A stretch of 64,000 nt of DNA from an uncultured Verrucomicrobiae bacterium (GTDB taxonomy: Bacteria > Verrucomicrobiota > Verrucomicrobiia > Limisphaerales > Palsa-1400): positions 96,001 through 160,000 of the forward strand of contig CAVPOM010000007.1 in assembly GCA_963707025.1 (NCBI GenBank). Reading direction: 5' to 3'. Made by a program: the position numbers and the translations under genes. The notes below the pieces were generated by a model. That model saw only the letters and a list, made by a program, of their open reading frames with translations. It made no database searches and was not told the DNA's origin. Of the stretch, positions 1 to 64,000 are shown in pieces (the first letter of the stretch is position 1; each line of letters starts with the position of its first letter).

Positions 1-297
1 TCCCTGAGCCACCCGCGGCTGACCCACCTGAGCCTGCGGGACGCGCAGGAGGAGATTTCGGCGAGCAAGAAAAAACTGGAGGACACTTTTGGCGTGGCGG
101 TGGAGGATTTTTGTTATCCCTTTGGGGATTGGAACGAAGCCGTGCGGGACCTGGTGATGGAGGCCGGTTATCGCACCGCCTGCACCACGGACTACGGCGT
201 CAATTCTGCGACGACATCCCCGCTGGAGCTGCGCCGCATCACCGTGCGTCATCCCACCCGCAGCCTCAAGGCCCTCAAAGCGCGCTTCATGGGATAA
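1..297 (+). CDS. Polysaccharide deacetylase (NodB/CE4), 5'-truncated by window
   Basis: Frame 1 reads SLSHPRLTHL...EEISASKKKLED...FCYPFG...AGYRTACTT, typical CE4 motifs. Confidence 0.85.
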   Translation, partial: SLSHPRLTHLSLRDAQEEISASKKKLEDTFGVAVEDFCYPFGDWNEAVRDLVMEAGYRTACTTDYGVNSATTSPLELRRITVRHPTRSLKALKARFMG

Positions 298-340
298 CCC
301 GCCGGACAGGATGCCCCCCGCAACGGGCGTGTTCCCTGCC

Positions 341-366
341 TTAATCTCAATCCTAATCTTAATCTC
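341..366. repeat. (AATCYT)n hexamer micro-repeat
   Basis: ttaatctcaatcctaatcttaatctc; recurs at 2429, 5268, 28351, 31007. Confidence 0.9.
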
Positions 367-496
367 CTGCGCGCCTTCGGTCAGCAGCATGGCAAAAGGC
401 CTGCAAAATCCATTTGACGAAATGGCCGGGAGGCGGTTAATTTATAGGTGCAGTTTGTATAAACCCAGTCCGTTGCCCTGAAACAATTATTGAATC

Positions 497-1030
497 ATGA
501 AATCTGCTGTTGCTTGTCTTGTTGCCGTGGGTGCCCTGCTCGTTTCGGCCCGCGCGGCCAACGTCACCACCAAAATCACCGACGTTCATCTTTGCTGCAA
601 GGGTTGCGTCAATCTGGCTCAGAAAACCGTCGCCGATAAAGTGCCGGGCGCAAAGGCGGCGGCTGACCAGGAAGAGGACACCATCACTCTGACCGGGCCC
701 GACGCCGCCACCGTGCAGAAAGCGGCCGACGCGCTGGTCAAAGCCGGCTTTTTCGGCAAGAGCAGCAACCCGGCCATCAAGATCAACAGCGACACCGGCG
801 CCAAAGGCCAGATGGTGCAAATGCTGGATGTCAGTAATGTGCATATCTGCTGCACCAGTTGCGTCAAGGCCGTCAATAATGCTCTCAAGGACGTGCCCGG
901 GGTCAAGGCCACGACCGGCGTGGAGAAAAATGCCAAAACCTTTCATGTCACAGGCGATTTTAAAGACTCGGATGTCTTCGCCGCCTTGCAGAAGGTGGGC
1001 CTGACCGGCAAAGCCGGCGCGGACAAATAA
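497..1030 (+). CDS. Exported heavy-metal-associated (HMA)-like protein, two domains
   Basis: Signal peptide; duplicated HLCCKGC / HICCTSC motifs. Confidence 0.8.
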   Translation: MKSAVACLVAVGALLVSARAANVTTKITDVHLCCKGCVNLAQKTVADKVPGAKAAADQEEDTITLTGPDAATVQKAADALVKAGFFGKSSNPAIKINSDTGAKGQMVQMLDVSNVHICCTSCVKAVNNALKDVPGVKATTGVEKNAKTFHVTGDFKDSDVFAALQKVGLTGKAGADK

Positions 1031-1060
1031 TCTTGCCGCCTCTTCCAAACTGACACGCCC

Positions 1061-1102
1061 AACAGGCCCGGGACGCTAATTCGTTCCGGGCCTTGTTCTT
1101 TC
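1061..1102 (+). terminator. Putative intrinsic terminator
   Basis: aacaggcccgg...ccgggccttgtt hairpin followed by T-rich run after the HMA gene. Confidence 0.5.
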
Positions 1103-1282
1103 CCACGGGCCGCTTGCAAAGCCCCGGTCTTGGGCGGCAGGGCGCTCACTCCGTGCGCGCCGCGGCGTGTCCCGATAATTCGGGACTGGGACCCTGCCTT
1201 TCCCGGCCCCGCTAAAACTGAAGGGTGGCGGGCGCGGCGTGTCCGCGCTGGACATAGCCGTGGGGAGAATCAAACATCAGGC

Positions 1283-2428
1283 ATGGGCCGACTCGTGCTT
1301 GAGAATGTGACGAAGATCTTTTCCGGCCCGCGCCGGCAAAAGATCGGCGCGGTGCGGGAACTGAACCTGACGGCGCAGGACGGGGAGTTGCTGGTCATCG
1401 TCGGGCCTTCGGGCTGCGGAAAAACGACGGCCTTGCGCCTGATCGCCGGGCTGGAGACGCCCGACGGCGGGAGCATTTGGCTGGACGGCAAGCCGCTGGC
1501 CGGGGTGGCGCCCAAGGACCGCGATGTCGCCATGGTTTTCCAGGATCACGCGCTTTTTCCCCACCTGACCCTTTTTGAAAATGTGGCGCTGGGGTTGAGG
1601 CTGCGAAAATTTCCCCGCGCCGAAATCGCCACCCGCGTGAGGGCGGCGGCGGAAATGCTGGGGTTGACGGCCTTGCTGGAGCGGCGGCCCGCCGAGGTGT
1701 CCGGCGGCGAATGCCAGCGGGCCGCCCTGGGCCGCGCCCTGGTGCGCCATCCCCGGGTTTTTTTGCTGGACGAACCGCTCTCCAACCTGGACGCGCCCCT
1801 GCGCCTGCAATTGCGCGGCGAAATCGCCCGCCTGCGCCGACGGCTGGGCGCCACCATGATTTTCGTGACGCACGACCAGGCCGAAGCGCTGGCTCTGGCC
1901 GACGCGGTGGCGGTGATGCAGGACGGCGCGGTTCGGCAGTTGGCGCGGCCGCAGGAAATTTACCGCCGTCCCGCCAGCCGGTTTGTCGCCGGGTTCATCG
2001 GCTCGCCCCCCATGAATTTTTTTGAGGGCGCGCTGGCGGAAAAGGACGGGGTTCTGCTCTTTCAGGAACGCGCCGGGCCGGGGCCGGGCTTTTCCATGCC
2101 ATTGGATGAAAGAACCAGCCGCGGATTGCGGCCACACGCCGGACGAACTGTCACCCTCGGTTTGCGCCCGGAGCACATCCTGCCGGCGCCGCCGGGCCAG
2201 GGGAGCGGCGCGGCGCAGGCGGTCTTGGAACGCATCGAGCCGGCGGGCGCGGAGAGCCTGTTCTATTTTTCCAATGGCAACCATGCTTTCATCGTGCGCG
2301 GCCCGGACGCCGGCTTCCCGCAAACGACGGACGCTCTTCGCCTCCATTTCGACATGGCGCACGCTCGCTTCTTCGACGCCGCGACCGGCGCGGCTTTGGC
2401 CGGCCAAGAGTTGGGCATCAGCTCCTGA
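1283..2428 (+). CDS. Sugar ABC transporter ATP-binding protein (MalK/UgpC family)
   Basis: Walker A GPSGCGKTT, VSGGECQR, LLDEPLSNLD, FIGSPPMN, C-terminal TOBE region. Confidence 0.92.
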   Translation: MGRLVLENVTKIFSGPRRQKIGAVRELNLTAQDGELLVIVGPSGCGKTTALRLIAGLETPDGGSIWLDGKPLAGVAPKDRDVAMVFQDHALFPHLTLFENVALGLRLRKFPRAEIATRVRAAAEMLGLTALLERRPAEVSGGECQRAALGRALVRHPRVFLLDEPLSNLDAPLRLQLRGEIARLRRRLGATMIFVTHDQAEALALADAVAVMQDGAVRQLARPQEIYRRPASRFVAGFIGSPPMNFFEGALAEKDGVLLFQERAGPGPGFSMPLDERTSRGLRPHAGRTVTLGLRPEHILPAPPGQGSGAAQAVLERIEPAGAESLFYFSNGNHAFIVRGPDAGFPQTTDALRLHFDMAHARFFDAATGAALAGQELGISS

Positions 2429-2462
2429 TCATAATCTTAATCCTAATCCTAATCTTAATCTC
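2429..2462. repeat. (AATCYT)n hexamer micro-repeat
   Basis: cataatcttaatcctaatcctaatcttaatctc directly after the stop codon. Confidence 0.9.
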
Positions 2463-2587
2463 CTTCGTGCAGTCCCATTCGTTGTGTTCATGCCTGCCGG
2501 GCGAGCTTCCACACGCCTTCGTGAATTGGCCGTTTCATAAGAAAGAAAGCCATTGGTGAATTTCAGCCGGGGGACTAATATCTTGTC

Positions 2588-2773
2588 ATGGAAAAGTCCT
2601 TGCGACTGCGCAGAAAGAAGGCCCTGGCCAGAGCGCGCCTTCGGCGGCGCTTTGCTGCGGGCAAGGTGCGCCTGGATCAGGTTTCGCTTGCCGCCGCGGC
2701 TCATGCCGATTCTTTCAAATCCCCTTTAGTAACCAGACGCGCCCGGGATGATTATGAAGATTTTGAATTCTAA
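2588..2773 (+). CDS. Small basic protein, putative antitoxin or partner of the downstream nucleotidyltransferase
   Basis: 61 aa, overlaps next gene; TAATAT lies 6 nt before ATG. Confidence 0.6.
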   Translation: MEKSLRLRRKKALARARLRRRFAAGKVRLDQVSLAAAAHADSFKSPLVTRRARDDYEDFEF

Positions 2774-3557
2774 AACCGGCCCCGGCCCGGCGAAATCATC
2801 CAAGTTTTCGCCTTCTGATTTTGCCGGCGTCATCGCCCACCTGCCGGGAGGTTGTCCATTGGTGGGAGGGCAGGCGGTGGGCTGGTGGGCCAGGAAGTAC
2901 GGAATAACATCAAAAGGCGGTGAGCCGATCACCAGCAGCGACATTGACTTTTGGGGGGGACGCGAGGATCTCATCCAAATGGCGCGGGCAATGCGGCGCA
3001 AGCCAATCTTCCCCAATGAATATGAAATGACGGTCTGGGCCGGAGCCATTCAGATCGAGATCAACGGGGAACAAACACTGGCGGAGTTTTTACATTCCAT
3101 TCCCGGGCTGGATACTCCCTATCCGGAAAAGGCCTCGGTGGAGCAGACTTATCGCGAGCATTCCACTAAGAAGGTCATCCAGGTGCTCACCCCGGTTTCT
3201 CTCGTATTGACCAAACTGCATGCTTTGCGGCGTTTTGATCAGAAGGATCGAAATGACCTGTTGCACCTGCAGGTTTGCTTGCAGACTTCCCGGAAGTTCA
3301 TCGTGGAATTATTGAGCGATCAACAGGTCCGGCAGGCGCTGCGCGAATGCGAACGGCTCATTGCCGCTCATCAATCCAAGCCCTACCGCAAATTGGAAAA
3401 ACAAGGCCAATTCAACCTGCTCGACTCCATCCCCATCGCCGAGATCAGGCACGCGGCCGACAGCCCGGGCCACTCGCTGGACAACCGCAAACGGCTCCGC
3501 AATTTCATCAACTTGCGTTGGGAGCAGGTCCGGGGAAACAAGCCACCGCCGGATTAG
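2754..3557 (+). CDS. Pol-beta-superfamily nucleotidyltransferase (AbiEii/MNT-like toxin candidate)
   Basis: LVGGQAVGWWA...TSSDIDFWG motif; later K..AL......R.D..HL. Confidence 0.7.
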   Translation: MKILNSKTGPGPAKSSKFSPSDFAGVIAHLPGGCPLVGGQAVGWWARKYGITSKGGEPITSSDIDFWGGREDLIQMARAMRRKPIFPNEYEMTVWAGAIQIEINGEQTLAEFLHSIPGLDTPYPEKASVEQTYREHSTKKVIQVLTPVSLVLTKLHALRRFDQKDRNDLLHLQVCLQTSRKFIVELLSDQQVRQALRECERLIAAHQSKPYRKLEKQGQFNLLDSIPIAEIRHAADSPGHSLDNRKRLRNFINLRWEQVRGNKPPPD

Positions 3558-3558
3558 C

Positions 3559-3730
3559 AGCGGTTTAAATAAAGTCGTGGCCACTGAAATTGACTTGGTA
3601 GGGATCCCGATTCGGAATCGGGAAGCCGTCCGTGGGGGGTCCTCACCGAAGTGGTCGCCTCGGCGAGGCGACCCTGCCTTGAGAGGGTCTTTGACAAATA
3701 ACGTGTGGCTACAGTTTTATTTAAACCGCT
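3559..3730. mobile_element. MITE-like element with 26-bp terminal inverted repeats containing a REP hairpin
   Basis: agcggtttaaataaagtcgtggccac ... gtggctacagttttatttaaaccgct; internal ggtcgcctcggcgaggcgacc and atcccgattcggaatcggga. Confidence 0.75.
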
Positions 3731-3748
3731 CCAAATCAACTGCCCGCT

Positions 3749-5230
3749 TTAGGGTTGCTTGTTTTCCAACGGCGCCGCTGCCGCCACTTCTCCTTTGACT
3801 TGCAGGCAGAGGACCGAGGCAATCTTATCGGGCGCTTTCTCCGGCAGTTGCACGGTCACCGCCTGCGCGGTTTGTTGCAATTTGAGCATGTGAGGCTTGC
3901 CGCCCGTCGCCGCCTTTACCATGAGGTAACCGCCGTGGTCGCCCGGTTGGATTTGCGGCGGCTGGCTTGTTGCGCCGGCCAGCAGCCAGGCGGCGGTGAT
4001 TTGCCCCTTCACGCCGGGCAGTTCGATGTGTCCGGCCGGCCATTTGAAGATGTGGATGTAGATTTTGCCGGCATTGGTCGTGCAACGCCAGTCCCACGCC
4101 GGCGTGAAGACCGGCCGGCCCTGGCGGTTGGTCTGGGTGGCGCTGAAGGTCCCGGCCTCTGCGCCGAAAATAGTCGGGCCGGTGCCGTAAATCGCCTCGC
4201 CGTTGACCTTCATCCAGGCGCCGACTTCCTGGAGCCGGTCCACCTCCGGCTGGGGAATCAAACCCTCGCTGGTCGGGCCGACGTTGAGCAAATAATTGCC
4301 GCCCTTGCTGGCGATGTCGCACAAATTGCGGATGAGCGTGGCGGTGGATTTGAAATTGGTGTCGTCCCGCTTGTAGCCCCAGGTGTTGTTCATCGTCATG
4401 CACGTTTCCCAATCGCGGCCGGGAAAGCCTTGCGCGGGGATGGTTTGCTCCGGCGTTTCCGTGTCGCCCTTGAAGCCGCCGCCCAGACGGTTGTTCAGGA
4501 TGATGTCCGGGCGCAGCTTTTGCACGGTGTCGTAAAGCTTCTGCGCGCGTTCCCGGTTCATGTTGTTGGGCGTGTCCCACCAGAGCACGGCGGGAAAGGG
4601 CTTGTATTGGGTGAGGATTTCCTCCACCTGCGGCACCGCCACTTTGTCAATGTAATCATCCATGTCGCGCTGCTGCGCCGGGTCCCACTTGCCGCCGCTG
4701 GCCGCGCCCCCGTTGTTCCAGTCCTGCGCCTGGGAATAATAAAAACCGAGCTTGATGCCCGCCTTTTGGCAGGCGGCCGCCAGCTCTTTCAGCGGATCGC
4801 GCCCGAAGGGCGTGGCCTTGAGGATGTTCCAGTCGCTCGCCTTGGAGTCAAACATGGCGAAGCCGTCGTGATGTTTGCTCGTGATCACGATGTATTTCTG
4901 CCCCGCGTTCTTGGCAATCTTCACCCACTGCTCCGCGTTGAATTTCACCGGGTTGAACTGGCGGGCGAAGGACTGGTATTCCGCCATGGGGATTTTCCCC
5001 CGGTTCATGATCCACTCCCCGATCCCGGCCACCGGCTTGTCGTGGTAGAAACCGGCCGGCACGGAATAAACGCCCCAGTGGATGAACATGCCGAACTTGG
5101 CCTCGCGCCACCAGGCCATGCGGGCGTCGCGCTCCGCCTTGCTTTCCACTTTGTCCGTCTGCGCGCCTGCCGGCAGCGCCGCCGCACATGTCAATACTAA
5201 TAATATATAGGCCAGTTTGTTTGCTTTCAA
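3749..5230 (-). CDS. Alpha-L-fucosidase (GH29), exported
   Basis: WWREAKFGMFIHWG, ITSKHHDGF, LWWD, WETCMTMNNTWGY, GGNYLLNVGP. Confidence 0.93.
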   Translation of the reverse strand: MKANKLAYILLVLTCAAALPAGAQTDKVESKAERDARMAWWREAKFGMFIHWGVYSVPAGFYHDKPVAGIGEWIMNRGKIPMAEYQSFARQFNPVKFNAEQWVKIAKNAGQKYIVITSKHHDGFAMFDSKASDWNILKATPFGRDPLKELAAACQKAGIKLGFYYSQAQDWNNGGAASGGKWDPAQQRDMDDYIDKVAVPQVEEILTQYKPFPAVLWWDTPNNMNRERAQKLYDTVQKLRPDIILNNRLGGGFKGDTETPEQTIPAQGFPGRDWETCMTMNNTWGYKRDDTNFKSTATLIRNLCDIASKGGNYLLNVGPTSEGLIPQPEVDRLQEVGAWMKVNGEAIYGTGPTIFGAEAGTFSATQTNRQGRPVFTPAWDWRCTTNAGKIYIHIFKWPAGHIELPGVKGQITAAWLLAGATSQPPQIQPGDHGGYLMVKAATGGKPHMLKLQQTAQAVTVQLPEKAPDKIASVLCLQVKGEVAAAAPLENKQP

Positions 5231-5267
5231 GCGGGTGTCCTTTGTTTCACGGCATTTCCACTCCCCT

Positions 5268-5300
5268 CATAATCTTAATCCTAATCTTAATCTTAATCTC
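5268..5300. repeat. (AATCYT)n hexamer micro-repeat
   Basis: cataatcttaatcctaatcttaatcttaatctc. Confidence 0.9.
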
Positions 5301-5304
5301 CATC

Positions 5305-5370
5305 CTATTCTTTATCCGCCCGAGCCGCAATCTCAAAACGCAAATAAACCGTCCCGTGATACGGCTCGGC
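5305..5370 (-). pseudogene. Orphan 3' tail of a GH2 allele (AEPYHGTVYLRFEIAARADKE*)
   Basis: 5331-5369 equals 8190-8228 at 38/39 bp; the single difference is a synonymous Val codon. Confidence 0.8.
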
Positions 5371-5405
5371 CGGCAACGGCGGCTGGCTCCGGCGACTTGT
5401 TAGCC
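5371..5405 (-). mobile_element. Truncated attC site (R''-L'' half only)
   Basis: GGCTAAC-AAGTCGCCGGAGCCAGCCGCCGTTG on minus strand, matching the start of the 7629-7730 attC, then switching to the GH2 tail. Confidence 0.8.
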
Positions 5406-5406
5406 G

Positions 5407-5883
5407 TCATATTCGTGTGAGCAGGAGAATGCCGATTGAAAAGGCGAACGGGCCAGCAAGGGCGAGCAGGTGGCAAGCGACGCGCATAGGCAAGGAAAGG
5501 GTGGCAAGGGTGAGGCGATAGCGTTCGGCGACCAGAATCATAACGGCAATCATGGCCAGAGTCAAAGTAAAGACGGGAAACGGAAACGGCAGGCGTGCGG
5601 TCCTGGCGACGCCCCAAGGCCACACATACACCAGATCATGAAGGAATCCGTTCAGTGCAAAGGTGACGATCAGGCACAGTGGTCGTGGCGCAAAACGTCG
5701 CAACGGGGCAAAACAGAAGTAGGCCAGAAAGTAGCCAACGAAGGGATTCCAGTACCGCCAGAAGCGAGTGAAATCTGAGGCTCCAAACGCCCGGGAGAAC
5801 ATGTGCCCAAGGCACTGTCCGCGTGATCCTGGCCCAAGCCGGGCATACAAATATTTGGCAAATGGAGGTCGCGAGGTGCGCAT
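5407..5883 (-). CDS. Integron cassette 5: MBOAT-like membrane acyltransferase fragment or short homologue
   Basis: FTRFWRYWNP and TFALNGFLHD motifs; bounded by GTTAGCC and GGCTAAC. Confidence 0.75.
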   Translation of the reverse strand: MRTSRPPFAKYLYARLGPGSRGQCLGHMFSRAFGASDFTRFWRYWNPFVGYFLAYFCFAPLRRFAPRPLCLIVTFALNGFLHDLVYVWPWGVARTARLPFPFPVFTLTLAMIAVMILVAERYRLTLATLSLPMRVACHLLALAGPFAFSIGILLLTRI

Positions 5884-5886
5884 GAC

Positions 5887-6021
5887 GGCTAACGTAGAAA
5901 GCTGCGCCACCGCCGGCTCGCGACGTGAATCCCGGCTTGTCGGGAAACAAAAGCGCCATCCGACAACGCTCCGAAGCTACGGTCGGACGGGACGGCGGTT
6001 GGCTCCGGGGACTTGTCAGGC
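5887..6021 (-). mobile_element. attC site (135 bp, R'' mutated to GCCTGAC, extra hairpin insert)
   Basis: Minus strand GCCTGAC...GGAGCC...GGCGCAGCTTTCTAC-GTTAGCC; homologous to the other attCs plus ~33 bp insert. Confidence 0.85.
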
Positions 6022-6420
6022 CAGTGGTCGTCTAGTCTGTATAAATAAGTCTGCAAGTGTAATGTCCTCTTGCCAAGAACCGGCAATATCAACCTGGTAA
6101 CGCTTCTGCAAATCTCTCACTAACGTCTCCAACTCCATGCCATCTGCCGCGTTGCGAACCGGATAGAGCGTGCGATAAACATCCATCACGCGATCTTCGG
6201 GCGTGAAACACAACCGCCAGCTCTGCTTGAAACCAAACGCGTCAATGACTATGTTGAGAAACTCGCGAATCTCTGACTTCGATGCGTCGGGAAAACGTCG
6301 CCGCCAACGAAAGCCAGCACAACCACGGTCAACAAAGCGCCGCATCATCCGGCGCGTCTTCATGTCTGCCAACGCGAATATCACCGCTGCAAAAAACACT
6401 ATGGCGATAATCTGTAACAT
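6016..6420 (-). CDS. Integron cassette 4: hypothetical protein with N-terminal membrane anchor
   Basis: ATG just after GTTAGGC, stop inside the attC R'' box; lower GC. Confidence 0.8.
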   Translation of the reverse strand: MLQIIAIVFFAAVIFALADMKTRRMMRRFVDRGCAGFRWRRRFPDASKSEIREFLNIVIDAFGFKQSWRLCFTPEDRVMDVYRTLYPVRNAADGMELETLVRDLQKRYQVDIAGSWQEDITLADLFIQTRRPLA

Positions 6421-6431
6421 AGAGCGAACTG

Positions 6432-6533
6432 GCCTAACGTCGAAATCTGAGCCACCGCCGACTCGCGACGTGAATCCCGGCTTGTCGGGAAACAAAAGCG
6501 CCAACCGGCGTTGGCTCCGGAGACTGGTTAGGC
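6432..6533 (-). mobile_element. attC site (102 bp)
   Basis: GCCTAAC...CCGGAGCC...GGCTCAGATTTCGAC-GTTAGGC; imperfect palindrome. Confidence 0.92.
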
Positions 6534-6920
6534 AGCATCTTTTGAGGTGTCATTCCATCCTTCTCCACCGCACTTCTGGCATCGTGAGCCTTCGGAACCG
6601 CCCATGCCACGACACCAGAAACACTCTCGGTCAACCTGAACAATCTTCCACGTCTCACCATCTGCTTTCAAATGGTATCGCGTGCGAATATCAGCAGTCC
6701 TGAAAGGCTGGCGTGAAATAGCTGTCGCTGAGTCAGCGGACTGCTTCACATCCTCAATCTCTGGCTCCGGTTTGTGGCCTAGCATGAAGTCGCGAGTGCG
6801 CTGCGACAATGACTCGCCAAAGAATCTCGCGTAAACAGGTGCCAGATGCACATTGGCTGCGGCATAAACCGAAGCCTTCTCCTGATAGAAAGACTCTAGG
6901 AATTGTTTTGGCGTGATCAT
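6528..6920 (-). CDS. Integron cassette 3: NTF2/RhsI-like immunity-type protein with C-terminal CxxCxGxG zinc finger
   Basis: RTRYHLK...WKIVQVD followed by CFWCRGMG...CQKCGGEG; stop within R''. Confidence 0.65.
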   Translation of the reverse strand: MITPKQFLESFYQEKASVYAAANVHLAPVYARFFGESLSQRTRDFMLGHKPEPEIEDVKQSADSATAISRQPFRTADIRTRYHLKADGETWKIVQVDRECFWCRGMGGSEGSRCQKCGGEGWNDTSKDAA

Positions 6921-6923
6921 GCT

Positions 6924-6945
6924 TCCTAACATTGTTATTGAGCCG
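6924..6945 (-). mobile_element. attI-like site heading the second sub-array
   Basis: CTCAATAACAAT-GTTAGGA with no attC palindrome upstream; resembles attI1 core CCCTAAAACAAA-GTTRRRY. Confidence 0.55.
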
Positions 6946-7199
6946 CACCATGCGGCACGATTCTTTCCATAGGGTCAAGTGTATTTTAATCTCTCCTCTT
7001 TGTCCACAACCATTTGCCTCTGGCGCCATCAGAAACCCGGACTTTGGAAAAACCGCGCCCCGGGAACAATTGCCTTGTCAGCAGAATCTGTGGGCCGGCT
7101 GCCGTTCACAATCGTTACAAGCGCCTAATGCACAGTCGCTTGCGCCTTGAGCTTATTCTGGCCCGCAAATTCTGCCGCAGAGCCAAAAAATTCACACCC

Positions 7200-7356
7200 A
7201 GCTAACGATCCAAAGCTGAGCCACGCCGACGGGCGCGTGACTCCGCAAGCTCGATTATCTTCATGTTACCAACCTCATCCATAAACTCACTTCTCGCGCC
7301 GGAGCGCAGCGAAGGCGGAAGGCGCACTCGGGATTGGCTCCAGCGCCGCGTTACGC
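7200..7356 (-). mobile_element. attC site (157 bp, different family)
   Basis: GCGTAAC-GCGGCGCTGGAGCC...GTGGCTCAGCTTTGGATC-GTTAGCT. Confidence 0.8.
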
Positions 7357-7611
7357 ATCAGGTTTCTCCTTTGAATCTTCTTTGTCTGGTGGGTAAGCGA
7401 ATCGCATCAAATGTGGCGCACCACGAAGAAAATATAAGCCAACAGTGAGTAATACAATGGCCGCAATAAGATATTGGTAAGCAGGAGAACTACTAGGCGT
7501 CTGTGGAGCTAGCAGCGCGACAATGGTCGAATAGACATACTCCGCACAGCCAAGCAGCGCAAGCATTCCAATTGACCGAATCACAACTCCAAAACAATCT
7601 CGTGCTTTCAT
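7351..7611 (-). CDS. Integron cassette 2: small two-TM membrane protein
   Basis: MKARDCFGVVIRSIG..., two hydrophobic helices, stop in R''. Confidence 0.8.
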   Translation of the reverse strand: MKARDCFGVVIRSIGMLALLGCAEYVYSTIVALLAPQTPSSSPAYQYLIAAIVLLTVGLYFLRGAPHLMRFAYPPDKEDSKEKPDA

Positions 7612-7628
7612 AAAAAGGCGTGCATGCT

Positions 7629-7730
7629 GCCTAACGTAGAAAGCTGAGCCACCGCCGACTCGTGACGTGAATCCCGACTTGTCGGGAAACAAAAGCGCCA
7701 ACGGCGGTTGGCTCCGGCGACTTGTTAGGC
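7629..7730 (-). mobile_element. attC site (102 bp)
   Basis: GCCTAAC-AAGTCGCCGGAGCC...GGCTCAGCTTTCTAC-GTTAGGC. Confidence 0.92.
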
Positions 7731-7731
7731 A

Positions 7732-8055
7732 TCATTTGCATACTCCACATGAAAACTTGCCGCTATTGTTCGCGCGAGGACATACCCAGCGCACTCGGCC
7801 AGTATAACCAAGCTCCGGCTCTAACTCATCCAACTGAGCGTGCTTTCGGACGAGTGGTGCGCCGCTCGCCTCGCAAACTCCTGAAAATGGATGGCGCTTC
7901 ATAGCTGCCGAACGACCCTGGTTGCGCTGACGAGTCGCGAATACTGAGATGCGCTTCTTGACAGCGACCGGCTTGTGTGCCGCCGCAATTGCTCGCTTGA
8001 TAGAACGCTTGGCTGCCTCCGCCAACGCCTCGTCGTGTGAATCAAGCTTGAGCAT
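7732..8055 (-). CDS. Integron cassette 1: small Cys-rich protein, HNH/His-Me-finger-like
   Basis: CEASG...QLDE...GYTGRVRWVCPRAN resembles the LDR..kGY..gNvrwvC..cN pattern. Confidence 0.6.
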   Translation of the reverse strand: MLKLDSHDEALAEAAKRSIKRAIAAAHKPVAVKKRISVFATRQRNQGRSAAMKRHPFSGVCEASGAPLVRKHAQLDELEPELGYTGRVRWVCPRANNSGKFSCGVCK

Positions 8056-8068
8056 ACTGAATCGTGAC

Positions 8069-8090
8069 GCCTAACAGCATTTCGATTGAA
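8069..8090 (-). mobile_element. attI-like site heading the array
   Basis: AATCGAAATGCT-GTTAGGC complementary to R'' GCCTAAC of cassette 1; no attC upstream. Confidence 0.6.
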
Positions 8091-8121
8091 TTTTCACGGC
8101 CTGGTTCCGTTCATTTTTTAC

Positions 8122-8150
8122 ATTGGATGCTTGAAAAAAGCGTTTGTCAA
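8122..8150 (-). promoter_or_regulatory. Putative cassette promoter (Pc-like)
   Basis: TTGACA-17bp-TCCAAT pointing into the array. Confidence 0.55.
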
Positions 8151-8184
8151 GGGCAATTATTGGCTGATCACATCGCAGGACGCC

Positions 8185-10899
8185 TTACCTCTCAAAACGC
8201 AAATAGACCGTCCCGTGATACGGCTCGGTCGCCAAAGGCGTGGTCGCCTGCGGCCCGGTCTGATTGGCGTTGTGAAACTTGTTGCCCATGGGCGGAATGT
8301 CCCGCACGACGGCGATATTGCCCGGCGGAAATTTCACCACCGTCTTCCCCGCCAATTTCTCCGGCGGAAATTCCGGCGTGCCGACGCGCACGAACGTGTT
8401 TTCGTCCGGGATCATCAGCGTGATCACTCCCTCGGTGGTCGTCAGCCGCAGCCAGCGCACATGCGCGAAATAACCGGCGAATTCCGGATAGACCCAGTCC
8501 TTGAAGCCCGTCTCGGTGGTGTTGAAGGCCGTTTCCCAGAGGCCGAAGGTGCCGCCCTTGAGCCGGTTGCGCCACACATGGTAAGGGCCATCCCCCAGCC
8601 AGGTCTTCTTGAGCATCTTTTCCTCGGGATAGTTGAAGGCCACGCCGACAAGATTGGTCTGCGCGGCCGGATCGCAGGTGTATTCCAGCTTGAGCCAGCC
8701 GGAACTGAGCATCGTCCATGTGGCCTGTGGAATCGGCCCGCTGCTCAACGAAATTTTCCGCCCGCGAACGCTCACGCTCACCAAACTGCCTTCTTCGACT
8801 GTGACCGTTGTGTTCGTGAATTTGTCTCCTGGATCTTGCGATGAGATGGTGCTTCTCGTTCCGCCGAAAATTATGCCACCACCATCGGGTGGGAACTGGG
8901 GCGCGAATTTCGCATTCGGCTGCAACCGCCAGACCCATGTCCACAATTCGCGCCCGCCGGGATCGCGCGCCGTCACCTCCAAGGCCTCGGCGTTCTTGCT
9001 TTTCCAATTCGCGGGCAGGCCAAGCCGCAATGTCCCGGAGCCGCCGGGCGCCACATCGGAGCCGGCGCAGGAGCCATTGGCAATCAGGAGTGAGCCGGGA
9101 AAGGGAGCGCCGCCGCCAGGCATCGGATCGAACCGCCGCAGCCGCCAGGTAAAGCTGCATTTGGAAAGGCTCGTGAACTCGTAACGATTCTCCACCGGCA
9201 GCGCGCCGTCGAAATCCGCCGGCAATGCGCGCGGCAGTTGCACCGGGGAATAAATCTCCTTGATCGTGTAAAAGCTGCCTTCCTTCTCCCGGTACGGCCC
9301 CATGATGCCGTCGGGGGCCCAGTTCCCCTTCACGTCAATTATATTATTGGAGTCATTGCGCACCACCCCTTCGTCGGCAAAGACCCAGAGGAAGCCGCCC
9401 GCCGACACTTTGCTGGCGCGCATGGCGTTCCAATAATCGTCCAGGCCCGCCCCCGCGCCGCCGTCGTAAAGGCCGTGCAGAAATTCCGTGGGCATCACGA
9501 TGTCCCGGCCCGCCAGCTCCTGCCCCAGCGCCCGCCAGTCCGGGTAATGCCTGTCAAGAATAGCACCGAACTTCCCTCCCCCGGGATGCACCACCGCCCG
9601 CTGCTGTGGATCGAGTTGGGCAAAGTCGCCGTCCAGATTGGTGTTCCAGCCCCCTTCGTTGGCGTTGTCCCAGAGCACGATGCAGGGATGGTTCACGTCG
9701 CGCGCAATCATGTCCTGCAACCGCGCCCGGCCGATCTCCGTGTCGTAGCGGTGCTGCCAGCCGCCCAGTTCGTCCAGCACGTAAACGCCCTGTTCATCGC
9801 AGTCATCCAGAAACGCCTCGTCCGGCGGATAATGCGACATGCGCGCCGCGTCCATGTTCATCTCCCGAATCAACCCGACATCCAGCCGGGCAATCCTGTC
9901 GGAAGAGGACCGTCCGAGCGTCGGCCAGGCGACGTGATGGCAAACGCCGCGGAACAGGACGCGCCGGCCATTGATATAAATGCCGTCGCCCGCCCGCACC
10001 TCGACGGTGCGAAACCCAAAACGCTGCCTCATTTCGTGCAGCACGGCCGCGCCCTGCTTGAGCCTGACCACGGCGGTGTAAAGCGCCGGCGTTTCCGCCG
10101 TCCACAACGACGGCCCCGTTACTTTAGTGTTGACATGTCCGGCCGTCACCGGCCCGGAGACTGGCGGCGCGGCGATTTTTCCCTGCGCGTCCTGAATTGT
10201 CACCTCCACCGCATCCGCCCCGCCTTCGCCGCCCGGATAATAATTCATGGCGAAAGAGCCGTCGGCGCGCGCGTCAATCGCCACCCGGTCCACGAACTGC
10301 GCCGGCTGGGCCTCCAGCCAGACGGGACGGAAGATGCCGCCAAAGACCCAGTAATCCGCGCTGCGCTCGGCATTGTTGACAGATGCGTCCGCCGACTTGT
10401 CGCTGACCGCGACTTCCAGCAAATTCTCCCCGGTGAATTTGATTTTTCCGGTGACATCATATTTAAAACGGTAGAAGGCGCCCTGATGCGGCGGCCCAGC
10501 TTCCTCGCCGTTGATTTTGACGGAGGCATCGGTCATCACGCCGTCGAAGACCAGGAAGACCCGCCGTCCGCGCCATTCGGCCGGGACCGCAAAGCGATGG
10601 CGGTACTGGCACTCGATCGGCGCGAAGCTTTTGTCCTCGAGGCCATAACGGAAGGTACCGAAACCCTGCGTTTCCCAGCAGGACGGCACGGCGATGTTTG
10701 TCCACAAGCCGCTGTTCCGGCCTTGCGAACAGAAGAATTCCCAGGGCACAGGGCTTTCGGCGTCGCGCCCGGAAAGATATTGCCGGATCGTCTCCTGCGC
10801 GGAGGCGGGCGTGGCGCGGCACAGCCAGCCGCCGCAGAGGAGGGCCGCCAGTAAACTGAAACAACCGGTTCTGGAATAGTTTTGTTTGGCGTTTTTCAT
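8185..10899 (-). CDS. Glycoside hydrolase family 2 (beta-galactosidase-like), exported
   Basis: Signal peptide; FDGVMT, GGIFRPVWL, FGFRTVE, RMSHYP, DEQGVYVLDE, WDNANE. Confidence 0.92.
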   Translation of the reverse strand: MKNAKQNYSRTGCFSLLAALLCGGWLCRATPASAQETIRQYLSGRDAESPVPWEFFCSQGRNSGLWTNIAVPSCWETQGFGTFRYGLEDKSFAPIECQYRHRFAVPAEWRGRRVFLVFDGVMTDASVKINGEEAGPPHQGAFYRFKYDVTGKIKFTGENLLEVAVSDKSADASVNNAERSADYWVFGGIFRPVWLEAQPAQFVDRVAIDARADGSFAMNYYPGGEGGADAVEVTIQDAQGKIAAPPVSGPVTAGHVNTKVTGPSLWTAETPALYTAVVRLKQGAAVLHEMRQRFGFRTVEVRAGDGIYINGRRVLFRGVCHHVAWPTLGRSSSDRIARLDVGLIREMNMDAARMSHYPPDEAFLDDCDEQGVYVLDELGGWQHRYDTEIGRARLQDMIARDVNHPCIVLWDNANEGGWNTNLDGDFAQLDPQQRAVVHPGGGKFGAILDRHYPDWRALGQELAGRDIVMPTEFLHGLYDGGAGAGLDDYWNAMRASKVSAGGFLWVFADEGVVRNDSNNIIDVKGNWAPDGIMGPYREKEGSFYTIKEIYSPVQLPRALPADFDGALPVENRYEFTSLSKCSFTWRLRRFDPMPGGGAPFPGSLLIANGSCAGSDVAPGGSGTLRLGLPANWKSKNAEALEVTARDPGGRELWTWVWRLQPNAKFAPQFPPDGGGIIFGGTRSTISSQDPGDKFTNTTVTVEEGSLVSVSVRGRKISLSSGPIPQATWTMLSSGWLKLEYTCDPAAQTNLVGVAFNYPEEKMLKKTWLGDGPYHVWRNRLKGGTFGLWETAFNTTETGFKDWVYPEFAGYFAHVRWLRLTTTEGVITLMIPDENTFVRVGTPEFPPEKLAGKTVVKFPPGNIAVVRDIPPMGNKFHNANQTGPQATTPLATEPYHGTVYLRFER

Positions 10900-10902
10900 A
10901 AA

Positions 10903-12033
10903 CTAGGTTGCCGGCAAAATTCCGGCCTCTTGCGCAACAGTTGAATCCTCCAGGGCCGGCTGCTGCTGGCTCAGGCAATGCAGTGTGCCAAAGCCCAGCA
11001 CCAAGTCCACCGCGTGAATCCCCACCACCGGCCGGTCCCGGAATAAATCCCCCAGGATGCCCAGGGCGATGCGGTCGTTGGGGTCGTTGAAGGTGGGCAC
11101 CAGGACCGCCGCGTTGCTGATGTAAAAATTGGCGTAGCTGGCCGGCAAACGGTAGCCGTCGTAAAAAATCGGCGCGGGCATGGGCAGCGCCACCACCTGG
11201 ATTTTTGCGCCGTCTTCCAGGCGCAGCCCCTCCAGCCGTTCCCGGTTCTCCGCCAGCGGCTCGTAATTGAGATCCTTGGGATTGCTCTCCTGCGCCAGCA
11301 CCACGGTGGTTGGATTGACAAACCGGCAGATGTCATCCACATGGCCGTGGGTGTCGTCCCCCGCCACCCCGCCCCCCAGCCAGAGCACATTGCTGGCCCC
11401 CAGATACCGCTCGAGCGTCAATTCTATTTCCTTCCGGCCCAGACCGGGATTGCGCGCCTGGGTTTTCTGATCCAGCAGGCATTCCTCAGTCGTCAGGAGA
11501 GTGCCCCGGCCATTGACCTCAATGGCGCCGCCTTCGAGGACAAAAGCCCGGCCTTGATACCCGGCCTGGAACAGACGTTTGCCCAGGCGCCTGGCCGCCA
11601 TTGCAGGCACCCGGCGGTCCTGCTGCCAATCCGGGTATTTGGCCCAGGCGTTGAAATGAAAATGCACAAACGCCGTTTCCGCCTTTCTTCCGCCCCGCCG
11701 CACACAGATCGGCCCGCTGTCGCGCATCCAGCCCCGGTTGGTCGGGTGGATGATGAATTCCACCCGCGCGACCTCGGCGTGCGCCTGGGTCAGCGTGCGG
11801 CGGGCCGCGCTTTCGTCGGCCTGGGAATTCACCAACAGCCGGACGAGTTCGCCCGGGCCGATTTTGCGGACCATTTCGCCGTAAACCCAGCGGATGGTGC
11901 TCATTTTGCGTGGCCAATCGGCGGGATGGTGCGGCCAGGCCAGCCAGGTGGCTTCATGCCGCTCCCATTCCGCCGGCATGGCAAATCCGAGGGACGCCGG
12001 AGTGCGCGCCGCCGTGGTTTTTTTCTCAGTCAT
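10903..12033 (-). CDS. aguA: Agmatine deiminase
   Basis: MPAEWE, WMRDSGP, LEGGAI, DDTHGHVD, ASYANFY, GTLHCLSQQQP. Confidence 0.93.
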   Translation of the reverse strand: MTEKKTTAARTPASLGFAMPAEWERHEATWLAWPHHPADWPRKMSTIRWVYGEMVRKIGPGELVRLLVNSQADESAARRTLTQAHAEVARVEFIIHPTNRGWMRDSGPICVRRGGRKAETAFVHFHFNAWAKYPDWQQDRRVPAMAARRLGKRLFQAGYQGRAFVLEGGAIEVNGRGTLLTTEECLLDQKTQARNPGLGRKEIELTLERYLGASNVLWLGGGVAGDDTHGHVDDICRFVNPTTVVLAQESNPKDLNYEPLAENRERLEGLRLEDGAKIQVVALPMPAPIFYDGYRLPASYANFYISNAAVLVPTFNDPNDRIALGILGDLFRDRPVVGIHAVDLVLGFGTLHCLSQQQPALEDSTVAQEAGILPAT

Positions 12034-12127
12034 CGCGCATTAGAATAAATGCAAGTAAAGGGTTGGCAAGCGGGGAAGGCGGCGTATATTCTCCGCCCAA
12101 TTCAGGAAACGGATGGAATTGAAAACT

Positions 12128-13331
12128 ATGAACACGAAGAGAACGAGCCGGCACCGCCAGGATTTGACCGAGGCGCCGGATTGGTTGCTGAAAAAGAAAT
12201 GCCCGCACCGGGAAAAATACCTGGCCGGCAAGCGCATTATGCCCAAGGGCATCACCGGCCGGGAAAAGTTCGCCGACCTGATGGATGACTGCTTCCTGGC
12301 CTACAATTCCGCCCGCCTGCGCGAGGTGTGCCGCTTGTTCACCACGCGCATGCTCAGAAGCGGACGTGACCATTGGCATGAGCTTGTCGGGCGCGTTGAC
12401 CCCGGCCGGCCTGGGCTGCTCCTCCATTGTCCCGTTGATCAAAGCCGGCTTCGTGGACTGGATAGTCAGCACCGGGGCCATTCTTTACCACGATCTGCAC
12501 TTCGCCCTGAATCTCCCCGTCCACGTCGGCAGCCACCTGTTTGACGACACCGATTTGCGCACCAACGACATCGTCCGCGTCTATGACGTCCTGTTGGGCT
12601 ACAGCGACTGCCTGATGGCCACGGACGAAATCCTCCGCGGCATTCTTATCCAGCCCGAATTCCAGAAGGAAATGGGCACGGCGGAATTGCACCACCTCAT
12701 TGGCCGCTACGCCGCCGAATGGGAGCGCAAGGCCGGCCTCAAGGACGTCTCCGTCATGGCCGCCGCCTATCGGGCCGGCGTCCCCTGCTACACCTCTTCG
12801 CCCGGCGATTCGACCATCGGGATGAACGTGGCCGGCGTGGAACTGCGCGGCAACAAGCTGCGGCTGAATCCGGCCATAGATGTCAATGAAACCACCGCCA
12901 TTGTCCTGGGCGCCAAGCGGGCCGGCGGCAAGAGCGGCGTCATGCTCCTGGGCGGCGGCAGCCCCAAGAATTTCATGCTCCAAACCGAGCCGCAGATTCA
13001 GGAAGTCCTGCGCATGCGGGAGTACGGCCAGGATTATTTCTTCCAGATCACCGACGCCCGCCCGGACACCGGCGGCCTGTCCGGCGCCACGCCCAGCGAG
13101 GCGGTCAGTTGGGGCAAGGTGGACCCGGATCGTTTGCCCGATGCCGTGGTCTGCTACACCGACACGAGCATCGCCCTGCCCATCATCACCCATTACGCGC
13201 TGGCCCGTCATACCAAACGCCCGCTCAAGCGCCTCTATGACCAGCGGCCCCAGTTGCTCAAGGCCTTGACCAGGGAGTATTTCGCCCACAACAAGGTGAA
13301 GATGATAGATGGCTCCGACCCGGTGATTTAG
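12128..13331 (+). CDS. Deoxyhypusine-synthase-like homospermidine biosynthesis protein (one extra base near 12356)
   Basis: [41 protein letters not shown]-terminus in adjacent frame. Confidence 0.85.
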
Positions 13332-13335
13332 CAGA

Positions 13336-14469
13336 ATGACCAAAAAACAGTTACAGCAGATCGCCGGCAAAGAGGGCACGCCGGTGGTGGTGATTGATCA
13401 CAACGTCCTGCGCGCCAATTACCGGGCCTTCCACCAACACCTGCCCCGCGTCCAGGCCTACTACGCCGTCAAGGCCAATCCCGACCCGGCCATCGTCCGC
13501 AGCCTCTACAAGATCGGGGCCAGCTTCGATGTGGCCTCCCTGGCCGAATTCAGGCTGGTTTACGAGAACATCCGGGGGCTGCCCGCCAGGGAGCAGCAGG
13601 ATTTCATCTGGGACAAAATCATTTTTGCCAATCCCACCAAGCCGCGCGAAACCCTGGAGGCGCTGGATCAATACAAGCCGCTGGTTACTTTCGACAACCT
13701 CAACGAGTTGCAGAAAATCAAGCGCTTCGCCCCGCACGCCGGCGTCGTCCTGCGCCTGCGCGTGCCCAACACCGGGTCGGTCGTCGAACTGTCCTCCAAA
13801 TTCGGGGCCGACCCCAGCGAGGCCGTCGCCCTCATTCAGGCGGCCTTCGACCTGGGATTGGTGGTCGAGGGACTCAGCTTCCACGTCGGCAGCCAGTGCA
13901 TGAACTTCGAGAACTTCGTCCAGGCCCTGAACATCTCGGCCAGCGTCATGCAGGAGGCCGAAGCCCGCGGCCACAAAATCAAAATTCTTGACATCGGCGG
14001 CGGCTTCCCCGCCCCTTATCATCGCGACGTCGAATCCATTGAAGTCCTCGCCCGGAAAATCAACGCCGAGATCCACCGTCTCTTTTCCAAGGACACCGAC
14101 CTCATCGCCGAACCGGGCCGCTTTGTGGTCGCCTCCGCCGCCACCTCCATCGCCAAGGTCATCGGCAAGGCCAGCCGCGACGGCAAGACCTGCTACTACA
14201 TTGACGACGGGGTTTACCACACCTTCTCGGGCATCATCTTCGATCATTGCCAGTACCACCTCAAAGCCTTCAAGCGCGGCCCAACCGAAATCTGCGCCGT
14301 CTTCGGGCAGACTTGCGACGCCCTGGACACCATCTCGCTGTCGGAGGATTTGCCCGATCTGCAATTGGATGACTTGGTCTATTGCGAAGCAATTGGGGCC
14401 TACAGCAACGCCTCCGCCACCTGGTTCAACGGCTTCGCCCCCGCCAAGGTGGTCCACATCAACGAATAA
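13336..14469 (+). CDS. Type III PLP (alanine-racemase fold) ornithine/lysine decarboxylase
   Basis: YAVKAN, FDVAS, SKFGA, SFHVGSQ, DIGGGF, EPGR, GQTCDALD. Confidence 0.92.
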   Translation: MTKKQLQQIAGKEGTPVVVIDHNVLRANYRAFHQHLPRVQAYYAVKANPDPAIVRSLYKIGASFDVASLAEFRLVYENIRGLPAREQQDFIWDKIIFANPTKPRETLEALDQYKPLVTFDNLNELQKIKRFAPHAGVVLRLRVPNTGSVVELSSKFGADPSEAVALIQAAFDLGLVVEGLSFHVGSQCMNFENFVQALNISASVMQEAEARGHKIKILDIGGGFPAPYHRDVESIEVLARKINAEIHRLFSKDTDLIAEPGRFVVASAATSIAKVIGKASRDGKTCYYIDDGVYHTFSGIIFDHCQYHLKAFKRGPTEICAVFGQTCDALDTISLSEDLPDLQLDDLVYCEAIGAYSNASATWFNGFAPAKVVHINE

Positions 14470-14512
14470 ATGCGTTCTTGCTCACCGGCAGCCGGGGAGC
14501 TATCTTGGCCCC

Positions 14513-14746
14513 GTGAAAACAGCAACCATTCAGCAGGTGCCAGAGCGCTGGCCGGACATCTTGAAATGGGTGGCGTCCGGGGAAGAAGTTCAAATGACCG
14601 ACCGCGACAAGGTGGTTGCCAAACTGGTGCCCGCTGGGGCGACGCAGCCGGATTTCGTAGGCCGGGCCAAAGCCATTTGGGGTGAGAATCCTCCGGGCAA
14701 ATCCCTCAGCGCCATCGAGGCCGAAGCGCGCGGAGGCGAACGGTGA
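14513..14746 (+). CDS. Phd/YefM-like antitoxin
   Basis: GEEVQMTDRDKVVAKLVP motif; GTGA overlap with PIN gene start. Confidence 0.8.
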   Translation: MKTATIQQVPERWPDILKWVASGEEVQMTDRDKVVAKLVPAGATQPDFVGRAKAIWGENPPGKSLSAIEAEARGGER

Positions 14747-14773
14747 TCTATTTGGACACCGGCTGTCTCGTAA
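14743..14773 (+). pseudogene. VapC/PIN toxin, only first ~10 codons remain
   Basis: MIYLDTGCLV then abrupt switch to unrelated low-GC sequence. Confidence 0.7.
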
Positions 14774-14965
14774 CGTATAGTGTCCAGCGGACGACGCATA
14801 ATGTTGTGATCGTGGTCAATCACACGCTGATTTGACACCGCATTGGAGAATACATGCCGAAGCCTTTGCCCAGAGAAGATTTTCGCGCGGTGCGAATTGT
14901 TTTAGAGCCGAGCGACTTCGCACTCGGTTCGGAGCTTCCAGACCCGCCGCCGAGAGATTTGATTT

Positions 14966-16416
14966 CACAGCCATCCCACAGGAAATTGGAAAAGAGTGTT
15001 GGCTTGACCATTTGAACCTGCCACAAGGCAGGCATGAAAAACAAAAAAATCAAACCAACACGGTCCCGGTTTAACGTTTTGCGCCAGATTTGCAATCTCA
15101 TTCCTGCGCATGAAGTCTCCAAAATAGCGCGGGAGACCGGGGCTCTGGATAAGTCGCGCACCTTCAGTCCGTGGAGTCACACGGTCAGTTTGCTGGACGC
15201 GCAACTCACCCATTGCATCGGACTCAACGATCTGTGCGACTCGCTGCAATTGCATTCCGGGCCGCTGTCCACTTTGCGCGGCGCCAGCGCCCCCAGCCGC
15301 AACGGCCTCTCCCACGCCAACCGGGAGCGTCCGGCCCAGATGGCCGAACAACTCTTCTGGCGGGTCCTGGAGCATTTGAAAGCACAGACGCCCGGCTTTG
15401 CCGCGGGCCAGCGCCGTGGCCCCGCCTTCCGTTTCAAGATGCCCATCCATGTGATTGATAGCACGACCATGGAACTGGTGGCCAACTGCCTGGACTGGGC
15501 CAAGCACCGCCGGCGCAAGGCCGCCGCCAAAACCCATATGCGGTTGAATCTGCAGAATCTTTTGCCCGGTTTTGTCATTGTGGACACTGCCGCCGAGCAC
15601 GACAACCGACGGGCGCGGGAACTGTGCGCCGACTTGAAGAGCGGCGAAATCGCCTTGTTCGACAAGGGTTATGTGGACTTCGGCCACTTGCGGGATTTGG
15701 ACGGGCGCGGGGTCTTTTGGGTGACGCGGGCCAAGGAGAACATGGGCTATGAGGTGGTGCGGAAAATGCCCGCCTCCAGAGACCCGAAGATTTTGCGCGA
15801 CGAAGTGATCGTCCTGAGCAACGAGAACAAACCCGCGCCGGAGTTGATGCGCCGGGTGGTGGCGCTGGTCGAGATTGATGGAGAGGAACGGGAAATGACC
15901 TTCCTGACCAACAACCTGGAGTGGAGTCCGCGCAGCGTGGCCGACCTTTACCGCTGCCGCTGGCAGATCGAAGTCTTCTTCAAACAAATCAAGCAGACCT
16001 TGCAGTTGGCGGATTTTCTGGGCCACAACGCCAACGCCGTGCGCTGGCAGGTGTGGACGGCGCTGTTGACCTACGTGCTGTTGCGCTACCTCAGTCACCT
16101 CTCCAACTGGGCGCACAGCTTCACCCGGCTGTTCACGATTTTGCGGGCGGCGCTCTGGGAGAAATATGATCTGCTCAATTTGCTGGCGTGCTATGGGACA
16201 GCAGGCGGCAGCTTTCGCCACTTGGCGCGGCCCGAGCAGGCGTATTTCCCCGGCTTCCAATAAAGCTATGGGACAGCACACGCGCCCAAACAGGCGCATA
16301 CCAAACCCAAAAGCCAAACTCGGAAAAATCAAAATCTCATTTTACCCCGAAGACCAATTAAACCCTTGCAAATGAACAGGTCAGCACCAGACTTTTCCCC
16401 TTATGAGACGGGTGTG
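14966..16416 (+). mobile_element. IS4-family element copy 1 with 9-bp target duplication
   Basis: Ends CACAGCCATCCCACAGG / CCTTATGAGACGGGTGTG; ATTTGATTT at 14957-14965 and 16417-16425. Confidence 0.93.
15034..16263 (+). CDS. IS4-family DDE transposase (DUF4372-type N-terminus)
   Basis: IDSTT, FDKGY, YRCRWQIEVFFKQIKQ (YREK motif). Confidence 0.95.
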   Translation: MKNKKIKPTRSRFNVLRQICNLIPAHEVSKIARETGALDKSRTFSPWSHTVSLLDAQLTHCIGLNDLCDSLQLHSGPLSTLRGASAPSRNGLSHANRERPAQMAEQLFWRVLEHLKAQTPGFAAGQRRGPAFRFKMPIHVIDSTTMELVANCLDWAKHRRRKAAAKTHMRLNLQNLLPGFVIVDTAAEHDNRRARELCADLKSGEIALFDKGYVDFGHLRDLDGRGVFWVTRAKENMGYEVVRKMPASRDPKILRDEVIVLSNENKPAPELMRRVVALVEIDGEEREMTFLTNNLEWSPRSVADLYRCRWQIEVFFKQIKQTLQLADFLGHNANAVRWQVWTALLTYVLLRYLSHLSNWAHSFTRLFTILRAALWEKYDLLNLLACYGTAGGSFRHLARPEQAYFPGFQ

Positions 16417-17329
16417 ATTTGATTTCAGAAGAAACTTGGAATGATCTTGTCGGTTTGGCTGATGACGTTGCAATTCGCACGTCCAATGATTACGGAGCTA
16501 TTTTGAAGGAAGTCTCCGAATTTCACAGTGAATTGGTCTGTGTATCATTGGCGCTGCAAGACCTCGCAAGACAATCTGCCTGTGACGTTTCGGAATCTCC
16601 AATTTGTCACGTTCTGTGCTCCGCAAGCGAAGAACTTGCCGCTTCAATATACAATGCGTTAACAGGACATTATAGCATAGCATTTTCTGCACTTCGAACT
16701 GTCGTCGAGAATTTAACAATCGGATTACACTTGGAACTCTCCGGAGACCGGGCTCGGTTTCAATCTTGGCTTGCTGATGATGATTTGAGGTTCGGCTGGG
16801 CTGCCGACAACGCTCCCAGCAACAAGGCTGTTGGCGGCCTTGAGGCACATTTAGATGCGGCCATTGCGGACACTTTGTTTAGACAAAAAATCGGCGGGCT
16901 GTCCCGCCGGTGGTTTTGCTCGACGTCTTTTTGGAAAATTGTGCAAATACACACACGGCAGGCCGGGATTTACGGACGGTGATATGTGGGAGAGCAATGG
17001 GCCGGTCTTTGCCCCAAAGGCATTTCTCGAATGGGCTATTGCCTTCGTTCAAACCTATGCCTTTAGTCTCATAGCGTGTCATCTTAGCCAGCCGAATTTA
17101 CGCAGTCTTGGCAACTGGTCTCAACGGTCTCTGGAAGGTCTATTCAATCAGGCAGCCCGCAGGTTAAGGGCGCAGGATGACGGGGCGAAATTGTTTCAAA
17201 ATCTGCCATCCAATTTTTGGTGAAAAGGCCATCCAGGTCCTATCTGAACATTCTACTTTTCTGTCGAGAAGAAGTGCAAATGTATAAAGTTTCGATCTGA
17301 CCGCAGATTCATTTGGTGGGCACCTCAAA

Positions 17330-17735
17330 TCAAGGCACTGCCTTGTCCGCCGCTGCGAGTAACAAAGCGGTCGCTCGCATGGCCAAATCACGATCCGGAT
17401 CACAACTCAGCAACGCCTCCGAAAACTCTTCATCGAGCAACCGGAAGTCCCTCGAGATGCTCATACGGCGCAAGGCCCTTAATTGAACCTCAACTTTAGA
17501 GAAACTGTCCTTCTCGCGATCTGGGTGGGAAGCCTCTGCTTTAAAATGTACTATGGCGTTGCGAATTGAAAACACTGTATGCAACCGCCTCCTCAGGGGA
17601 ACAGGAAAGCGCCGTTTCGTGAAGACCTCGAACATCCAAGTGAGCTTGGCATCAACGCTTACCTCTCTTAGGAGGGATGTGACCTGACTCGCGGTCCATC
17701 CCTGGTTAGCCAGAATTTGCTGATAGATCGCATTT
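17330..17735 (-). pseudogene. 5'-truncated HEPN-like protein
   Basis: Open frame runs to the IS left end; contains RNAIVH (Rx4H). Confidence 0.6.
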
Positions 17736-19186
17736 CACAGCCATCCCACAGGAAATTGGAAAAGAGTGTTGGCTTGACCATTTGAACCTGCCACAAGGCA
17801 GGCATGAAAAACAAAAAAATCAAACCAACACGGTCCCGGTTTAACGTTTTGCGCCAGATTTGCAATCTCATTCCTGCGCATGAAGTCTCCAAAATAGCGC
17901 GGGAGACCGGGGCTCTGGATAAGTCGCGCACCTTCAGTCCGTGGAGTCACACGGTCAGTTTGCTGGACGCGCAACTCACCCATTGCATCGGACTCAACGA
18001 TCTGTGCGACTCGCTGCAATTGCATTCCGGGCCGCTGTCCACTTTGCGCGGCGCCAGCGCCCCCAGCCGCAACGGCCTCTCCCACGCCAACCGGGAGCGT
18101 CCGGCCCAGATGGCCGAACAACTCTTCTGGCGGGTCCTGGAGCATTTGAAAGCACAGACGCCCGGCTTTGCCGCGGGCCAGCGCCGTGGCCCCGCCTTCC
18201 GTTTCAAGATGCCCATCCATGTGATTGATAGCACGACCATGGAACTGGTGGCCAACTGCCTGGACTGGGCCAAGCACCGCCGGCGCAAGGCCGCCGCCAA
18301 AACCCATATGCGGTTGAATCTGCAGAATCTTTTGCCCGGTTTTGTCATTGTGGACACTGCCGCCGAGCACGACAACCGACGGGCGCGGGAACTGTGCGCC
18401 GACTTGAAGAGCGGCGAAATCGCCTTGTTCGACAAGGGTTATGTGGACTTCGGCCACTTGCGGGATTTGGACGGGCGCGGGGTCTTTTGGGTGACGCGGG
18501 CCAAGGAGAACATGGGCTATGAGGTGGTGCGGAAAATGCCCGCCTCCAGAGACCCGAAGATTTTGCGCGACGAAGTGATCGTCCTGAGCAACGAGAACAA
18601 ACCCGCGCCGGAGTTGATGCGCCGGGTGGTGGCGCTGGTCGAGATTGATGGAGAGGAACGGGAAATGACCTTCCTGACCAACAACCTGGAGTGGAGTCCG
18701 CGCAGCGTGGCCGACCTTTACCGCTGCCGCTGGCAGATCGAAGTCTTCTTCAAACAAATCAAGCAGACCTTGCAGTTGGCGGATTTTCTGGGCCACAACG
18801 CCAACGCCGTGCGCTGGCAGGTGTGGACGGCGCTGTTGACCTACGTGCTGTTGCGCTACCTCAGTCACCTCTCCAACTGGGCGCACAGCTTCACCCGGCT
18901 GTTCACGATTTTGCGGGCGGCGCTCTGGGAGAAATATGATCTGCTCAATTTGCTGGCGTGCTATGGGACAGCAGGCGGCAGCTTTCGCCACTTGGCGCGG
19001 CCCGAGCAGGCGTATTTCCCCGGCTTCCAATAAAGCTATGGGACAGCACACGCGCCCAAACAGGCGCATACCAAACCCAAAAGCCAAACTCGGAAAAATC
19101 AAAATCTCATTTTACCCCGAAGACCAATTAAACCCTTGCAAATGAACAGGTCAGCACCAGACTTTTCCCCTTATGAGACGGGTGTG
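17736..19186 (+). mobile_element. IS4-family element copy 2, no target duplication
   Basis: Same sequence as copy 1; flanks atcgcattt / aaatcgaaa differ. Confidence 0.93.
17804..19033 (+). CDS. IS4-family DDE transposase, identical protein to copy 1
   Basis: Identical 409-aa translation. Confidence 0.95.
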   Translation: MKNKKIKPTRSRFNVLRQICNLIPAHEVSKIARETGALDKSRTFSPWSHTVSLLDAQLTHCIGLNDLCDSLQLHSGPLSTLRGASAPSRNGLSHANRERPAQMAEQLFWRVLEHLKAQTPGFAAGQRRGPAFRFKMPIHVIDSTTMELVANCLDWAKHRRRKAAAKTHMRLNLQNLLPGFVIVDTAAEHDNRRARELCADLKSGEIALFDKGYVDFGHLRDLDGRGVFWVTRAKENMGYEVVRKMPASRDPKILRDEVIVLSNENKPAPELMRRVVALVEIDGEEREMTFLTNNLEWSPRSVADLYRCRWQIEVFFKQIKQTLQLADFLGHNANAVRWQVWTALLTYVLLRYLSHLSNWAHSFTRLFTILRAALWEKYDLLNLLACYGTAGGSFRHLARPEQAYFPGFQ

Positions 19187-19443
19187 AAATCGAAAAACGA
19201 ATTCCGCGAAGGGCCGGTGACATATAACCCGTCCATGACGGGATAAAGGCGCACCGGGTCCTGTCGGCAGCGTAGCGCAACGAGATAGATCTTCGCGAAG
19301 AAATTGGCCGCTCGCCTGTGTGACTGCGTCAGATGCGATTGCGTGCCGACGACATCGAACCACCCGACGTACTCTGACACGGTGTTGGGAAGCGCCTCCG
19401 CGTTGAAGAATGGACGCTCTCTCAGTTGATCTGTTGTTGGCAT
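19187..19443 (-). pseudogene. 3'-truncated nucleotide-cyclase-like (palm domain) hypothetical protein
   Basis: YVGWFDVVGT...LYPVMDGLY two-Asp pattern; cut by IS right end. Confidence 0.5.
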
Positions 19444-19938
19444 AAGGACGCTATTTCGGCGTGCAATTATAATACCGACAGTGGTTCATATATTGCAATG
19501 GGCGAATGCACTGCTGCTTCTGAATCCAGAGCAGCCTTAAAATGGTCCTCCCGGGGTAAACGCCGCAATAACTTCGTCGAATTCAGGATGCGCAGGGTCC
19601 CGCACGGCTGGCCGAGCCTGTGTCCAGGCTGCATGGCCCTTTGATAAGACGTAAATCATTGCAAATCAAGGTCGTAGGGGTCAAATCAAGTATTCTCCAC
19701 TTTCTTAGATTTGCCATTGATGTGAGCGAAATAAACCGGTCCCTTATCATGGCATTTTTGTGGTGATGGGCCGGTGCCGAGTGGAGCCGGCGGCAATGGG
19801 GGCAGAGGAGGAATTGTGATTTTTGAATAGTTCCTCCGTCGCTCCGCCTGGCGGAGCTATGGAGGACAGAGATTGGTGAATCCCTCCCCATCATTTGCCA
19901 TCCAGGCAAATCCTGGGTTTCCGTTCCATGAACCCTCA

Positions 19939-19986
19939 CCTCACCCTAACCCTCTCCCCTCCCATCGGATGGGAGCGGAGAGGGAA
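19939..19986 (+). repeat. REP/MITE-like hairpin repeat (CCTCACCCTAACCCTCTCCC family)
   Basis: Identical 48-bp inverted copy at 28527-28574; variants at 49638-49673 and 57501-57537. Confidence 0.85.
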
Positions 19987-20137
19987 CAGGAGGCGGACAC
20001 GACGAGCGCGGCAGAAATAGCCGGGGCAGGAATATAATACGCCTTGCCCCCGCTCAGAGGGAAGCGGGCCAATTTCATTTTTCTGACCCCATCTTTCTGC
20101 CACCTTCCTTTTTTTTAATCCTGCCTCCCCCTTCTTC

Positions 20138-20210
20138 ATTTTGCATTTTGCATTTTGCATTTCCTGTCCTCCGTAGGCCCAGCGGAGGAGGATGCATTTT
20201 GCATTTTGCC
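20138..20210. repeat. (TTTTGCA)n heptamer micro-repeats flanking a small hairpin
   Basis: cattttgcattttgcattttgcattt ... gcattttgcattttgcc. Confidence 0.85.
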
Positions 20211-20250
20211 TTTCCCTTGTCCCCGCTCCCTTGGCACACTGCCCGGGCAC

Positions 20251-21435
20251 ATGACCGAAACCCTGCGCGCATGGCTGGACGCCCGGAAGGATGAGCTCTA
20301 CACGTTCGGCCTGGAAGTTATTTTTGAACAGCGCCCCGGCAAACGCGCGGCGATGCTCCGTTCCTTTCTCTACCTGCTCTCCAAACTCTGGCAGCTCGGC
20401 GTCACCGTCCGCCGCTTCCTCTACCAGGTCCGCATCCTGCGCGATTTCACCCTGGGCATTCAGGTCATTGCCATCGGCAATCTCACCGTCGGCGGCACCG
20501 GCAAGACCCCCGTGGTGGAAAAATTCGCGCGCGAACTGCAAAAACAGGGCCGCACCGTCGCCATCCTTTCCCGCGGCTACCGCTCCAAGCCCCAGCCGCT
20601 GGCCCAGTGGCTCCTCAACAAAATCCTCTTTCGCGCCGACAGCACCCCGCCGCGGGTCGTCTCCGACGGCCGATCGCTCCTGCTGGATTCGGACAGCGCC
20701 GGCGACGAACCTTACATGCTGGCCTCCAACCTCAAGGACGTCGTCGTGCTGGTGGACAAGGACCGGGTCAAAAGCGGGCGCTACGCCATCGAGAATTTCG
20801 GGTGCGACACCCTGTTGCTGGACGACGGATTCCAATACTGGAAGCTGGCCGGCCGCCGCCAGGACATTGTGCTGATTGATTGCCAGCAGCCTTTCGGCAA
20901 CGAAAAGATGCTGCCGCGCGGCACCTTGCGCGAGCCGCATTCCCATCTGGCCCGCGCCAGCACCATTTTTATCACCAAGAGCGACGGCCACACCGCCCAA
21001 CTGCGCCGGCGCATCGCCCAGTACAATCCCGCCGCCGGCATCATCGAATGCATTCATCACCCCCTTTACTTCGAGGACGTTTTCACCGGCGAACAAAAGG
21101 GCCTTGATTTCATGACCGGCAAACGGGTCGCCTCCCTCAGCGGCATCGCCCAGCCGGAAAGCTTTGAGCAAAGCCTGGTCAAACTGTGCGCCGAACTGGT
21201 CTATGCCAAGCGTTTCGCCGATCACCACCGTTTCACCCAGCAGGAAGTCCTCAACTTCATCAACCGCGGCAAAAAACGCCAGGCCCAAATGATCGTCACC
21301 ACCCAGAAAGACGCCGTGCGCTTCCCCAAAATTGACCGCCGCGACCTGCCGATCTATTTCATGCGCGTGGAAATCAAAATCCTCAGTGGCGCGCAGGACT
21401 TCGATGATTGCGTGCGCAAAATCTGCCTGCACTGA
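20251..21435 (+). CDS. lpxK: Tetraacyldisaccharide 4'-kinase
   Basis: [43 protein letters not shown]. Confidence 0.95.
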
Positions 21436-21455
21436 CGGCCCGCCCCCTTCCGGCC

Positions 21456-22607
21456 ATGACCCCTTCGGCTCCCAACCCTCCCCGCGCCCCGGCAGACGAA
21501 AAAATCCTCGTGCGCGGCGTCAACTGGCTGGGCGACGCCGTCCTGAGCGCCCCGGCCCTGCAACGCCTGCGCGAAGCCAAACCCCGCGCCCGCATCACCC
21601 TGCTCGCCCCCGAAAAACTGGCCGGCCTCTGGCAGGGACAATCCTTCCTGGACGATCTGCTCCTTTTTTCTCCCGGCGACAACCTCTGGCAAACCGCCCG
21701 CCGTCTGCGCGCCCGGCAATTCTCTGCCGCCGTGGCCTTTCCCAATTCCCTCCGCGCCGCCCTGGAGCTGTGGCTGGCGGGCATCCCGCAGCGGGCCGGA
21801 TACGCCCGGCCCGGCCGAACATTATTCTTGACAAACCCCCTCCCGCCGCGGCCCGGCGCCACGCCCATGCGCCGGCGCTCCTCCGGGGAAATCCGGCGAT
21901 TGGCCGCCGGCGGGCAAACTCCGCCCCCGCTGCCGCCCTCCGCCCATCACCTCTACGATTACCTGCGGCTGGTGGCCGCCTTGGGCGCCTCCGCCGAACC
22001 TTTGCCGCCGCGCATCACCATCAGCCAGGAAGAAGCGGAAAAAACCGCCGCCCGTCTTGGTCTTCCCGCGGCGCGCCCGGACCGTCCCTTCCTGGGATTA
22101 AATCCCGGCGCCGCCTACGGCCCGGCCAAACGCTGGCCCGTGGAATCTTTCATCGCCGCCGGCATCGCCATCCACCGGGCCACGGAATGCCGCTGGATTA
22201 TTTTTGGCGGGCCGTCCGATCGGGAAATCGCCCACTTCATCTCCACCGGCCTGGGCCAGCATCTCCCCAGCCAACCCGTCATCAACCTGGCCGGCCAGAC
22301 GACCTTGCGCGAACTGGCCGCCGCGCTCAAGTCCTGCCGGCTGCTCCTGACCAACGACAGCGGCCCGATGCACCTGGCCGCCTCGCTGGGCACGCCGGTC
22401 GTCGTTCCCTTCGGCAGCACCTCGCCCGAAATGACCGGGCCGGTCTGGTCCGCCGGCGCGCAAATTCTGCGCGCGCCCGGCATTGCCTGCTCCCCCTGTT
22501 TCCGGCGCGAATGCCCGATAGATTTCCGTTGCATGAAGGGCATCGCTCCCGAAGCGGTTGTCGCCGCCGCCTTGCGCGCGCTCTCACTCAATACAGACTC
22601 ACGTTAG
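21456..22607 (+). CDS. waaF: LPS heptosyltransferase II (GT9)
   Basis: NWLGDAV, NPGAAYGPAKRWP, TNDSGPMHLA, CSPCFRRECP. Confidence 0.9.
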   Translation: MTPSAPNPPRAPADEKILVRGVNWLGDAVLSAPALQRLREAKPRARITLLAPEKLAGLWQGQSFLDDLLLFSPGDNLWQTARRLRARQFSAAVAFPNSLRAALELWLAGIPQRAGYARPGRTLFLTNPLPPRPGATPMRRRSSGEIRRLAAGGQTPPPLPPSAHHLYDYLRLVAALGASAEPLPPRITISQEEAEKTAARLGLPAARPDRPFLGLNPGAAYGPAKRWPVESFIAAGIAIHRATECRWIIFGGPSDREIAHFISTGLGQHLPSQPVINLAGQTTLRELAAALKSCRLLLTNDSGPMHLAASLGTPVVVPFGSTSPEMTGPVWSAGAQILRAPGIACSPCFRRECPIDFRCMKGIAPEAVVAAALRALSLNTDSR

Positions 22608-22645
22608 AAGTTGAAACCAAATCCAAAACATCGTATGTTGCCTCC

Positions 22646-22876
22646 GTGCCGATAACAGTGGATCAAATCATTGAAGAAGCCCGCCATTGGCCGCCGGAAA
22701 AGGTCGGGGAACTGGTGGGCCGCCTGACCGAAGACCTGCACGTCGGCGACCCGGAAACCGAAGCTGCCTGGAAGACCGAGATTTCGCGGCGCATTGAAGA
22801 AATTCAAACGGGCAAGGTGCAAGGCATCCCCCCGGAAGAAGTCTCTGCCCGCATTCGAAAAATCGTCGGTCGGTGA
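22646..22876 (+). CDS. Addiction-module antitoxin
   Basis: AWKTEISRRIEEIQTGKVQGIP motif; overlaps toxin start. Confidence 0.85.
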   Translation: MPITVDQIIEEARHWPPEKVGELVGRLTEDLHVGDPETEAAWKTEISRRIEEIQTGKVQGIPPEEVSARIRKIVGR

Positions 22877-23171
22877 AGCCTCACACCTTCCATCCTGAGG
22901 CCTCTGAGGAATACACTCAAGCGGTCGTGTACTACGCCGCCACTTCGCCCAATCTCGCGGGCCGATTCAGCGACGAGATCGAACGGCTCATTCGTGAGGT
23001 TCGCCGCCAGCCGGAGCGTTTTTTTCGCTTCAGCCCCCCGGCCCGGCGCGCTCTGGCTCGCAAGTTTCCTTACTCAGTGGTTTATCTCGACCAACCGGAT
23101 CGCATCTGGATCGTAGCGATTATGCATGCCAAACGGCGACCTGGTATTGCTGGCGCGAACGACTGGCCTAA
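22873..23171 (+). CDS. RelE/ParE-family toxin (apparent frameshift in last codons)
   Basis: FHPEA, KFPYSVVY, IVAIMHAKRRPG; WRERLA* tail in another frame. Confidence 0.85.
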
Positions 23172-23210
23172 TTCGGTTCAACTGAAACTCAGCGGGATTG
23201 GGCCGCATCG

Positions 23211-24092
23211 TCATTTCAACCCAGCCTTGCCTGCGGATTTAGGATCAATCTCCTTCAGAGCTCTTTCGGCTGATTCGCGCACATCAGGATCCACATCTGT
23301 GCGCGCCTTGAGCAACAGCGGAACCGCCGCCTTGGCCTCGGCGCCAAAACCGCCCAGAAGACTCGCCCCAAAACCTCGCATTCCGGCATCCGGGTTGGTG
23401 AGGAATTCTGAAAACACTGGGACGACCAGTTCCGGCTCCTTATGAAGTTGCACCAATGCGTACCCAGCCGCTCCACGTAAAAGAGAAGCTTGTTTCGTGG
23501 TACCTCCGATTTTCACCATTTCGATAAGAGCGGGAACCACCTTGTCAAAGTCGCTGCCCGCCTCCCCCAATGCGGTGGCTGCCGAATGACGAAGTATCCA
23601 ATCCTGATTGGTCAATGCCTGCAGCAAGACAGCAATCCCCTCGTGGCCCATTCCCGCCAGGCCAATGGCGGCAGTCAAGCGATGGGGCCTGCTCGACAAA
23701 AGGTTGGTCAGCGTTGGAAAGGCCGATTTTGCTTCAACCCCCAAAAGATTGATCGCCTCAGCCGCCGTCACGGCGCGTGTTATGTCCCGATCTAGTGGAT
23801 TCAACTCATCGGGAACGACCCTTCCTGCGAATCGCCAAAACTTGAGTTGGTCGGGGGATTCGTCCTTCGCCAAACGGGCCAGCAAGATCGGAACACCGTT
23901 GCGGCCAATCGCCCGAATCGCGATGGTCGCCGGATTGGTTCGGTCATTGGATGCATTGCGCCACTCGTCGAGCCAGGAGCTTAAACTTCGCCCTTCATAG
24001 CTCGGCTCCTTCTGCCCGGCAGAGCGGACCATCAGCACGGCAATGACAATTCCAAGCAACCCCGCTACGATGACCAACTGCCTTCGTTTCAT
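23211..24092 (-). CDS. Membrane-anchored HEAT-repeat protein
   Basis: EPSYEGRSLSSWL then repeated R..AA.ALG......VP.L units. Confidence 0.85.
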   Translation of the reverse strand: MKRRQLVIVAGLLGIVIAVLMVRSAGQKEPSYEGRSLSSWLDEWRNASNDRTNPATIAIRAIGRNGVPILLARLAKDESPDQLKFWRFAGRVVPDELNPLDRDITRAVTAAEAINLLGVEAKSAFPTLTNLLSSRPHRLTAAIGLAGMGHEGIAVLLQALTNQDWILRHSAATALGEAGSDFDKVVPALIEMVKIGGTTKQASLLRGAAGYALVQLHKEPELVVPVFSEFLTNPDAGMRGFGASLLGGFGAEAKAAVPLLLKARTDVDPDVRESAERALKEIDPKSAGKAGLK

Positions 24093-24195
24093 CTCCTGGC
24101 ACATTCGATCAACCATTGCTCGTTGGCAAAGAGATTCGCCAACCCGGTTATGTTTTGCGTGGTGCTTTCCGCCTGATTCATCTAAAACAAACCCC

Positions 24196-25110
24196 ATGAG
24201 AATCGGTGTCTTGTCCCGCGGATTGGAAGACTTGGATTGGATGCAGCGGCTCGGTTTCCGTTCCACCCAGTGGATGCGCTTTGCGGAAAGTCCCGCCGCG
24301 CCGCCCCACGCCGATTGGAAATCCTTTGCCGCACAATTCGCCGCCCAAGCCGGCGCCCGCGGCATCCGCATTTCCGCCATCGGCGCCCTTTACCAGAACC
24401 CGCTCGATCCGCGCCAAACGGATTGGGCGCGCGCCGTTTTTCAACGCGCCATTGAAGTCGCCGCGCAGATCGGCGTCAAAACCGTTTCGGGGTTTGCCGG
24501 CGCCGTGGTGGAAGTGGAAACCAACCCGCGCGGGGGCAACCCGGTCTATAAACCGTTCGAGAATTATCTGCCCCAATTGCTCGCTTTTTGGGAGCCGCTG
24601 GCCCGGTTGGCCGCTGGGCTTGGCGTGCGCCTGGCCTTTGAGAATTGCCCGCAAGGGCCCTGGCATCAGCCCATCATGCACTACAACATGATGAGCCAGC
24701 CCGCCTTCTGGGAACGCCTTTTCAACCAGAGCAAATGCGAAAACATCGGACTGGAGTGGGATCCCAGCCACTTGCTCTGCCAGTTCATTGATCCGGTGGC
24801 CAACCTGCGCAAATTCGGCCCGCGCGTTTTTCACGTCCACGCCAAGGACGCTTTCATCAACCGGCCCTTGCTGGAGGCTTATGGGCTCTGCCATCCCGGC
24901 GTGGCCGAGCATCGCTTTCCCGGCCTGGGCCAGGCTGACTGGGCGCAAATCGTCCACGAACTCCTGCGCGCCCGTTACGATTCGGACCTCAACATCGAAG
25001 GCTGGCACGACCCGGTTTATCGCAATCACCCCGGCGGGCCGCAGTGGGAGGACGCCGGCTTGTTGCTCGCAAAAAAGACCCTCGAACCGTTCGCGGCGGG
25101 AACCGAGTGA
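24196..25110 (+). CDS. Sugar phosphate isomerase/epimerase (xylose isomerase-like TIM barrel)
   Basis: AFENCP, GLEWDPSH, HVHAKD, NIEGWHD. Confidence 0.88.
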   Translation: MRIGVLSRGLEDLDWMQRLGFRSTQWMRFAESPAAPPHADWKSFAAQFAAQAGARGIRISAIGALYQNPLDPRQTDWARAVFQRAIEVAAQIGVKTVSGFAGAVVEVETNPRGGNPVYKPFENYLPQLLAFWEPLARLAAGLGVRLAFENCPQGPWHQPIMHYNMMSQPAFWERLFNQSKCENIGLEWDPSHLLCQFIDPVANLRKFGPRVFHVHAKDAFINRPLLEAYGLCHPGVAEHRFPGLGQADWAQIVHELLRARYDSDLNIEGWHDPVYRNHPGGPQWEDAGLLLAKKTLEPFAAGTE

Positions 25111-25211
25111 CGCCAGGCGCCCCTCGTAATTCCTGTATTGGTTGAGTGACGAGGACAAAACACGCGGAGTGGAGGAGCCGGCGTCCACCGGTTTCAGAGC
25201 GCGTCCGTGCC

Positions 25212-25256
25212 ATTCCACCACTCCACCACTCCATCCCTCCACCACTCCACCACTCC
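25212..25256. repeat. (CCACTCCA)n octamer micro-repeat
   Basis: Also at 31143-31168 and inverted near 57445-57472. Confidence 0.85.
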
Positions 25257-25324
25257 CTTCTCCCGCGTTCGCCTTTTGCATTTCCTTAACTCCCGGCTCC
25301 CTTTAATCTGCGCCAGAAAAATTT

Positions 25325-26188
25325 ATGGAAGAATATCGCGTTGGCATTATTGGCGGGAGCGGCCTTTATCACATCGAAGGGTTTACCCGGCAAAAATGGG
25401 TGAAGGTAAAAACGCCCTACGGCGCGCCCTCGGATGATCTGCTCACCGGCCGGCTGGCGGGACGGGAGGTGGTGTTTCTGCCGCGGCACGGGCGGGGGCA
25501 TCGCCTCATGCCCTCCGAGTTGAATCATCGCGCCAACATCTGCGCCATGAAAAAGCTGGGCGCGGCCTGGATCATCAGTGTCAGCGCGGTGGGCGCTTTG
25601 CAGGCGCGGCATCGTCCGTGCGATATTGTTTTGCCGGACCAATTTGTGGACCGGACCAAGCGCTCCTTCGAGCACACCTTTTTCGGGCGCGGCATCGTCG
25701 CGCATATCGCCTTTGCCGAGCCGGTTTGCGCGGAGTTGCGCGCGGTGCTTTGCCAAAGCGGCCGCGCCGAAGGGGCGCGCGTCCACAACGGCGGCACTTA
25801 CGTCAACATGGAGGGGCCGGCTTTCAGCACCCGCGCCGAATCGCTGGCCAACCACCGCCAGGGCTGGGATGTCATCGGCATGACCAATTTGGGCGAAGCC
25901 AAATGCGCGCGCGAAGCCCAAATCGCCTACGCCACCCTGGCCATGGTCACCGATTACGATTGCTGGAAGGCGGACGAAGCCCACGTCACGGTGGAAATGA
26001 TCGTGGCCAATTTGCAGAAGAATGCCGCAACGGCCAAGGCCATCGTCGCCCGCGCCCTGCCGCAAATTCCCGCCCGGCCGGGCTGCTCCTGCCATCGCGC
26101 CCTGGGCCACGCCATCATGACCGATAAAAAACTCTGGCCCGCCAAAACCAGGGCCGATTTGAAATGGCTGCTCGGCAATTCGCTGTAG
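25325..26188 (+). CDS. mtnP: S-methyl-5'-thioadenosine phosphorylase
   Basis: GIIGGSGLY, PRHGRGH, EGPAFSTRAES, IGMT, VTDYDCW. Confidence 0.93.
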   Translation: MEEYRVGIIGGSGLYHIEGFTRQKWVKVKTPYGAPSDDLLTGRLAGREVVFLPRHGRGHRLMPSELNHRANICAMKKLGAAWIISVSAVGALQARHRPCDIVLPDQFVDRTKRSFEHTFFGRGIVAHIAFAEPVCAELRAVLCQSGRAEGARVHNGGTYVNMEGPAFSTRAESLANHRQGWDVIGMTNLGEAKCAREAQIAYATLAMVTDYDCWKADEAHVTVEMIVANLQKNAATAKAIVARALPQIPARPGCSCHRALGHAIMTDKKLWPAKTRADLKWLLGNSL

Positions 26189-26269
26189 CGGCGGTCTGTG
26201 ACCGCCGCAAGTGTCACCGGTTTTTCCGCGCCTGTCAAAGGCCGCCGCCCGCCGCCCAGGGTGAATTGC

Positions 26270-27236
26270 TCACCGCGCCGGCTGCGGGGGGCCGTTGGTC
26301 AGGGCGTGCTGCATGGTCTCGGCCAGGTTGCGCGCCAGCTTGTCCTTCAGGACGGAATACATTTTATTGGTGACAGCATCGAGGGCGCGGCGCGACTCGT
26401 CGAATTGGTTGAGGGCCAGTTCAATGCGGGCCAGATGGATGTAGACCCCCTGCCGTTCCACCTCGTCATGCGCGATTTTCAAACACTGCTTCCAGGCCGC
26501 CAGGCCCTCTTGCAGGCGCGGCGGACGGATGCCGTAAAAACATTCCGCGTAATCGGTCGCCAGGATGAAATTGTCCGGATCCAGCCGCAGGGCCTTCTGG
26601 TAGAGCGCCAGGGCTTTGTCAAAAACCGCCTGCTCGGAAATCTTCCAGTACTCCGCCGCGTCGTCGCGGAACAAGTAAACTCCGGCCGCCAAATTCCAAT
26701 AATAAACCGACTGAGCGGGGTCCAATTCGATGGCTTTGGAAAAATACTCAAACGCCTTCTTGATGTTGCCGTCCTCGGTACAATTTACCCAGGTTGTTCC
26801 AGGCGGCGGCATTGTTCGGGGCCAGTTGGCGCGCTTTTTCCCACTGCGCTTCGGCGCCTTCGGCGTCGCCGGTTTGATTGAGGAAACTGCCGTAGGCCAG
26901 CCGCCCCCGCACGTAATCGGGATGCTGCCGGACAAAATCCTCGTAGTCTTTTTTCACGGCCGCCAGCCGTTCCTTGACGCGCGCCGGCAGGGTGATTTGC
27001 GCCTCGCTGTTTCCCGCCAGGCTGGCCGCGCCCGCCGCATCCGACCATTTTTCGATTTCCTCCACCGCGGCGTCGTCTTCCGCCTCCAATTTGCGAAATT
27101 CCTTTTCGACGGGATCGTTCGGGTCGGGAATCTGGACGGAAATGCCGGTTTTCTCCTGCACCAGGTTGCTGACCGCGGCCGGCGTATTGGTGGAAACCAG
27201 GGCGGCCAATAATCCGGCTAATAAATCACTCACCAC
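26270..27236 (-). CDS. TPR-repeat protein (frameshift near 26780)
   Basis: Two overlapping ORFs joined at AWNNLG; KAIELDP, KALRLDP repeats. Confidence 0.8.
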
Positions 27237-27489
27237 CCCGCCAGTTTAAACGTCCCGGCAAAAAGCGCAAGAGGCAAAGGCGGGGCCGGGTCAGACGGGT
27301 GCGCATCTCCCTTTGTCCAGAGGGCGCCGCAATTACCAATGACCAATTTTCAATTCTGCAAACCCACCAGGTCGTACTCCCGGCTGGAAATCGAGAATTT
27401 TCCATGGACCATTTGATATTGGTAATTCCTATTGCTCCAAGGCCCCGTTGAGCTGGAAGGAAGGCTCGACAAACCTGGGATGCGCCCGG

Positions 27490-28335
27490 TCAAACCTCCT
27501 TGACCACTCCCCAATGCACATCCAGGCGGCGGGTCAGGTAGAGGCGGACGCCTTTGAGCAGCGTGGCGGCCTCCAGCTTTTGGCCCAGGGCCACGATGTC
27601 CTTCAGGCTGCTGTGCGAGCGGATGGGCGCGCTGGCTTGCGCGATGATCGGCCCTTCATCCAGGTGCATGCTGACAAAATGCGCCGTCACCCCGATGATT
27701 TTCACCCCGTGCTCGTAAGCCTGGCGATAGGCTTGCGGCCCCGGAAAACTGGGCAGCAGCGACGGGTGAATGTTGATGATTTTATTCTTGTAACGCCAGA
27801 CCACATTGGGCGAGAGAATCTTCATAAACCGCGCCAGCGCCACGAAATCCACCTCCCATTCGTCCAGCAGGCGCAGCAGGCGCCGTTCCGCCGCCGCGCG
27901 GTCGTGCCAGGGCACGTAAAAAAAGGGAAGCTGGAACCGGCGGGCCAGCGGCGCCAGGTCGCGCCGGTTGGAAATCATGGCGGCGGGCAGGGCCTTGAGG
28001 CCTCCGCCGCGCCAGTCCTCCAGCAGCGCCTCCGCGCAATGCGCTTCGCGCGTCACCATCAGGGCCATGCGCTGCCGGCGGTTGGGCTCCGTCCAGCGCA
28101 CCCTGATTTCCATGCCCAGTTCCCTGGCCAGGCGGGCCAGTCCGGCCGACACCGGGCCTCGGTCCGCGACCTTCCCCGGCCAGGAGGCCTGGAGGGTCAT
28201 GCTGAACTGGCCGCGGGTGACCTGTTCTTCCAGCGCCTCGATATTGGCCCGCTGCTCAAACAGGAAATTGGTGATGGCCGCCACCACCCCGGTTTTGTCC
28301 CGGCCAATGACGGTCAAAGTGGCAAATTGTTTCAT
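27490..28335 (-). CDS. purU: Formyltetrahydrofolate deformylase
   Basis: ACT domain DKTGVVA; LARFMKIL, INIHPSLLPSFPG, LDEGPII. Confidence 0.9.
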   Translation of the reverse strand: MKQFATLTVIGRDKTGVVAAITNFLFEQRANIEALEEQVTRGQFSMTLQASWPGKVADRGPVSAGLARLARELGMEIRVRWTEPNRRQRMALMVTREAHCAEALLEDWRGGGLKALPAAMISNRRDLAPLARRFQLPFFYVPWHDRAAAERRLLRLLDEWEVDFVALARFMKILSPNVVWRYKNKIINIHPSLLPSFPGPQAYRQAYEHGVKIIGVTAHFVSMHLDEGPIIAQASAPIRSHSSLKDIVALGQKLEAATLLKGVRLYLTRRLDVHWGVVKEV

Positions 28336-28350
28336 TCAGGTTTTTATCCA

Positions 28351-28439
28351 AATCTTAATCCTAATCCTAATCTTAATCTTAATCCCAATCCTAATCCAAA
28401 CCTGCCTATCCCCGGCTGCGCGAAGGAGATTAAGATTAG
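28351..28439. repeat. (AATCYT)n array with inverted partner
   Basis: Direct array 28351-28397 and gagattaagattag at 28426-28439. Confidence 0.85.
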
Positions 28440-28622
28440 CCTTCTTTCGCCTTCAAGCATGCATCGGGACGATGAACCTGCCGCCGCTCGACACACCTCC
28501 GTAGAACAATTCGTCTCCGCCTCCGCTTCCCTCTCCGCTCCCATCCGATGGGAGGGGAGAGGGTTAGGGTGAGGGGAGGGTTCCTGGAAAGGGCTAAGAT
28601 GACGAACCAGCAACCGCTGCGC

Positions 28623-28934
28623 TCAGGACTCCATTTTCATCACCACGAGATTCATGGTGCCGGGACGAACCCGGTAAAAAAAGACGCCGCTGTCGGGCGT
28701 AGCCGCATAAAAAATCAGCCAGCGCGGGAATCCACGCAGCCGCCAGGAGCGGATGCCAGCCGGGGACAAATCCTTTCGCTCGCGGCCAGCATAAGGGTTC
28801 TTCTCGATGAATTGAATCGTGGCGAGCAGAGCGTCATACCACCGTTCCGCCACCTCCGGCCCTGCCTTTTCCTTCAGCCAGAGCAACTCCTCTGCCAGGT
28901 CGAGCAGGAAGCGCGGGCGTTTGGCGGCGCTCAC
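28623..28934 (-). CDS. RelE/ParE-family toxin
   Basis: NPYAGRER...IRSWRLRGFPRWLIFY. Confidence 0.82.
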   Translation of the reverse strand: MSAAKRPRFLLDLAEELLWLKEKAGPEVAERWYDALLATIQFIEKNPYAGRERKDLSPAGIRSWRLRGFPRWLIFYAATPDSGVFFYRVRPGTMNLVVMKMES

Positions 28935-29185
28935 TTCTTGCCTCTTAAAACCCGGTCCCGGATGGCCGCCATTTCCTTTTTGGTCAAGGGCGTTGCCGGC
29001 CCGCTGGCCAGGGCCTCGTCAATCCACTGTTGATCGCGCTTGGTCGTCAGCGCCGCATCAATCTGAAAGGTCCGTTCCAGCCGGCTCATGGCTTCCTGCG
29101 TGAGGCTGCGGAAATTCGCGGCTGCCTCGTTCTTCAACTGCGCGTGCAGCTCCGTCGGGATGTCTTTCAAAGTTATGCTGGCCAT
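28931..29185 (-). CDS. Arc/RHH-type antitoxin
   Basis: MASITLKDIP...LK..AAANFRSL; IDEALASGPA tail. Confidence 0.82.
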   Translation of the reverse strand: MASITLKDIPTELHAQLKNEAAANFRSLTQEAMSRLERTFQIDAALTTKRDQQWIDEALASGPATPLTKKEMAAIRDRVLRGKK

Positions 29186-29233
29186 ACCCCACAACCATAA
29201 TTGCACCACTCTGGTTTTGCAAGATGAGTTTTT

Positions 29234-29781
29234 CCAATGGGCAACACCATAAAGGCGCATCTTGACACCGTTGCTGGCGGAGTGCGGCCGTCCCCGGCCG
29301 CAGCAAGCCGGGGATTTCTTGGGTGCGCAGGTAGATTACCGGCGGGCCGTGTTTCCCACGCTGCTGCGCCCGAGGACGGGCGCACTCCTGTAGCCTTCTT
29401 GCGCAGGACTCTGTGTTTTTGGCCAAAGGGGCCAAACCATACTTTTGCCAAATGAAACAGACCGGTCCCTGCACAATTGAGCAAATATATGGTTTGACCC
29501 CTCGGACCACCAATGGGCAACACCATAAGGGCGCATCTTGACACCGTTGCTGGCGGAGTGCGGCCGTCCCCGGCCGCAGCAAGCCGGGGATTTCTTGGGT
29601 GCGCAGGAAGATTACCGGCGCACCGTGTTTCCCACGCTGCTGCGTCCGAGGACGGGCGCACTCCTGTAGCCTTCTTGCGCAGGACTCTGTGCTTTTGGCC
29701 AAAGGGGTCACCATACTTTTGCCCAATGAAACAGACCGGTCCCTGCACAATTGAGCAAATATATGGTTTGACCCCTCTGAC
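29234..29781. repeat. Two tandem ~275-bp units built from REP doublets and GGGGTCAAACC hairpins
   Basis: Units 29234-29507 and 29510-29781 differ at only ~10 positions. Confidence 0.92.
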
Positions 29782-30513
29782 ATCTTGGCGGCGTTGCTCC
29801 TGCCCGTGTTGTCCAAGTCGAAGCTCAGCGCCCTCAAAATCGAATGCATCAGCAACCAACGTCAGGTGGGCCTTGCGCTGCTTTCCTATTGCGACGACAA
29901 TCACGATTTCTTTCCTGCCTACGCCGGTTGGGCCGGTTGGGGCGGCCAGAAAGGCTCTGGCAATCCTCCTTCACCAAACTTATCGGGCTACGCCTACAAC
30001 GTCCCCACCGAGGCGCGGCCTCTCTACCCATACACGAAAAACGCCCAAATCTTCCATTGTCCTTCCGACAAAGGAGATACCTTGGACTATCCGACATGGA
30101 ATGTCGGGCAAAGCTGTTTCGACGACTGGGGCAATAGTTACCTGATGCCTTGGCGGCAACCGGGCTACTGTTTCTCCACCATGGGACAAAACGGCCCGTT
30201 TGGCTGGTCCTATTTCGCCATCGAATGCATCGGAGGGGCGGTGGACGCCCAGACCAATCTCATAAACCCCTCGATGAAGGAATCCGAACTTGCTTCATTC
30301 ATCGCTTCCAAGATTGTCTTCATGGACTGGCCCGGTGCGCCTGACCGTCCTCTGGACAAGATTGACGCCTGGCATTCCGCCGTGGGCAAGCCCTATTTCA
30401 ACATTCTTTACGCGGACAACCACTGTCAGAGTTTTCTCTTCGCCATCACCAACCGCACTCCCATCACGACGCGAGGGGATGAGGTCAACCCAAGCGCTCG
30501 CGGTTTCTGGTAG
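29782..30513 (+). pseudogene. 5'-truncated prepilin-type (DUF1559/H-X9-DG-like) protein
   Basis: Starts mid-motif ILAALLLPVLSKSK...CISNQRQVG, FHCPSD, WH...NILYADNH; lacks FTLIELLVV. Confidence 0.85.
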
Positions 30514-30600
30514 GGGAGCCGCCGCAGCTTGGTCAAAAGGGTCAGACCAGATCTTTGTCCAATAAGATGCGTAATAGCCTGTAAATCATTGAGTTACCAA

Positions 30601-30674
30601 AGGGGTCAAACTATAAGTTTGCTCAATTGTGCAGGGCCCGGTCTGTTTCATTGGGCAAAAGTATGGTTCTCCCT
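30601..30674. repeat. Inverted copy of the GGGGTCAAACC hairpin element
   Basis: About 90% identical to the reverse complement of 29703-29776. Confidence 0.88.
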
Positions 30675-30905
30675 CCTGTTTGCGGCTCCGCGCCTTGGCG
30701 CCTTTGCGTTGAAATCCTCGCACGCATTTTCTTTTGACTTGGCCCTTGACAAGAATTAGAACCTATGGTTGAATGGTCCGCGTGAGACACGTAGGCACAG
30801 TCCAATGCCGCCTTCGGGAAGATGCGGCCGGCGCAGGCGCGGAAGGCGCGGAGAAATCCCCGGCCCGTTGGCGGGCGGTCGAACACCAAAACCGGTGGCG
30901 GCGAA

Positions 30906-30961
30906 TTTCACCTAGTTTCACCTGGTTTCACCTGATTTCAGCTAATTCCACCTGGTTTCAC
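30906..30961. repeat. (TTTCACCTRR)n 10-bp tandem repeat
   Basis: tttcacctag tttcacctgg tttcacctga tttcagctaa ttccacctgg tttcac. Confidence 0.85.
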
Positions 30962-31213
30962 TTCCGGCCCTGGGGGGGGTGCCATGAACCCAACTTTGAA
31001 CCCACTCATAATCTTAATCCTAATCCTAATCACGGGGATGGACTTGCCATGAACCCAACAGCATTTCTCCTCAGGTACCGATCACAATTCCTCGAAGATT
31101 TTTTACCGCGGATTTCACGGATTACACGGATCAGGAAGACATCACTCCACCACTCCACCACTCCATTCTGCTGCCTCCCAATCAAGCCTGATCAAGCCTA
31201 ATCAAGGTATTTT

Positions 31214-32352
31214 ATGAAGGACCCAACACCCCATCTTGTGAAAAAGAAATTCTCCCGCAGGAAATTTGTCGCGGCGGCCGGGCTGGGCGCGTTGACCTCC
31301 GGTTCGCTCCGCGCCTTGGCCCAAGCGCCGGCGGCGCTGCAACCCTCCAGCGCCAGACCGGTGGTCATCTCCTCCGCCAACGGCAACCACTCCAAGGACG
31401 CCGACGGGCTGACTTGTGTGGCCCGCGCCTACAAAATGATCACCGAAGGCGCCGATGTGCTCGATGCCGTCATCGCCGGGGTCAACATTGTGGAGACCGA
31501 CCCGGAGGATACCAGCGTCGGCTACGGCGGCCTGCCCAATGCCGAGGGAGTCGTGCAACTGGACGCCTCGGTCATGCACGGGCCGCTCAAGCGGGCCGGC
31601 GCGGTGGCGGCCATCGAAGGCGTGCGCACTCCTTCGCTGGTGGCGAAAAAAGTGATGAACGAAACCGACCACCATCTGCTCGTCGGCAAAGGGGCCCAGG
31701 ATTTCGCCCGGGCCACGGGTTTCAAGATCGAGGAAAACCTGATCACGGAAAAATCGCGCAAGCTCTGGCTGGAATGGAAGCGGCGCACCGATCCCGATCA
31801 TTACCTGGATCCCAAGTCCCGTTCCGAAGCCTGGCATCGCGCGGGCTTGCAGATGGTCGCCGAGGGATTGATTGATCCGGACCACTTTTACGGAACCATC
31901 AACTGCAACGGGGTGAGCGCCAAAGGCGAAGTCTGCGGCGTCACCACCACCAGCGGCCTGGCCTGGAAGATCCCCGGCCGGGTGGGGGACTCGCCCATTC
32001 TCGGGGCGGGCCTTTATGTGGACGGGGAAGTCGGGGCCGCCGGCTCGACGGGCCGGGGCGAAGCCAACTTGTTTTGCCTGGCGTCGTTTCTGATCGTCGA
32101 GGGGATGCGCAACGGCCTTTCGCCCAAGGACGCGGGCATGGCGGCGCTGAAGCGGGTGGCGGCCAACACGGTGGAAAAGCGGCTGCGCAACAGCCGGGGG
32201 CAGCCGAACTTCCAGCTCAACTATTACATCGTCAACACTAAAGGTGAATACGCCGGCGTCGCCTTTTACGCGTCGCGCTTTGCCGTTTGCACGGCGGACG
32301 GGCCCAAAGTGGTCGCGGCGGAGGTTCTTTACACAGGGAAGGCGGCGGATTG

Positions 32353-32353
<1 letters not shown>
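31214..32353 (+). CDS. N4-(beta-N-acetylglucosaminyl)-L-asparaginase / Ntn hydrolase, Tat-exported
   Basis: FSRRKFV Tat motif; SVGYGGLP, YGTI, TTTSGLAWKIPGRVGDSPI, STGRGE. Confidence 0.9.
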
Positions 32354-33970
<1,617 letters not shown>

Positions 33971-34025
33971 GCCTGCGGCGCGACGCGCACTCGTCGCAAC
34001 CGGTCACCGTTATCTTGACAGCCGG

Positions 34026-34364
34026 ATGAAATTGCCCAATGCAGACAAGGCCGCGGTGGAGCGGGCGAAAATCGTGGATTACCTGCTCAACCCTGAGCAT
34101 CGCTATGGCGCCAGCAAGGCCAGGTTCTTCAGCAGGTTTGGATTTCGAGTGGAACAATGGGAACAATTGGCGGAGGCGCTTCGCCGCCACGGCCAGACGC
34201 ATGAGGTGAAACGGATCCAGGAAACCGGCTTTGGCCCTCGTTACCAACTGGAAGGCGAATTGAACGCTCCCGATGGCCGTGCGCCGCGTGTGCGCTCGGT
34301 CTGGCAACTGGATCAGGGAGAAGTTGCGCCTCGCTTGATTACGGCGTATCCTCTGGAGGACTGA
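34026..34364 (+). CDS. DUF6883-like protein (putative toxin)
   Basis: KIVDYLLNPEH..G.SKARFF...PRLITAYP. Confidence 0.8.
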   Translation: MKLPNADKAAVERAKIVDYLLNPEHRYGASKARFFSRFGFRVEQWEQLAEALRRHGQTHEVKRIQETGFGPRYQLEGELNAPDGRAPRVRSVWQLDQGEVAPRLITAYPLED

Positions 34365-34597
34365 TGAATATCAAGGAACATGATTGTGCAGTTTTGACGG
34401 CGGACTTGCCGGGCGAAAAGCTGAAGGCTGGTGATGTGGGCACCGTGATCCACCTTCACAAGGGCGGGCTGGCTTACGAAGTGGAATTTACCACGCTCGA
34501 TGGACGCACCTTGACGGTGGCGACGGTTGAGAGCAACCAGCTTCGGCCAGTCTCCCGCCATGATGTCCCCCATGTGCGCGATTTGCAGGCGGTTTAA
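34364..34597 (+). CDS. DUF4926-like protein (putative partner)
   Basis: LKAGDVGTVIH...YEVEF...GRT. Confidence 0.82.
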   Translation: MNIKEHDCAVLTADLPGEKLKAGDVGTVIHLHKGGLAYEVEFTTLDGRTLTVATVESNQLRPVSRHDVPHVRDLQAV

Positions 34598-34771
34598 ACA
34601 TTTTTAAACGCCATTGGGTGGAAAGGCAAATGCCTGGCCCGGATTCAACTTGCACTTGGGTTGCCGCCGCACATGCCGGGGGTGAATTGCAACTCCAAGC
34701 GACACCCTTCATTTTGGAACGCCAGTGCGGGCGTCGCGGACATTTCCAACTTTCCAATCGGTTAAGCGTGC

Positions 34772-35770
34772 TCAAAACAAACTGGTGACCATGGTGCCCA
34801 GGATGCTGAGCGGGCCGGTGTCTTCCAGGCTGTCGGTCATTTTTTCCAGTTTTTGCAGGGAAACCTTGACGTCCTTCAACATGCTGTTGGTGTTGATCAA
34901 TTGCGCCACCGTGCCATTGCCGGTGTTCACTTTTTCCAGGATCTGGTTCAGGTTGGTCATGGCCCCGGCGGCCTGGTGGTGGAGCGCTTCGTCATAGATG
35001 ATCTTGCCCAGCGTGCCCTGGCCGGACTTGACCTGGGCGATGACGTCGTTGGCGCTGGCCAGAAGGGTGTGCGCGTCGTCCACCGCCTTTTTAATGTCCG
35101 CGGCGGTGCCCTGCAAATTGCTGACGGTGTTGAGGGCGCTGACATACAAATCGTCGTTGTTGATCAGGCGCCCCACCGTGCCCTGCCCGTCGCGGATGCG
35201 CTCGGAGATGACCCGGACGTTGCCGAGGGTGGCGGTGACATTGGATTGGTTATTCTTGACAAGTTCGGTGAGGGGCCCGAGCAGCTTGTCAATCTGCTCG
35301 CCGCTGAAGCTTTTGGTCATGTTTTCCACGCCGCTGGCCACGGCGTCCAGCTTGCCCATCAGCGCGCTCAGGTCGGGCTGCTCGACGGACTGCAGGGTCG
35401 CGTCGTCGGCGGCGGGCACACCGGCGGGCGTGCCGAAGGAAATGTCCACGTAATTCTGCCCCATCAGGCCGGTGAACTTGATGGCGGCGACGCTGTCCAG
35501 GCGGACTTGGTCCTTGATCTTGCGCTCCAGATTCATCGTCACCCGCGCCACCGCGTTGGTCAGGGCGATGCTCTCCACCCGCCCGACGGGCACGCCGCCC
35601 ATTTTGACGGCGTCGCCCACCTTGAGTTCCTGGACGTTTTTGAACAGGGTGTGCAAGTGGTAGCCCCGTTCGAGGAAGGCAAAAGTGCCGAGGGATTCCA
35701 TGATGACCAGGGCGGTGATGATGGCCAGGGCGAAAAACATGCCCAGGCGGGTTTCGATGGAGTCTTTCAT
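34772..35770 (-). CDS. mlaD: MCE/MlaD protein with long helical extension
   Basis: LKVGDAVKMGGVPVGRV, GLMGQNYV, three G.GT(V/L)G.LI repeats. Confidence 0.88.
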   Translation of the reverse strand: MKDSIETRLGMFFALAIITALVIMESLGTFAFLERGYHLHTLFKNVQELKVGDAVKMGGVPVGRVESIALTNAVARVTMNLERKIKDQVRLDSVAAIKFTGLMGQNYVDISFGTPAGVPAADDATLQSVEQPDLSALMGKLDAVASGVENMTKSFSGEQIDKLLGPLTELVKNNQSNVTATLGNVRVISERIRDGQGTVGRLINNDDLYVSALNTVSNLQGTAADIKKAVDDAHTLLASANDVIAQVKSGQGTLGKIIYDEALHHQAAGAMTNLNQILEKVNTGNGTVAQLINTNSMLKDVKVSLQKLEKMTDSLEDTGPLSILGTMVTSLF

Positions 35771-36565
35771 AGCTTTAGGGGGATGGGGTCGGTGCGCCTG
35801 GCGGCGGCGCGGGACGCGGGGAGTTCGGCGTAAATAAAGTCGTGAATGCGCGGATCGGCATGGTCCTTGAATTCCTCCGGCGCGCCCACGAACAAGATCT
35901 CGCCCTCCGAGATCATGGCCATGCGGTCGGCGATGCCAAAGGCCAGGCCGCGGTCATGGGTGACCACCAGGGAGGTGGCCCGGGTGATGTTTTTCAGTTT
36001 CAGGATTTCCTCGCCCACCACCACCGCCATCAACGGATCCAGTTCCGAAGTCGGTCTCATCGAACAAAATCAACTGCGGCTCAATGACCAGGGCGCGGGC
36101 GATGGCCACCCGTTTTTGCATGCCGCCGGAAAGTTCGTTGGGCATGCGGTCTTCCTCCCCTTTCAGGCCGACGACTTCCAGCTTGGCGGCGACAATGCGC
36201 GCGATTTCCTCCGGCGGATACAGGCGGTGTTCGCTGAGGTAAATGCCCACGTTCTCCCCGACGTTGAGCGAGGTCAGCAGCGCGGCGGACTGGAAGACCA
36301 TGGCCATGCGGTATTTGTCCCGGATACCGGGGGAAGCAATGGATTCGTCTTGAATGAGGATGTCGCCGTGGTCCGGCCCGACCAGTCCGATGATGTGCTT
36401 GAGCAGCACACTCTTGCCGCTGCCGCTCGGCCCCATGATGACGAAGATTTCCCCGGGGGCGATCTTCAAATTGATGCCTTTGAGCACCTCCTGGCCGTGG
36501 AAGCTCTTGCGCAAGTCGCGCACTTCCACCGAGACATTGGGCGTGGCCTGGGCGGGCGGGTTCAT
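35767..36565 (-). CDS. mlaF: MlaF ABC ATPase (one extra base near 36055)
   Basis: GPSGSGKS, LSGGMQKRV, FDE|PTSELDP split across frames. Confidence 0.88.
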
Positions 36566-37308
36566 TTTTGGACGTAAATGAGCAAGCGGGTGAGGAAATA
36601 ATCCAGGATCAATATGCAGACGATCGAATTGACCACCGCCTTGGTCACGCTGCGCCCGATGCCGCGCGGTCCGCCCCGCGTGATGAGCCCCTGGTGGCAG
36701 GAAATGATGCCGATGGCCAGGGCGAAGACAAAGGATTTGAAGACGCCATTGGCCACATCGCCCGCCTCCACCACGTCGCGCAAGTCCTGGAAAAAAACGT
36801 CATAACCCACCGCGATCTGGTGGTTGATGGCCGAGATGAAGGCGGCGCCCAGCCAGCCGACCGGAATGGCAAACAAGACCAGGGTCGGCAGGGCCAGGGC
36901 GATGGCCACCATCCGCGGCAGCACCAGGTAGGTCACCGGATCAATGTTCATCGTCCGCAAGGCATCAATCTCTTCATAGACGCGCATCGAACCGATTTCC
37001 GCCGACATGGCCGAACCGCTTCGCCCGGCAATGAGGATGGCCAGCAGCACCGGGGCCAGTTCTTTGCAGATGGATTCGCCCACCATGCCGCCCAGGACAA
37101 AGCTCAAGCCCCGTTTCACCAACTCCGGGCCGGTCTGCAAGGCCAGGACGCCCCCGATAAACAGGGAGAGGATGCAAACCATCATCAGACTGCCGTTGCC
37201 GATTTCAAAAAGCTGATCAAAAACCTTGCGGCGCTGATGCCACGCCAGCGGCAGCGCTCGCAAGGTCCGCCAAAACAAAATAATGATCTCGCCTATATTC
37301 TGAAACAT
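36562..37308 (-). CDS. mlaE: MlaE permease
   Basis: KELAPVL, AGRSGSAMSAEIGSM...EEIDAL, LVLPR. Confidence 0.92.
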   Translation of the reverse strand: MFQNIGEIIILFWRTLRALPLAWHQRRKVFDQLFEIGNGSLMMVCILSLFIGGVLALQTGPELVKRGLSFVLGGMVGESICKELAPVLLAILIAGRSGSAMSAEIGSMRVYEEIDALRTMNIDPVTYLVLPRMVAIALALPTLVLFAIPVGWLGAAFISAINHQIAVGYDVFFQDLRDVVEAGDVANGVFKSFVFALAIGIISCHQGLITRGGPRGIGRSVTKAVVNSIVCILILDYFLTRLLIYVQK

Positions 37309-37309
37309 A

Positions 37310-38938
37310 TCAGGGCCGGGCCGCGTCCTTCAGGTTCCCCGTCTTTTTTCCAAAGGGAATGTAGCACACCCGCCAGTTTGCGCCTTTGTTGCCGGATTGA
37401 TACTGAAAAAGACCGAACAAGAGCGAGTACTTTTTCGAGCGCGGGCCGCTCTCGTGCCGGTAAAGATTCCACAGCAGCGACTGGCTGGCCACACCGGTCC
37501 CGCCGTCTTTCTCCGTCCGCCAGAGCGACCAGAGCTGCGAATAGTCCCGCGCGATGCTTGGATTGTTGACGAAGAACGGTTCGAGCAACGACACCGCCTG
37601 CAGGCGCTCCTTGCGGTCCATGTCCCGGCTATAGGTGAAGAACGGCCAGAAATCCACCCGATGCAGGCTCTGGCCATTCTGGCGGTTTTTCTCCCGGATG
37701 TCGGAATACAGGAAAAAAGCGATGCGGGTGCGTTGCCGCTCCAGGGAGGGGGTTTCCATCCGCAGGTGCTTGTAAAGCGGCCAGAGATAAAAGTCGTTCT
37801 CCAGCCCGCCGCCGGCCGCGCGGCTGTAAAAAGGAAAGACGCGCGTCACGGTTTTCCTCCCGCGCGCCACCTCAATCAAAGGCCAGAGAAAGTCCTGCTC
37901 GCGATAATTCTTGCCCCGGTCGTCGGTGCGCCAGTAGCCAAACGGCCAGCCATAACAATTCTCGTCGCGCAGGGGCGAACGCAGCCGGCTGTAAAACGGC
38001 GCGACCACCAGGCGGTCCTCCTGGTTGCTCGTTCCCAAGCCGGACCGATCCTTCAGGAAAAATGGCCAGGCCGCAAACAGGCGCTTGTATCCCCCCTCTG
38101 TCTCCACGTCACCCAGGCTGTTTGTGACCGGCGCGGGCCTCTTCTCTTCGGTCCCCACCACGGGCCAGAATTGCCAGCCCGTCACATTCCCGCCCGAGCG
38201 CACATGGAAAAATGGATAAAGATAATTATCCGTCACCACCTCCCTCTTGCGCGTCTCGGCATAGAGCGGAAACAGGACAAACCGGATGTCGTCATGGAAC
38301 AGGCGGTTTTGCAAATGCCCGTAAAATGGAACCACCGCCGTGTAGTTGAGATTGGGGTCGTCCGCGCGCCGCTGAAAATAAAGAGGGAACAACGTAAACA
38401 GGCGGGTGTCGGGGCCGGCCAGGGTTTTTCCTCCGGAAAAGCTCAAAAGCTGCATGAGCTGGACCCGATACTCCGTGCCGAAACGGCGCCAGGTGAATAC
38501 CGGATAAAAAGATTCGCACTCCGTCCAATCCACATCCGCAGTGCGCGTGCAGCAAAAAAAGGGAGGCAAGTCCCATTGCCAGCGCGAGTCGGTTTGTTGC
38601 GCGGAAAACAGCGGCCCCAGCACCTCCTGCCGGCGTCCCGATTCCAACGTCAGACGGTAATCAGAATAAGCCGGCCCGGCGATGATTTCCCACTCGGCGG
38701 CAAGATTGGTGAGAGACAACGGCGGGATGGCCCGGCCGGCCCCGCGCACCGGGCCCTCAACCTGCGCCTGGCACACGGCGCAGGCGAGAAAGACAACCGC
38801 CCAGACAGTAGAGAAGAAAAAGCCCGGCGGACAGATCCTCTCCGGCGGTGCGCTTCCCCCTTGGTTGCGTCCCGCCGGGCAGCAGATTTCCGCCGCCGTC
38901 TGGCACGGCGGGAACACAGCGCACTGCCCTTGGACCAT
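37310..38938 (-). CDS. Exported aromatic-Pro repeat protein, putative outer-membrane beta protein (start uncertain)
   Basis: Signal-like VWAVVFLACAVCQA; about 14 repeats of (F/W/Y)-P-(F/L). Confidence 0.75.
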   Translation of the reverse strand: MVQGQCAVFPPCQTAAEICCPAGRNQGGSAPPERICPPGFFFSTVWAVVFLACAVCQAQVEGPVRGAGRAIPPLSLTNLAAEWEIIAGPAYSDYRLTLESGRRQEVLGPLFSAQQTDSRWQWDLPPFFCCTRTADVDWTECESFYPVFTWRRFGTEYRVQLMQLLSFSGGKTLAGPDTRLFTLFPLYFQRRADDPNLNYTAVVPFYGHLQNRLFHDDIRFVLFPLYAETRKREVVTDNYLYPFFHVRSGGNVTGWQFWPVVGTEEKRPAPVTNSLGDVETEGGYKRLFAAWPFFLKDRSGLGTSNQEDRLVVAPFYSRLRSPLRDENCYGWPFGYWRTDDRGKNYREQDFLWPLIEVARGRKTVTRVFPFYSRAAGGGLENDFYLWPLYKHLRMETPSLERQRTRIAFFLYSDIREKNRQNGQSLHRVDFWPFFTYSRDMDRKERLQAVSLLEPFFVNNPSIARDYSQLWSLWRTEKDGGTGVASQSLLWNLYRHESGPRSKKYSLLFGLFQYQSGNKGANWRVCYIPFGKKTGNLKDAARP

Positions 38939-39135
38939 CACTTCGCGTCTCACGCCGGCCATTAGAACACATCCGGCCCCGGTTGTCATTCCTGCGATTT
39001 CCGGCCTGGCCGCCCGGCCGCCGGGAACGCAACCGCCGCAAGCCGGAGCGGGGCGGCGCCTTGAAGATGGCTCCGGTTGAAATGACCCTGGCCGGAATGA
39101 AAGAATCCAAGCCAGACGCAAGTTGTGATCTGTAA

Positions 39136-39149
39136 CGATAACGTTATCG
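39136..39149. promoter_or_regulatory. Perfect palindrome, LacI-type operator candidate
   Basis: CGATAACGTTATCG with central CG, upstream of the OM/Mla genes. Confidence 0.45.
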
Positions 39150-39265
39150 AAAAAGTTGCGGCCCGTTCTCTCCTTGCCGTAATGGTGTTCAAGATATGGA
39201 TTGACTTTTGCGGAAATTCGCTTATGTTGGCCTCATCAATTGAGGCACTAACCTTGCTAAGGTTT

Positions 39266-42133
39266 TTACCTCGGTTCCTCCGGATCCGGCAGCGGCCTTG
39301 CATTGTCGCTGCCGGGTCTTTTTATTTGCAAGGTCCATCCCCGCCGCACCAGAATGTTGAGCAGGGCGGGCAGGAAGGTCAAGCCCGCCACCATGCAGGT
39401 GCCGATGCCGATGGTCATGAGAATGCCCAGGCTCTGCAGTCCCTGGTGCCGGCCCAGAATCAAGCTGCCAAATCCGGTCATGGACGCCAGGCCCGAAACC
39501 AGGACGGCCTTGCCGGTGCTGCGGGCCAGGATGCCCGGATCCTGCTCCTCGGCAAAGCGATTGAGAACATGAATCCCGTTGGTCACTCCGATGCCCAGGA
39601 CGAGCGGCAAGGTCATAATATCCGCCGGATTGAAGGGGATGCCGGTTTTGCCCATCAGGCCGGCCATCCACGTCGTGCCGATGGCCACCGGGAGCAGGGC
39701 CAGGATCACGCAAGCGACCGAGCGGAAGTGCAGGAAGACCATGATGACAATGGCGGCCAAGGCATAGAGCGCCGCGTGCTCGTAGCTGTGCCTCAGGAGC
39801 GATTCGTACTCGAACAATTGCACCGGTGTGCCGGTAATCCGATCGGCCGGCATGACCGAGCGCAACTGTTGGATGAACTCGGTCTGGTTGTCGCGCTGCC
39901 AAATGTCCTTCTTGGGGAAGACGAGCACACGGTAGCGGCCGGTCACGCCGATGAACTTGTTGTGGAGGGACGGCGGCAGGTCCTGCGGGCGCAGGCCGGT
40001 GCTGGTGTCCTGCCCCTGCAGCGCGGCAAAGGTGTTGCGGATGTCGTCGAAAAGCGCCAGTTGATAGGTGGAGAGGCGGCGCGGAATTTCCGGGTCGCCA
40101 CTGAACAATTTCACGCGAAACTCGCTCAGGGCGTCGCAAAGAGACTGGAATTGCGCGGCCAGTTCCGGATGATGCTTTTTGGTGTCCTCATCATCGCGGG
40201 CATTGAGCATATAACCCATGGTGGAATAAAGCGTGGCGCCCAGCTCGTCGAGATCCACCGGCCGCGCATCCGGCCGGGCAAAATGCACATTGGAAATCAG
40301 GCTCTTGATCGAGCGCACCATTTGCAATTTGGGCGACTGGTCCTCGGTGAGGATTTGATACATCGGCTCGCTTTTCTCCCGCTCATTCCGGTCGGCGGCG
40401 GCCACCGAGGGCAGCGTCTCGGCGAGGGCCTCGAATTGGCGCGCCTGCTGGAGAGTATCGGCCATGACCGCGGCAAACAGGACGGATTGGCCGTAATCGC
40501 GCAACTTCTTCTGCTCGGTCACCGAGCCGTCGCCGTTGGTGGTCAGGACGGTGACGCTGTTGGTCGAATAGAGCAGCTTCTTGGCGTAAGCCACCGAGGC
40601 CAGGCCCCGGCTCTGCATGTTGAGCAAATTGTAGTCGAAATAAACCTTGTGAAACTGCGTGGCCGCCGCCCCGCACAGCGCCAGGGCGGCGAGCACCACC
40701 CAGATCGGCCGCCTCAGCCACAGTTCCTCCAGTCGGGCGCGCTTGGCTTCCAGGGCGACCCGTTGGGCGTCCAGCGCATTCTGGCGCTTGCCGCGCATGA
40801 GCAAGACCGGGAGCAAGGTCAGCATCGGTATCAAGCACAACACCATGCCCCCGCCGGAAATGATGCCCATTTCCTGGATGCCTTTGAAATTGGTCAGCCC
40901 CATGGCAAAAAAGGCGCCCGCCGTGGTCAGCGCGCCGGTGATGATCCCCTGCCCGGTGAACACCAGCCCCTTTTCCACCGCCTCGGTCAGAGGGCGCTGG
41001 TGCCGGACCTCCTCCTCGTAGCGGGTGATGAGGTGAATCCCAAAATCAATCGCCAGGCCAATCAGGATCGGGGCAAAGGTGATCGTCAATATGTTCAAAT
41101 GCCCGACGGCCAGGGTGGTGAAGGCCATGCTGTAACCCAGGCCGATGATCAGGCAAACCACCGTCTTGAGCGGGCGTCCGGTTTCGCCGTAGGCATAAAT
41201 GAACAGCAGCGAGCAGACCAGGAGCGAGATAATCGTGGCCAGCGTGGCGTCGTGCTTGGATTGGACCATCGTATCGTAATCCAAAACCGGCTCGCCCGTC
41301 AGGCCGACGTTCAGGCCGGGGACTTCAAATTCCGTCTCGTGGATCAATTGGCGCATCCGTTGCACCGCGTCGGAACTCAGCTCCTGGCTGCGCGCGCGGG
41401 CGGTGACCAGAAAGATCCGCCCGTCGGCAAAGGTGATGTACATGGCGCGCTCGGCTTCCTCACCCGCGCCAAAAAGCGCGCTGATGCCCGGCGAAACCGG
41501 CCGGCCCGCCCGCGCCAGGCTCTCCGTCGCCTGGGTGATGATCCGTTCCAGCGCGGGAATGGCTTGGATGAGCGAATTGTTCTCGGCATTCTCCTCGCGC
41601 TTGGCGGTGCGGATTTGCTGGTTGATCAGGTTGAAGAGCGAATCCAGGTTGGTGGCGGCGGTGAATTTCTCCAGGAACGGGCGTTCATCGTTGAGAATCT
41701 CGCGCATGTCCGCCAGGTCCTTTTCCGGGGCGAAGAGCAGCGCCTTGGGGCCGAGGGCCGTCAGGTCGCCCTTGTAAAAGACGTCGCTAAAGAGATTGGT
41801 TTCCACCGAGATCTTGGCGGCCAGCCGCTCCACGAACTGGCGGTTGCGCTCCAGGTTGCCGCTTTCCACCACCACGGCCAACTCGTCCTCGCCGGGAAAT
41901 TCCGCGCGGTATTTCATGAAGTCCTGGTGATACTTCTTGTCCGCGCCCACCAGATGGTCCTGGTCCATGTCCATTTGCAAATGCCCGGCAGAGAACGCCG
42001 TGTAATAAACGCACAGGCCGAACAGGACAAATTGCGGAAGAACGAACCATTTGGGATGACGGCAGACCGCCCCCGCCAGGACCCGCAACAGCCGGGCAAA
42101 CCAGGAATTAGCAGCGTGGCTTCGCGGGTTCAA
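39266..42133 (-). CDS. MMPL/RND transporter, HpnN-like
   Basis: Two TM bundles with GLAIDFGIH and GIGVTNGIH; GLTGEP and ITGTP motifs. Confidence 0.88.
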   Translation of the reverse strand: MNPRSHAANSWFARLLRVLAGAVCRHPKWFVLPQFVLFGLCVYYTAFSAGHLQMDMDQDHLVGADKKYHQDFMKYRAEFPGEDELAVVVESGNLERNRQFVERLAAKISVETNLFSDVFYKGDLTALGPKALLFAPEKDLADMREILNDERPFLEKFTAATNLDSLFNLINQQIRTAKREENAENNSLIQAIPALERIITQATESLARAGRPVSPGISALFGAGEEAERAMYITFADGRIFLVTARARSQELSSDAVQRMRQLIHETEFEVPGLNVGLTGEPVLDYDTMVQSKHDATLATIISLLVCSLLFIYAYGETGRPLKTVVCLIIGLGYSMAFTTLAVGHLNILTITFAPILIGLAIDFGIHLITRYEEEVRHQRPLTEAVEKGLVFTGQGIITGALTTAGAFFAMGLTNFKGIQEMGIISGGGMVLCLIPMLTLLPVLLMRGKRQNALDAQRVALEAKRARLEELWLRRPIWVVLAALALCGAAATQFHKVYFDYNLLNMQSRGLASVAYAKKLLYSTNSVTVLTTNGDGSVTEQKKLRDYGQSVLFAAVMADTLQQARQFEALAETLPSVAAADRNEREKSEPMYQILTEDQSPKLQMVRSIKSLISNVHFARPDARPVDLDELGATLYSTMGYMLNARDDEDTKKHHPELAAQFQSLCDALSEFRVKLFSGDPEIPRRLSTYQLALFDDIRNTFAALQGQDTSTGLRPQDLPPSLHNKFIGVTGRYRVLVFPKKDIWQRDNQTEFIQQLRSVMPADRITGTPVQLFEYESLLRHSYEHAALYALAAIVIMVFLHFRSVACVILALLPVAIGTTWMAGLMGKTGIPFNPADIMTLPLVLGIGVTNGIHVLNRFAEEQDPGILARSTGKAVLVSGLASMTGFGSLILGRHQGLQSLGILMTIGIGTCMVAGLTFLPALLNILVRRGWTLQIKRPGSDNARPLPDPEEPR

Positions 42134-42151
42134 AGCTCAAAGCCCAACGGC

Positions 42152-42640
42152 CTAATACTTCTTGGTGAACTTCTTCCGCGAATCTTGCGCAGCCGGCGGA
42201 ACGCTGCTGGCCGCCTCCGGCTTCGGCGAGGGGCCGGTCGGTTGGGCGGAGGCTTCAGGGGCGGCGCTTTTTTCCTTCTCTTCGGGCGCGGCGCTTGTCT
42301 CCTTCTCCACTTTTGACTCTGCACCCGGCGCCGGTTCGGCGGGCTTGGAAACCGCTTCCACGAAAGCCAGACGCAGGCTGGTCAGGCTCTGCCGGAGCAG
42401 GGCCTCCTCGCGTTTGTCGAGGTTGCCCCGCGTTTTGGCCTCCAACATTTCCAGTTGATCAATGAAATATCTGGCGTGTTCCAGATCCCGCGCCGTCTCG
42501 CCCGTCTGCGGATGCGGGGCCAGGCCCAGGAAAATGGAAGCCATGTTGGTTTGTTGCAGGACCAGGCTGGCAAACATCGCCGTCATCAAGTCTTGCCCGC
42601 CCCCCGCCTCCGCCGCCTCTGGATCAACTGGATTATTCAT
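42152..42640 (-). CDS. DUF1844-like protein
   Basis: LG..PHP...DLE.AR.FIDQLEMLEAKTRGNL. Confidence 0.8.
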   Translation of the reverse strand: MNNPVDPEAAEAGGGQDLMTAMFASLVLQQTNMASIFLGLAPHPQTGETARDLEHARYFIDQLEMLEAKTRGNLDKREEALLRQSLTSLRLAFVEAVSKPAEPAPGAESKVEKETSAAPEEKEKSAAPEASAQPTGPSPKPEAASSVPPAAQDSRKKFTKKY

Positions 42641-42658
42641 CTTTTCACCTTGCAAAAT

Positions 42659-43342
42659 TCACTGTTCACTATTCGCCTTCTTCTGGCGCTGGCTGATTTC
42701 TCCCATCAAAAAACGAATCAGATGTCTCAGCCGCGGCTCCACCTCCACCGTCTCCAGAATGATCTGCTTCTGCGCCGCGCGCGTGAGCAGGGCGGAGGAA
42801 ACCAGGTCGGCCACCTGGTCGGCATCATCGCGCTTTTCCAGGCAGCCGATGATCTCCGGCACCGCCAGCAGGGCCTGCGCCTGTTTGATCTTGGCGGTCA
42901 ACTTCCTCGCGCCCGTGGCGGAAGAGGAAAAGCCGAGCTGAATCCGTTCCGTCACCAGGTCGCGCACTTTGGCCATCAACGCGTCAATGGCCACGCTGTC
43001 GCGCGCCGCCGCCAGCAGGGGCCGGATGCGGCTCACCGGAAACGGCTCCTGCCGCACCATTCCGGTCAACTCCACCCGCGCATGGCCCTGCAGCACCAGA
43101 TGGGAAGTCCCGTCGGCATGGGCCACGCAGACGCGCACCAAGCCCAACCCGGCCACCGCCGCGGGCACGGCGGAGGTGGCGCCCGGCCTTTGCATCGCCA
43201 CAATCAACATGCGGTGCGAACGCAGCACCGCCGCCAGCATCCGCCGGTAACGCAGCTCAAAAATGTGCAGCGGCAGCAGCGTCCCGGGAATCAGCGTCAC
43301 CCCGGGCAACGTCATCACGGGCGCTTCGTTCGGAATTTCCAT
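42659..43342 (-). CDS. Lon N-terminal (substrate-binding) domain protein
   Basis: LIPGTLLPLHIFELRYRRM; DGTSHLVLQG. Confidence 0.88.
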   Translation of the reverse strand: MEIPNEAPVMTLPGVTLIPGTLLPLHIFELRYRRMLAAVLRSHRMLIVAMQRPGATSAVPAAVAGLGLVRVCVAHADGTSHLVLQGHARVELTGMVRQEPFPVSRIRPLLAAARDSVAIDALMAKVRDLVTERIQLGFSSSATGARKLTAKIKQAQALLAVPEIIGCLEKRDDADQVADLVSSALLTRAAQKQIILETVEVEPRLRHLIRFLMGEISQRQKKANSEQ

Positions 43343-43428
43343 GAACACAGTCTAGGGTTCAATTGTCCAATAATCAAGACGGACATAGGAGCTTGCCAAA
43401 TTCCCGTTTTTATGCGCATTCTTTCATT

Positions 43429-44245
43429 ATGAAATCGAATTCGGTCGCCATTATTTTCATCCTCGCCTGCCTGGGCCTCGCGGCCGTTTTGTGGCAGCAA
43501 AACCTAAAGCACACCGAGCAAACAAAAGAGTTGGATAAAACCATCACCTCTTATTCCAATGATGTCACCTCTCTCGAACGTCAGGCTCAAGGAACAGGTC
43601 ATGGTCAACGCCACCCTGGAAACCAACCTGGCCGCCACACAACTCAAGTCCTCCAATGATCTGGCCGCCCTTCAAGCCACCCTGGCCACCACCGCCGCCA
43701 ACCTGGATAAATCGCAGACCGAGACCCGGGCCGCCGCCGCCGAGGCCGCCGCCGCCGAGGCCGCCGCGGCCGATAAGGACAAAAAAATCCTGGCCTTGGA
43801 AAGCCAAAACTCCGAATTGGACAAGCAATCCAACGACCTGCGCAGTTCCCTGACCAACCTCGAAGTTCAAATTCAGGCCACCCAGAAGAAACTGGACGCC
43901 TCCGAGGGCGACAAGAAACTGCTGATGGAGGAGTTGAAAACCCTCCAGGCCAAAAAGGCGGAATTGGAGGCTGAACTTACTAATCTCGCCTATCTCAAGG
44001 ACCAGGTCAAGATATTGAAGGACCAGCTTGCCGTTGACCGCCGTCTGGACTGGATCCGGCGCGGCATTTACGACGCCATTGGCCAAAAGGGCGGCGAGCG
44101 CTTGATCCATCCCCAGCCCTCCCTGGCGCCTCCCACCAACCAGGCCCTGGACGTGGAACTCCGGCAGAACGGCGGCGTCAAGATCAACCCGCCCTCCACT
44201 CCCCCCACCAACGCGCCCTCCACCAACGCGCCCACCGCCAAATGA
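43429..44245 (+). CDS. Membrane-anchored coiled-coil protein (frameshift near 43580)
   Basis: N-terminal TM in one frame, heptad-rich body in the next. Confidence 0.7.
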
Positions 44246-44276
44246 CGCCCCATCCCCTGCCTTTGCAAAACCTTTA

Positions 44277-45362
44277 ATGGACCCTAGCCGCGCCTTGCAC
44301 CCTTTGCCGGCCAATCTAATTGACTCTCACGGCCGCGTCTTGCGCGACCTGCGCGTCAGCGTCACCGACCGCTGCAATTTCCGCTGCCTCTATTGCCTGC
44401 CGGAGACGGACGCCGCCGCCAGTTTTCAGCACGCCCGCTTCCTCCCCACCCCGCCGGCGCCCGCGGCGCCTCCGCCGGCGCGCTGGGGCGCCAAGCCGCC
44501 ACCCCTGACCTTCGACGAAATCGAGCGCGCCGTCCGCATCGCCGTCGGGTTGGGCATCGAAAAAGTGCGCCTGACCGGCGGCGAACCGCTCCTCCAGCCC
44601 CAACTGCCGGCCCTGGTGCAAAAAATCGCCCGCCTCCCCGGCCTGCGCGACCTGGCCATCACCACCAACGGTTTCCTCTTTGCCGAAAAAGGCCGCGCTT
44701 TGCGCGACGCCGGCCTGCGGCGCGTCAGCTTCAGCCTGGATTCGTTGGATCGCGCCAATTTCCACAAAATCACCGGGCGCGACAGTTTGTCCGTCGTTTT
44801 GGCCGCCATTGAACTGGCCCAAAAAATCGGCTTGCAGCCGGTCAAGGTCAACGCCGTCATTATCCGGGGCCTCAACGACCATGAACTGGTCCCGCTGGCC
44901 CAATTCGCCCGCGACCGGCAACTGAGCCTGCGCTTCATCGAGTTTATGCCCCTGGATTCCGGCCGCGTCTGGAACAAGGACCTGGTCGTCTCCGGCGCCG
45001 AAATTCGCCGCCGCCTCCAGGAACATCTTTCCCTGCAACCGGTGGTTTCCGCCAACCCGTCGGAGACCGCCCAACGCTGGCTGCTCGACGGCGGTCCCGG
45101 CGAGATCGGCATCATTGCTCCGGTCACCGAACCTTTTTGCGGCCACTGCAACCGGTTGCGTTTGACGGCCGACGGCAAAATCCGCACCTGTCTGTTCAGC
45201 GCCCAGGAGCACGACTTGGGCGCGCTGCTGCGCAACCGGGCCTCCGACGACGCCATCCGCGGTTTTTTCCAGGCCGTGGTCTGGCAGAAAGAAGCGCGCC
45301 ATCACATTGGCGAGCCCGGCTTCATCCAACCCGCCCGCACCATGAGCCGCATTGGCGGGTGA
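44277..45362 (+). CDS. moaA: GTP 3',8-cyclase
   Basis: SVTDRCNFRCLYC, RLTGGEP, FIEFMP, FCGHCNRLRLTADG, C-terminal IGG. Confidence 0.95.
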   Translation: MDPSRALHPLPANLIDSHGRVLRDLRVSVTDRCNFRCLYCLPETDAAASFQHARFLPTPPAPAAPPPARWGAKPPPLTFDEIERAVRIAVGLGIEKVRLTGGEPLLQPQLPALVQKIARLPGLRDLAITTNGFLFAEKGRALRDAGLRRVSFSLDSLDRANFHKITGRDSLSVVLAAIELAQKIGLQPVKVNAVIIRGLNDHELVPLAQFARDRQLSLRFIEFMPLDSGRVWNKDLVVSGAEIRRRLQEHLSLQPVVSANPSETAQRWLLDGGPGEIGIIAPVTEPFCGHCNRLRLTADGKIRTCLFSAQEHDLGALLRNRASDDAIRGFFQAVVWQKEARHHIGEPGFIQPARTMSRIGG

Positions 45363-45373
45363 GGCTTCCCTCC

Positions 45374-46327
45374 TCAGTCTGGAGTGAAGAAATAACGTGT
45401 CAGATGGAAAAAGACGGGCGCGGCAAAACAGAGCGAATCAATCCGGTCCATCACCCCGCCGTGCCCTGCAATCCAATGGCCGTAATCTTTCACGCCCCGA
45501 TCGCGTTTGATGGCCGACATGACCAGGCCGCCGCCAAAACCCATCAACGTTATGGCCAGGGACATGCCGGCGGATTGCAGCGGCGTGAACGGCGTGGCCC
45601 ACCACAATCCCCCGCCCAGCAGGGTCGCGCCCGCAACGCCCCCGATGAATCCTTCCCAGGTTTTATTCGGGCTGACCGAGGGCGCGATTTTGTGGCGGCC
45701 CAGCGTTTTGCCCCAAACGTACTGCAGCACATCGCTGATTTGCGCGACCAAAACAAAATAGAACATCAGCTTCCCGTTTTGGCCTTCGTAACCGGGAATG
45801 TTCAAGCTCAACAAAGCCGGGACGTAACTCACACAATAAACGCAAATCATCAAGGCCCATTGGATTTTTGCGGTGCGTTCCAAAAAACGTTCGCAATCGC
45901 CCGCCATCGCGCTGCGAATCGGAAGAAACAGAAACGCATAGACGGGTATCATGATCGAAAAAAGCCCATACCACTTGATGGCGATCAAATAATACTGCAG
46001 CGGCAGGATGACGAAAAACACCCAGAACAAAGAACGATGATCCCCGGGCCGTGTTGGCGTCAGCGTAATGAATTCCCGCAAGGCCAGAAACGAGGTCAGG
46101 GCGAACAAAACCACCGAGCCGATGCCGCCGGTGGCCATGGCCAGGCCGAAAACCGCCACCATCATCCACCAGGCGCGGATGCGGGCGTTGAGATTTTGCA
46201 CGGTCGCTTTGCCCGGGTCACTGCTCACGCGCCACGAGAGCAACCAGCCCAGCAAGGACGACACCGCCAGCAAGGCCAGCACACCGCCGACCAGCCACCA
46301 GGTTTGCTTGTCGAATTTGAGGCTCAT
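45374..46327 (-). CDS. Phosphatidate cytidylyltransferase (YnbB-like)
   Basis: SPNKTWEG, SAIKRDRGVKDYG..I.GHGGVMDRIDS. Confidence 0.92.
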   Translation of the reverse strand: MSLKFDKQTWWLVGGVLALLAVSSLLGWLLSWRVSSDPGKATVQNLNARIRAWWMMVAVFGLAMATGGIGSVVLFALTSFLALREFITLTPTRPGDHRSLFWVFFVILPLQYYLIAIKWYGLFSIMIPVYAFLFLPIRSAMAGDCERFLERTAKIQWALMICVYCVSYVPALLSLNIPGYEGQNGKLMFYFVLVAQISDVLQYVWGKTLGRHKIAPSVSPNKTWEGFIGGVAGATLLGGGLWWATPFTPLQSAGMSLAITLMGFGGGLVMSAIKRDRGVKDYGHWIAGHGGVMDRIDSLCFAAPVFFHLTRYFFTPD

Positions 46328-46926
46328 CCTTCTTGCATCCCCTTGACTGCGGCCTGCGCGCGTTCCAGGAACCGGGCTTTTTCCTCGCCCTTTTCAAGTT
46401 TTATCGCCGCGCCGAAGCTCACGCTGCCCAGCAACGGCACGGCCAAAAACTCCCCCTTGGGCAGGATGCGGTTCAAATTCTCGATCAGCACCGGCACCAA
46501 TTCAACGTCCGGCCGGTCTTTGGCGAGATGAAACAGCCCGCCCTTGAAGGGGGCCAATTCCAGACCCGTTTGCCGTCCGCCCTCGGGGAAAATGATCAGC
46601 GAATAACGGTCGCCCAGCGCGGCCAGCATGTCGGCCAGCGGATTGTCATGGGCCGTTGGTTTCTTGCGCTCGATGAGCACGGCGTGCAGAACCTGATTGG
46701 CCAGATACCGTCGCAACGGGCCTTTGCTCCAATAATCCCGCGCCCCCACCGGCCGGGTCAAGGCGCGCACCGGCGGCGGCAGCGACGCCCAGACCACCAG
46801 CGCGTCCAGGTTGCTGGTGTGGTTGGCGAAATAGACCCGTTGCCGCACCTCCGGCCCGCAGCCGGCCCAGCGCACATTCGCGCCACTGACAAGCCTGGCC
46901 AGCCCCACCAGCAAGGCACTGGTCAT
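46324..46926 (-). CDS. Lysophospholipid acyltransferase (PlsC family)
   Basis: ANHTSNLD, IIFPEG. Confidence 0.9.
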   Translation of the reverse strand: MTSALLVGLARLVSGANVRWAGCGPEVRQRVYFANHTSNLDALVVWASLPPPVRALTRPVGARDYWSKGPLRRYLANQVLHAVLIERKKPTAHDNPLADMLAALGDRYSLIIFPEGGRQTGLELAPFKGGLFHLAKDRPDVELVPVLIENLNRILPKGEFLAVPLLGSVSFGAAIKLEKGEEKARFLERAQAAVKGMQEG

Positions 46927-47588
46927 TTCTTGGCCTCCATTTCCCGCGCGATCCGGCGGCACCGGCGGAAAATGGTGACGACACAACCCGCCGCCACCAA
47001 TCCCAGCGCCAGTGGAATGACTCGGGACAGCATCGGCCAGAACGGGGCGAGCGCGCCGGCCCCGCACGCGGCCGTCATCGCCGCCATGCGCTGTTGCTTG
47101 GCCATCGGCCCGGCAAATTGCTGCCCCGCACCCATGCTCGCCCCCAAGGCGCGCGCGTAGGCTGTGATAAGCGACAGCACCGCCGCCGTCCAGCCCAGCT
47201 CGATCGTCCACCTGAATTCCGGCACGGAATACCCCGCCCCAATGAAAATAAACGCATCCGAAAAGCGGTCAGGCAGTTCATTGAAGATTTCTCCCGCCTT
47301 CGTTTTGAATCCGCCTTCAATCGCCACCATGCCATCCCACAAATTGCACAGCAGACGAATCTGCATTCCGCAAGCCGCCAAAATCAGCAGAACACTCCAA
47401 TGCCAGTCATGCCTGCTTCCGCCAGCCAGCCAAAAACAGATTCCCGCCCCGGCGGCGAAGAGGACGCCGGCCATGGAGATCACATTCGGACGGATGCCGG
47501 CGCGGGCCAGCCCACTGGCCAGGGCAGCGGCCCATTTGGTGTCCCGCGATTTGAGCGGACGACGGGTGATGTTCTCCGGGTTGTTCAT
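46923..47588 (-). CDS. CDP-alcohol phosphatidyltransferase (YnbA-like)
   Basis: NLWDGMVA...GEIFNELPDRFSD; GPMAKQQR. Confidence 0.9.
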   Translation of the reverse strand: MNNPENITRRPLKSRDTKWAAALASGLARAGIRPNVISMAGVLFAAGAGICFWLAGGSRHDWHWSVLLILAACGMQIRLLCNLWDGMVAIEGGFKTKAGEIFNELPDRFSDAFIFIGAGYSVPEFRWTIELGWTAAVLSLITAYARALGASMGAGQQFAGPMAKQQRMAAMTAACGAGALAPFWPMLSRVIPLALGLVAAGCVVTIFRRCRRIAREMEAKK

Positions 47589-47594
47589 TTGGCC

Positions 47595-47999
47595 TCACGC
47601 CGGACGTTGCAGCAACTCGGCTTGAAAACCTGTCACGCCGGCCAAAAGCAAAAAGTGACGGTCAAACGTCACCAGCGCCACCTCGTGATGCCGGCAGACC
47701 GTGGCAATGATCAGATCGGCGAAGCCAGCTTGCACCCCCGCATCCCGGCATTGCTGGCCATGGACGGTCGCCATGCGCCACAAGCCGGCAGGAGTGGTGA
47801 GCATGGGCAGCGTGCGCAAACGCTTCTCAATCCCCGCACGCTCTGCTTTCGGCGACTGGCGCAGCAGTTCAAACCAAACCGGTTCACAGACCACGGCGCC
47901 CGGCCGGTTGAGGGCTTCATCGGTCACCTGCCGGATTTTTTCCGGTGTGCCGGGGCGCAGGTGGTCAATCCATACACAGGTGTCAATCAACCATTCCAT
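47595..47999 (-). CDS. VapC/PIN toxin
   Basis: LIDTCVWID...E...DLIIA...VTFDRHF. Confidence 0.9.
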   Translation of the reverse strand: MEWLIDTCVWIDHLRPGTPEKIRQVTDEALNRPGAVVCEPVWFELLRQSPKAERAGIEKRLRTLPMLTTPAGLWRMATVHGQQCRDAGVQAGFADLIIATVCRHHEVALVTFDRHFLLLAGVTGFQAELLQRPA

Positions 48000-48214
48000 G
48001 GATTCTCCTCGCGCTCGCGCTTGCGGGATTCTTCCCAGTCGGGAAATTCCACGCGGAATTTTCCCGCCATCACTTCATCCGAAAGCTCACGCCGCCGCCG
48101 CAGCATGAGTTGGGAGGCGACCAGCTTCACGATAGCCGGGCCTTTCTTTTTTTCGCCGGAGAACCGCAAAATGTCTTTCAGATCCTTTTCCAGAATGTCC
48201 ACTGTTATTTTCAT
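47987..48214 (-). CDS. VapB (DUF2191-like) antitoxin
   Basis: MKITVDI...SGEKKKGPAI; overlaps toxin. Confidence 0.82.
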   Translation of the reverse strand: MKITVDILEKDLKDILRFSGEKKKGPAIVKLVASQLMLRRRRELSDEVMAGKFRVEFPDWEESRKREREENPWNG

Positions 48215-48220
48215 ACTCTA

Positions 48221-48248
48221 ATCATACTAGAATATGATTCTATGTCAA
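48221..48248 (-). promoter_or_regulatory. Leaderless promoter with palindromic operator
   Basis: TTGACA-16-TATGAT-6-ATG; spacer contains TAGAAT-cat-ATTCTA. Confidence 0.75.
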
Positions 48249-48276
48249 GAAATATAGGATTTTTGGCAACCCAAAA

Positions 48277-49485
48277 TCACTTCACCGCCACATAGCGCGG
48301 CTGCGGCCCCAGCTCCACGGCAACCTCCGGCGTCCAGGCGGTCAGGTGGACGGCATGCGCTTCCGCCAAAGTCCACGCGGCAGCCTTGCGCGCGCCGGCC
48401 CCGTTGACAAATACCAGCACGAAGTCCGTTTCCGCCGTCCCCTCCAATCTTCGTTCCAGCCGGTAGCCGTTCAATTCCGCCGTCATCATTTTGAGCGCCG
48501 TGTAGGCCGGCTTGGGTTGCAGATCATCAGTTACCGTCCCAAAGTTCTGCTCGTTGTCGGCGGGATCGCGCCCGTCATTCTTCCAGTCATACCAGATCGA
48601 GAGCGGGATGCCGTTGAGCAAATTGCCCAATTGCTGGCGCACGGCAAAAGCCGCCTGCGTTTCCAGCGAGACGCCCTTGGTGTTCGACGCATAACCCCAC
48701 TCGCCGCTCAGGATCGGAATTTTCCCGCGCTTGGATTCCGGCGCGCAACGGTCAATCAGTTCCCGCAACCTTTTGTAATCCGCGGCGGCCGTTTCCGGCG
48801 GCCGGTTGGGCGCCCGATAAGGATGAACGCTCACGCCGTCGAGAAACTCCAGCACGCCCGACTGCAAAAAATACTCCATATAATTCCAATCAAAGCCCGA
48901 CATGGCCGGCGCGATGATGCTGGCGGAAGGTTCGGCTTCCCGGATGGCTTTGGCCGTCGCCAGCGCCATCGTGGTGTACTCGGCTGCGTCCGGTTTGGGC
49001 CGCCAAAAACCGCCGTTCGGTTCGTTGTAAATTTCCCACAAGATGTGCCGGCCGGCATAATGACGCGCCGCCGCCGCCGCCCAGCGCGCGAAGGCGGCCA
49101 CGCTCTCCGGATGGCGCGGCGAGGCGACATGCTGTTCCGGCACGGGTTCGCCGACGGCGCGCCGGGCCTCCACCATCGGCTCATACAAACCGTTCGCATA
49201 ATCCAGGATGTAAAGGGCGCGCAACCCCCGTTGCTCCAGGTGCGCCGTCAACTCATCGTAGGCAGTCCAGTCATAAACTCCCGCCGTTCGCTCCGTCCCT
49301 TCCCAACTGAAATCCATCCGCGCGAACTTGAACCCGGCGTTGGTGATCAAGTCCAGATCGCGCGTGCGTCCCGTGACAAAATGAATATTGACGCCCACCC
49401 CGGCGGGAATGACGCCCGGCGGAATTTGCCCGCAAACAGTCTCCTGCACCAAACCCGCCGCCAACAAAAGGAGTGAAAACTTCAT
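48277..49485 (-). CDS. Clan GH-A glycoside hydrolase (GH5/GH39-like), exported
   Basis: RMDFSW, WEIYNEPN, SVHPY, LSGEWGY. Confidence 0.85.
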   Translation of the reverse strand: MKFSLLLLAAGLVQETVCGQIPPGVIPAGVGVNIHFVTGRTRDLDLITNAGFKFARMDFSWEGTERTAGVYDWTAYDELTAHLEQRGLRALYILDYANGLYEPMVEARRAVGEPVPEQHVASPRHPESVAAFARWAAAAARHYAGRHILWEIYNEPNGGFWRPKPDAAEYTTMALATAKAIREAEPSASIIAPAMSGFDWNYMEYFLQSGVLEFLDGVSVHPYRAPNRPPETAAADYKRLRELIDRCAPESKRGKIPILSGEWGYASNTKGVSLETQAAFAVRQQLGNLLNGIPLSIWYDWKNDGRDPADNEQNFGTVTDDLQPKPAYTALKMMTAELNGYRLERRLEGTAETDFVLVFVNGAGARKAAAWTLAEAHAVHLTAWTPEVAVELGPQPRYVAVK

Positions 49486-49637
49486 GCCCGCATCGTAAAC
49501 GATCCACCCTGCCTTTGCACGTTTTAGCCCGGACATTTCCTGCGTCATGGGTGGAATCCCGACGCAGTCGGGACCCGTCCCGCCGGGCCACTGGCCCGGC
49601 GCACACGGCTGGCTCATGAAGGGAAGCCTCCCGCTTC

Positions 49638-50112
49638 TTCTCCCTCTCCTTGGAGGAGAGGGCCGGGGTGAGGACGAGCTTCATCATCTCCGCGCAGCGC
49701 TAATCATTTCAACTGCACCGCAATGTTTCAGCATCATTCATTATCGCGAGCGTTTTGCGGCGGAAGGCAGCGGGGTTTTTAACGCAAAGTCGCAAGGGCG
49801 CGAAGGCGCAATCCCGATTCGGAATCGGGATGGCCTCTTTCCAGTGCAATAGTGAGGAATCATACCATTCCAACGAGGTTTTAACCGCAAAGGAACGCAA
49901 GGAACTCAGAGACAAGAGTTTATGTTTTTTTCTTTGCGATCTGGGTGTTCTTTGTGGTCAATTCATCTTTGGTTGCCTCTTTGCCGCGCTGTGCTCTCTG
50001 CGCCAAAATTTCGAAGCTGCATTTAACGTCGTCCCCCCGCTCTGCCGCGCCATCCTCCAGGGTGCCCAGGTTGCCTTTCTTTTGGCATTTATCATTCCAC
50101 ATTTATCATTTA
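49638..50112. repeat. Intergenic mosaic of REP/MITE and micro-repeat elements
   Basis: gagagggccggggtgagg, cgcaaag/cgcaagg repeats, atcccgattcggaatcgggat, ccgcaaaggaac...gttctttgtgg, catttatcatt twice. Confidence 0.7.
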
Positions 50113-50143
50113 GCGTTGGCCCTGGCATGACCCAAGAAAATCC

Positions 50144-52327
50144 ATGAACAAACGACTTTGCCCCTTTTCAACCGGCCTGATCCTGGCCGCCCTGGCCATC
50201 CTGTCCGGCCCGCTTTCAAACACCCTCCGCGCCCAGGACCGTTTGCCGCATTATCCCGGTTACGACCAGTATCAAAAAATGAGCCGCGAACTGCGCGGGG
50301 AAGTTTTCACGCCGGGCCGGCTGACGGTGACTTGGACCGACGGCGGAAAAGGGTTTGATTACCAGTGGAGCGGCAAGTCGTTTCACTACGATGCCACCGG
50401 CCGCACCCTGGTGGAAAAACCCTCCACCAACGCCGACGCCACCGAACCGGCCGCGCGCGGCGGTCGGGGCGGCCGGGGTGGCCGGGGTGGCGGCGGCCGG
50501 GGCGGCGGCCGGGGCGGCAATGTCATTGGCGGCGGCGGCAGCATCGGCGGCGGCGGCATTGCCCGCAACTTGTCCAGCGCCACAACCTCCCCGGACGGGA
50601 AGTTCAGGGCCTTCGCCCGCGGCAATAATCTCTGGATCAGCGACGCCGATGGCAGCGGCGAGATGGCCGTGACGGCCGACGGCAATGAAAAAAACCGCAT
50701 TCGCTACGGCATCGCCACGATTGTCTATGGGGAAGAATTGGGGATGAGCGTCGGCATGTGGTGGTCGCCGGACAGCAAGAAACTGGCCTTTTACCGGTTT
50801 GACGAGAGCAAGGTTCCCGATTACACGGTTGATCTGGATCAATCCAGGCAATACAACCGGCTGGAAGTGGATCCCTATCCCAAAGCCGGCGTGACCAGCC
50901 CCCAGGCGGACCTCTGCATCTACGATTTGGAGAGCAAGAAAACGACGCCGGTGGACGTGCGCGACGGCCAGCCCTTCGCGGACGCGGTCGTCGGCTACTA
51001 TGTCTATCGGCTGGCCTGGACCCACGATGGCCGGGAACTGCTGTTCAGCCGCATGAACCGCCGGCAAAACACCCTGGAACTGGCGGCGGCCGATCCGGGG
51101 AGCGGCAAATGCCGCGTCATTATTCACGAGGAATGGCCGGCCAATTGGGTGGACTGGGTGCCGGGCTTCCAATACCTGGCCGACCACCAGCGATTCATCT
51201 GGACCTCGGAGCGCAACGGTTTCAAGAATTTTTACCTCTACGATCTCACCGGCAAATTGCTGGCCACCCTGACCGATCATCAATACGAAGTTGCCAATCT
51301 CCTCAAAATTGATGAAATGGCCGGCGTGATTTATTACATGGCGCGCGACGGCGACAACTATATGAAACTCCAGTTGCACCGCGTGGGCCTGGACGGCCAG
51401 GGCGACCGCCGCCTGACCGACCCGGCTTTGAACCACAGCGTGCAACTCTCGCCCGACGGGAAATTTTTTATTGACGTGGCCGAAACGCACGACACGCCGC
51501 CGTTCACGCGGCTGGTGGACGACCAGGGCCGGGTGGTCGTCGAGCTGGCCAAAAGCGACCTGACGCGATTTGACCAACTCGGGCTCAAGCGCGTGGAATT
51601 ATTCACCTTCAAGGCGGCGGACGGGCAGTCGGAGCTTCACGGGATGCTCAATTTTCCATCCAACTTTGATCCCGGCAAAAAATATCCGCTGCTCGTCAGC
51701 GTCTATGGCGGGCCGATCACCAGCGCGGCCCGCGAGACTTTTGCCACGCCCAGCCCCACCGCCGAATACGGCTTCCTGGTGGCGTCGTTCGACTCCCGCA
51801 GCCTGGCCGGGCGCGGGCGCAAATTCAGCGACCCGTTTTACGGGCACCTGGGCATCGTGGAGATGGACGACCAGGCGGCCGGGGTCAAGGCGCTGGAGGA
51901 ACGCCCTTATATTGACAAGAACCGCGTCGGGGTTTATGGCACTTCCTACGGGGGCACCGCGGCGGCCACGCTGCTGCTGCGCTATCCGGATTTGTTTCAA
52001 GCGGCCAGCTCCTCGTCGCCGGTGACCGATTACCGCAACTACAACTGCATCTACAGCGAGCGATACGAGGGATTGGTATCGGAAAACAAGGAAGGCTACG
52101 ACGCCGCCACCGTCATGACTTATGCCGGGAATCTCAAAGGCCGGCTGCTCCTCTACTACGGCACGGCGGACAACAACGTGCATAACTCCAACGCGCTCCA
52201 ACTCATCCAGGCATTGCAGAGGGCCGGGAAAAACTTTGAAGTGCAGGTCGGACCCGACCTGGGCCACACCGGCGTCAACCAGTCGCGCATGATGGAATTC
52301 TTCATCGAAAACCTGGTGCTGAAGTGA
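50144..52327 (+). CDS. S9B dipeptidyl peptidase IV family protein with RGG-rich insert
   Basis: WWSPDSKK, YPKAG, GTSYGG, GTADNNVH, terminal GH. Confidence 0.92.
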   Translation: MNKRLCPFSTGLILAALAILSGPLSNTLRAQDRLPHYPGYDQYQKMSRELRGEVFTPGRLTVTWTDGGKGFDYQWSGKSFHYDATGRTLVEKPSTNADATEPAARGGRGGRGGRGGGGRGGGRGGNVIGGGGSIGGGGIARNLSSATTSPDGKFRAFARGNNLWISDADGSGEMAVTADGNEKNRIRYGIATIVYGEELGMSVGMWWSPDSKKLAFYRFDESKVPDYTVDLDQSRQYNRLEVDPYPKAGVTSPQADLCIYDLESKKTTPVDVRDGQPFADAVVGYYVYRLAWTHDGRELLFSRMNRRQNTLELAAADPGSGKCRVIIHEEWPANWVDWVPGFQYLADHQRFIWTSERNGFKNFYLYDLTGKLLATLTDHQYEVANLLKIDEMAGVIYYMARDGDNYMKLQLHRVGLDGQGDRRLTDPALNHSVQLSPDGKFFIDVAETHDTPPFTRLVDDQGRVVVELAKSDLTRFDQLGLKRVELFTFKAADGQSELHGMLNFPSNFDPGKKYPLLVSVYGGPITSAARETFATPSPTAEYGFLVASFDSRSLAGRGRKFSDPFYGHLGIVEMDDQAAGVKALEERPYIDKNRVGVYGTSYGGTAAATLLLRYPDLFQAASSSSPVTDYRNYNCIYSERYEGLVSENKEGYDAATVMTYAGNLKGRLLLYYGTADNNVHNSNALQLIQALQRAGKNFEVQVGPDLGHTGVNQSRMMEFFIENLVLK

Positions 52328-52338
52328 ATCGGCCTTGT

Positions 52339-53418
52339 TCAACCGCATTGGGCGCGCTGGCGCAAGGCGTGATCCACCAGCACCAGGGCCGCCATGGCTT
52401 CCACCATCGGCACGGCCCGGGGCAGCACGCACGGATCATGCCGGCCCCGCCCTTTCAGGGTGGTGTTGTGGAAATGCGCGTCCACCGTTTGCTGTTCGTG
52501 CATGACGGTGGCCACCGGCTTGAAGGCCACGCGCAAAACGATGTTTTCCCCGTTGGAAATGCCGCCCTGGATGCCGCCGGAATTATTCGTGACAGTCCGC
52601 ACCCGGCCCCCCTTCATGCGGAACAAATCATTGTGCCGCCGGCCGGTCAGGAGAATCCCGCCGAAGCCGGAGCCGATCTCAAAACCCTTGGAGGCGGGCA
52701 AACTCAACATCGCCTTGGCCAGGTCGGCTTCCAGACGGTCAAAAACCGGTTCGCCCCAGCCCGGCGGCACGCCGCGCGCCACGCATTCAATGACGCCTCC
52801 CACGCTGTCGCCCTCCCGGCGCATTTTTTCGATCAGCCGGATCATCTTGACAGCGGCGGCCGGATCGGGACAGCGCACGGGGTTGGACTCCACCTGTTGC
52901 GCCGTGACCCTGGCCGCGTCCACTTCCGCCTGAATGCGCTGCACCTGTTTGACCCAGGCCACGATGGAGACCTGGAATTGCTCGCGCAAAATTTTCCTGG
53001 CCACCGCGCCGGCGGCGACGCGCCCGACGGTTTCCCGCGCGCTGGTGCGTCCGCCGCCCTGCCAGTTGCGGATGCCGAATTTGGCCTGGTAAGTGTAATC
53101 GGCGTGGGAGGGGCGGAATTTCAGGGCCATTTCGCTGTAGGCTTCCGGGCGGGCGTCCTCATTCCTCACCCACATGGAGATGGGCGTGCCGAGCGTTTTG
53201 CCCTCGAAGGTGCCGGAAAGAATCTCCACCCGGTCGCTCTCCTTGCGCGGTGTGACGATGGGCGACTGGCCGGGCCGGCGGCGGTCCAGGTCCGGCTGGA
53301 TGTCCTGCTCTGTCAAGCGCAGGCGCGGCGGGCAGCCGTCAATCACCACGCCCACGCCGCCGCCGTGGGATTCGCCCCAGGTGGTGATGCGAAAAAGCTG
53401 TCCAAATGAATTGCCCAT
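52339..53418 (-). CDS. aroC: Chorismate synthase
   Basis: [38 protein letters not shown]. Confidence 0.96.
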
Positions 53419-53535
53419 GGGCCGGAGTTTAGAGTTGAGGACAGCCCGTTTAAAGTTCAAAGTGAAACGGAAGTTACGGGTGCCGGCCTTCATTTGGAAA
53501 CTTGCGGTTCTCTTCCAAAATGGTAATTTGCCGGC

Positions 53536-53748
53536 ATGAGCACGGTTGAGAAAATCGAGCAAGATATCGAAGGCTTGTCGAGCCAGGATTTTGACCGGCT
53601 GGCGGTCTGGATGGAGCGGCGTCGCAATGAAAAATGGGACCGGCAAATGGAGGAGGATGCGGCGGCTGGCCGGCTTGATTTTCTTTTTGAGGAGGCCGAG
53701 GCCGGGCGTCATTCCGACAAACTTCGGAATTGGCCTCCGCGCTCATGA
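53536..53748 (+). CDS. Putative antitoxin
   Basis: [17 protein letters not shown] motif; ATGA overlap with toxin. Confidence 0.8.
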
Positions 53749-54011
53749 CCTCCAGGGCCACGGACCGTTTTTGGAAGCTTTACCATCAGCTTCCCGGGCC
53801 CGTTCAGGAATTGGCCGTGAAGAATTATGATCTCTGGCGGCAAAATCATCATCACCCCTCGCTTCATTTCAAAAGGCTCGCCCCTGACAACACCCGCTTC
53901 TCTGTTCGCATCGGGAACCACTACCGCGCCATCGGACAAGAGGCGGCAGGAGGAGTGGAATGGGTTTGGATTGGAACCCATGAGGAATACAATAAAATTC
54001 TGGGTCGTTAG
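53745..54011 (+). CDS. RelE/HigB-like toxin
   Basis: HPSLHFKR...SVRIG..YRA...WVWIGTHEEY. Confidence 0.85.
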   Translation: MTSRATDRFWKLYHQLPGPVQELAVKNYDLWRQNHHHPSLHFKRLAPDNTRFSVRIGNHYRAIGQEAAGGVEWVWIGTHEEYNKILGR

Positions 54012-54034
54012 CACTCGTACAACTCGCAATTCCG

Positions 54035-55636
54035 ATGACTGTGTTGCCCATTGTTGGCCGGGAATTGGCGGTGGCTTCCAGGCGGGCCGGCACCTACTGG
54101 CTGCGCTTTTGGATGGCCGCGGGCGCGCTGGCGATTTTTTTTATTCCCTTCCTGGACCGCACGAATTCCATCACCGAGATGGGCCAGGTCATTTTCATTT
54201 TGCTGGGAAGCATGATGCTGGGCTTTTCCATGCTGGCGGGTGTCTTCCTCACCGCCGACAGTCTCTCGGTGGAGAAGCGGGAAGGAATCCTCGGCCTGCT
54301 TTTTCTGACCGATCTGAAGGGATACGATGTGGTGCTGGGGAAGCTGGCGGCCAATTCTCTGCACGCTCTTTTCGGACTGCTGGCGGTGTTTCCCGTGCTG
54401 GCGCTGCCGCTGCTGACGGGCGGCCTGAGCCTCGGGGAATTTTGGCGGACGATGCTGGTCTTCCTCGCCACGATGTATTATTCCCTGGGCATCGGGATGA
54501 TGGTCTCTGCCGCCAGCCGGGAAGGCAGGCAGGCGATGGCGGGAACCTTTGCCATCATCGCCTTGGTCGCGGGCGGCCTGCCGGTGTTGTGGCAGTTGCA
54601 ATTTTATTTTCTGCACCGTTGGTATCTGGATTTCCTGCTGTGGCCCGGCCCCGTGTATGCCTATGTCAAGGGGTTCGATGCGTCGTATTTGACACGGTAC
54701 GGCCGGCAGGAGTTTTGGGCGGCGATGGGGGCCCTCTTTGCGCTGGGGAGCGTCTGCCTTGTGGCGGCCAGCATCCTGCTGCCGCGCTCGTGGCAGAAAA
54801 GTGCCGGGGCTGACCCAAGCCGGCAACGCGCCCGCTTTCATATTTTTGCGGCGGCGCGGTGGCGGCGTCCGCCGTTGGGAGCCAAAAATCCGTTTCTCTG
54901 GCTGGCGCTGGGCGACCGCGCGGGCCAATCGGCGCTCAACCGGATGTTGATTCTGCTTGGCCTGCTCTGGTTGGTCGCTCTGGTCCTCAGCGCGGACCGA
55001 CCAGGGAGGTATTTTTCTCTTGCCGTGATGCTGGCCTTTGGGCTGCATTTCGCGGCCAAAGTCCTGATGGCCTCGGAAAGCGGACGGCGCTTCCACCAGG
55101 ACCGGCAAAGCGGCGCGCTGGAGTTGCTGTTGGCCACGCCGCTGGCGGTGGAAGACATTGTGAACGGACAGCGAGAGGCACTGCGGAGGCAATTCCAACG
55201 AGCGGTTTGGGCGCTTTCGCTGGTCAATGTTCTGACGCTTTTGTTTGCTTTCATCATGACAGCGTTTGCCGGCGGGATGCCTTCGGAAGAAGCTTCCATG
55301 TTCGTTGAAGTATTGCTTGGCAGCATCGTCGTGCTCTGGCTGGATGCCAGCGCGCTGAGTTGGCTGGGGATGTGGCGGGGCTTGACCGCCAAAAGATATC
55401 CCCGCTCCGTCCTGGCCACTTGGGGGCAGGTGATGGCGCCGCCGTGGCTGGCCTTCTTCCTTTTCATTTTTATTGGACCCATGTTGTCGGCCGGGTTGGA
55501 CCCTGGCGCGGTGGAGTTGTTCATCCTGCTCTGGTTTTGCGTGGGCGCGATGGTTGACCTCCTGAGCATCAACTGGGCCAGGGATAACTTGGTCAGATGC
55601 CTGCGCTCCACCGTGGCGGAAAGCTATGACCGGTAG
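54035..55636 (+). CDS. ABC-2-type permease with internal duplication
   Basis: EKREGILGLLFLT...VVLGK and DRQSGALELLLATPL...IVNG. Confidence 0.8.
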   Translation: MTVLPIVGRELAVASRRAGTYWLRFWMAAGALAIFFIPFLDRTNSITEMGQVIFILLGSMMLGFSMLAGVFLTADSLSVEKREGILGLLFLTDLKGYDVVLGKLAANSLHALFGLLAVFPVLALPLLTGGLSLGEFWRTMLVFLATMYYSLGIGMMVSAASREGRQAMAGTFAIIALVAGGLPVLWQLQFYFLHRWYLDFLLWPGPVYAYVKGFDASYLTRYGRQEFWAAMGALFALGSVCLVAASILLPRSWQKSAGADPSRQRARFHIFAAARWRRPPLGAKNPFLWLALGDRAGQSALNRMLILLGLLWLVALVLSADRPGRYFSLAVMLAFGLHFAAKVLMASESGRRFHQDRQSGALELLLATPLAVEDIVNGQREALRRQFQRAVWALSLVNVLTLLFAFIMTAFAGGMPSEEASMFVEVLLGSIVVLWLDASALSWLGMWRGLTAKRYPRSVLATWGQVMAPPWLAFFLFIFIGPMLSAGLDPGAVELFILLWFCVGAMVDLLSINWARDNLVRCLRSTVAESYDR

Positions 55637-55649
55637 CCGTTCCCATCGT

Positions 55650-57341
55650 TTAATCCTTGGCCTTTGCGCCGCGCCATTGCGCCAGCATCGCTTCGGCGTG
55701 GCGGCGGGCGGCTTCGGTCGGGCCGCCGAGCATCCGTGCGATTTCACCCGGCCGCTGGGTGTCGTCCAGCAGGGCAATTTCCGAAAGGGTGCGTCCGCCC
55801 TCCACCCGCTTGGCCACGACAAAATGCGACGGCGCGGCCGCCGCCACCGCCGGCAGATGGGTGATGCAAATCACCTGGCGCCGCCGCGCGATGCGCCGCA
55901 TTTTCTCCCCGACCGCCGCCGCGGTTTCGCCGCCCACGTTGGCGTCAATTTCATCAAACACCAGCACCGGAATTTCGTCCTCCTCCGCCAGCGCCGTTTT
56001 CAGCGCCAGCATGACCCGCGACATTTCGCCCGACGAAGCAATGGCGCGCAGCGGGCGGGCCGGTTCGCCGGGATTGGGGGCGAATTGAAAATCAATCTCA
56101 TCCAGGCCGGAGACGGAACCGGCCGGGAGGGAATCAGTGGTCTTGACAGTAATGTCAAAGCGGCTCTGCTGAAAGCCCAGGTCGCGCAAGTGTTGCATGG
56201 CCGCCCTGGCCAGCCGGGGAACGGCCTGGCGCCGTTGCGCCGACAGCTCCTGTCCCACCTTCCAAAGTTCGCCCGCCAGCTTCTCCCGCTCCTGGTTGAT
56301 GCGCCCCAGTTCCGCCGCGCGCTGTTCGAGCTTTTGCAATTTCCGGCCCGCTTCCGCGCCGAAGGCCAGCACCTCCGCCAGGGTCCCGCCGTACTTGCGT
56401 TTGAGGGAATGGATCAAATTCAACCGCTCCTCCATTTGGCCAAGGCGCGCGGGGTCCAGCTCAATGGCGTCGGCATATCGTCTCAAGCCGGACTGCAAAT
56501 CGCGCCAGGCAGCGGCGGCCTGCTCGTGGGAAAGGAGCAGACTTTGCGCGCCGCCGTCAATGCGCTGGAGGGCCTGCAAGGTCCGCCCCAATTCCCCGGC
56601 CTGGACGAGGAGGCAGGAGTCCTGTTCACTCAAGACGTTCAGGGCGGCCTGGCACAACTCCAGCAGGCGGGCGGCGTTGCTGGCGCGCTGAAATTCCTGT
56701 TCCTGCCGCGCCTCTTCGCCGGCTTGCAAATGGGCGGCGGCAATTTCGCCGGCCTGAAAGCGGAGCAACTCCAATTGCTGGGCGTAGGCGCGCTCGTCCA
56801 CGATTAAGGCCGCCTTCTCCGCCTCCAGCGCGCGCGCCCGCCCGGCCAGGGCGGCGAACTTGCCGCGCAAGCCGCCCAACCCGGCAAAGGAGTCCAGGAT
56901 GTCCCGTTGCCGCGCCGGATCGAGGAGGGACTGATGGTCGTGCGGCCCGTGCATGTCCACCAAATCCCGGCCGAGGGCCGCCAGCACTTGCAGGGTGGCG
57001 GGCGAGCCGTTGATAAACTGGCGGTTGGCCCCGGCGGCGGTGAAGACGCGTTTGAGAATCAGTTCCCCCTCCGGGCACGGTTCCAGCCCGTTTTCCTCCA
57101 GAAATTGGTCCAGCCCAGGGCGGCGGGCCCGCGCCTCCAACACCGCCTCCACCGAGCAACTGTCACAGCCGCTGCGAATAAGGGTGCGATCGGCCCGCCC
57201 GCCGAGCAGGAGGTTGAGCGCGCCGATGATGATGGATTTGCCCGCGCCGGTTTCGCCGGTGATGGCGTTGTAACCCGGCCGCAAGGCCAGCGTGAGGTCG
57301 GTGACCAGCGCCAGATTCTTGATGCGCAATGTGCCTAACAC
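55650..57341 (-). CDS. recN: DNA repair protein RecN
   Basis: ITGETGAGKS, ASSGEMSR, VFDEIDANVGG, CITHLP. Confidence 0.95.
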   Translation of the reverse strand: MLGTLRIKNLALVTDLTLALRPGYNAITGETGAGKSIIIGALNLLLGGRADRTLIRSGCDSCSVEAVLEARARRPGLDQFLEENGLEPCPEGELILKRVFTAAGANRQFINGSPATLQVLAALGRDLVDMHGPHDHQSLLDPARQRDILDSFAGLGGLRGKFAALAGRARALEAEKAALIVDERAYAQQLELLRFQAGEIAAAHLQAGEEARQEQEFQRASNAARLLELCQAALNVLSEQDSCLLVQAGELGRTLQALQRIDGGAQSLLLSHEQAAAAWRDLQSGLRRYADAIELDPARLGQMEERLNLIHSLKRKYGGTLAEVLAFGAEAGRKLQKLEQRAAELGRINQEREKLAGELWKVGQELSAQRRQAVPRLARAAMQHLRDLGFQQSRFDITVKTTDSLPAGSVSGLDEIDFQFAPNPGEPARPLRAIASSGEMSRVMLALKTALAEEDEIPVLVFDEIDANVGGETAAAVGEKMRRIARRRQVICITHLPAVAAAAPSHFVVAKRVEGGRTLSEIALLDDTQRPGEIARMLGGPTEAARRHAEAMLAQWRGAKAKD

Positions 57342-57633
57342 GCCCGGCGAATTTAGGGTTCGAGGATGAAAGAGGAAAGCGCAAAGTAGCCCCGGGCGGG
57401 TGGGAGCGGGCCAATTCATGCAGACAATGTGGAGGAGCGGGGAGACTGGAGTGGTGGAGGGAGGGTGTGGTGGGCGACGCGTGATTGGATGGATGCAACC
57501 CCTCACCCTAACCCTCTCCCCACTTCGTGGGGCGAGGAAATCGGCAAATCGCATGGTGGTGGTATCAAGCTGCGCCACTGGCCGAAGGGCGCGCGCTTTC
57601 GGGCGTGACGGCGGGGGGGTAGTGCCCTAATTT

Positions 57634-57683
57634 GTAGTGTCGAGCCTGTGGCTCGAAATCGGCGCACAGCGCCGACGCTACAA
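57634..57683. repeat. GTAG-type REP doublet
   Basis: tgtagtgtcg...cgacgctaca; related gtagcggcggtctgtgaccgccg near 26185. Confidence 0.6.
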
Positions 57684-57750
57684 CAATGGAATTTGAACAC
57701 AACCCGCACGAGCGCGCCGGGGATGAAGATGGGCCGCCCTGAATGATGCC

Positions 57751-59199
57751 ATGAAAGACGAATATTTGCCGCCGGAATTGCTCGAGTTTGAACGGTTGTT
57801 GCACAGGCCGAACAACGACCCGACCGGCCTGGCGGGGTTTTTCAGCGCCGGCGAACTGTGGGTTTCGCGGGTGCCGGCGCGGCTGGATGTGATGGGCGGC
57901 ATTGCCGATTACTCCGGGGCCAACGTCTGCGAAGCGGTGCTGGGGCGCGGGATTCTCATGGCCCTGCAGCCGCGCAATGACCGGACCTTGCGCATCCGCA
58001 CCCTGCAGGCCGGCCAGCGCAACCTGCCGGTGGAGACGCGCATCCCGCTGGATTATTTTGCCGCCGGCGACAGCCTGGCGGAGTACGCCGACGTGCGCGC
58101 CTTGTGCCGGGTCAATCCGCTGGTGAACTGGGCGGCTTACATCGGCGGGAGTATTTTCACTTTGCTCAAGGAGGAACCGGTCCAGCTCCCCTTTGGCTTC
58201 AGCATGCTGCTGTTGAGCGCGGTGCCCATGAACGTGGGCATCGGCAGTTCGGCGGCGGTGGAGATTGGCGCCTTGAGCTGCCTGAATGCCTACCTGGGCA
58301 TCCAGCTTGACCCGGCTCGCATGGCGCGCCTGGGACAGATGGCGGAGAACCATGTGGTCGGCGCGCCTTGCGGCATCATGGATCAAATCTCGGTGACCAG
58401 CGGGCGGGAAGGCCGGCTCACCCACATTCTGTGCCGGCCCGGCGCGGTCATGGGGGAGGTGGAGATTCCGCCCGGCACGGGCTTCGTCGGCATCAACTCC
58501 ATGGTGCGGCGCTCAGTGGCGGGCAATCCTTACGGAGACGCCCGCATCGGCGCGTTCATGGGCAAGAGAATTATTAACGACCTCCGCGCCGACCGGGGCG
58601 GGGAGGCGCTGGATTATCTGACTGAACTGCCGCTGGGGGAATTCCAGGCGCAATTCGCCAAGGAGATTCCCCCCCAGATGATTGGCTCGCAATTTCTGGC
58701 CCGCCACAAAACGCACGACGACCCGGTGACTAAAATCCAGCCCGACGCCAGCTATCGCGTCGCCGGCCCGACCCGGCATGCCATCGAGGAGAACGAGCGG
58801 GTGCTGCGGTTCATGGACTGCCTGCGCGCCGCCAAGGCCGGCGAAAAACATGCTTTGGAGACCGCCGGCGAATGTATGTTCGCCGCCCACGACAGCTACC
58901 GCGACAATTGCCAGCTCTCGATCGGGGAGGTGGATTTCCTGGTGGACGCCGTGAGGAAGAGGGGAGCCAAAGCCGGGCTGTTCGGCGCGAAAATCACGGG
59001 CGGCGGCACCGGCGGCACGGTGGCGGTGTTTGGGCGATTGGAGGCCTTGCGGGAGCACATCCTGCTGATTGCCACCGAGTATTCGCGCCGCGTGGGGGTG
59101 ATGCCGGACATTTTCGAGGGCACCTCGCCGGGAGCGGTGGAGTTTGGAGCCCGGCGTTATCTGTTCAACGCCGCGGGGTGGCGCAGATTCATGGCGTGA
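57751..59199 (+). CDS. GHMP sugar-1-kinase resembling plant L-arabinokinase
   Basis: RLDVMGGIADYSG, GSSAAVE, ENHVVGAPCGIMDQ, HDDPVT, GAKITGGGTGGTV. Confidence 0.88.
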   Translation: MKDEYLPPELLEFERLLHRPNNDPTGLAGFFSAGELWVSRVPARLDVMGGIADYSGANVCEAVLGRGILMALQPRNDRTLRIRTLQAGQRNLPVETRIPLDYFAAGDSLAEYADVRALCRVNPLVNWAAYIGGSIFTLLKEEPVQLPFGFSMLLLSAVPMNVGIGSSAAVEIGALSCLNAYLGIQLDPARMARLGQMAENHVVGAPCGIMDQISVTSGREGRLTHILCRPGAVMGEVEIPPGTGFVGINSMVRRSVAGNPYGDARIGAFMGKRIINDLRADRGGEALDYLTELPLGEFQAQFAKEIPPQMIGSQFLARHKTHDDPVTKIQPDASYRVAGPTRHAIEENERVLRFMDCLRAAKAGEKHALETAGECMFAAHDSYRDNCQLSIGEVDFLVDAVRKRGAKAGLFGAKITGGGTGGTVAVFGRLEALREHILLIATEYSRRVGVMPDIFEGTSPGAVEFGARRYLFNAAGWRRFMA

Positions 59200-59211
59200 G
59201 GCACTCCCGTT

Positions 59212-60111
59212 ATGGCGGACCACCCCCTTGTGCGCAAAGCGGTCATTCCCGTGGCGGGCCTGGGGACGCGGCATTTTCCGGCGTCGCATGCAGTCAAGAA
59301 GGAATTGTTTCCCATCGTGGGGGCGGACGGAATCGCACGCGGCTTGATTCATTATCACCTGCTCGAACTGGCGGAGGCGGGCATCGAGGAGATTTGCCTT
59401 ATCGTCCAGCCGGGCGAGGAGGCGGTGATCCGCGCCTATTTGCAGGGGCCGGGCGGGGACTACCTCCGGCGTTTGGAAAAATATCCCGCGCTGCTGCGGG
59501 AAGCGGGCCGGATGCGCGGCCTGGCCAAAGGAATTCATTTTGCCGCGCAGCGCGAGCAGGAAGGCTACGGTCATGCGGTTTTTCAGAGCCGGGAGTTCGC
59601 CGCGGGTGAAATGGTGTTGCTCTGCCTGGGCGATCATTTGTTCCGCGGCAAACCGGTTTCGCCTTACCGCCAACTGGCGCAAATGGCCGGGGCCGGGCAG
59701 GGCCGCAGCATTTCCGCCGTGAACCGCATTGCGGAGGGCGAATTGCAAGGCTACGGCACCATCGCCGGGACGCGCCGCGCGGAAAATCCGCGATTGATTG
59801 ACGTCTCGCGCATCGTCGAAAAACCCGATCCCGCCCTGGCGCGCGCCCAACTGCGCGTCAATGATCTGCCGGAGGGGACCTGGCTGGGCTGGTTTGGGAT
59901 GCACCTGCTCGCCCCCTCCATTTACGAGGTGCTGGCGGAAATGATCCGCGACAATGTGCGCGACGGCGGCGAATTCCAACTCACCCGCGCCCAGGAAATC
60001 CAGCGCCAGCGGGAGGGGTATTTGGCGCTGGAAATGACGGAGGCGGAGCGGTTTGATTTCGGCACGCCGGATGATTTCGTGCGCAGCGTGGCGGCCTTCC
60101 GGCGGGCGTGA
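59212..60111 (+). CDS. Sugar-1-phosphate nucleotidyltransferase (GalU-like)
   Basis: KAVIPVAGLGTR, QEGYGHAV, LGDH, IVEKP, RFDFGTP. Confidence 0.9.
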   Translation: MADHPLVRKAVIPVAGLGTRHFPASHAVKKELFPIVGADGIARGLIHYHLLELAEAGIEEICLIVQPGEEAVIRAYLQGPGGDYLRRLEKYPALLREAGRMRGLAKGIHFAAQREQEGYGHAVFQSREFAAGEMVLLCLGDHLFRGKPVSPYRQLAQMAGAGQGRSISAVNRIAEGELQGYGTIAGTRRAENPRLIDVSRIVEKPDPALARAQLRVNDLPEGTWLGWFGMHLLAPSIYEVLAEMIRDNVRDGGEFQLTRAQEIQRQREGYLALEMTEAERFDFGTPDDFVRSVAAFRRA

Positions 60112-60173
60112 AGACTGACCCGTGACCGCCCCCCGGGCTTGATTGGATGCACCATCAATAGTATTATTTTGCC

Positions 60174-60401
60174 ATGAGCGCGAATGAACTATTGGAAAGG
60201 GTGAAAACCTTGCCTCCGCGTGAACGCCGGAGATTTTTTGACGGTGTCCACGCACTGGAGGGAGCGATTTGCCCCCAGCCAGCGCCTCAATCCAAGCGCC
60301 GGGTTCGTTGGCCGGATGCCGCGGCGCGGCGGCGCAAAATTGTGGGCGATAAAGTGGTGCCTAATCTGGTCCTGCTGGCGAGGGAGCAGGAGCGTTACTG
60401 A
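60174..60401 (+). CDS. Putative antitoxin
   Basis: 75 aa upstream of PIN gene; TTGATT-17-TATTAT-6-ATG. Confidence 0.75.
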   Translation: MSANELLERVKTLPPRERRRFFDGVHALEGAICPQPAPQSKRRVRWPDAAARRRKIVGDKVVPNLVLLAREQERY

Positions 60402-60407
60402 GGGCGC

Positions 60408-60842
60408 ATGAGCCTCTACGCGGACACCAGTCTGCTCATTTCGTATTACATCAGCGATGCCAACAGCACTCGCGCCCAGGGTCTCATTCATGCGATGACC
60501 GGCCCTTTGGCGTTTACCGGTTTGCACCGCTTGGAAATGCGGAGCGCGCTGACGTTGGGTGTTTTTCGGCACATCCTGACGCCGGCCCAAATCAGCGCTG
60601 CCTGGTCCGATGTTGAACGCGATTTGCGAGCCGGGCGCTTGTTTCCTCAACCCATCAATTGGATGCCGGTTTTTCGAGGAGCGGCGCAATGGGCTGCCCT
60701 TCACGGAACGACCGTCGGCTGCCGCAGCCTCGATGTTCTGCATGTGGCCACCGCCAAAAAGCTCAACGCCGCGGAGTTCTTCACGTTCGACAATCGGCAG
60801 AAAGCATTGGCGCTCCTGCTCGGTTTGACTGTGAAACCATAA
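60408..60842 (+). CDS. VapC/PIN toxin
   Basis: YADTS...E...RSLDVLHVATA...FFTFDNRQ. Confidence 0.9.
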   Translation: MSLYADTSLLISYYISDANSTRAQGLIHAMTGPLAFTGLHRLEMRSALTLGVFRHILTPAQISAAWSDVERDLRAGRLFPQPINWMPVFRGAAQWAALHGTTVGCRSLDVLHVATAKKLNAAEFFTFDNRQKALALLLGLTVKP

Positions 60843-60862
60843 AGATTGCCGGCGGAGTTGGC

Positions 60863-62240
60863 CTAAACTTCCACGCTTAATCCCGGCTGGGGCTGGATGA
60901 TTTTGATTTTTGGGTAGCGGTCGCGGATTTGGTCCTCCACCCATTGGCGGGCGCTGGCGCTGCCGTGGCCCAACAAAACCGTGCGCGGCGAAACCACGCC
61001 CACAAAATCCACCAGCGACTCGCGGCTGGCATGGGCGGTCAAATCAAAGTCTTCCAGCACACAATGGCGCGTCAATTCGCCGCCACTGGCGCTGAACAGG
61101 AAGGGCACGCCGGGCTGGGAGGCTTTGAGCCGGCCGCCAGGCGTGTCCGGGTCGGCGTAGCCGACGAAGAAGATGGCCTGCTTTTCCTGGCCGGCCATGC
61201 GGATGGCCAGATCGTGGGCGGGGGTGCCCTCGGTCATCATGCCCGCCGTGAGGACAAAGATGCGGCCGCCGGTGAGCTTCATGTTCAACAGTTGCTCGCG
61301 TTCCAGGACGATGAGTTGGAGGGCCTCCAACAATTGCAAATCGGGGTGGCCGCGATTGGCCAGGTGCGCCTTCAAATCGTAGGTTTCGGTGAAAACGCGG
61401 CCCAAGCCGCCGATATAGATGTGCTGGCGCCGCAGTTTGTGGGCGGCCATCATCAGGGCCAGTTGGGCCAGGATTTCCTGGGTGCGGCCCAAAGCGAAGG
61501 TGGGCAGCAGAATGCAACCGCCGGTGGCCAGGACCCGCTCCATGGACCGGGCCAGGCGTTCCGCCTCGGCCTCGCGGGTGAAGCCGGGCGGGGTGGCGCG
61601 TTCGCCCCGGGTGGTTTCCATGATGAGGACATCGGCCCGGATGTCGGAAAAACGGGCGGCTTTGAGGATGGTTTGGTCGTGGAAACAAACGTCGCCGGTA
61701 TAAAAAAGCGTTTGGGATTTTCCCCGGACCAGGATGCCGGCGGAGCCCAGGGCGTGGCCGGCGTCGTGAAATTCCAGGGTGGGAGGGGGCAGTCCGGCGC
61801 GGGCTTTGGCGTGGGAGTTCCATTCGATTTGGCGGTTGTAGCGAAAGCCCTGAAATTGCGGCTCCAGTTCCTCCAGTTCCTGGTGGGTGTAAAAGGGATA
61901 GTCCCGGACGCCGTTTTCGTCGCGCTGGCGGATCATGACGTTGACGGAATTATGCAGGACGCGGCCGATGAGGAAGTAGCTCAACTCGGTCATGAGGATG
62001 TGGGCCTTGGGGAAATGGCGCATCGCCACTGGCAGGGAGCCAACGTGATCGTGGTGACAATGGCTCAGGGCGATGGCATCCAGGTCTTCCTTGGCAACGG
62101 CCGAATAAAGCGGGAGGCTGGCGCGGCCTTCGCGTTTGGGATGCAGCCCCGGCGTCCATGAGAAGGCGGTTGCCGTCCATCTCCACCCACCAGGCGCTGG
62201 CGCCAATGTCGGTGTCGGGATTGAGATTAACAATGCGCAT
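60863..62240 (-). CDS. Beta-CASP metallo-beta-lactamase ribonuclease (frameshift near 62150)
   Basis: MRIVNL...IGAS...MDAG, SHCHHDH, AGHALGSA, FALGRTQE, AHAS. Confidence 0.88.
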
Positions 62241-62348
62241 GGGGGGCGGCCGCGGCCAGGACGGGGGTGGCAAACCAGCGCCGGAACGCCGGAAAAGGGG
62301 GGCTGAAAGAAAATTTGAACATTTGCATGACCTGGCGCGTCAATAGTT

Positions 62349-62472
62349 ATGAGTTCCGAAACTGGAACTGGGCGGGTTTTTGGTTTTCCCATCCAGGTAT
62401 CCCTTCGGACTCATGGGTTGGTTAGTTTGGTTGTTGGGAGGGCGGATGCTGCAATGGCGTCCGCCCTTTTTT
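62349..62472 (+). ncRNA. Candidate structured small RNA with intrinsic terminator
   Basis: atgagttccgaa/ttcggactcat stem, GU-rich linker, agggcggatgc/gcgtccgccct hairpin plus T run, antisense to both flanking genes. Confidence 0.5.
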
Positions 62473-62586
62473 ATTGGTCCGGCGGTGTTTTCTCCCGGAG
62501 GCGAGGCGTTTTCGGTCATCATGGGGCGGAAATGTATAGGGGGCCGGAGAGGTTTCTCCAAGAAAAATGAATTCGCCTGGCGCCGG

Positions 62587-63588
62587 TCATGGGCCTCCGG
62601 GGCGAGCCTGGGCGACGGGAGCAGTATCGTGAGGCTGGTGAGGCGGCGGTTGGAGCAAGGCCCAATAGCGCAGGCCGCGGGTGCTGATCTGCAACCGGGC
62701 AAAGCCAAACCGCTCCATAATGGCTTCGTAAATGGCCATGCCGGTCAGGATCACATCGGCCCGGTCGGGCGGCAGTCCGGCTGTTTTCCGGCGGCTGGCC
62801 AGCGGCAGTTGCCATTGGGCTTCCAGGAGCGCGCGCAGGCGCGCCGCGGGCAGGACGGTGGCTTCGATCTGCGCCCTGTTAAAATCCTCCGCCCCGGCCT
62901 CCATGCGGGCCAGGATGGAGGCCGTGCCGCTGGTGCCGACTAACTGCACCTGGCCGCGGCATTGGCGCAGGGCGGGTTGGAGCGCCGGGACGACCTGCTG
63001 GTCCAGGAATTCCCGCAAAACGGCGCGGCAGCGGCCCAGCGCCTCCAGTCCCGGCGGATCGCCCGGCTGCAGTTGCTCCAGCAAACGCACCGTGCCCAGC
63101 GCATAACTGCGGCAGAACCGGGGAACGGCGTTTTCACCCACGATGAATTCGGTGCTGCCGCCGCCCACATCGAGCACCAGCGCCGGCAGGCGGGCCAGTT
63201 TTGGATCGCTGGCCACGCCGCGGAAGACCCATTCGGCTTCCTCCTCCCCGGACAGAATCTCCATGGGCAAACCGGATTCCTGACGGATGGCGGCGACCAG
63301 TTGGGCGGCATTGAGGGCGTCGCGGGCCGCGCTGGTGCCGATGATGCGGACGGTGCCGGCCCCCAATTGCGCGGCCTTGGCGGCATACTTGGCGGCGGCG
63401 GCGGCGGTTTCGGCGATGGCGGCCTGGCGCAGTTGCCGGGTGCCGTAGAAACCGGCGCCCAGGCGGGTCTGATTGCTCTGTTCCAAAACCGGCGTGATGA
63501 GCGGGCCGGCCACGCCGGCCACGAGCAATTTGACCGAGTTGGTGCCAACGTCAATGACGGCCCGGCGTTGCGGAGGTTGGCTTTGCAT
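62587..63588 (-). CDS. ppx: Ppx/GppA exopolyphosphatase
   Basis: IDVGTNSVKL, TSAARDA, LSGEEEA, DVGGGSTE, RADVI. Confidence 0.92.
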   Translation of the reverse strand: MQSQPPQRRAVIDVGTNSVKLLVAGVAGPLITPVLEQSNQTRLGAGFYGTRQLRQAAIAETAAAAAKYAAKAAQLGAGTVRIIGTSAARDALNAAQLVAAIRQESGLPMEILSGEEEAEWVFRGVASDPKLARLPALVLDVGGGSTEFIVGENAVPRFCRSYALGTVRLLEQLQPGDPPGLEALGRCRAVLREFLDQQVVPALQPALRQCRGQVQLVGTSGTASILARMEAGAEDFNRAQIEATVLPAARLRALLEAQWQLPLASRRKTAGLPPDRADVILTGMAIYEAIMERFGFARLQISTRGLRYWALLQPPPHQPHDTAPVAQARPGGP

Positions 63589-63591
63589 CCG

Positions 63592-64000
63592 TCACTTGGA
63601 TTGGCGGCGGGCCAGGACGGCCCCGCCGACTATGCCCGCGTCGTCCCCTTTCTTGGTGGCCACGATGTCCACCCCCTTGGTCGAACCGCTCATGCCGTAA
63701 TCCTGGGCGGTTTCCACGATAATGGCCATCATTTCCTCGCCCAGGGCGTCAATGACTCCGCCGCCCAGGACGACCACCTGGGGGTTGAGCAGATTGATGA
63801 CGTTGGCCACGGCGATGCCGGTGTATTCGGCGGCTTCCTCGACGATTTGCTCGACCAGTTTGTCGCCTTTTTTGATGGCCTTGCGCAGATCGCCGCTGCG
63901 CAGGTCCTTCAAATCAGGGCCCAGGGATTCGGTCAGGAGGGTCTTTTTGCCATCGGCCACCGCCTCGGAGAGTCGGCGGAAGATGGCGGTGCGGCTGGCC
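63592..64000 (-). CDS. ROK-family kinase/regulator, 5' part outside window
   Basis: ASRTAI, INLLNPQVVVLGGG, DDAGIVGGA. Confidence 0.88.
   Translation of the reverse strand, partial: ASRTAIFRRLSEAVADGKKTLLTESLGPDLKDLRSGDLRKAIKKGDKLVEQIVEEAAEYTGIAVANVINLLNPQVVVLGGGVIDALGEEMMAIIVETAQDYGMSGSTKGVDIVATKKGDDAGIVGGAVLARRQSK

What the first reader, a model, noticed from the sequence alone, without database searches (positions are those of the whole stretch)
5305..8228. Cassette array is bracketed by a duplicated GH2 3' end fused into half an attC
Seen: 8190-8228 (end of GH2) is repeated at 5331-5369 with one synonymous change. The distal copy continues to a different stop (…LRFEIAARADKE* versus …LRFER*) and is joined to the last attC exactly at CCGCCGTTG, which resembles the GH2 sequence ACGCCTTTG at the equivalent position. 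Inference: the array entered the GH2-GH29 locus attached to a related GH2 allele, by homologous recombination at one end and microhomology inside attC at the other (homology-facilitated illegitimate recombination). This would be an integrase-independent way for whole cassette arrays to spread.
Basis: partly seen in the sequence, partly recalled or inferred. Interest (0 to 1): 0.75.

Follow-up and report, generated by a model that had tools for sequence, protein, structure and literature searches.

The report
Cassette array between two gene ends
A five-gene integron fragment with no integrase sits between an old shortened end of a sugar-cleaving gene and that gene's original end, most likely a natural scar of ordinary recombination between two alleles rather than a new mobile element.

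Summary
The repeat is real: 38 of 39 bases, one synonymous change, abutting a left-half attC. Relatives show that the orphan tail is the native GH2 end (P0002 ends FEVAPGADKK). The FER* end is an older allele whose stop comes from a REP end. Sister genome G003 has FER* and the displaced tail with REP and IS ends between them, no array at either end, and only 6-9 duplicated bases. The window therefore looks like a chimera: FER* allele plus array on one side, intact GH2 end on the other, joined where attC resembles GH2 (10 of 1872 background windows score as high). GH2 is mosaic (permutation p=0.01). This fits homology-facilitated illegitimate recombination (about 0.5), but no donor with a longer array was found, no record spanning either array junction was seen, and direction is unresolved. 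Half-attC ends are common here (5 of 8 arrays examined, no full intI found), so a double illegitimate insertion followed by REP loss is a real rival. Known ingredients; a natural example bearing on how integrase-less arrays arise. The scan earlier noted a decayed verrucomicrobial integron elsewhere, not this scar.

The parts
8185..10899 (-). GH2 glycoside hydrolase, 904 aa, ending ...YLRFER* (shortened allele)
   Evidence: Pfam PF02836/PF02837/PF00703; FER* also in P0003, P0004, P0121, P0123, P0125, P0126
8229..8268 (-). GH2 stretch resembling the attC left arm (candidate microhomology)
   Evidence: local score 28; 10 of 1872 background windows reach it
8190..8228 (-). Proximal copy of the 39-bp core (GH2 codons up to FE)
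8177..8190 (-). Remnant of a REP-doublet end that supplies the Arg codon and stop of FER*; shared with G003
   Evidence: G003 match ends at 8177; resembles the reverse complement of the REP end consensus, by eye
8069..8177 (-). Integron platform A (attI-like site and upstream region, intI lost)
   Evidence: 89% and 85% identical to G000:C12:21134 and C5:202225; the C5 copy faces an intI 5' remnant
7732..8055 (-). Cassette 1 ORF, 107 aa, no family at E<=0.001
7629..7730 (-). Full attC
   Evidence: hairpin z=-3.8; both arms
7351..7629 (-). Cassette 2 ORF, 92 aa, no family
7200..7356 (-). Full long-type attC
   Evidence: about 80% to three C5 copies; both arms
6925..7056 (-). Second, different attI-like platform inside the array; the array is a composite of two integron fragments
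   Evidence: 80% to G020 (L030), where it lies between a divergent intI-like 5' remnant and a homologue of cassette 4
6528..6920 (-). Cassette 3 ORF, about 130 aa, weak DnaJ zinc-finger hit below cut-off
6432..6533 (-). Full attC
   Evidence: hairpin z=-3.2
6016..6420 (-). Cassette 4 ORF, 134 aa, no family over cut-off
   Evidence: 86% DNA match in G020
5887..6021 (-). Full attC with a longer loop
   Evidence: both arms; fold alone not significant, z=-0.65
5407..5883 (-). Cassette 5 ORF, 158 aa, weak MBOAT hit below cut-off
   Evidence: E=0.0019; 4 differences in 329 nt to a contig of run X2
5370..5405 (-). Left-half attC, cut about 35 nt in
5331..5369 (-). Distal (orphan) copy of the 39-bp core
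5305..5330 (-). Native GH2 tail (I)AARADKE*, displaced; no start codon
   Evidence: homologous to P0002 VAPGADKK* and to the tail upstream of GH29 in G003
3749..5230 (-). GH29 alpha-L-fucosidase, downstream flank
   Evidence: PF01120; 93% DNA identity and same neighbours in G003

Best explanation
The locus is a recombination scar between two alleles of one locus. Step 1 (well supported): the ancestral GH2 ended FE(V/I)A..ADK(K/E)* just upstream of GH29. Step 2 (supported by G003): long ago a REP doublet entered the last codons, giving the FER* allele with the tail pushed downstream. Step 3 (inferred): an integron fragment lacking intI was joined into the left REP end of a FER* allele, 10 bases past the stop. 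Step 4 (inferred): this array-bearing allele recombined with an intact allele, by homology on one side (GH2 body, or GH29 if the intact allele was the incoming DNA) and by an illegitimate join on the other, between an attC left arm and the attC-like stretch of GH2 just upstream of the last 13 conserved codons. That removes the distal array and REP end and leaves 39 bp of fresh GH2 sequence plus the native tail as an orphan. This is homology-facilitated illegitimate recombination (HFIR) or its circle-and-single-crossover equivalent. No integrase, transposase or dedicated site is needed; cassette genes keep their platform but are frozen unless an IntI arrives in trans.
For: Most of the 120 listed homologues carry a 6-10 residue tail after the FE/FD motif and the closest tailed one, P0002, matches the orphan. 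X5 contig joins 5320 to 8191 through 11 letters that read as a variant tail. G003 is syntenic on both flanks, shares the FER* end to 8177, and its right REP end abuts the tail with only 6-9 duplicated bases, so the window's extra ~30 bp cannot simply descend from a G003-type right side. The orphan is better conserved than an old neutral copy should be: fourfold-site divergence G000/G003 is 0.13-0.21, giving P(<=1 of 39) of 0.17-0.04 at 8-12% per site. The one difference is synonymous. attC/GH2 similarity at the join: 10 of 1872 background windows. GH2 residues 716-813 share 5 derived states with intact-tail P0002 and 1 with FER* alleles, residues 1-700 share 1 and 11; permutation p=0.01. comEC and dprA are present.
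Against: No donor allele with a longer array was found. The mosaic test uses 18 protein sites and shows exchange near the 3' end, not the predicted crossover itself. Intergenic DNA after the tail is only a few percent divergent between G000 and G003, which weakens the age argument (P=0.41 at 5% per site). The real half-attC shares fewer bases with GH2 than the consensus attC does (two changes next to the join). Half-attC ends occur at 4 other arrays in this genome, 3 of them with no flanking repeat, so the right junction may date from the original insertion. The base after FE in the orphan matches the REP-derived base of FER*, not the base seen in G003's tail and in X5. The X5 joint is one contig at depth 3.1 laid at 80% likeness and may be another species. 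comEC and dprA were also found in 10 of 14 control genomes.
Confidence: 0.5

Rival explanations
1. One double illegitimate insertion within a single genome: a linear integron fragment (broken near the intI start and inside an attC) joined a FER* allele at two staggered microhomologies, duplicating about 53 bp (core plus REP end). The distal REP doublet was later lost between its short flanking repeats, leaving core plus tail.
For: Both ends show the signature seen at other arrays here: intI cut in its 5' part and, in 5 of 8 arrays, a left-half attC. A possible 5-nt overlap exists at the left join (8177-8181) between the G003 flank and the C12 copy. Explains a young orphan and the base after FE. 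REP-doublet excision is reported in Pseudomonas (PMC3116915, passages).
Against: Needs a near-precise REP loss after the insertion. No other array of 8 shows a duplication of unique host sequence (the C13 repeat is a dispersed family). SPDIR inserts are about 3-100 bp (10.1101/2023.11.22.568220, passages), far below 2.8 kb. Does not predict a synonymous difference or the mosaic tract. The C12 bases in the 5-nt overlap may belong to another repeat family.
Confidence: 0.25
2. An old, longer duplication of the GH2 end arose in the common ancestor of the FER* lineages; the array later replaced the interval and joined the orphan at the attC-like stretch, while G003 eroded its copy through a REP-adjacent deletion.
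For: The 6-9 bp repeat around G003's doublet is atypical: the doublets in G000 with both ends found (8 rows, 7 loci) share at most 4 flanking bases. Local intergenic divergence is low.
Against: Orphan 38 of 39 identical, P about 0.04-0.17 at coding-region neutral rates; needs an extra deletion in G003; the one metagenome scan for the core found only a G001-type intact allele.
Confidence: 0.12
3. A dedicated recombinase put the array here: IntI at a secondary (attG) site, a transposon making a long target duplication, or an island integrase carrying a replacement 3' end.
For: Direct repeat of a gene 3' end is the classic island layout (recalled). IntI inserts cassettes at GWT sites (10.1101/2022.09.11.507474, Discussion). 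The internal join at 7202 does fall at an attC core.
Against: The outer right join is mid-attC, not at the G|TT core; the left join is upstream of attI; no integrase or transposase in the interval, no terminal inverted repeats; no full intI found in the genome; FER* exists without the array.
Confidence: 0.05
4. Assembly chimera of two strains, one with the array and one intact.
For: The genome is a metagenome-type bin (88% complete); no listed record spans either array junction.
Against: 551-kb contig in an 18-contig assembly; both flanks syntenic with G003; the join has biological microhomology and a one-base difference; run X1 holds zero-difference pieces of GH29, two cassettes and GH2 (possibly the source sample, so not independent).
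Confidence: 0.05

Closest known systems
CALIN (cluster of attC sites lacking integron-integrase; 10.1101/030866, passages)
   Same: Four full attC sites, no neighbouring intI, small array in a chromosome.
   Different: Keeps two attI-like platforms, ends in half an attC, and both outer junctions can be read; illegitimate capture of an integron fragment is not among the four origins listed in the passage read.
Homology-facilitated illegitimate recombination (Acinetobacter, Streptococcus, Pseudomonas; seen only as described in PMC6382021 and PMC5361080, passages)
   Same: One homologous anchor plus one short-homology join; leaves an orphan piece of the old locus downstream.
   Different: Inferred from a natural genome, not observed; illegitimate end lies in an attC arm; donor and direction unknown.
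Displacement of T6SS effector and Rhs 3' ends leaving orphan modules (PMC5361080, passages)
   Same: New 3' DNA replaces the old end and strands the old end downstream; HFIR proposed there too.
   Different: Here the displaced piece is 65 bp of a housekeeping-type hydrolase and the cargo is a cassette array; no sign of repeated turnover at this site.
Integrase-independent transfer of integrons and arrays by transformation and homologous recombination (PMC3410848, passages)
   Same: Arrays move without IntI.
   Different: Those transfers used homology on both sides or transposition.
IntI insertion at attG sites, SALINs (10.1101/2022.09.11.507474, abstract and Discussion)
   Same: Produces cassettes away from an integrase.
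   Different: Cuts at GWT and carries no attI platform or long duplication; outer junctions here do not fit.
REPINs (PMC3116915, passages)
   Same: Inverted REP doublet, genus-wide, target for IS insertion; accounts for the FER* allele.
   Different: Family not typed; link to a RAYT not shown.

Membership tests
CALIN | At least two attC sites | tested here: met
   Four sites with both arms plus one half; two fold at z=-3.8 and -3.2, one at -0.65, one not folded
CALIN | No neighbouring intI | tested here: met
   No TIGR02249 match over cut-off in the genome; best tblastn E-value 0.84 in the window with a full IntI from G002
Complete integron | Intact intI next to attI | tested here: not met
Complete integron | attI and Pc | tested here: inconclusive
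   attI-like by homology to sites facing intI remnants; the promoter scan listed no minus-strand site in 8069-8177
HFIR product | Short or extended microhomology at the illegitimate join | tested here: met
   10 of 1872 background windows score as high; 6 exact bases against the consensus attC, fewer against the actual half site
HFIR product | Homologous crossover on the other side | tested here: inconclusive
   Mosaic tract at residues 716-813, p=0.01, protein level only
HFIR product | Both parental alleles exist | tested here: inconclusive
   Intact type found; FER* without array found; FER* with longer array not found
HFIR product | RecA-dependent uptake of DNA by transformation | not testable with these tools
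   comEC and dprA present but common in controls
IntI secondary-site (attG) insertion | Outer join at the attC G|TT core with attC intact | tested here: not met
   Right join is about 35 nt into the left arm
Transposon or integrative island | Own transposase or integrase, terminal repeats | tested here: not met
   None in 5370-8189
REPIN-type doublet (G003 interval, remnant at 8177-8190) | Inverted pair of a multicopy REP with defined ends | tested here: met
   Multicopy in 6 of 6 genus genomes; end consensus from 14 copies; left arm is degenerate and matched by eye
REPIN-type doublet (G003 interval, remnant at 8177-8190) | Cognate RAYT | tested here: inconclusive
   10 Y1_Tnp matches in G000, none typed or linked

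The most novel reading that the evidence does not exclude
In this verrucomicrobial genus, integrase-less mini-arrays are routinely seeded around the chromosome as fragments that start in the 5' end of intI and break inside an attC hairpin, and are fixed by homology-anchored illegitimate recombination using gene ends or REP-like hairpins as anchors. That would be an additional, integrase-independent origin for CALINs, with the half-attC as its diagnostic scar, and this locus the clearest worked example.
Probability: 0.2. Interest if true: 0.65.

Novelty: new variant of a known kind. Interest (0 to 1): 0.36.

Why it matters
How arrays without an integrase arise is an open question (10.1101/030866 lists four candidate routes). 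This locus preserves readable junctions and has identifiable parental allele types, so it offers a testable natural case of array movement or trimming by host recombination alone. Alone it is one scar made of known parts. It gains weight only if the genome-wide pattern (intI 5' remnant, short array, half attC) proves to share the mechanism. Two paper searches returned no report of HFIR at an attC; subscription journals are largely missing from that library.

Tried and rejected
Paralogue fusion: rejected, the next GH2 in the genome is 33-36% identical and the core occurs only twice. G003's right side as a decayed copy of the 39-bp core: rejected, those bases match the REP end consensus. Array as old as FER*: disfavoured, cassette 5 differs at 4 of 329 nt from a copy in run X2 and 12 of 456 in X6, where it lies in another context. 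C5:224126 as a degenerate full attC: not supported (p=0.86). C13 100-bp repeat as a target duplication: rejected, the two copies are 88% alike, no closer than to a copy on C4. Long duplications as a rule for arrays here: 2 of 8 only. Donor searches that found nothing: metagenome pattern scan (1 locus, G001-type intact allele), genome-contig scan with P0002 (80 loci, best 84%, none its own), platform A in family, order and viral contigs. The DNA around P0002 could not be obtained, so its adjacency to GH29 is unknown. Sequencing runs held at most 11% of the words; 4 of 22 were laid, as contigs only. Rfam: 0 matches. Empty sites for the other arrays: not recovered; G003 carries the C9 cassette too. 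The primary HFIR paper PMC122324 was not held. No supplements were read.
Full report
OBSERVATION. On the minus strand the order is GH2 (8185-10899), a cassette array, then GH29 (3749-5230). Bases 8190-8228 recur at 5331-5369 with one synonymous change, far beyond chance (about 1e-11). The distal copy runs on in frame to a stop at 5305-5307 and is preceded by an attC left arm with no partner arm. The window is G000:C7:96001-160000, in an 18-contig, 6.96-Mb genome. Sources name a close homologue as Verrucomicrobiota.

ANATOMY. The array has five ORFs, none with a Pfam family over cut-off, four attC sites with both arms and one half site. It begins with a 109-bp platform that is 89% and 85% identical to two other places in the genome, one facing an intI 5' remnant. 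A second, unrelated platform lies inside at 6925-7056; in G020 its homologue sits between an intI-like remnant and a homologue of cassette 4. So the array is a composite of two integron fragments. No full intI was found in G000 (88% complete); 1 of 6 genus genomes has one. It meets the CALIN definition.

WHICH END IS NATIVE. Of 120 listed homologues most have a short tail after the FE/FD motif; P0002 (88% over the last 205 residues) ends FEVAPGADKK, matching the orphan FEIAARADKE. One contig of run X5 joins window 5320 to 8191 through 11 letters that read as a variant tail (depth 3.1, 80% likeness setting, side length not shown). The orphan is thus the native end. FER* is derived but not rare: it ends P0001, P0003, P0004, P0121, P0123, P0125 and P0126.

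WHERE FER* CAME FROM. G003, a sister species, is syntenic on both flanks, with a contig break in the interval. Its GH2 ends FER* and matches the window to 8177; upstream of its GH29 lies the same tail. Both contig ends carry genus-wide REP sequence and the ends of a multicopy element, not integron DNA; the gap itself is unseen. The REP family has a defined end (14 copies). G003's right side is that end, set directly against the tail; the stop of FER* in both genomes resembles the same end in inverted orientation (degenerate, matched by eye). Contigs in X6 and X2 also stop matching at 8177 and 8187 and go on with 74 and 89 other letters. FER* with a displaced tail therefore predates the array and does not need it.

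THE PUZZLE AND THE BEST ANSWER. The window has the FER*/REP scar on the left but 39 bp of GH2 on the right, where G003 has 6-9. The extra bases look young: fourfold-site divergence between the two genomes is 0.13-0.21 over five genes, so an old neutral copy would show at most one change with P of 0.04-0.17, though P=0.41 if the low intergenic rate applies. The attC left arm resembles GH2 just upstream of the core (score reached by 10 of 1872 background windows). The simplest reading is a chimera of an array-bearing FER* allele and an intact allele, joined by homology on one side and by this resemblance on the other. GH2 has indeed exchanged DNA with an intact-tail lineage: polarised protein sites side with FER* alleles 11 to 1 in residues 1-700 and with P0002 5 to 1 in 716-813 (permutation p=0.01 over breakpoints, 18 sites); trees place the window with FER* alleles in the N-terminal part (89/93) and leave the C-terminal part unresolved. 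The product is the same whether the array came in anchored on GH2, the intact end came in anchored on GH29 and trimmed a resident array, or a circle closed at the microhomology and integrated through the core. I put 0.5 on this family of routes.

AGAINST. No donor was found. No listed record spans either array junction. Left-half attCs end 5 of the 8 arrays examined in this genome (window, C5:224126, C9, C12, C13), cut 30-45 nt in; of the four others, three have no flanking repeat and C13's is a dispersed hairpin family. So breakage inside attC is a general feature here and the right join may have formed at first insertion: a staggered double illegitimate insertion followed by REP loss gives the same product (0.25). 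An old long duplication eroded in G003 remains possible (0.12). attC hairpins are described as liable to slippage or SbcCD cleavage (PMC8946536, passages), which could focus breaks there under any model; this is inference.

COMPARISON WITH WHAT IS KNOWN. HFIR is established in laboratory transformation (as described in PMC6382021 and PMC5361080, passages; the primary paper was not held) and has been proposed for orphan T6SS and Rhs ends. Integrase-independent transfer of arrays by homologous recombination is shown in PMC3410848 (passages). CALINs and four candidate origins are in 10.1101/030866 (passages); attG insertion in 10.1101/2022.09.11.507474 (abstract and Discussion); dispersed CALINs in Xanthomonas in 10.1101/2025.06.18.660453 (passages). 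Searches returned no report of an HFIR-type join at an attC. It works like HFIR; membership is not proven, because the homologous crossover and the donor are unshown.

VERDICT. Real, natural, and explained by known processes acting in sequence. Not a new element. Interest 0.36. The wider pattern in the genus is the better lead: many intI-truncated mini-arrays, with 13 of 20 remnants of one platform type ending within 18 bases of each other in intI (loci chosen from BLAST hits, 20 of 28 examined carried the remnant; my notebook's '13 of 16' was a miscount).

Noticed in passing
G000:C6:264820-265020, C5:295931-296134; L198, L201-L206, L208-L210, L213 (G002-G005): intI 5' remnants of one platform type stop within 18 bases of each other near codon 70 in 13 of 20 copies across the genus, mostly with different sequence beyond. 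Either a few ancestral truncations copied many times or a preferred break site inside intI.
   Followed up: partly
G000:C5:224126, C9:299406, C12:21580, C13:107251; L204, L214, L210: Arrays ending in a left-part attC, cut 30-45 nt in for the G000 cases; similar truncated terminal attCs in G003. The C9 cassette region is shared with G003, so it is old.
   Followed up: partly
G000:C13:106702-107389: One cassette ORF plus half attC between two 88%-identical copies of a 100-bp hairpin repeat family, with no attI seen; could be the same kind of scar with a repeat as anchor.
   Followed up: partly
window 6925-7202: An attC is followed at its core by about 145 bp of unassigned DNA and then a second attI-like platform: two integron fragments fused, possibly by IntI at a secondary site.
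   Followed up: partly
window 5267-5304, 2429-2466, 333-370: AT-rich hexamer repeat tracts, the first directly after the orphan stop and conserved in G003. Earlier scan notes read such tracts as decayed hairpin cassettes; not tested here.
   Followed up: no
window 14949-19102: Two copies of a DUF4372/DDE transposase (409 aa) 2770 bp apart around low-GC ORFs: a composite-transposon layout.
   Followed up: no
GH2 residues about 600-780 (window about 8560-9100): Hypervariable segment: 56-88% identity among alleles that are over 90% identical in the flanking blocks, suggesting repeated segment exchange.
   Followed up: partly
G003:C67:1-110 and C69:30655-30775 (L038, L037): Ends of a multicopy element with about 22-bp inverted repeats, inserted in REP sequence, also in G001; breaks both assemblies. 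Not typed.
   Followed up: no
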